Part shown: positions 1-25,741 of the stretch, piece after piece
How positions within the stretch are numbered: the first letter of the stretch is position 1
Layout of the letters: every line of letters starts with the position of its first letter
From: Myxococcales bacterium
GTDB lineage: Bacteria; Myxococcota_A; UBA9042
DNA length: 25,741 nucleotides
Reading direction: 5' to 3'
Assembly: GCA_037441385.1 (NCBI GenBank)
Contig: JBBISH010000093.1
Location: forward strand, 1 to 25,741
Made by a program: the position numbers and the translations under genes
Notes under the pieces: generated by a model
Database searches by the model: none
What the model was told of the DNA's origin: nothing
What the model saw: only the letters and a program-made list of their open reading frames with translations

Positions 1-2211
1 TGCACCGTGGGCGACGGCTGCAGCGGCGGCACGTGCTATGCGGGCTCGCCCAAGTTCTGCGACGACGGCAACCCGTGCACCAACGACGCGTGCTCGCTAG
101 GCACCTGCACGTCGGCCAACAACAACAACCTGTGCGACGACGGCGATCCTTGCACGCTGGGCGACGCGTGCGTCTTGGGCGCCTGCAAGGCCGGCAGCAG
201 CGCGCCGGTGTGCGACGACGCCAACTTGTGCACAGACGACAGTTGCCAGAAGTATTTTGGCTGCCAGAACAACCCCAATTCGTTGGCGTGCAACGACAAC
301 AACGCCTGCACGAGCGGTGACGTCTGCAAGGGCGGCCTGTGCAGTGGCGCGACTAGCGTGGTGTGCGACGACAAAAACGGATGCACCAAGGACACTTGCG
401 ACCCCACCAAGGGGTGCCAGTCCGCGCCCGACCCCGCGCTTTGCGACGACAAGAATGTCTGCACCACCGACTCGTGCGCAGCGCCCGCCGGCACCTGCAG
501 CCACGCCGCCATCGCCAACTGCTGCGCCAAACAGGCCGACTGCGACGACGGCAGCGCGTGCACGACCGACCTGTGCCTTGCCAACCAGTGCCAGCACGCG
601 AGCAACGGCACCTGCTGCAGCGTGGACGCCGACTGCAAAGACGACTCGCTCTGCACCAGCGACACCTGCGTCTTGGGCAAGTGCCAGCACCCGGCCGCCA
701 CGCCGCCGCCAGCCCCCTTGGCGTCGGTCGGCTTCGAGAGCGCAGACTTGCCGAACTGGGTCACACCGGCCGCGGTCAATTCGTTTGTGTGGAAGCAAAT
801 CAGCGGCAACAAGTTCGCTACCGGCAGCGGCGCGATCAACTTTGGCAAGAGCGGAGCTGCCTTGAGTGGCTCCCAGGTGTCGAGCCAGGCCGAACTGCTC
901 AGCCCGACTTTTGGCGTGCCGGTGGGCGGAACAACGACACTGACCCTGCAATACAAGCAGGACTGGACCGGCTCCAGCACCACCCCGCTGACCGTGACCA
1001 TCAAGGTGCCCAGCACGGGCAAGACGTGGACGGCCTACAGCGCCACCTATAGCACGACCCTCAAGGCCTGGACGGCGATCAGCGTGGACCTGACGCCCTT
1101 TGGCGGCCAAAGCGTGCAAATCGGCTTCAAGGCCAGCATCTACGCGGCGTCCACCTCGACCGGCACGGGCCTGTGGCTCGACGATGTGGCGGTCGGGTGG
1201 AGCTGCACGCCCAAACCGTGCTCGGTCGACAGCACCTGCAGCACCACGGCCACCTGCGCCACGGGTCAGTGCATCTCGGGCGGCTGCACCTATCAGTACC
1301 TGTGCTGCGCCACCGCGGCCGAGTGCGACGACAAGATCGCCTGCACCACCGACACGTGCACCAGCGGCAAGTGCGCGCACGCCAAGTCGACCGGTTGCTG
1401 CCTCAGCGCCACGGACTGCAGCGACACGAGCACTTGCACCCAGGACACGTGCGGAGCCGACAACAAGTGCGCCAACACCACCATCACCGACTGCTGCACG
1501 TCGGTCAGCCAGTGCAACGACAACGACGCGTGCACCGTAGACAGCTGCAGCGGCGGGCTCTGCAGCCACCAGAACACCTGCTGCAAAGCCGACGCCGACT
1601 GCAACGACAAGGACGACAAGTGCACCATCGATACGTGCGTCGCCGGCGCATGCAAGTACACGTCGACCGGCGCGGCGGGCTGCTGCCTGCCCACGGTGTA
1701 CAGCGAGGCCTTTGACGGCAACAACGCGGCGACCGCCTTTACCTACGTCAACAGCGCGTTGGGCGTGGGTTGGGGCGCTTGGAACCCGGTTGCCAGCCCG
1801 CCTGGAGCCAAATCCAGCACCGGCGCGCTGTACTACGGCAACCCCAGCACCAAGACGTTCGACAGCGGCAGCGCCAACAGCGGCACCGCCAAGTCGGCCA
1901 AAATCGTCGTGCCCAGCGCCGCGAACTCGCCCAAGTTGAGCTTCAACTTGTATATGGACACGGAGTCGGGCGTGTCCTACGACATGCTGTCCGTGTACCT
2001 GTACGTCGACGGCATCAAGCAAGGTACGGCTGCCTGGACCAAAAGCAGCTCGACCACCATGCAGGCCTGGCAGGCGGTCGCGGTCGACTTGACGGCGTAC
2101 AAGGGCAAGTCCGTGGAGTTCGAATTCCTGTTCAACACCAACGACGCCGTCAGCAACTCCGGGCTGGGTGTCCTCATCGACGACGTCGCCGTGGTGCAGA
2201 CGTGTCCATAG
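1..2211 (+). CDS. 5'-truncated large Cys-rich repeat surface/secreted protein (CDDGNxCTxDxC, Dictyostelium-CTDC-like repeats) with two MAM/jelly-roll-like domains
   Basis: Frame is open from base 1 (tgc acc gtg...) to TAG at 2209-2211. Many CDD/CNDxxxCTxDxC repeats; two non-Cys domains ending GLWLDDV and GVLIDDV, each with a W..isVDLTp(F/Y).G.SV motif. Confidence 0.85.
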   Translation, partial: CTVGDGCSGGTCYAGSPKFCDDGNPCTNDACSLGTCTSANNNNLCDDGDPCTLGDACVLGACKAGSSAPVCDDANLCTDDSCQKYFGCQNNPNSLACNDNNACTSGDVCKGGLCSGATSVVCDDKNGCTKDTCDPTKGCQSAPDPALCDDKNVCTTDSCAAPAGTCSHAAIANCCAKQADCDDGSACTTDLCLANQCQHASNGTCCSVDADCKDDSLCTSDTCVLGKCQHPAATPPPAPLASVGFESADLPNWVTPAAVNSFVWKQISGNKFATGSGAINFGKSGAALSGSQVSSQAELLSPTFGVPVGGTTTLTLQYKQDWTGSSTTPLTVTIKVPSTGKTWTAYSATYSTTLKAWTAISVDLTPFGGQSVQIGFKASIYAASTSTGTGLWLDDVAVGWSCTPKPCSVDSTCSTTATCATGQCISGGCTYQYLCCATAAECDDKIACTTDTCTSGKCAHAKSTGCCLSATDCSDTSTCTQDTCGADNKCANTTITDCCTSVSQCNDNDACTVDSCSGGLCSHQNTCCKADADCNDKDDKCTIDTCVAGACKYTSTGAAGCCLPTVYSEAFDGNNAATAFTYVNSALGVGWGAWNPVASPPGAKSSTGALYYGNPSTKTFDSGSANSGTAKSAKIVVPSAANSPKLSFNLYMDTESGVSYDMLSVYLYVDGIKQGTAAWTKSSSTTMQAWQAVAVDLTAYKGKSVEFEFLFNTNDAVSNSGLGVLIDDVAVVQTCP

Positions 2212-3554
2212 CGAGCAAGTACGGGCTGGGTTTGGGCTTGTTGGGCCTGATTCTTTGCAGCAGCGCCGCCGCGCAGGCCGACGACGACGTTTGGTCCCAC
2301 AGCAAGGCTTGGCAAGTCGTGCTGGCGCGCCACCCGGCTCTGCGCGGTGCTCAAGCCGATGTAGAAGCGGCGCGTGCGCGGGTCGACCAGGCCGAAGTGC
2401 CGCTGTTGCCCACCACGACCTTGGACGCCAGCCACGCGCAGATGACCGCGAACTTTACGCCCCGGCCGGGTGCAGTGCCGGCGTCGTTCAAAGCGACGAC
2501 CAGCCATTGGTCGGCCGAGCCGTATCCGTTTTGGACCACACAGCTCAATACGCGCTGGAATTTCACCGATTTTGGTCGAACGCGTCGCAACATGGACTCG
2601 GCCTACCTGCAAGTCGAGGCGCAGCGCAGCGACATCGGCGCCCTGCGCCGCCAGCTCTGGCTGCAGTTGACCCAGAGCTACCTGCAAGTCCTGGCCGCCG
2701 AGGCGAGCTTGGACGCGGCCCGCGAGCAGCGCGATCAGGCCGCGCAGCGCCGCGAGTTGGTCAAGAAGAAGGTCGAGGCGTCGGTGCGGCCCCCCCTGGA
2801 GCTGCTGCGGGCGGACTCGGACTTGGCTGCGGCCGAAGTAGGCGTCTTCAAAGCCGATGACCTGGTACGCGCCATGCGGCTGGCGCTTGGCACGGCCATG
2901 GGCACGGGCGGGCTGATCCAGGGCCCCTTGGCGCCTTTGGTGCCGCAGGAGCCGGACTTGGCTGCCGAGCGCCTGTCCGGCACGCCGCCGATGGACCAAT
3001 GGGTCGCCCAAGCCAGCGCGACGCGCGACGATTTCAAGGCCCTGGACCAACGGATGGCGGCACTGCGGGCGGCGGGCGATGCCCTGCACAAGGCGGCGAT
3101 GCCAAGCCTGTACGTGGCGGGACAGGTCGGCGCGGGCGGCATCGAAGTGAGCAACTTGGTGGTCAATGGTTCGATCACCGCCGGAATTTCGGTGCCCCTG
3201 TCGGGCGCTTGGGTGCAGCACGGCTATGTAGACGAACTGCAGGCGCAACTGCGGTCGCTGGCCGCAGCCCGCGACCTGGCGACGCTGGCGCTCAAGGCCG
3301 AGCTGTCGCAGGCGCTGACGGCAGTGCAGCAGGCCCGCAACCGGCGACCGGCGGCGCAGACCTACCGTCAGTTTGCCCAGAAGGCGCATGAACATGCGCT
3401 GGCTCGCTACGCGGCTGGCACGGCGACCCTGCTCGAAGTGGTCGATGCCGAGACCGCCGTGACGCTGGCTCGCTTGCAGGGCATCCAGGTCGAGTTTGAC
3501 GAGTCCCTGGCCGTGGCGCGCTGGCAGGCCGCGATGGGACGGACTGGGCCCTAG
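2202..3554 (+). CDS. TolC family outer membrane efflux protein
   Basis: GTG at 2202 overlaps the upstream stop. Signal peptide (GLGLGLLGLILCSSAAAQA), then HPALRGAQADVEAARA, LLPT, DFGR, YLQVLAAE and RYAAGTATLLEVVDAE, typical of OEP repeats. The 1770 start in the ORF track is a spurious extension. Confidence 0.9.
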   Translation: MSIASKYGLGLGLLGLILCSSAAAQADDDVWSHSKAWQVVLARHPALRGAQADVEAARARVDQAEVPLLPTTTLDASHAQMTANFTPRPGAVPASFKATTSHWSAEPYPFWTTQLNTRWNFTDFGRTRRNMDSAYLQVEAQRSDIGALRRQLWLQLTQSYLQVLAAEASLDAAREQRDQAAQRRELVKKKVEASVRPPLELLRADSDLAAAEVGVFKADDLVRAMRLALGTAMGTGGLIQGPLAPLVPQEPDLAAERLSGTPPMDQWVAQASATRDDFKALDQRMAALRAAGDALHKAAMPSLYVAGQVGAGGIEVSNLVVNGSITAGISVPLSGAWVQHGYVDELQAQLRSLAAARDLATLALKAELSQALTAVQQARNRRPAAQTYRQFAQKAHEHALARYAAGTATLLEVVDAETAVTLARLQGIQVEFDESLAVARWQAAMGRTGP

Positions 3555-3856
3555 AGTACCGATCAGAAACCCGAACCTGCGGGCAAACGTCGCGGCGGGT
3601 CGCCCTAGCGCCCGCTTGCGACCCACATGACATCAGCGAGTTTCCGTCGGCGAGTGGTTCCGTTGCCCTGAACCTTGGAGATTCGTGATTGGTGTTCTAG
3701 CCAGCGGATCAATCTAGACTTTCTCCGCGCTTCCGAACCTTCGAACTCGGCGCGGCGAGTCGCTGCACGCGCTCGCTTGCGCCGCACTTGGGGCTAGAGA
3801 CGCGACCGGCGGAGTAGATTACTGAACAACTGTCCAGTACTCTGTCACGTCTCTAG
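3551..3856. repeat. Array A of CTAG-delimited palindromic (MITE/REP-like) units
   Basis: CTAG at 3551, 3605, 3697, 3714, 3794, 3853. Terminal inverted repeats ctagagtaccgatca/tgattggtgttctag (3551-3700) and ctagagacgcgac/gtcacgtctctag (3794-3856). Confidence 0.7.
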
Positions 3857-3870
3857 CCGCTTGGGCTGGC

Positions 3871-3899
3871 TTGACACTTCCCGGCCACGGCGCGACCCT
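3871..3899 (+). promoter_or_regulatory. Putative sigma70 promoter of the lipoprotein gene
   Basis: TTGACA at 3871-3876, 17-bp spacer, weak -10 GACCCT. Confidence 0.35.
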
Positions 3900-3947
3900 G
3901 CTCGGTACACAAGCAGCGCGACGCGAGGCGCGGCAGGGGGAGCAATC

Positions 3948-4838
3948 GTGAAGAGTTCGACCATTCAACGTTGGTGGCGCCTGGGCAGGATGGCGGCGGT
4001 CGCAGCCCTATTGGCGGGCGCTGTCGCCTGCAAACCGAGCATCGAAGGCGAGACCCGCGCCTGGGACCAAAACAAGCTGACTCTGCAAGAATGGGTGGGC
4101 AAATTTCCCAACTTCCGCGCTGCCGTGGATGGGCGCGTGAGCGAAGCCCAGGCCGAATTCGATGCCGCGAAGGGCATTGGCGACGCCGATCAGCGGGCCG
4201 AAAAGATGCGCGAGGCGAACAACAAGCTGTCGGTCCTGACGTCGGCGTTCCAAGAGATCGATCGCAAGATCAAGGAATACGATACCCTCAAGCGCGATCC
4301 GACGCTGCTGCAACTGCAAGGCACGCAGCTGATGCCGGCCATGCAGATGTCCGAAGCCATCCTTCGCGAAGCCCGCGCCAAGATGGACGGGCCGGTCAGC
4401 AATGCCGGCGAGGCTCTGGGCCGCTTGAAAGACGCCAGCGCGATGATCGACCGCGCCATGCAGCCGCTGCGCCAGGCGCGATCGCAGGTTGCGGCCCGTC
4501 CGCAAGGCCAGCCGGGCCAGCCGGGCATGCCGCCGGCCCAACCGGGTGCGATGGGCCAGCCGGGCCAGCCTGGGATGCCTCCGCCGGCCATGGGACCGGC
4601 CCCGATGGGCGCACCGCCGCCAGCTGCCGGCGCGCCCGCCATGCGCCCGACCGGACCGGGCATGCCGCCGCAACCTGGCATGGCCCCGCAACCTGGGATG
4701 GCCCCGCAACCTGGGATGGCACCCGCGCCACCGCCCGCGATGGTCCCCGCCGGTGTGCGGCCGCCACCGGGACCCGGTGCTCCGCCGGTGGGTGCACCGC
4801 CCACGGGCGCTCCGGCCGCAGGACCCAAGCCGTTCTAG
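3948..4838 (+). CDS. Hypothetical lipoprotein, helical N-terminal domain plus Pro/Gly/Met/Gln-rich tail
   Basis: GTG at 3948 preceded by GGGGGAG; lipobox LAGAVAC; helical/coiled-coil-like core; low-complexity C-terminus. Confidence 0.8.
   Translation: MKSSTIQRWWRLGRMAAVAALLAGAVACKPSIEGETRAWDQNKLTLQEWVGKFPNFRAAVDGRVSEAQAEFDAAKGIGDADQRAEKMREANNKLSVLTSAFQEIDRKIKEYDTLKRDPTLLQLQGTQLMPAMQMSEAILREARAKMDGPVSNAGEALGRLKDASAMIDRAMQPLRQARSQVAARPQGQPGQPGMPPAQPGAMGQPGQPGMPPPAMGPAPMGAPPPAAGAPAMRPTGPGMPPQPGMAPQPGMAPQPGMAPAPPPAMVPAGVRPPPGPGAPPVGAPPTGAPAAGPKPF
4668..4721 (+). repeat. In-frame 18-bp tandem repeat x3 (PQPGMA)
   Basis: ccgcaacctggcatggcc / ccgcaacctgggatggcc / ccgcaacctgggatggca. Confidence 0.9.
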
Positions 4839-5364
4839 TACTACAAACCCGAAGTACGTTCAGGTTGGGCCTGTCGAATGGTTTGTAGTACTGGCCTTCT
4901 CATACGGTTTCCGTCCAAATCGACTCGAAAATTTCGGCAATTCTTCGGGCCCGAACCGGGGTCCCCGCCTGATTCTCGCCGGTTGCAGACCGTGTCAGAG
5001 AATCCGTACAGGCGTGAATCAGACGGGGTTCGTATCATGAGGCAAAGGGGGCGCGCCGCGCACTCTTGGACCCCCGCCCCGTGCGCCCCCCGCGTGCGGC
5101 TCACGCGGCCTAGTACGCCAATGACTCCAACCCCGAACGAACTTGAGATTCGGCGTACTAGGAGCCTGTCGGCAAAATGGGCGACACTACATGTCCAGTT
5201 GGTTATACATTATGATCTTATTGGGTGCCGCCAGTCTCCTAGCCTTTTTCGTTTGTCCAACTGGCCGAAAATCGCCCGAAGTGAATTCGTGCGATTTCAG
5301 CCAGTTGCCGCCGCGCAAGACGCGGCGCTAGGATTGTGCCGGGATTGTCCCAACACGCTCCTAG
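4835..5364. repeat. Array B of CTAG-delimited palindromic (MITE/REP-like) units
   Basis: CTAG at 4835, (CTGG 4891), 5110, 5158, 5239, 5328, 5361. Most intervals carry their own terminal or internal inverted repeat, e.g. agtactacaaacc/ggtttgtagtact, ctagtacgcc/ggcgtactag, ctaggagcctgtcggca/tgccgccagtctcctag. Confidence 0.75.
4902..4965 (-). repeat. REP-like dispersed hairpin repeat, copy 1
   Basis: Reverse complement of 4935-4962 is identical over 28 nt to 6006-6033, with similarity extending to ~65 bp. Confidence 0.85.
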
Positions 5365-5532
5365 TTCCACAGGAACGTCGCCGCCGAGCGGAGCAGCAAG
5401 GCTGCGCAGAGCGGCTGCCCTACCCAACCGCCAACCACCCCGAATCGCTTGCCGGCCCAGTGCGCGTCGCCCTGGCCGCCGGCCAAGCCCGTTGACCACG
5501 AGCGCCGCACACAGTGGGCGCTGGAGTACCCC

Positions 5533-6000
5533 ATGGCGAGCAATCTAGAGGCCCAACTGGGCGAAGAACTGAAGAACTGCATGCGCAGCGGCGACAAGGT
5601 GGGCACCATGGCCATTCGCATGGTCCGCACCGAAGTGATGAAGCGCCGCACCGCCAAGGCCGGCGTGGAAGTGACCGACGAGCTGGTCGTCGAGGTGATC
5701 CGCGCCTACGTCAAGCAGCTGCAAGGCTCGGTCGAAGAGTACGGGGCGCGCGGCGTGCAGCCCGCCGACGACGAAAACCTGGCGCAGATGGTCGCCGAGG
5801 CGCAGTTCCTGCAAAAGTTCCTGCCGCAGTTGATGGGCGAGGCGGAGACGGCGGCCGTCATCGACCAGATTCTGGCGACCCAGGGCGCGGTGGACGCCAA
5901 GATGGCGGGCAAGATCACCGGTCTGGTCATGAAGGACTACAAGGGCCGCGTCGACTCGGCCCTGGTCAACAAGCTGGTGCGGGCCAAGCTGGGGGCGTAG
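5533..6000 (+). CDS. yqeY: GatB/YqeY domain-containing protein
   Basis: ATG at 5533 with GGAG RBS; LKNCMRSGDK...IRM, E..FLQKFLPQLM, GKITGLVMKDYKGRVD match the YqeY pattern. Confidence 0.9.
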   Translation: MASNLEAQLGEELKNCMRSGDKVGTMAIRMVRTEVMKRRTAKAGVEVTDELVVEVIRAYVKQLQGSVEEYGARGVQPADDENLAQMVAEAQFLQKFLPQLMGEAETAAVIDQILATQGAVDAKMAGKITGLVMKDYKGRVDSALVNKLVRAKLGA

Positions 6001-6002
6001 AA

Positions 6003-6068
6003 CGAACCCCGGTTCGGGCCCGAAGAATTGCCGGTGTTTTCGATCTGACTCGGACGGGACAGGTACGA
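6003..6068 (+). repeat. REP-like dispersed hairpin repeat, copy 2 (between convergent genes, possible terminator role)
   Basis: cgaaccccggttcgggcccgaagaattgccg...ctcggacggga starts just after the yqeY stop and folds as an imperfect hairpin. Confidence 0.85.
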
Positions 6069-6078
6069 GTCACGGCAG

Positions 6079-7206
6079 CTACAGCTGCTCCCAACTGGTC
6101 GGCTTTTGTGCCTTGGGGTCTTTCTTGCGCGCCGCCAAAGTCGCACGCACGTCGGCGGCCGGGGCTTCCAGCGCGCCCGCAGTGCAGCGACTGCTGCGCG
6201 GCAAACCGACCAAGTCCTTGCGGGCGTCGGCCGGCGTGCAGGCACCCAGGCCGATTGCGACGGAGCCCGTCTCGGGTCGGTAGCGTTCCAAGTCCTTCAA
6301 GTTAAAGCCCGGCAAGGCTTTTTGGCTGGCCATGTCGAGCGCCACCCAGCCGATGCCGCCCCACAGGACGCTGCGATCGACGCGCACGTCGTCGACTTCG
6401 GCGCGCTGCACCGTGATGGCGTCGGGCTTGCCCATCACGATGCTGGAAGAGACGGACAGCTTGCGGCGGCCCGGGCCGTCGGGTTGGAGCACGATCCCGG
6501 AGCCGCCGTTGTAGGCCACCGTGGACGCGTAGAGGTCCAACTGCGCAGCGGACGACAGGCGAATCGGCGGATCAGCGGTACCCTTGGCCTCGTTGTCGGC
6601 CACCAGCGTAGAGGCGAGCCTGGCTTTGACGCTGCCCGACAGGTCGATCGCCGAGGCGCGCTCACCAAAATTGCTGGTGATGCGGGTGCGGACCAGGTGC
6701 AGGTCGCCCGCGCTGGCGGCGATGGCACCGCCGCCCAGCAGCGTCGCTGTGTTGTTGTAGATCCAGCAATCCACGAGTTCGAGCGAACTGGCTTGGACCA
6801 GCGCCACGGCGCCGCCGCGATCGGCCTTGCCGTTGGTCAGGGTAATGCCCTCTAGCGTGACGCGAATGCCGGCCTGCGGGATGGTCAGCACCCGGCCCTG
6901 GCCGCCGGCATCCAGCACCACCTTGTCTTTACCAAGCCGCCGCAGCACCACCGAGTGGGTCGCCAGCAAACGCGCACCTCGGTAAACACCAGGATGCAAG
7001 CAGACTTGCACTGGCCGCTTCATCTCCTTGTCCATGGCGTGCTGGATGGCGGCGGTGTTGCCGTCTGGCTTGATCGTCACGTCGCAGGCCGCCCACGCAG
7101 TGCTCGCGAGCCCCGCCATCGCCCACAGCGACGCTGCCAACTGCCCTGCCCTGTGTCCCAACTTCGTCACCGCCACCTGCCGCGAGCGCCCCGAGCGCTG
7201 GGGCAC
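6079..7206 (-). CDS. Secreted right-handed parallel beta-helix (pectin-lyase-like fold) protein
   Basis: Signal peptide ending STAWA; IQHAMD...VCLHPGVY, VVLDAGGQGRVL, LEGITLTNG, GGAV/GGGAI and NN(T)A repeats, C-terminal AGALE. Start codon uncertain. Confidence 0.75.
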   Translation of the reverse strand: MPQRSGRSRQVAVTKLGHRAGQLAASLWAMAGLASTAWAACDVTIKPDGNTAAIQHAMDKEMKRPVQVCLHPGVYRGARLLATHSVVLRRLGKDKVVLDAGGQGRVLTIPQAGIRVTLEGITLTNGKADRGGAVALVQASSLELVDCWIYNNTATLLGGGAIAASAGDLHLVRTRITSNFGERASAIDLSGSVKARLASTLVADNEAKGTADPPIRLSSAAQLDLYASTVAYNGGSGIVLQPDGPGRRKLSVSSSIVMGKPDAITVQRAEVDDVRVDRSVLWGGIGWVALDMASQKALPGFNLKDLERYRPETGSVAIGLGACTPADARKDLVGLPRSSRCTAGALEAPAADVRATLAARKKDPKAQKPTSWEQL

Positions 7207-7325
7207 TTTAGCACGCAGACGCCGGCTCTGCTAAGGTCTGCGCATGGAGCGCCCGCTCGCCCGTTGGGGCCCCCGGGGCTTGGAAGTGCCCGCGAGCCGA
7301 AACGCCAGGAACGGATAGGACATCC

Positions 7326-8651
7326 ATGCCGCAACCCGCCACGACTGCGCCTGTTCTCGCCCTGGGCGACCTGACCTTGCCGGTGGGGTCGACCCAGACG
7401 ATACGGCGGATCCTCCAAGGCTGGCTGGCCAAGCTTCTGCAAGACTTCTGCGCAATTGCGCCGAGTGCGCTGACGATGGCGAACCGACCGCTGCTCAGCC
7501 GCACCGTGCAAGTCCTGGCGCGCGGTGATCGCAAGTTGGTCCTGCAATTGTTGCGCTTGCCAACGATTTCGACGCCGATTCAGTGCGCCCTGAAGCAGCT
7601 GCGGCCCGGCGGCGATGGCCCGGCACTGAACCACTGGCTGCGCGAGGCCTGCGCCCTGATTTGGCTGGAGCTCGCGGCCCACCAGGCCATCGACAGTCCC
7701 CTGTCTTTGCCCGCCGACGGCTGGCTCCCCACGTTGCTGTCGCCGACGCTGAACTTGCGCATCGAGGCGGGACCAACGGCGGAGCAATGGGTTTTTGAGG
7801 CGGGGCGGGTGGGCGCGGTCGTGGCCGGCAAGGCGCACTGGCTGGATTTGGCCGCGGCGGCGCAACCAGACGCGATCGCCCACCTGGACGGAGCGAGCAT
7901 CGATCGGCCCTACCACGCGGTAGTGCCAGGCGTTTGGCTGGCGACGGCCGACAACAACCCGCTGGCCGACTTTGAAGCGCACCCCGACAAGTCGGGCAAC
8001 GCGATGAGCCTGGGTGGCCAGCCTGTACAAGCCTGGGTCGAGGCGCTGCGAACCAGCTTTGCTTTGCTGGACGAGCATTTGCCTCTGCTGGGCGAGGAGT
8101 TGCGCTGGGTACTGCGGCTCATCGTGCCGGTGGGCTACGACGCCGAGCGCCACCTGTCGGCCAGCTACCAAGAGGCGGTGGGCATCATCTACATGACGCT
8201 GCACCCCCAGCCGATGACGATGGTCGAGGCGCTGATCCACGAGTATCAGCACAACAAGATCAACGCGGTATTTGGCCTGGACCCTCTCTTGCACAACGCT
8301 TGGTCGCCGCTGTACGCCTCGCCCGTCCGCCCGGATCCGCGGCCGCTGCACGGGGTGGTGCTGGCCGTGCACGCGTTCCAGGCGGTTGCCGAGCTGTACC
8401 GGGCATGGGCCGCGGCTGGCCATCCTTGGTCGACCCAGCCGAGCTGGAACGAACGCTTCAAGAAAATCATCGAGTTGGACCACCAGGGTGCCTTGACGGT
8501 GCTGGAACACGCCAAAGCGACCGCGACGGGCGCCAACTACTTCGACGAAATGCGTAGACTAGACGGCCAGTTGCAGATCATCCGCAGCGAGCGCTGGCCC
8601 AATCGACCAGAAACGAGCGGAAATCTGGACGAGTTGGCCGGTCATGACTGA
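7326..8651 (+). CDS. HExxH motif domain protein (aKG-HExxH/FxsB C-terminal-like putative peptide-modifying enzyme)
   Basis: AGGA RBS. HLSASYQEAVG, EALIHEYQHNKI and YASPVRPDPRPLHGVVLAVHAF match the HExxH...PxRxDxRP...H architecture. Confidence 0.8.
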   Translation: MPQPATTAPVLALGDLTLPVGSTQTIRRILQGWLAKLLQDFCAIAPSALTMANRPLLSRTVQVLARGDRKLVLQLLRLPTISTPIQCALKQLRPGGDGPALNHWLREACALIWLELAAHQAIDSPLSLPADGWLPTLLSPTLNLRIEAGPTAEQWVFEAGRVGAVVAGKAHWLDLAAAAQPDAIAHLDGASIDRPYHAVVPGVWLATADNNPLADFEAHPDKSGNAMSLGGQPVQAWVEALRTSFALLDEHLPLLGEELRWVLRLIVPVGYDAERHLSASYQEAVGIIYMTLHPQPMTMVEALIHEYQHNKINAVFGLDPLLHNAWSPLYASPVRPDPRPLHGVVLAVHAFQAVAELYRAWAAAGHPWSTQPSWNERFKKIIELDHQGALTVLEHAKATATGANYFDEMRRLDGQLQIIRSERWPNRPETSGNLDELAGHD

Positions 8652-8700
8652 AAATGCCAGCGCCAACCGGCAGGTCCGGCAGGCAGAGGTTCGGCGGTGA
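8644..8700 (+). CDS. Possible 18-aa small ORF MTENASANRQVRQAEVRR
   Basis: Its ATG overlaps the HExxH stop (ATGACTGA) and its TGA overlaps the next GTG start (GTGA). No other support. Confidence 0.2.
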   Translation: MTENASANRQVRQAEVRR

Positions 8701-10568
8701 AAATCTCGACTTGGGCTTTTCTGGCGATGGCGGCCCTGGCTGGCTGCGTCAATTCGGCGCAACCCACGGTCTACGACGGCTACAGCAGCGGCGACGCGCT
8801 CGCCCAGGATGCGACCCCCACGGACGCTGCCGCCGACGCCACACCGGTCGAGGACACCGCCCCGGCCGACAGTGAGGCCGACGTCTCGCCCACGGCCGAC
8901 ACGGCTCCCAGCGCCGACAGCAGCGATACCGCGGATGCAGCATCTTCGTGCATGACCCAGGCCGAGTGCGACGCCCTGCTGAAGCCCGGCCCATGCGAAT
9001 ACACGCGCTGCGTCCCCAACGGCGCCAGCAACTACTGCGAGCTCCTTCAGCAAAAAGACGGAATGGCCTGCGCCGACGCCGAGTGCCTGGTCGAGGCCGG
9101 CTCGCCGATTCTGCAGGGACGCCTATGCCTGGCCGGCAAGTGCGGGGCTGTGGCCACGACGGTCAGCTGCGACGACAAAGATGCTTGCACCGTAGACACT
9201 TGCAACATCGCCACGGGCTGCGCCCACAGCCTGCTGCCCTGCAATGACAAGGATCCCTGCACCAAGGACACCTGCGATCCCGCCAGCGGCTGTTTGTTCC
9301 CGCCCGACCAGGCGACGCCCTGCGACGACGGCAACGCCTGCACCGTGGGCGACAAGTGCGCGGACGGCTCGTGCGTGGGCGGCAGCGCCAAGAGTTGCCC
9401 GGCGCCAACGGCCTGCCACACGGTCGCCTGCAACTCGGCCAGCGGCGCCTGCGAAGTGGCCAACGCGGCCGACGGCAGCCCATGCGACGACGGCAACTCG
9501 TGCACCAAGCAAGACAGCTGCAACAAGGGCGTCTGCGTCGGCGCCGGCAACCCGTGCGACGACGGCAACTTGTGCACGTTCGACGGGTGTGCATCGGGCT
9601 CGTGCACCACCAAGGGCATCGACGGACCGTGCGACTTGGACGGCTCGGCCTGCACCGCCGACCTCTGCGCCCAGGGGGCCTGCTCGCCGGGCGGCCCACC
9701 CAACTGCGACGACGGCAACCTTTGCACGATCGACAGTTGCGACCCCGCCGCCGGCTGCGTCCACAAAGCCGAGGCCTTTGCCACCCCCTGCGCGACCGGC
9801 AAGTGGTGCGGCCAGGGCATGGCCGCCAAGCAGTGTGTCGCCGCGACCCCACCGCCGGGCATGGCCTACATACCTGGAACCACGGTTAATTTGGGCTGCA
9901 ACACCGCAGTGGACAACCAGTGCAACCCCGACGAAAAGCCGGCGCACCCCGTGCAATTGCCGTCGTACTTCATCGACTTGAACGAGGCAACGGTGGCGCT
10001 GTACCAAGCCTGCGTACAAGGGGGCGCCTGCACTGTCCCTGCCACCGGCGCGAACGCGACCTACGGCGTCGCCGGCAAAAGCAGCCATCCAGTCAACTAC
10101 GTGACCTGGGCCCAGGCCGCCACTTTCTGCCTTTGGGCTGGCGGTTCGCGCCTGTGCAGCGAGGCCGAGTGGGAGTACGCCGCGCGCGGCAGCGACGGCC
10201 GGCGCTTTCCGTGGGGCAACACCGCGTCCACGGCGTGCGACTTCGCCAACTGGGGCGGCGCCTGTGGCAGCGCCACGCCCGTTGGTCAATTCACCAAGGG
10301 AAATGCGCCCTTTGGTCAGAGCGATATGGCTGGCAACGTCCGCGAATGGACCTCGGACTGGTACGCTTCGGGCTATTACGCGCAGTTGGCGGCCAGCGGC
10401 AACGCTGCCGTGTCGCCCGCCGGCCCGGCGACCGGCACCGCGCGCGTCGTGCGCGGCGGCTATTTCGCCGACAACGCCCCCGAAATCCGCACATCGGCGC
10501 GCGCCCTGGCCACCCCGCAGACGGCGACCTTCAGCATCGGCATTCGCTGCTGCCGCACGCCCAAGTAG
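8697..10568 (+). CDS. Cys-rich repeat lipoprotein with C-terminal SUMF1/FGE-like (formylglycine-generating enzyme family) domain
   Basis: GAGGT RBS; lipobox LAGC; D/T/A/S-rich linker; CDDGNxCT repeats; HPVNYVTW, SEAEWEYAARG, FPWG, DMAGNVREW, RVVRGG and GIRCC motifs. Confidence 0.88.
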   Translation: MKISTWAFLAMAALAGCVNSAQPTVYDGYSSGDALAQDATPTDAAADATPVEDTAPADSEADVSPTADTAPSADSSDTADAASSCMTQAECDALLKPGPCEYTRCVPNGASNYCELLQQKDGMACADAECLVEAGSPILQGRLCLAGKCGAVATTVSCDDKDACTVDTCNIATGCAHSLLPCNDKDPCTKDTCDPASGCLFPPDQATPCDDGNACTVGDKCADGSCVGGSAKSCPAPTACHTVACNSASGACEVANAADGSPCDDGNSCTKQDSCNKGVCVGAGNPCDDGNLCTFDGCASGSCTTKGIDGPCDLDGSACTADLCAQGACSPGGPPNCDDGNLCTIDSCDPAAGCVHKAEAFATPCATGKWCGQGMAAKQCVAATPPPGMAYIPGTTVNLGCNTAVDNQCNPDEKPAHPVQLPSYFIDLNEATVALYQACVQGGACTVPATGANATYGVAGKSSHPVNYVTWAQAATFCLWAGGSRLCSEAEWEYAARGSDGRRFPWGNTASTACDFANWGGACGSATPVGQFTKGNAPFGQSDMAGNVREWTSDWYASGYYAQLAASGNAAVSPAGPATGTARVVRGGYFADNAPEIRTSARALATPQTATFSIGIRCCRTPK

Positions 10569-10583
10569 TACGTCGAAATAGGG

Positions 10584-10649
10584 CGAACCCCGGTTCTGGC
10601 CCTGCAGCTTTGCCGGAGTTTCTGAGGCGATTCAGCCGGGATCCGTTTG
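10584..10649 (+). repeat. REP-like dispersed hairpin repeat, diverged copy 3 (between convergent genes)
   Basis: cgaaccccggttctggccc...ttgccggagtttctga...gattcagccggga aligns colinearly with copy 2. Confidence 0.7.
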
Positions 10650-10668
10650 GGGTGAATCGAGCTTGGAA

Positions 10669-11451
10669 TCAGCCGGGTTGCACGCCCGAGCGCTCGCTTT
10701 CTTGGCGTTCCCACTTGCTGATCAGCTGCAGCACCTTGGCTTCCAGCTTGGCGGGGTCGATCTTGCGCTCGTCTTTGGCGTCTTGGTCGGTCTTGACCGG
10801 CGCAGCCGGACTGCTGGGCGCCGCCGACATCGCTGGGGCACCACCGCCGTCCTCTTGAGCAAATACACGGCGTTCGGCCTCGCGTGCCTGCTTTTCGTGC
10901 GCTTCTGCACCGGCCGCATCCTCGTCGCCGCGCTTGCGCTCGTTCAGCACCGGGCTCTGAAAGGCCGAGGGCATGCCGCCGCCCAGCCCAGGAGCGACAC
11001 CGCCGCCCGCGCCAACCCCCGCGTCCGGCGGAGCGACGTGGGCCAGCTCGTGGGCCAGGACCGCCAGACCGCCGCGCGTAGTGGGATCGAACTCGCCCTG
11101 CCCAAAGAAGATGTCGCTGTCGCCCACGGCAAACGCGCGCGCCGACAGCGCTCCGGCGGCCTGTTGGGCCTTGGGCCCGCGGTGGATCCGCACCTGATCC
11201 AGGCGCTCACTGCGGAAGCCCATGCGCGACAAGCGATCGATGAGCGCGGGGTCCAGCTTGGTGGGCACCTGGTCGGACAGCCAGCGCGCGCCCATGTTGG
11301 CGTAGCGGTCTGTCAGCGACTTGCCCATCTGCGCCGTTTGCGCGCCGGCCAATTGCGAAGCCAGCACGCCGGGATCCGCACCCTTGGCTGCGGCCAGCTC
11401 GGCGGCCTGGGCTTGCAGTTCCAGCAGTTCGTCGTCGCGCATGTTCGCCAT
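10669..11451 (-). CDS. eCIS core domain (DUF4157) protein
   Basis: Start ATG with GGAG RBS (MANMRDDE). LDQVRIHRG..A..AA..LSARAFAVGDSDIFFGQGEFDP...G..VLAHELAHV...E..A is the DUF4157 signature. Confidence 0.85.
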   Translation of the reverse strand: MANMRDDELLELQAQAAELAAAKGADPGVLASQLAGAQTAQMGKSLTDRYANMGARWLSDQVPTKLDPALIDRLSRMGFRSERLDQVRIHRGPKAQQAAGALSARAFAVGDSDIFFGQGEFDPTTRGGLAVLAHELAHVAPPDAGVGAGGGVAPGLGGGMPSAFQSPVLNERKRGDEDAAGAEAHEKQAREAERRVFAQEDGGGAPAMSAAPSSPAAPVKTDQDAKDERKIDPAKLEAKVLQLISKWERQESERSGVQPG

Positions 11452-11590
11452 AGCAACTCCGGGCAGGGTCGTGGCACCCATGGGGCAGGCTAGCACGACC
11501 GCCGCCTGGGCGCCACGCTGGAAGTGGGCGGGCGGCCCGGCTGGGGTCGCCATACCTCAGCAAGCGGCAAGGCACAACTGGTCGGCGGGT

Positions 11591-11619
11591 TTGACAGTCT
11601 GCCGGCAACACGGAATCCT
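11591..11619 (+). promoter_or_regulatory. Putative sigma70 promoter, -35 box inside an inverted repeat
   Basis: TTGACA at 11591-11596, 17-bp spacer, AATCCT; flanked by gtcggcggg/tctgccggc. Confidence 0.35.
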
Positions 11620-11657
11620 TGGTCCCACCGGCCGCACGCGCGCCGCAGGCAACCGCC

Positions 11658-12515
11658 ATGGCTGAGCCCCAAACTGCGCAGAATCGGCAAGGGCCAGCAC
11701 AGCCAAAACCGCCGCAGGTGCAGACCCAGCAAATCCCGGTGCCACAAGCACAAATCGAGTTCCCGGATGCTCCGCTGCTGCCCGAGCGGCGCGATCACCC
11801 GTCGTCGGGCTATGTGCCCCTGGCCACCGGTGGCCTCGTGCGGCAGTTTCTGCTGGCGACCATGCCATCGCCTTGGGCTGGCCTGGCTGGCCTGTCGCTG
11901 GCGGCGTGGCGACTGATGACGTTGCACGCGCTGGGGGCCTTGCTGACCGGTCCGTGGCTGGATCTCGCCCTGGGTGTGCTGGCGGATGTGGCGCTGGCCC
12001 ACGGCATGATGGCAGCGGTGCGGCTTTTGTCGCTGTTGGGCAGCGAGCGCGCCGATGCCCGCGGCGAGGTGGCGCGCAACGCGTCGCTGGCGTTTGCGGT
12101 GCTCTGGATGTTCATGATGCTCTTGCGGTTGGCGGGCCTGGTGCACGCGTCGCTGCACGGCTTTGCTATCTCGGGTGAGTTTTGGGTCGGGCTGCTCCGG
12201 CGTCCGGTGGCGACGCTGACGCAAGGAGCGGTCTGGGTTGCGCTTGCCGTGGCGTTGGCGTCGTCGGCCTTGGCGCGCTACTGCATGACCAACGACATGG
12301 AAGCGCCCGAAGTGCTACAAGACACCCTGCCCCGCCAGCGTTTGCTGTTGGCCACGGCGACCACGCTGGCCCTCGCCATCCTCGCGGTGGTGGCCATTCA
12401 CGCCAAGGCGCCTGGCCGAATCGACGCGGCGACGACCAGCCCGGACCTGACGAGCCTGGACAGCTTGGCGCGCGCTCTGCAAGATCCCAGCCTGCGTTCT
12501 TCTGCCGACGAGTAG
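11658..12515 (+). CDS. Multi-pass membrane protein resembling the N-terminal membrane domain of the downstream LtaS-like protein
   Basis: About five hydrophobic segments; by-eye colinear similarity to 12522-13200; stop codon lies 6 nt before the next ATG. Confidence 0.7.
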   Translation: MAEPQTAQNRQGPAQPKPPQVQTQQIPVPQAQIEFPDAPLLPERRDHPSSGYVPLATGGLVRQFLLATMPSPWAGLAGLSLAAWRLMTLHALGALLTGPWLDLALGVLADVALAHGMMAAVRLLSLLGSERADARGEVARNASLAFAVLWMFMMLLRLAGLVHASLHGFAISGEFWVGLLRRPVATLTQGAVWVALAVALASSALARYCMTNDMEAPEVLQDTLPRQRLLLATATTLALAILAVVAIHAKAPGRIDAATTSPDLTSLDSLARALQDPSLRSSADE

Positions 12516-12521
12516 CGTCCA

Positions 12522-14588
12522 ATGCCACGAATGCTCGACAACTTGCTCGAGAACTGGGGGTCCGCGGCGCGCACCTGGCTGCGTTTCTTGGGCCCGAGCT
12601 GGCCACTGGTGGCGGTCGTAGCCCTGGCCTGGGGGACGCGCATCTTGATGCTGCTCGCGCGCCAAGCCAGCTTGGCCGGCGTGTCGGCACCCAAGGAGTT
12701 GGTCTACGGATTTGGCCAAGATATCTTGGCCATCTACGGCCTGTTTCTGTTGGTGCGCGGCGGTCAGCGCTTGGCCGATTGGAGCGTGGTGCTGGCGACG
12801 ACGGTTGTGGCGCCGGCCTGGCTGCTGCTCATCTTGTCGCCGCTAGCGCGGGCGGCCGACCTGGCTCACAACTACTTGGGGGGCTCGCACATCAGTGCCG
12901 AGGCCTTTTTGTACATTGGCGGCGGTTTTGAGGATGTGCTGGCCTCGCCGCGCGTTGCGGGGCTCGCCTTGGCCGCGCTGCTGGCGGTCTTGGCGACCAT
13001 GGCGTGGCTGCGGCGCGAGTCTGCAACGGCCTTGGACCTGGAATTGGCCGGTTTTGCGGCGCCCACCGCGGTGGTGCTGGGCGCGGCGGCGGTGACCCTG
13101 GCGCTGTGGCGACCGGTGACCGCGCCGCCCCACGAATTCGCGCTGGATCTACTGCCAGAGGCCAATCTGACGCGGCAGACCGCGCTGTATTTGCAGGATC
13201 GCCAAGGCCCGCAGCCCGTCGTGCCGGTTTCGCCCGAGCAATGGCAACGTTGGCAGAAGTTTGGCTGGGTGCCGAGCGGCGCACAGATCGGCGCGGCGTT
13301 TCCGCTGGTGCGCGGCAAGACCGGCGAGCCCGAGCTGGACTACGCCCTGGAGCCCCATGCGGTCGAGAAACCCGATGTGGTGCTGCTGCTGGTCGAGTCG
13401 ACGAGTTCGCTGTTCATCCACGAATTGTCCGGTCAGTACAAGGGGTTGATGCCCAACCTGGGCGATCTGACCCACCAGATGACCGTGGTCGATGGCTACC
13501 GCAATGTGGCGTCGCCGACCATCGCGGGCACGATTGGGACGCTCTGTTCGGCCTTTGCGCCGCTGCACCCGGCGGATGTGCACGAGCCGGGGCAGGCCAA
13601 CGCCGGCCCGTCGCTGACCTGCCTGCCCGAGCTGTTGCTCCGGCGCGGCTACAAGACGGTATTCATTGGCGGCCACGACATGCGGCAAGCCGGCACGCTC
13701 ACGTTCTTGCAGCGCCACGGCTTTACCGAGCTGCACAGCGACGCCGAGCTGCTCAAACGCTTCCCCGGCGCCGGCCGAAGTGTGCTGGGTCTGTACGATC
13801 ACTACGTTCTTGACTACGCCAAAGAGCAGATCGCCCGGCTGGAGGCCCCCAGTCCGCTGTCGCCCGAGCACGCCCACCAGCCGTATTTGCTCGTGATCTC
13901 TACGCTGGACACGCACGAGCCGGGCCTGGCGCCGCCCGAATGCGCACTGCCGACCGAGGCCACGCAACTCGGGCAACTGGAAGAGCTTCCCGACGATGCC
14001 GGCGCCCGCCGACAGCTGGCGGCGTACCACTGCTCGGACCAGTTGATCGGCGAATTGGCGCGGCACCTGCTGGCCCCCGAGCGGCGCGACCACACCATGC
14101 TGGTGATCACGGGCGATCACGCGCCCTTCCACACGCCAGCGAACGCGGCGGTGTACGACGGCAAGCCGGCCGGCTGGTCCTTTGACCGGCTGCCGCTGCT
14201 GATTCACGACCCGCGCCACGATCTGCCGGCCAAAGTGCAAGTGCTGTCGGGGACTTTGGATGTGGCTCCCACGCTGGGGCACCTGCTGGGCATCCGCGAC
14301 GAGCGGAGCACCTACCTGGGCTACAGCATCTTTGGCAAACGGCGGGATCTGCCGCTGCTGATCGGCCGGGTGGGTACGCGGATGGCCTACGTGCGCGATC
14401 ACGACAGCGAGCGCGAGCTGCCGTTCAAGCAGTTGCCGGAACTCTGCAAAGCAGCGACACCATTGCTGACCGATCGGCCCGAAGCGCCGAGCGCGTGCGA
14501 CCTGGCGGCGTATTTCGAGTGGCTGGACGGGCTGTGGGCCAACCACCGGCTGCGACCGGCGCGGGCGCTGGCGGGCGGGCCAGAATAG
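12522..14588 (+). CDS. LTA synthase family / alkaline-phosphatase-superfamily (sulfatase-like) membrane protein
   Basis: N-terminal TM helices; KPDVVLLLVES, MPNL, SPTIAG (Thr nucleophile), LPELL..RGYKT, TLDTHEP, TMLVITGDH, DVAPTL..LLG. Confidence 0.85.
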   Translation: MPRMLDNLLENWGSAARTWLRFLGPSWPLVAVVALAWGTRILMLLARQASLAGVSAPKELVYGFGQDILAIYGLFLLVRGGQRLADWSVVLATTVVAPAWLLLILSPLARAADLAHNYLGGSHISAEAFLYIGGGFEDVLASPRVAGLALAALLAVLATMAWLRRESATALDLELAGFAAPTAVVLGAAAVTLALWRPVTAPPHEFALDLLPEANLTRQTALYLQDRQGPQPVVPVSPEQWQRWQKFGWVPSGAQIGAAFPLVRGKTGEPELDYALEPHAVEKPDVVLLLVESTSSLFIHELSGQYKGLMPNLGDLTHQMTVVDGYRNVASPTIAGTIGTLCSAFAPLHPADVHEPGQANAGPSLTCLPELLLRRGYKTVFIGGHDMRQAGTLTFLQRHGFTELHSDAELLKRFPGAGRSVLGLYDHYVLDYAKEQIARLEAPSPLSPEHAHQPYLLVISTLDTHEPGLAPPECALPTEATQLGQLEELPDDAGARRQLAAYHCSDQLIGELARHLLAPERRDHTMLVITGDHAPFHTPANAAVYDGKPAGWSFDRLPLLIHDPRHDLPAKVQVLSGTLDVAPTLGHLLGIRDERSTYLGYSIFGKRRDLPLLIGRVGTRMAYVRDHDSERELPFKQLPELCKAATPLLTDRPEAPSACDLAAYFEWLDGLWANHRLRPARALAGGPE

Positions 14589-14594
14589 CGTCGA

Positions 14595-16196
14595 TCAACT
14601 GGCGTGCAGCTCCATGGTGCTGTGCAGCGTAACCCCTGGATTCTTGTCGACGATGTAGTCGGCGCGGAACCGCGTCTCGGTGAGCAGGCACAGGTTGCCG
14701 TGGCCATCCCAGTACAAGTCGCGCGTGGCCGAATCTTCTAGCTTCTTTTGCACCACGGCGTCTTTGCACTGCACCCAGCGGCACACCTGCAGGGCCATGC
14801 CCTCGAACACCGCGTCCACGTTGTACTCTTCGCGCAGGCGGGCGGCGATCACGTCGAACTGCAGCGAGCCCACCGCGCCCACGATCCACTCGCTGCCGAT
14901 GAGCGGCCGAAATAGCTGGGCGGCGCCCTCTTCGCACACTTCGGTCAGGCCCTTTTGCAGCTGCTTTTGCTTCATCGGGTCGCGGAGCCGCACGCGGCGG
15001 AACAGCTCGGGCGCAAACGACGGCACGCCGGTGAACTGCAGGTTCTCGCCCTGGGTAAACGTATCAGCGATGCGGATGGTGCCGTGGTTGGGCACGCCAA
15101 TGATGTCGCCGGGATAGGCCTCTTCCACGATGGAGCGATCGCGCGCCAGGAACGTCATGGCGTTGCGAACCGCCATCGTCTTGCCGGTGCGCGGTTGATA
15201 AATGTCCATCCCGCGGCGGAAAATCCCCGACACGATGCGGATAAAGGCCATGCGGTCGCGGTGGTTGCGGTCCATGTTGGCCTGGATCTTGAACACAAAG
15301 CCGCTGAAGGCGTCTTCTTCGGCGTCCACGACCCGGTGCACCGTCTCGCGCGGCTGCGGCCCCGGCGCCAGATCGCAAAAGCAGTCCAGCAGCTCTTTGA
15401 CGCCGAAATTGTTCAGCGCCGAACCAAAGAACACCGGCGTCTGCTGGCCGCGCAAAAAGCGCGTGGCGTCGTAGGCTTCGCTGGCGCCCTCCAGCAGCTC
15501 GATCTCGCCGGTGACCTGGTCGTAGTGCTTGCCGATGAGCTCCTTGGCCTCGGGCGAGCCCAGCGAGTCGAGGACCACGCGCTCGTTCTTGTGGCCGCGC
15601 TCAGCCGCCAGGTAGAAATTCACCGTCTTGTCGCGCAGATCATAGACGCCCTGGAACTCCTTGCCGCCGCCGATCGGCCACGTCATCGGCGTGCAGGCCA
15701 TGTGCAGCTCTTTTTCCAGATTGTCCAACAGATCCAACGGGTCCATCGCCTCCAAGTCCAGCTTGTTCATGAAGGTGATGACCGGCGTGCGCTTGAGCCG
15801 GCACACTTCCAGCAACTTCTTGGTCTGCGTTTCCACGCCCTTGGTCGCGTCGATGACCATCAGCACCGCGTCCACCGCCGTCAGGGTGCGGAAGGTGTCT
15901 TCCGAAAAGTCGTTGTGGCCCGGCGTGTCCAGCAGGTTCAACTGCAAGCCGCGGTACTCAAAGGTCATCACCGCGGTCGATACCGAGATGCCGCGCTCGC
16001 GCTCGATCGACATCCAGTCCGAGGTCGCGGACTTCTGATTGCGCTTGGCCTTGACCGCGCCGGCCAGGTGGATCGCCCCGCCGAACAGCAGCAGCTTCTC
16101 GGTGATGGTCGTCTTGCCGGCGTCGGGGTGCGAGATGATGGCAAAAGTGCGCCGGCGGGCAATTTCGCGATGGAGCTCGGGGTTCTGGCTGATCAT
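14595..16196 (-). CDS. prfC: Peptide chain release factor 3
   Basis: RRRTFAIISHPDAGKTTITEKLL, LLDTPGHNDFSEDT, FVFKIQANMD..HRDR, GAVGSLQFDV. Likely start MISQNPEL. Confidence 0.97.
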   Translation of the reverse strand: MISQNPELHREIARRRTFAIISHPDAGKTTITEKLLLFGGAIHLAGAVKAKRNQKSATSDWMSIERERGISVSTAVMTFEYRGLQLNLLDTPGHNDFSEDTFRTLTAVDAVLMVIDATKGVETQTKKLLEVCRLKRTPVITFMNKLDLEAMDPLDLLDNLEKELHMACTPMTWPIGGGKEFQGVYDLRDKTVNFYLAAERGHKNERVVLDSLGSPEAKELIGKHYDQVTGEIELLEGASEAYDATRFLRGQQTPVFFGSALNNFGVKELLDCFCDLAPGPQPRETVHRVVDAEEDAFSGFVFKIQANMDRNHRDRMAFIRIVSGIFRRGMDIYQPRTGKTMAVRNAMTFLARDRSIVEEAYPGDIIGVPNHGTIRIADTFTQGENLQFTGVPSFAPELFRRVRLRDPMKQKQLQKGLTEVCEEGAAQLFRPLIGSEWIVGAVGSLQFDVIAARLREEYNVDAVFEGMALQVCRWVQCKDAVVQKKLEDSATRDLYWDGHGNLCLLTETRFRADYIVDKNPGVTLHSTMELHAS

Positions 16197-16286
16197 GGCG
16201 TACTCTCTGGGCAGGCTGAGCGACCCACAGGGCCTCAGCGGATTCACGTGTTATTCTGGATAGTTCAGCGGTGCGGGCGGGCGTCG

Positions 16287-17177
16287 CTAGTTGTCGGACC
16301 GCAACCAGCGCACCGTGTGGGTGGGACCGCCCAGAACAGCTTGCGGCAAGCCCTTGCCCAGATTGTGCTTTTCGGCGTGGTCGATCAGCGCGTCGGCCTG
16401 GGCGCGGCTGCCGAGCTCGACCGCCAACAGCCCGCCCGGCATCAAGAATTCGGCGGCCCGGTCGACGATCCAGCGCAGGAGGTCGCTGCCGTCCGCGCCG
16501 CCGTCCAAGGCCAGCCGCGGCTCCCATTGGCGGACATCCACGTCCAGTTTGGCAATGTCACCCGAGCGAACATAAGGCGGATTGCTGACAATTGCGGCAA
16601 ATTGCTGCCCCGTAGCGAACGGCTGCCACAGGTTGCCCTGGCGAAATTCAATCGCCACGTCGGTCGTCTTGGCGTTGCGCTGCGCCACATCCAGGGCGGC
16701 CTGCGACACGTCGGTAGCCCAAACCTGCCGGGGCAAAGACTTTTGCCGCACGTGGTGGGCAAGGGCGATGGCCACGCAACCGCTGCCCGTGCACAGGTCC
16801 AGCACATCGCCGGCCGGCGCGGCGGGATCGTCGACAAAGGCGACGGCCAAGTCGACTAGCGACTCCGTCTCGGGCCGGGGCACCAGCACACTGGCATCTA
16901 CGGCAAAGTCTAGGTCAAAAAACGCTTTCCTGCCCAAGATATAGGCCACGGGCTCCAGCTTGGCGCGGCGCTTGATGAGCGCCTTGTACTCGGCGAGCTC
17001 GTCGCCTTGCACCGGCTGGTCAAAGCGCAGAAACAGGTGCAATCGGTCGGTCTTCAGCACGTGCGCCAGCAGGAGCTCGCCATCCAGCCGCGGCGTCGCC
17101 GACCCCTGCTTGGTCAGCCACTCGCGCGTCCACTGCAGCAGGCGGGCAACCGTCCAGATTTCAGGCGCTTCGCTCAC
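16287..17177 (-). CDS. prmC: Release factor N5-glutamine methyltransferase
   Basis: PRLDGELLLAHVL, RR...EPVAYILG, VLVPRPETE, LDLCTGSGC, IVSNPPY, EPRLALDGGADG. Confidence 0.95.
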   Translation of the reverse strand: MSEAPEIWTVARLLQWTREWLTKQGSATPRLDGELLLAHVLKTDRLHLFLRFDQPVQGDELAEYKALIKRRAKLEPVAYILGRKAFFDLDFAVDASVLVPRPETESLVDLAVAFVDDPAAPAGDVLDLCTGSGCVAIALAHHVRQKSLPRQVWATDVSQAALDVAQRNAKTTDVAIEFRQGNLWQPFATGQQFAAIVSNPPYVRSGDIAKLDVDVRQWEPRLALDGGADGSDLLRWIVDRAAEFLMPGGLLAVELGSRAQADALIDHAEKHNLGKGLPQAVLGGPTHTVRWLRSDN

Positions 17178-17854
17178 AGCGTCCCCCCGGCCTGCCAGGC
17201 AGCCGCCAGTTGACTCAGCCGCGCGTAGCTATTTTCTGCAGTGGGGCGATCGCCCGCGGGCCCCAGCCAGCCACTGATCACGGCCATGGCGTGGGCACCA
17301 GCGGCGCGGGCCAACACTGCGTGCTCCAAGCCCAAACCGCCAATCGCTACGATGGGTTTGGCGCTGGCCGCGCAGGCGTCGGTCAGCTGCGCCCAGCCCG
17401 TGACCGGGTCCAAGCCGCGCTTGCTGCCCGTCCAGAGGATAGGACCAAAGCCCAGGTAATCACAGGCCAGATCCTGGGCAGCGCGCACCTGTTCCAGGTC
17501 GTGGGTCGACCAGCCGAGCAGCGCGTCCGCCGCCAGCGCCCGGGCCTGCGTCACATCGCCGTCGCCCTGCCCCAGGTGCAGTCCAGCCCCCAGGGCGCGC
17601 GCGGCCCCCGCGTCGTCGTTGATCACCAGTGGCATCTGGCCGGCCAGCGCACGCGCCAGCACCTGGCCTGCCAGGACACGCAATTCGCTTGCGTTCTCTA
17701 GACCTTTCAGGCGCAACTGCAGAGCCACGGCACCGGCCTCGCGCGCCGCCACGGCCAGCTCGGCGAGCCACGGCAAGGCAGCGCGCACTTGGTCCGGCGA
17801 GGCCAGACCCAGCCGGTCGCCGTCCAAGATCGCGTAAATGCCAGTGGAAAACAT
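17174..17854 (-). CDS. thiE: Thiamine-phosphate synthase
   Basis: LQLRLK, LVINDD, GLHLGQGD, GWSTH, DYLGFGPI..TGSK, PIVAIGG. GTGA overlap with prmC. Confidence 0.9.
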   Translation of the reverse strand: MFSTGIYAILDGDRLGLASPDQVRAALPWLAELAVAAREAGAVALQLRLKGLENASELRVLAGQVLARALAGQMPLVINDDAGAARALGAGLHLGQGDGDVTQARALAADALLGWSTHDLEQVRAAQDLACDYLGFGPILWTGSKRGLDPVTGWAQLTDACAASAKPIVAIGGLGLEHAVLARAAGAHAMAVISGWLGPAGDRPTAENSYARLSQLAAAWQAGGTL

Positions 17855-17865
17855 GGAGTCACGGC

Positions 17866-17900
17866 TCGTGCACCACGACGAGAAATAGGCCGGTGCACGA
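17866..17900 (-). other. Hairpin between the tRNA-Val 3' end and the thiE start
   Basis: 9-bp perfect inverted repeat tcgtgcacc/ggtgcacga; no clear U-tract. Confidence 0.45.
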
Positions 17901-17927
17901 CTCGAAAATACAGCAGAAATGGTGCCT

Positions 17928-18003
17928 TGGTAGGCGCGGGCGGATTTGAACCGCCGACCCCCACGATGTCAACGTGGTGCTCTAACCCCTGAGCTACGCG
18001 CCT
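17928..18003 (-). tRNA. tRNA-Val(GAC)
   Basis: Reverse complement AGGCGCGTAGCTCAGGGGTTAGAGCACCACGTTGACATCGTGGGGGTCGGCGGTTCAAATCCGCCCGCGCCTACCA: full cloverleaf, anticodon GAC, encoded CCA. Confidence 0.97.
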
Positions 18004-18141
18004 TTGGTCGGCCGGCTGCCGCTTGGGCGCCGGGCGACGCGTCTTGTACGCCTTTGGCGGGTCGCTGTCAACTGCCCCCGGGCGAACGGGGTGGCCGCGC
18101 TCGAAGTTGCCAAGCGCCGTCAGTCGGCTACGATCCCGGCG

Positions 18142-18903
18142 ATGCCGCGCCGCCTGCCCAGTTTGCCCCAGCTTGCCGCCCTGCTCGCCGCCTTGCTGAC
18201 GCTCGGTTGGCCGCTCGCGGCCCAGGCCGAGTGGAAGTCCGTGCAGCAAGTCACCTTGGGCACCGCGCAAGTGCTGGAGCAAGGCGCGATCCACTTTGGC
18301 ATCGTGGCGCCCATAGCCTACGGGGCCTCTTCGCGCCTCACGGTGCAGTCGCACCCGATCCTGGACCTGCTGCTGGTGCCCAACCTGGCGTTCCGCTACC
18401 GAATCGTGGACCAGACCCACTACGTCGTGTCGGCCACGGGCAGTTTCAAGCGGTCCTTTGGCCAGGTAGCCGCCACCACCGCGCAGGCCGGGGCCTTGGC
18501 GCCGGGCGAGTTGCTGGGCGGCGGCATCGCGACCTGGTACCCCAACAATTCTTGGGCCATGACGGGTGGCGTCGTCTACGCGGGCCAGTTCGACGAGCGC
18601 ATCAACAACCGCTACGTCGGCCTGTCGCATGGCATTTCGGTGTCGGCCCAGTTGCACTGGCTCGCCCGGCCGAGCGACCTGGTGCAGGTGTCGATGTTGC
18701 AGCGCTACGGAATCAGCGCGGGCAGCTTTAATCGCCCCGAGGTGACGCTGGGCTGGGCGCACGCCTTCCAACGCTGGCTGTCGGGTGCCCATCTGTTGCT
18801 GTCGCTGACCCTGAACGATGCGGCTGGCTACGATATCCCCGGTCTGTCGTGGTTGCAGCGCTGGCCGTTGCTCCCCTACGTGGATCTTTGGTGGAGGCTG
18901 TAG
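18142..18903 (+). CDS. Hypothetical exported protein, possible outer-membrane beta-barrel
   Basis: Signal peptide ending LAAQA; GTAQVLEQG motif; alternating beta-strand pattern; C-terminal PYVDLWWRL. Confidence 0.65.
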   Translation: MPRRLPSLPQLAALLAALLTLGWPLAAQAEWKSVQQVTLGTAQVLEQGAIHFGIVAPIAYGASSRLTVQSHPILDLLLVPNLAFRYRIVDQTHYVVSATGSFKRSFGQVAATTAQAGALAPGELLGGGIATWYPNNSWAMTGGVVYAGQFDERINNRYVGLSHGISVSAQLHWLARPSDLVQVSMLQRYGISAGSFNRPEVTLGWAHAFQRWLSGAHLLLSLTLNDAAGYDIPGLSWLQRWPLLPYVDLWWRL

Positions 18904-19353
18904 GTGGCAACCAAGGAACTCGTCAGCGAATTTGAGGCGCGCCGTGTCGAGCGGATGCTGCGCAGCGCGTGGCCGGGAATGCTGGCCGTGGGCGAAGAAC
19001 TGCGCGTGCTGTCGGGTGTGCTCGACTCGGGGTGGGTGGCCGTTACATGGCAACTAGCTGACGCAGAACGGAAAAACGTCTACACAGTGGAAGTGCGGGT
19101 GGCGCTCGGCACGCCCAAGCAGCCGGGCCTGCGCGAACGGGAGGCGGTCGAGCTGCTCTACGACTTCCTGGCGGCCCAGTTCGAGGATCTGCTGCGCGGC
19201 GACCGGCGGCCCTTTTCGGGTCCGCGCTGGGAGGAAGTTGAATTTGCCGGTCACAAGCTGCACCTGCGCGGCCAGATGGTGGATGAACAGCGCGAGAACG
19301 CCGCAACAACGCTGATCGATGCCGCAGCTGACACCCCGGCCAAGACGCCGTGA
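18904..19353 (+). CDS. Hypothetical protein
   Basis: GTG directly after the upstream TAG, GGAGG RBS at ~18893, protein-like composition. Confidence 0.7.
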   Translation: MATKELVSEFEARRVERMLRSAWPGMLAVGEELRVLSGVLDSGWVAVTWQLADAERKNVYTVEVRVALGTPKQPGLREREAVELLYDFLAAQFEDLLRGDRRPFSGPRWEEVEFAGHKLHLRGQMVDEQRENAATTLIDAAADTPAKTP

Positions 19354-19390
19354 GGCCACGCCGCTGTTACAAAACCGTGGTAGCGGCGGC

Positions 19391-19418
19391 TTGACACCCC
19401 GGTTCTGCGGACGATGAT
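19391..19418 (+). promoter_or_regulatory. Putative sigma70 promoter of mdh-sdh
   Basis: TTGACA at 19391-19396, 16-bp spacer, GATGAT. Confidence 0.4.
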
Positions 19419-19540
19419 TCAGCCGCTAGCGTGGACCCGGCGTGCGGGCTCGTGCTGCGAGTGCCCGTGTACGGATTTCCGTAGAAGGGGTGCCCCCTCC
19501 GGCGCCCAGAACTGCCTAACTCTTGAATTCGAGGACGATC

Positions 19541-20527
19541 ATGGCACAGCCTATTCGCGTTGCAGTCACCGGTGCCGCCGGTCAAATTGGCTACAGCATC
19601 CTGTTCCGCCTGGCTTCGGGCGAGACCTTCGGCAACCGCCCGGTGATCCTGCAGCTGCTGGATCTGCCGATTCCCGAAGTGCAAAAGGCCCTGCAAGGCG
19701 TGGCGATGGAACTGCAGGACTGCGGCTTCAAGACCCTGGCCGGCATCGAGACCACCGACGACCCGAACGTGGCGTTCAATGGCGTCTCGTGGGCGCTGCT
19801 CGTGGGCAGCAAGCCCCGCGGCCCCGGCATGGCCCGCGCCGACCTGATCCGCGAAAACGGCCCGATCTTCGTGGGTCAGGGCAACGCGCTCGAGAAGGGC
19901 GCCAGCGACCTGCGCGTGCTGGTGGTGGGCAACCCCTGCAACACCAACTGCCTGATCGCCGCCGCCAACTGCAAGAGCGTCCCCAAGGAGCGCTTCTTCG
20001 CCATGACCCGCCTGGACGAGAACCGTGCCATCGCGCAGCTCGCCAACAAGGCCGGCGTCACCAACGCCGACGTGTCGCGCGTGTCCGTGTTCGGCAACCA
20101 CAGCGAGTCGATGTACCCCGACTTCGAGAACGCCAAGATCAGCGGCAAGAGCGCCAAGACGATCATCAAGGATCTGAAGTGGCTGCGCGGCGAGTTCGTG
20201 GGCAACGTCCAGAACCGCGGCAAGGCGATCATCGCGGCGCGCGGCAAGTCGTCGGCGGCCTCGGCGGCCTCGGCGGCCATCGACCACGTCAAGGACCTGG
20301 AGAAGAAGACGGCGCGCGGCCAGTGGTTCAGCGCCGCCATCTGGAGCGACGGCTCGTACGACGCCCCCAAGGGCATCTACACCTCGATGCCCATCACCTC
20401 GGACGGCAAGGGCGGCTACAGCGTGGTTCAGGGCCTGAAGCTCAGCAAGTGGGCCAAGGACAAGATCCGCGTGACCAACGAAGAGCTGCTCGCCGAGCGC
20501 GAAGTGGTCAAGGACCTGCTCAAGTAA
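19541..20527 (+). CDS. mdh: Malate dehydrogenase (MDH type 2)
   Basis: [70 protein letters not shown]. Confidence 0.97.
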
Positions 20528-20540
20528 GATTCGCCGCACC

Positions 20541-20584
20541 GCGCTGGCCCAGTTCGCCAAGCCCCTGGCGCGCTGGGCCGGCGC
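20541..20584 (+). other. Strong GC-rich intergenic hairpin after mdh (stabiliser or attenuator candidate)
   Basis: gcgctggcccag/ctgggccggcgc 12-bp stem (one G-U) plus inner cgcca/tggcg. Confidence 0.5.
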
Positions 20585-20685
20585 CGGTCGCATCCCCAGC
20601 CTGCTCCGCACCGCGGCGCCGCGTTTGGCCCGCTCGCGTGTCGAGCTTGTTTTGCAGTGTTCGTCTTTCAGTAACGAGGCCCTAC

Positions 20686-21414
20686 ATGGACGGTGATGTC
20701 GTCAAAGTGCCCGCTCCGGGCGTAGCCAAAGTGATCGACCGGCTGTTGGCGTCGACCATTGGTCAAAAAGCCGTCATGGCGGCCACCGGTTTCGCGCTGG
20801 TCGGCTTTGTGTTCGTGCACATGGCCGGGCACTTGCAGATGTTTCAGGGCCCCGAAGCCTACAACAAGTACGCCCACATGCTGCAGAGCATGGGCGGCAT
20901 CAAGTGGGGTCTGCGCGGCGCCCTGCTGTTCGGCGTGTTTGCCCATATGTGGGCCGGCGCGCGGCTGATGCTGCGCAACATGGGCGCCCGCCCCGAGAAC
21001 TACGCGGTGAACAAGTGGTTGGCGGCCACGCCCGCCGCCAAGACGATGCGCGCCACCGGGCCGATCGTGCTGTTCTTCATCGTCTACCACCTGCTGCACT
21101 TCACCCTGCTCAAGGTGTCGTCGCAGGGCTTTGACGAGATGATGTACAACCTGAACGGCGTCGATGTACCGGATGTGTACCAGCGCATGGTCATCAGCTA
21201 CCAGAACCCTGTGATCACTACGGTGTATGTCCTGGCAGTGACCCTGCTCGGCACGCACCTGGCGCACGGCATCCAGAGCATGTTCCAGACCTTGGGCCTG
21301 AACAACGCCACCTACCGCCCGGCCATCCAGATCGCCAGCAAGGCTTTGGCGCTGGTCGCGGTCTTGGGCTTTGTGGCGGTGCCGCTGGCTATCCTGGCCG
21401 GCGTCATCAAGTAG
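20686..21414 (+). CDS. sdhC: Succinate dehydrogenase cytochrome b subunit (b558 family)
   Basis: STIGQKAVMAATG, FVFVHMAGHL, YHLLHFT, HLAHGIQSMFQTLG; five TM helices. Confidence 0.93.
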   Translation: MDGDVVKVPAPGVAKVIDRLLASTIGQKAVMAATGFALVGFVFVHMAGHLQMFQGPEAYNKYAHMLQSMGGIKWGLRGALLFGVFAHMWAGARLMLRNMGARPENYAVNKWLAATPAAKTMRATGPIVLFFIVYHLLHFTLLKVSSQGFDEMMYNLNGVDVPDVYQRMVISYQNPVITTVYVLAVTLLGTHLAHGIQSMFQTLGLNNATYRPAIQIASKALALVAVLGFVAVPLAILAGVIK

Positions 21415-21501
21415 CAGCGTGCTCGCAGCGTAGCAATCCAGCGGCTCTGCCGCACCCGGCGCGTGGCTTGCGCGCCCTGCCCCTGGCCTTGGAGGCCCCA
21501 T

Positions 21502-23424
<1,923 letters not shown>

Positions 23425-23449
23425 ACCCAGCACGCTGTAGGAGCAGGCA

Positions 23450-24238
23450 ATGAGCGGACACGGACACAGCAGCAGCGGCGGCGGCCTCAACTTGACGCTG
23501 AAGGTCTGGCGGCAAAAAGACGCAGCCAGCCCAGGCGGTTTGGCCTCGTATCAGGTCAGCGGTATCTCGACGGACATGTCGTTCTTGGAGATGTTGGACA
23601 TCCTGAACGAGCAGCTCTTGGAGAAGGGCGAAGAGCCGATCGCCTTTGATCACGACTGCCGCGAGGGCATCTGCGGCATGTGCTCGCTGGTCATCAACGG
23701 CAACCCACACGGGCCCGACTCGGCGACCACCACCTGCCAGTTGCACATGCGCCGCTTCAAAGACGGCGACATCATCACCATCGAGCCCTGGCGGGCCAAG
23801 CCGTTCCCGGTGATCCGCGATCTGGTCGTCGACCGCTCGGCGTTCGATCGCATTCAGGCCCGCGGCGGCTTTGTGTCCGTCAACACCGGCGGCACGCCCG
23901 ACGCCAACGCGATTCCGATCGCCAAGCGCGAAGCCGACTTGTCGATGGACGCCGCCCAGTGCATCGGCTGCGGCGCCTGCGTGGCGGCGTGCAAGAACGC
24001 GTCGGCGATGCTGTTCGTGGGCGCCAAGGTCAGCCAATACCTGCACCTGCCGCAGGGCCAGCCCGAGCGGTACCGCCGCGTGCTGGCGATGATGGAGCAG
24101 CACGACGCCGAGGGCTTTGGCGGCTGCACCAACTTCCAAGAGTGCGAGGCGGCGTGCCCCAAAGAGATCTCGGTGCGCGTCATCGCCGAGATGAACCGCG
24201 ACTTCTTGCGGGCGACCTTGGTGGGCACCGAACTCTAG
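23450..24238 (+). CDS. sdhB: Succinate dehydrogenase/fumarate reductase iron-sulfur subunit
   Basis: [43 protein letters not shown]. Confidence 0.97.
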
Positions 24239-24477
24239 GTCACCCGCGCAGACTGTCCCCTTGCCAACCTCACCGGCTTTGCAGGTCGCTGCGCCAGCCG
24301 CAGAGTCGCGTCGTTGAGTCCGGCCTGGGTACGGCAGATTCGTTAAGCAATTGCGTTTGGCGGCCGGGATCGGTGCCGGTTGTGCTGTGTTTGGGTAGCC
24401 TGGCCCCGGTTGAGCCGAGCGCAAAACTCCGTCACAATACGGGCAGAGTGCAGCGGCGCTCGCCTCGCGGGACGGCA

Positions 24478-25548
24478 ATGACCAGCCACAATTCCAGACC
24501 CGACAGCGATGGCTTTGTCGCGGATGACGGACCAAGTGAAGAGGTGGCGCCGCTCGACGAGACCCGCATCGTGCGGATGCGCCCCATGTCCGGCGGGATC
24601 GCCGCGATGCCGAATTCGGAAGAAGCCGCGCCACCTCACAGCGATGCAGCCGAGCCCACGGACAAACTGCGGGCAGAGCGGCCGAATCGACCGCGGCGTG
24701 CTCTGGGCAGCGATACGGTCGAGTTTGGCTTCGACAGCGCGGCCTCGCACCCATCGCCGATGCGCGCAGAGACCTCGCAACAGCCCGCCCTTGGCGCCAC
24801 CCGAATCGACGCTGCCCAACTCACCAGCTTGAATGCCCTGGCGGCGCGGCTGGGCCACCGATTCCAAAATCAGGTGCTGCTGGTCGAGGCCCTGACCGAT
24901 GCCAGCGTCGACGCCAGCTTGCGCAAGGGTGCGGCGGACAATTGGCGCCTGGCGTTTGTGGGTGTGCGGACCGTGGCACTGGTGCTCAGCGAAATGCTGA
25001 TGCATTTCCGGCGCAACCGCGCCTGGAACGAGCTGGAAGCGGCCATGACCGAGCTGACCCAGGCCGGCACCTTGGCGTCGGTAGCGCGCGAGGTCAACCT
25101 GGGCGGCGAACTGCTGGTCGCCGAGCAGTCCGAGGTGCAAGGCCGGCGCGAGGATCGCATGGCGTTGGCGACGGCGGCTGCCGCGGTGGTGGGCGCGGTG
25201 TTTTTTGACGGCGGCTACGCGGCCGCGCGGCAACTGGTGGTACGTCTCTATGCGTCGCGCGTGGACGCACTGACGGCGCGCCTGCGGGCAGCGGCGATCC
25301 CCACCGCGGCGTCGGCCGTGCCAGTGACCCCGTGCGTGCAGCTGTCGGTCCTGGCCAAGCAGCAAGGCAGCGCGCCCATGTACAGCGCCGCGACCGAGAC
25401 GGTGGGCGAGTACGGCCGGCGCGTGCAAGTCAGCGTGGCGCTACAGCTCAATGGCAAGTCGTGGCGCGCCACCGGCGAAGCTGCAGATGCCACGGCTGCC
25501 GAGAATGACGCAGCCCGGCGGCTCTTGAACCAGCTCGCGCGCGGTTGA
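24478..25548 (+). CDS. RNase III-fold protein with degenerate catalytic motifs, disordered N-terminus and dsRBD-like C-terminus (probable pseudo-nuclease)
   Basis: RLGHRFQNQVLLVEALTDAS, NWRLAFVGV (canonical NERLEFLGD), LASVAREVNLG, LATAAAAVVGAVFFDGG (canonical LADxxEAxIGAxxLD), G.A.....AENDAARRLL. Confidence 0.8.
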   Translation: MTSHNSRPDSDGFVADDGPSEEVAPLDETRIVRMRPMSGGIAAMPNSEEAAPPHSDAAEPTDKLRAERPNRPRRALGSDTVEFGFDSAASHPSPMRAETSQQPALGATRIDAAQLTSLNALAARLGHRFQNQVLLVEALTDASVDASLRKGAADNWRLAFVGVRTVALVLSEMLMHFRRNRAWNELEAAMTELTQAGTLASVAREVNLGGELLVAEQSEVQGRREDRMALATAAAAVVGAVFFDGGYAAARQLVVRLYASRVDALTARLRAAAIPTAASAVPVTPCVQLSVLAKQQGSAPMYSAATETVGEYGRRVQVSVALQLNGKSWRATGEAADATAAENDAARRLLNQLARG

Positions 25549-25741
25549 CCGGCACTCGCAGCGCCCGGGCAACCACTCGAAGCGCCGCTGTGGCTGCGAG
25601 CATCTTTCTCTGCAACGGAATTCCCCAGGAATTCGCAACGTGGTGGAGCCATGACGAAGGCCGACGTGCGCCGCTGGCCATCGTCGCCGTGCTGCCTATA
25701 CTCGCGGCAAGGGGGCTTGCCCCGTGCGGTGGGCGGATGAG

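Follow-up and report, generated by a model that had tools for sequence, protein, structure and literature searches.

MITEPsy1 of Pseudomonas syringae is, in the accessible part of its description, a two-ended element of 100 nt that is linked to ISPsy2, duplicates CTAG, and nests in other elements (PMC3189936). The available text of the same report uses the term composite MITE transposon for a pair of MITEs that mobilises the intervening DNA (PMC3189936). For the insertion sequences that matter here, the parts of the sources at hand give GGCC as the target of ISPsy36, an IS1182 element (PMC8027508), and describe the duplication of TA by IS630 elements (PMC2170065). Thus, MITE nesting and CTAG targeting are already known, and the new aspect of the elements presented below is their four-ended build. 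No report of IS1182 MITEs at CTAG was found in the literature searched, where few subscription journals were covered, and titles and the opening parts of abstracts yielded none on bacterial MITEs with doubled or internal inverted ends. The families themselves may already be included in ISfinder or in supplementary MITE catalogues.

The locus lies in a window of 25,741 bp (the whole stretch of DNA analysed), which is contig C93 of the genome G000 (6.63 Mb in 221 contigs, 66.9% G+C, 91% complete); the other G numbers denote relatives. An array of hairpins follows a gene whose product is predicted from its signal peptide to be lipoprotein-like and gave no Pfam or NCBIfam match (Table 1). Judged from the sequence, the array is very probably a stack of three multicopy, gene-less MITEs, named A, B, and C, at the CTAG of a stop codon, where DDE transposases acting in trans are likely to have inserted them successively. 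Like MITEPsy1, as far as its available description goes, A and B are short, non-coding, TIR-bounded, multicopy, and nested, they target CTAG, and their ends match those of autonomous insertion sequences. Unlike the two-ended MITEPsy1, each of them has four end copies and a structured core, and their mobility is read from the sequence. Composite MITE transposons are similar in that two end-pair modules flank a passenger moved by the outer ends; here, in contrast, a non-coding hairpin serves as the passenger, the entire composite measures ~200 bp, and it is this composite rather than the mini-element that has been amplified.

Table 1. Features of the hairpin array and of its flanking genes in the window
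Feature	Position (bp)	Strand	Remarks
Upstream lipoprotein-like gene (predicted), 295 aa, Pro/Gly-rich tail	3951..4838	+	ORF; TAG stop lies within the target CTAG
Element B, IS630-type MITE, 327 bp here	4835..5161	+	Coordinates include both CTAGs (element proper 4838–5158 under TA duplication)
B left end module	4835..4894	+	Outer end and inverted copy of its first 11–13 bp; inner CTAG decayed to CTGG here
B core	4895..5109	+	GC-rich hairpins, 4895–4899 and 5038–5109, split by C
Element C, 132 bp (4903–5034)	4900..5037	+	Between duplicated TCA (4900–4902, 5035–5037); nested in B
B right end module	5110..5161	+	CTAG-bounded hairpin; last CTAG common to A
Element A, IS1182-type MITE, 207 bp including both CTAG duplications	5158..5364	+	Element proper 5162–5360; 23 loci; ends match the G000 IS1182
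A left end module	5158..5242	+	Outer TIR, AT-rich spacer, inner inverted TIR plus CTAG
A core	5239..5331	+	Without TIR; a long hairpin that covaries and has a G(T/C)RAA loop, and a short one
A right end module	5328..5364	+	37-bp TIR pair
yqeY gene, downstream synteny anchor	5533..6000	+	Pfam PF09424, E=2e-26; orthologues in relatives

The hairpin array is a real, non-random feature. An earlier sequence-only reading of the window had divided it into five hairpin units, and inverted arms were found in all of them: 4837–4849/4880–4892 and 5109–5119/5152–5162 match at 100%, 5158–5174/5226–5242 at 88% (15/17), 5258–5270/5295–5307 at 92%, and 5328–5344/5348–5364 at 76%. The folding z-scores of the five units were −5.2, −4.2, −1.95, −6.1, and −2.8, in this order; thus, the folding of 5158–5242 alone is weak. 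The six CTAG sites reported between 4835 and 5364 are present (at 4835, 5110, 5158, 5239, 5328, and 5361), while 0.43 would be expected per 530 bp (P(≥6)=6e-6), and 0/2000 dinucleotide shuffles reached this number. Even one CTAG-anchored inverted pair at ≥8/12 was found in 0/2000 shuffles, the real region having two; in the proposed comparison, shuffled sequence thus equalled the array in neither respect. As also described earlier, the array begins at the TAG stop of the upstream ORF, which sits in the first CTAG, and from 5110 on one CTAG is common to each pair of neighbouring units. CTAG is the most under-represented 4-mer of G000 (observed/expected 0.65; 5353 occurrences in total). It was wrong to regard its other occurrences as scattered singles, because 3551–3856 also has six and G000 contains 123 clusters of at least three. 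This second stack, located upstream of the lipoprotein-like gene, consists of family D (3551–3700, two-ended) and family E (3697–3856, three ends with the right one doubled), which have one CTAG in common; ~64 D matches and 79–97 E module matches were counted in the whole of G000, and G007 is without the stack, judged from an alignment gap.

The five units do not correspond to five elements, nor are they mutually unrelated as had been assumed. The segments 4835–4869 and 5127–5161 form a 35-bp inverted pair and 5157–5178 and 5344–5365 a 22-bp one; each pair represents the outer ends of a single element, B and A, respectively. B has units 1 and 2 as its ends, with C between them, and units 3, 4, and 5 together make up A. 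The end of the first unit reads CTGG instead of CTAG. In unit 4 (5239–5331) the inner arms could be verified, whereas a terminal inverted repeat could not (3/12 matches, the background level), and the stretch 4895–5109, to which no unit had been assigned, contains the third element. The suggested search for further copies in the genome showed that every unit is multicopy. It is whole elements, not single units, that are present or absent. The piling up of five independent CTAG-bounded mobile units at this locus is accordingly highly improbable, being largely refuted by module co-occurrence: the module order is fixed across G000, the left and right modules of A are almost always paired, unit 4 has no TIR, and the mini was part of the composite in 7/7 G003 loci read and in all G010 loci with enough flank. 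What speaks for independent units is that solo end-pair minis occur in other taxa and that two clean ones exist in G000; considering the former, the idea of separate units may still apply to how A and B arose in the distant past.

Both end modules of A are present at 23 loci in G000, and modules lacking their partner are few (left 2/27 matches, right 1/26). The sequence flanking the copies diverges directly outside the outer CTAGs, and the terminal inverted repeats cover 22 bp at 82%. The element was detected in 7/40 relatives and its length is identical in G007 and G010. In G010, where the family is far more amplified, ~190 exact matches to the right module and head-to-tail tandems with one common CTAG (L011, L099) were seen. 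The end motif of A led to an IS1182 element at G000:C209:2898–4569, which is 1672 bp long, CTAG-bounded, and carries an intact ORF of 466 aa scoring 354.6 bits with NF033551 (cut-off 270). The outer ends of A match 10/11 of the first bases at each end of this element. Transposases above the same cut-off were found in G024 (374.4 bits) and G052 (315.6 bits), the full IS1182-like elements of G024, G052, and G018 have CTAG-bounded ends like those of A on both sides, and for the homologues in G001 and G003 one or more such end was seen. A is IS1182-derived in the sense that its ends match an element, in the same genome, whose transposase passes NF033551; unlike the autonomous IS1182 elements, which have single ends, it is without a transposase. 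Given the GGCC target of ISPsy36 in the available part of its description, CTAG is to be regarded as the target of this subgroup and not of the whole IS1182 family. A plain two-ended MITE of 120 bp with the IS1182-type ends of A was observed at G000:C18:50785–50904 and C68:16060–16179.

The sequence-only reading had named IS5 and IS701 as leads, but the partner of A belongs to the IS1182 family and no IS5 or IS701 partner was found. An IS5/IS701 origin was rejected since PF13546 gave no match and the PF13586-like element, seen where four contigs end, differs in its ends and is flanked by TNA. The latter is the right end of an unassembled IS5-like element (G000:C156, C174, C28, and C158; L021–L024), whose PF13586 score is below the cut-off; its target type is as for C and its ends are different. 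Another contig end, G000:C4:1–700 (L067), encodes the C-terminal part of a further DDE transposase (PF01609). When G000 was scanned de novo for TIR pairs bounded by CTAG and 0.5–3.5 kb apart, 17 candidates emerged from 538,431 pairs, with the C209 element as the sole transposase-bearing one and none with B ends. The statement that no transposase is nearby was correct for the contig with respect to the four Pfam families searched, though the intact cognate transposase is encoded elsewhere in G000.

For B, the IS630 lead turned out to be right. Both end modules of B were detected at 28 loci in G000, where the usual size is 175–195 bp, and the copy in the window is longer because C is nested in its core. 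Modules without a partner made up 3/41 and 8/42 matches, several of them nested, cut, or diverged. The terminal inverted repeats are 35 bp at 71%. A complete IS630 in G047 (NF033545 211 bits, cut-off 100) has B-like ends on both sides, and B is IS630-derived by this match to an element whose transposase passes NF033545. The IS630 transposase of G052 scored 215.3 bits against the same cut-off of 100, the left end in G003 equals that of B for the first 16 bases and is followed by a truncated IS630-like N-terminus, and the left end of the G018 IS630 shares the B motif and begins like the right end of B. No IS630 transposase was found in the 91% complete G000, where neither PF13358 nor the G003 N-terminus gave a match; consequently, we infer the mobiliser of B from the relatives. 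A metagenome scan for the B left end gave 2 loci and no further full IS630. Like IS630/Tc1/mariner elements, B has ends matching the complete IS630 of relatives, and a TA target within CTAG would be compatible with this; unlike those, it has doubled ends and no transposase. The work of Tenzen and Ohtsubo from 1991 is said to have described a preference of IS630 for TA within CTAG. The flanks of B are mostly CTAG, with which duplications of 2 bp and of 4 bp look alike, and in two copies they are ATAG or CTAA, compatible with TA. B-like cores with other ends also occur in G000: at C130:2108, C12:28384, C5:36067, and C11:73187 the core is followed by a different hairpin end module, and these four are likely to represent a further family.

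C gave 430 non-overlapping matches in G000. Its 3-bp flanks are identical in 52/83 copies scorable at both ends (of 238 near-full copies), nearly all being TNA, and its termini are imperfect inverted repeats which both begin with TAC. It resides in the same TCA of the B core twice at G000:C44. Partial copies were also noticed in the window at 6004–6063, right after the yqeY stop codon, and at 10577–10646. The elements of the array are short, non-coding, dispersed, and multicopy, and they have TIRs; a cognate autonomous element with the same ends was found for A in G000 and for B in relatives, while no cognate transposase or autonomous element was found for C.

The nested copies bear directly on the proposal that distinct non-autonomous miniature elements stack at a self-regenerating CTAG. 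A occupies the inner CTAG of B at C202 and that of E at C45, and at C44 both A and family D lie in the inner CTAG of B. These insertions inside other elements support stacking at regenerated CTAG sites, as had been proposed, and are internal empty-site controls for CTAG duplication; target duplication and empty sites were also found in the flanks of C and at the orthologous loci, respectively. The suggested check of the latter showed that G007, G005, and G001 have orthologues of the lipoprotein-like gene, which are joined to yqeY without the whole stack. In G005, a single CTAG is kept at the stop codon, and the spacer of G007 is ~174 bp as against 168 bp in the window once the stack is subtracted. 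As the species concerned are different ones and their spacers have diverged, these empty sites demonstrate the absence of the stack, not a base-exact junction. A strain-level empty allele or a joint across the whole array was not encountered among the joints listed for the DNA contig sets of three runs from a single study, one of which is likely the source; this speaks neither for nor against movement. Ten of the 23 copies of A have a CTAG in common with B, D, or E, compared with 358/5353 CTAGs lying in such families (p=9e-7, a value inflated because many CTAGs cannot tolerate insertions). Many copies lie at stop codons: by a crude test applied throughout G000, a long GC3-rich frame closes in 8 terminal CTAGs belonging to the 23 A copies and in 16 belonging to the 28 B copies, versus 1171/5353 CTAGs genome-wide. 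The B-then-A junction recurs at C93, C155, C77, and C182, and the B variants differ between C93 and C155; thus, B and A together are not one co-moving unit.

The dispersal of the elements also bears on a second idea of the sequence-only reading, a host array cut into structured RNAs at CTAG, and on its variant, an attC/REP-like array recombined as single-stranded hairpins. Strong folding and covariation and the GNRA-like loops in the cores would suit both. Nevertheless, the array is absent from the orthologous loci, its copies are dispersed, nested, and found in both orientations, their ends match DDE elements, and target duplication accounts for the boundaries. Rfam gave no match at gathering score for the array, the single one (E=0.33) being far below it. 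The attC consensus boxes are RYYYAAC and GTTRRRY. The AAC/GTT foot of the stem varies, and an integron attC was rejected because the AAC/GTT boxes were not invariant across 15 core sequences. Taken together, we give a host RNA or attC/REP-like array next to no chance. The view that the array is neither CRISPR nor REP/BIME was borne out, both having been rejected as there is no direct repeat family of near-identical units in register.

According to the MITE-stack explanation, an IS630 transposase would have put B in the stop-codon CTAG, duplicating the TA inside it, an IS1182 transposase would have put A in the regenerated CTAG at the right end of B, duplicating CTAG, and another enzyme would have put C in the B core, duplicating TCA. 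The assignment of enzymes follows the end matches and may be regarded as probable; as for the order, the arrival of A next to B seems a little more likely than the reverse. Each CTAG-targeted insertion would leave CTAG on both flanks and preserve the stop codon of the host, so new harmless targets would be created for later elements where CTAG is rare.

A and B are each built as hairpin–core–hairpin; every one of the four end copies has CTAG at its foot. Provided that the MITE-stack explanation is right, chances are slightly in favour of the doubled ends having arisen by the same stacking earlier in time, followed by template switching. Two tiny end-pair minis would have come to lie around a hairpin passenger and would have been co-mobilised through the outer ends; afterwards, one arm of each short hairpin would be copied onto the other repeatedly by template switching, and the inner ends would become vestigial. 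Template switching is supported for proteobacterial inverted repeats in the accessible parts of two reports (PMC5941160; PMC8604942). In a scan of a genome collection for end pairs, at least 124 rows were obtained, of which 78 of two abundant types and 7 variants were set aside as non-independent and 3 with N runs were left out; at least 25 were taken as solo and at least 11 as multi-ended or cut off. The solo pairs, at least 25 of 33–63 bp, came from Burkholderiales, Gammaproteobacteria, Lentisphaerales, Desulfarculales, and others. Among the matches listed, four-ended elements with an unrelated core (L154, L236) were found in Victivallales and three-ended ones in Deltaproteobacteria and Thermodesulfobacteriota. 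The solo IS1182-type minis of this size (L141, L147, L158, L194, L226, L257, and others) are spread over several phyla, and some of them continue as near-perfect palindromes far past the TIR. In G000, clean solo minis are few (C187:5297 and C19:39849) and each abuts another element, which counts against this explanation. The solo pairs and the three- and four-ended elements support a captured stack, together with the B-like cores with other ends and the drifted inner arms: the latter are near perfect in A of G010 and G006, drift has altered 2 and 3 of their 11 bases in G000, and one inner CTAG of A is lost in G003. In 20 copies of B, the mean number of matches over 8 bases was 7.25 and 6.75 within the modules and 5.6 between the outer ends, and private changes on both arms of one hairpin were noticed in two A copies (L003, L018). 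As the arms match within a module rather than as left/right pairs, origin by mini capture needs later homogenisation, and we hold this combined origin of A and B with less confidence than the stack itself; the pattern would be no different if each end had been duplicated by folding back.

The doubled ends and the core hairpin of such stacked MITEs could also be functional, with fold-back ends and an enhancer-like core selected for mobilisation or survival, and the benefit might lie in additional sites for the transposase, in the handling of single-stranded hairpins, or in RNA structure at the 3′-ends of genes. We consider this unlikely. The build occurs in two unrelated families, A and B, and partly in E, and it is retained in several relatives while the spacers vary in length and sequence. 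At the fifth base of A, C is the usual letter in both arms of the left module and G in both arms of the right one, and one base of the B right module is identical on both arms in 19/20 copies. In 15 sequences of the A core hairpin, which are related to each other, 95.1% of cells are paired and 13/19 pairs have changed on both sides (0/500 shuffles). The loop is almost invariant across genomes, elements of other phyla have a similar one, and the divergence among 19 G000 copies of A is 1.1% in the core compared with 4.3% in the left spacer. These findings would favour selection, but template switching gives the same covariation without it, as stated in the available text of PMC5941160. Decay of inner arms and of inner CTAGs is seen in G000, G007, G003, and G023, while the families remained multicopy, at least in the first three of these genomes. 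There are also plain two-ended MITEs whose ends are the same (the 120-bp family at C18 and C68), and the autonomous elements have neither doubled ends nor the core loop. The hairpin plus T-run end shows no bias toward the stop codon (A 2 left versus 6 right; B 8 versus 8), and for this lack of orientation bias a terminator role of the left hairpin and T-run was rejected. The doubled-end build of A and B is unusual and likely neutral, though neutrality does not fully explain the lower divergence of the A core and its near-invariant loop. It also remains doubtful that four-ended MITEs form a distinct convergent class, comprising at least two unrelated families (IS1182, IS630) in several phyla, whose hairpin ends including the target tetranucleotide and selected core are needed for efficient mobilisation or tolerance, and whose solo 33–63 bp pairs would be among the smallest bacterial transposable units.

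The array is mostly ordinary selfish DNA, and it calls for caution as such elements mimic structured RNAs by their strong covariation and GNRA-like loops. The intact cognate IS1182 transposase in the same genome makes the pair of A and its transposase directly testable. If movement depended on the inner ends or the core, a requirement new to DDE miniature elements would be established. The hairpin–core–hairpin build is found with two transposase families and, together with the solo minis, also in other phyla, which points to stacking at regenerated target sites as a general way in which new composite MITEs arise.

Follow-up and report, generated by a model that had tools for sequence, protein, structure and literature searches.

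A gene near the end of a myxobacterial contig raises the question of what an RNase III is kept for once its catalytic residues are gone. The window, by which we mean the whole stretch of DNA analysed (25,741 nucleotides from a Myxococcales bacterium, GenBank assembly GCA_037441385.1, contig JBBISH010000093.1), carries a dead RNase III paralogue, here called P0001, and its source genome (G000) is 90.9% complete. P0001 is probably a partner or regulator of a working RNase III, a role that has so far been described mainly in eukaryotes, and the evidence that leads to this answer, together with the alternatives, is set out below.

Domains and catalytic residues of P0001

The P0001 reading frame opens with an ATG at 24478, closes with a TGA at 25548 and has zero internal stops. 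The gene and its parts are arranged as follows:

24478..25548, + strand: P0001 gene, dead RNase III paralogue, 356 aa (reading frame and Pfam; same start Met in orthologues)
24478..24810, + strand: predicted disordered N-terminus, aa 1-111 (low pLDDT, dN/dS 0.20-0.25)
24811..25293, + strand: RNase III domain with long C-terminal helix, aa 112-272 (alignments, AlphaFold2)
25294..25329, + strand: variable linker, aa 273-284 (pLDDT <50 at aa 274-281)
25330..25545, + strand: dsRBD-fold domain without canonical RNA-contact residues (type-B-like), aa 285-356 (fold, residue table, dN/dS 0.10-0.11)
24943 (W156), 24952 (A159), 24964 (V163), 25024 (W183), 25171 (T232) and 25180 (A235), + strand: codons of the replaced carboxylates (alignments)

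Pfam places a single RNase III domain in P0001, which passes the cut-offs of both PF14622 (59.9 bits, cut-off 35) and PF00636 (30.7 bits, cut-off 27); the protein fails the NCBIfam RNase III equivalog model TIGR02191 (78.2, cut-off 166.25). The AlphaFold2 model, built on a 19-row alignment, also contains one RNase III domain, which is helical and spans aa 112-272, followed by an alpha-beta-beta-beta-alpha domain at aa 285-355. The model superimposes on the Campylobacter jejuni nuclease domain 3o2r_A with a Z-score of 22.5 and an rmsd of 1.3 A over 144 aligned residues and reaches a TM-score of 0.92 with 3o2r_B, and a search of the ESM Atlas returned RNase III clusters only (0.87-0.90). The intact open reading frame with an RNase III fold described in the initial annotation, which was made from the sequence alone, is therefore borne out. 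That annotation had also placed a dsRBD behind the RNase III domain, and as far as the fold is concerned it was correct: aa 110-356 align structurally to residues 1-226 of Escherichia coli 7r97_A, so a dsRBD fold is present. However, P0001 has no match to Pfam dsrm even at E-values up to 1, and its RNA-contact residues are replaced; as modelled, the C-terminal part qualifies as a dsRBD solely through its fold. No zinc-finger families were found among the Pfam matches, again at E-values up to 1. Ahead of the two domains, pLDDT is below 50 across most of aa 1-104, and from this and from the composition we infer that the N-terminus is disordered. Three islands of conservation lie within it, one of them the S[DG]GF motif (aa 9-13) and the others at aa 29-36 and 73-85; they were identified in a motif survey and from invariant columns. 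The linker is the least conserved segment of the protein, with aa 273-283 invariant at 4 of 11 residues.

Catalytic positions were mapped by alignment to E. coli 7r97_A and by profile-profile alignment to 27 canonical sequences (99.9%). Relative to E. coli, E38 is replaced by W156, E41 by A159, D45 by V163, E65 by W183, D114 by T232 and E117 by A235, and in these alignments no acidic residue is found at any of the six valley positions. The loss of all six valley carboxylates from P0001 is confirmed at the level of the alignments. The by-eye mapping made at first reading was right for E38, E41, D45, D114 and E117 and had missed E65, and its description of the protein as catalytically dead agrees with what the residues indicate. 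E. coli RNase III is described as tolerating no substitution of E41, D45 or E117 (PMC10037077), and Mg2+-dependent cleavage of dsRNA by P0001 is predicted, from its residues, to be absent. P0001 keeps F160, G162 and R157 and gains R164 and D141; by alignment D141, an acidic residue that is both new and invariant, lies close to the active site. F160 and G162 are invariant in 19 of 19 rows of our alignment A2, dead and intact alike. Position 164 is arginine in all six dead sequences and leucine in 10 of 10 intact proteins of the Rnc2 group described below, plus L007; arginine is also found here in 40 catalytically intact domains.

We surveyed 161 proteins, a sample that represents the top of a search with a profile of the dead form and not a census. 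These gave 169 aligned domains, of which 165 had all four catalytic columns filled. Five domains lack all four carboxylates: those of P0001, P0002, P0013 and P0014, and one domain of the tandem protein P0090.

Selection, gene context and descent from Rnc2

Full-length orthologues of P0001 occur at syntenic positions in two congeneric genomes, G007 (84% identity) and G005 (69%), and a metagenomic protein, P0002, is 83% identical. The frames are open in all of them. Whole-gene dN/dS for the three pairs among G000, G005 and G007 is 0.13, 0.21 and 0.20 (Nei-Gojobori), with bootstrap intervals within 0.09-0.28, values that are approximate given a dS of 0.8-1.2 at high GC3. Split by domain, dN/dS comes to 0.03-0.17 in the RNase III domain, 0.10-0.11 in the dsRBD and 0.20-0.25 in the N-terminus, and a 21-codon linker shows no significant constraint. 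For comparison, canonical rnc gives 0.06-0.12 for the same genome pairs and four neighbouring genes give 0.05-0.23 between G000 and G005; the P0001 gene evolves approximately 1.6-2 times faster than canonical rnc. W156, A159, R164, W183, T232, A235 and D141 are identical in all three genomes, and position 163 reads V/V/I. Because W156, A159, W183, T232 and A235 are invariant at a dS of ~0.8-1.2, the valley surface is constrained. Residues invariant across the three genomes make up 21 of 25 in alpha3, 18 of 20 in alpha6, 24 of 26 in the outer helix alpha7 and 14 of 16 in dsRBD alpha1; overall, alpha3, alpha6, alpha7 and both dsRBD helices are 84-92% invariant. P0001 is kept by purifying selection and is not a decaying pseudogene, and the relaxed selection that the initial annotation had named as a sign of decay is not seen in the orthologues (0.13-0.21). 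Of the 11 genomes in the genus, four yielded no P0001-type gene, and two of these four are at least 90% complete.

Two features lie immediately upstream of the gene:

23450..24238, + strand: sdhB, last gene of the upstream mdh-sdhCAB cluster (Pfam, synteny with G005 and G007)
24410..24438, + strand: promoter-like TTGAGC-N17-CACAAT, ending 39 nt before the ATG (kept in 3/3 genomes; putative function)

The dead copy lies directly after sdhB in G000, G005 and G007, and sdhB is probably a conserved neighbour without a functional link to P0001. In all three genomes TTGAGC-N17-CACA(A/C)T is found with the same spacing and at the same distance, and the remaining intergenic DNA differs (lengths, as cut, of 242, 153 and 131 nt). 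The pattern, which was drawn from these three sequences and whose site scored below threshold in a consensus scan, has four sites genome-wide in G000. On the other side of the dead gene, yaeQ follows in G005 and also in G007, there after an inserted cysteine-rich gene. The last 127 bases of the window (25615-25741) are 99% identical to positions 1475-1600 of G000 contig C11, which hold a promoter-like site and the start of a yaeQ gene, and this likeness is possibly an assembly fork or an insertion variant. The initial annotation had raised a speculative link between the protein and intergenic hairpins, for which no support emerged: Rfam gave only a tRNA in the window, the flanks hold short inverted repeats only, and neither scan offered a candidate RNA target. 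The tRNA gene (RF00005; 17931-18003, - strand) is located between thiE and an unannotated open reading frame. Elsewhere in the window, two proteins have cysteine-rich repeats (PF00526), of which one also contains an InhA-like MAM domain and the other an FGE-sulfatase domain, and a third protein has an eCIS-core domain:

1-2211 (+ strand), 8697-10568 (+ strand) and 10669-11553 (- strand): two PF00526 proteins and the eCIS-core protein (Pfam)

Coding-like reading frames without a Pfam match are present at 7326-8651, 11619-12515, 18004-18903 and 18904-19353, all on the + strand, and the last two are 82-85% conserved in G005.

Two PF00636 matches were found in G000. The second is Rnc itself (P0012; 314 aa, contig C3), which keeps all carboxylates and passes TIGR02191 at 200.2, so the separate intact rnc presumed in the initial annotation is present. 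A six-frame search of G000 with three profiles gave no third RNase III; the only other hit, to the A2 RNase III profile near position 12032 (+ strand) of contig C81, is weak (59 residues, E 0.0075) and probably due to chance. Across 37 genomes of the family, RNase III matches occur in 35 and two copies in nine. The second copy is dead in three of the nine (G000, G005 and G007) and has intact catalytic residues in the other six (G003, G006, G008, G010, G012 and G015, the G006 gene being split over two contig ends). None of the 37 genomes carries both a dead and an intact second copy, and all three with a dead copy have an intact rnc. In these three, canonical rnc (L001:1315-2259, L034 and L035) encodes a histidine at a usually hydrophobic position before E41, which, as the dead-copy genomes form one clade, may reflect shared descent only.

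Across 107 genomes of the class, the close dead form was found in 3, in a survey that read the catalytic residues of some of the weaker out-of-family matches. The G007 orthologue is annotated as a 'hypothetical protein'. Word-index protein searches gave P0002 as the sole close relative of P0001 and none for P0013, and a scan of metagenome contigs with the alignment of dead forms gave 122 pattern matches with no relative among them. An exhaustive profile search recovered the further dead proteins P0013 (35% identity) and P0014.

We refer to the family-specific second RNase III as Rnc2, a group to which P0015-P0017, P0021 and P0036 also belong. In a 36-row tree to which P0013-P0017, P0021 and P0036 had been added, the dead sequences nest within the Rnc2 clade (support 100/97) and group with G003, G010, P0016 and P0014 (99/99). 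The same grouping was obtained, again at 99/99, in a 24-row subset from which 12 catalytic and RNA-contact columns had been removed. Grouping of P0014 with the other dead sequences, which bears on whether catalysis was lost once or repeatedly, is supported at 95/80, and this falls to 78/73 without the 12 functional columns. An intact Rnc2 clade without the dead sequences is rejected by the AU test (p 0.0055), for which the groups were named after the trees were seen and which involves long branches. These phylogenies show that P0001 descends from Rnc2, which some members of this Myxococcota family carry as their second RNase III. The Rnc2 sequence of G008 stands apart from those of G003 and G010, unlike in the rnc tree.

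Other placements were considered and set aside. In an initial 60-row tree the dead sequences could not be placed and sat on an outside branch of length 2.6 at the midpoint root. With the same reservation about the AU groups and branch lengths, the idea that a recent duplication of rnc in the same genome gave rise to the dead copy is rejected (p 0.0005), and an origin outside the family, with the outgroup, is rejected only marginally (p 0.044).

Intact Rnc2 proteins have N-terminal extensions of 57-117 residues. The S[DG]GF motif is present in five of six dead, five of ten intact Rnc2 and none of 27 canonical proteins, the canonical N-termini being mostly short, and [DE]S[DG]GF has six occurrences in the 1.9 million residues of G000 likely-coding frames. 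Judged from these sequences, the N-terminal extension is older than the loss of catalysis. The disordered N-terminus of ~110 residues noted at first reading is thus predicted to be present but is not a hallmark of the dead form. Intact Rnc2 genes are found in at least three other contexts and have no neighbourhood in common with the dead copies.

RNA contacts and possible functions

The initial annotation likened P0001 to E117 mutants, as a dsRNA binder that does not cleave. Such mutants keep all RNA-binding motifs. In P0001 the Lys/Gln/Glu of RBM1, the GPxH loop of RBM2 and the RBM3 and RBM4 contacts have disappeared, and because these canonical contact residues are gone the analogy is weak; of the original proposal, the predicted absence of cleavage stands. 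In the dsRBD, P0001 has S290 and V291 in region 1, no GPxH, and A338 and T339 in region 3, and so has none of the features of a type A (RNA-binding) dsRBD, namely Gln/Glu in region 1, GPxH and the region-3 lysines. The losses are shared by P0001, P0002, P0013 and the G005 and G007 orthologues: in all five Ser stands in place of the RBM1 Gln, RBM3 has lost its basic residue and RBM4 its glycines, the GPxH loop and the two region-3 lysines are missing, and the His of the T-H-x-S motif has become Asp. The RBM1 glutamine column, which by way of the KTxLQE motif we take to be Aquifex aeolicus Q157, is Gln in 138 of 141 catalytically intact domains. Similarly, at least one basic residue is present in region 3 of 133 of 134 intact domains, where both positions are non-basic in the five. 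One of the two region-3 lysines is already gone in six intact Rnc2 proteins. P0014 has lost E41, D45, D114 and E117 and keeps E65, the RBM1 Gln and the basic pair, and it matches Pfam dsrm. P0013 in addition has neither R157 nor basic residues in RBM4, and the net charge of its RNase III domain is -1. The net charge of the same domain is +1 in P0001 versus -6 in Rnc, and that of the dsRBD is +2 versus 0. Mutation of the RBM1 glutamine is reported to weaken binding strongly (PMC3867540), and dsRBDs without the region-3 lysines are described as binding proteins instead (PMC5716075). However, removal of valley carboxylates is reported to stabilise RNase III-RNA complexes strongly, with E38A and E65A among the stabilising changes (PMC9291653). 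Given this stabilisation and the change in domain charge from -6 to +1, RNA binding by another route is possible.

P0001 retains its fold and both signature residues, Phe and Gly, but has lost the residues for catalysis and RNA contact, and from this pattern we infer a protein-binding pseudoenzyme. As the best explanation, to which we give a probability of roughly 0.4, P0001 would be a pseudo-subunit that pairs with Rnc and either damps it or makes of it a one-strand nicker, as has been proposed for KREPB proteins. Selection would then preserve the dimerisation surface, which we take to comprise alpha3 and the signature Phe, together with other protein-contact surfaces of P0001. The likeliest partner would be P0012, the sole other RNase III found in G000. 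In an Rnc/P0001 heterodimer only a single active site and a single dsRBD would be functional, and the pair would cut one strand, leaving a nick, and would bind RNA less well. With one active site and weaker RNA binding, expression of P0001 from its own putative promoter would therefore damp or retune dsRNA processing, and the disordered N-terminus and the type-B-like dsRBD could receive regulatory signals or hold additional partners. We favour the heterodimer because fold and Phe/Gly are kept where contacts are lost, because artificial heterodimers nick, and because KREPB6-8 are proposed partners of an active enzyme. Purifying selection on both folded domains, the invariance within alpha3 and alpha6, and an intact rnc in all three carrier genomes, with no third RNase III found in G000, also speak for it. 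The two sites of RNase III are reported to be functionally independent, artificial heterodimers nicking dsRNA (PMC3867540, citing Conrad 2002 and Meng 2008), and in KREPB6-8 a mutation of the signature glycine that is predicted to block dimerisation is reported to abolish function (PMC6800513). Nevertheless, conservation of alpha3 and alpha6 would be expected just as much if it served to maintain the fold or to form homodimers. A dominant-negative subunit would, unless it is regulated, come at a cost to the cell, and since rnc is present in 35 of 37 family genomes, its presence beside the dead copy carries no information.

A fuller version of the heterodimer reading is tentative and on the doubtful side. 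Here a bacterial pseudo-subunit would turn Rnc into a regulated one-strand nicker or a damped enzyme, as a counterpart of KREN/KREPB whose steps are visible in relatives. These steps would lead from intact Rnc2 to P0014, with carboxylates lost and RNA-binding motifs kept, and on to P0013 and P0001, with both lost.

It seems rather unlikely to us that P0001 works instead as a homodimer that binds RNA without cleaving it, through a charge-neutralised, metal-free valley, and shields or remodels its targets as RNC1 does, the idea to which the initial annotation gave first place. In its favour, the valley has lost its six acidic residues, R157 is retained and R164 gained, and W156, A159, W183, T232 and A235 are invariant in all three genomes; against it, the canonical RBM1-4 contacts are replaced and the T-H-x-S His is Asp. 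The reported effect of E38A and E65A on the RNA complex (PMC9291653) and the precedent of RNC1, with its dead domains (PMC3867540), would also suit an RNA binder, but the distant dead protein P0013 is without R157 and the basic RBM4 residues and has a net charge of -1, and Arg 164 is common in active enzymes as well.

Also unlikely is a role as an Rnc-independent scaffold or structural protein that binds other proteins or a ribonucleoprotein, for example the ribosome, in the way of mL44. Such a role would be consistent with the loss of both catalysis and canonical RNA contacts from a protein whose surface is strongly conserved (alpha7 and dsRBD alpha1, as counted above) and whose N-terminal islands are conserved. 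mL44 chains are among the structural matches of P0001, at Z-scores of 16-18, but rank below bacterial RNase III and Dicer domains, and beside the P0001 gene only sdhCAB and yaeQ are conserved, with no partner gene. That the gene was missing from four of the 11 genus genomes searched also speaks against its being a core structural component.

Finally, it is very improbable that the gene is a pseudogene in decay or that its product has some nuclease activity left or a rewired one: evolution faster than that of rnc, a very long stem branch, the absence of Rnc2 from most family genomes and the invariant D141 near the site might point that way, but whole-gene dN/dS intervals lie below 0.3 in all three pairs, the orthologous frames are open, the 35%-identical dead P0013 keeps the same pattern, and E. 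coli is reported to tolerate no change at E41, D45 or E117 (PMC10037077).

An active sister paralogue, an intermediate and the cognate Rnc are all at hand, and therefore the nicker or attenuator, shield and scaffold models are separable with purified proteins. If pairing with Rnc is true, control by a paralogue would be added to the autoregulation, T7 kinase and YmdB already known to act on RNase III.

Comparison with other RNase III proteins

P0001 belongs to the RNase III fold family and to the Rnc2 clade, and is not an active Rnc, RNC1, KREPB or mL44. Class I Rnc proteins (7r97, 3o2r, A. aeolicus 2nug and P0012) have the same domain order and fold, at 29-33% identity; unlike them, P0001 lacks the carboxylates and RBM1-4 contacts, has the predicted disordered N-terminus of ~110 residues and scores below the TIGR02191 cut-off. 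Rnc2 shares with P0001 its clade, the N-terminal extension, the S[DG]GF motif and a long linker, but retains E41/D45/D114/E117, E65 and the Gln of RBM1, and its genes have different neighbours. A search of the open-access literature for Rnc2 in Myxococcus found nothing. The RNase III domain plus dsRBD fold of mL44 resembles that of P0001 in the structural matches, whereas mL44 is a eukaryotic ribosomal protein, and P0001 fails the mL44 family model PF22935 (12.3, cut-off 27). In mitoribosomes mL44 has a non-catalytic role.

The trypanosome editosome proteins KREPB4-B10, partners of KREN1-3, have a dead domain, a retained signature glycine and an active paralogue alongside, as does P0001, and KREPB-KREN is a proposed enzyme-pseudoenzyme heterodimer that cuts one strand (PMC6800513, PMC9508840). 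They differ in being essential eukaryotic editosome subunits with U1-like zinc fingers and no dsRBD, in their independent origin, and in that for P0001 the pairing is put forward from its residues and conservation. Chloroplast RNC1 is likewise described as having retained catalytically silent RNase III domains for a function other than catalysis (PMC3867540, PMC8708148), but these are tandem domains in one chain, and RNC1 is reported to be an RNA-binding splicing factor that acts with WTF1 in a plant organelle. Candida Cdl1 is reported to be a dead paralogue that arose from a duplicated active RNase III by precise alteration of catalytic residues, in this like P0001, and unlike it has a fungal Dicer/Rnt1 architecture and an unrelated origin (PMC3579876).

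A 2021 review names RNC1 as its inactive RNase III (PMC8708148), and a review of RNase III asks whether natural non-catalytic roles exist (PMC3867540). No natural bacterial non-catalytic RNase III was found among the open-access matches listed, where a mention in a genome survey may be missed. The printed examples found are eukaryotic (RNC1, KREPB4-10 and Cdl1), and the bacterial evidence consists of engineered mutants and artificial heterodimers. P0001 represents a natural bacterial RNase III pseudoenzyme under selection with a traceable origin and a proposed mechanism. The form is rare (3 of 107 class genomes and a few metagenomic proteins), its hosts are uncultured, and its function is put forward from sequence comparison.

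Other departures from the canonical enzyme were encountered in the survey. P0074 (396 aa) is an RNase III with a single such domain and an extended N-terminus, in which E41 is replaced by Ala and D45 by Asn, with D114 and E117 kept; it is an unrelated and probably inactive form. Four metagenomic proteins, P0050, P0067, P0073 and P0090, have two RNase III domains and one dsRBD each, with carboxylates missing in one or both domains, and could be single-chain dead/live pairs. The first domain of P0090 has none of the four carboxylates and its second domain is intact; its fold model has a pTM of 0.80, and a structure search gave no clear match spanning both domains. In addition, two ESM Atlas clusters of 'hypothetical proteins' (189 and 106 members, ~297 aa) have RNase III domains, dsrm being found in 12% of their members or in none. 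The commonest phylum of both is Bacillota, from five records each, and the two may be another degenerate bacterial RNase III family.
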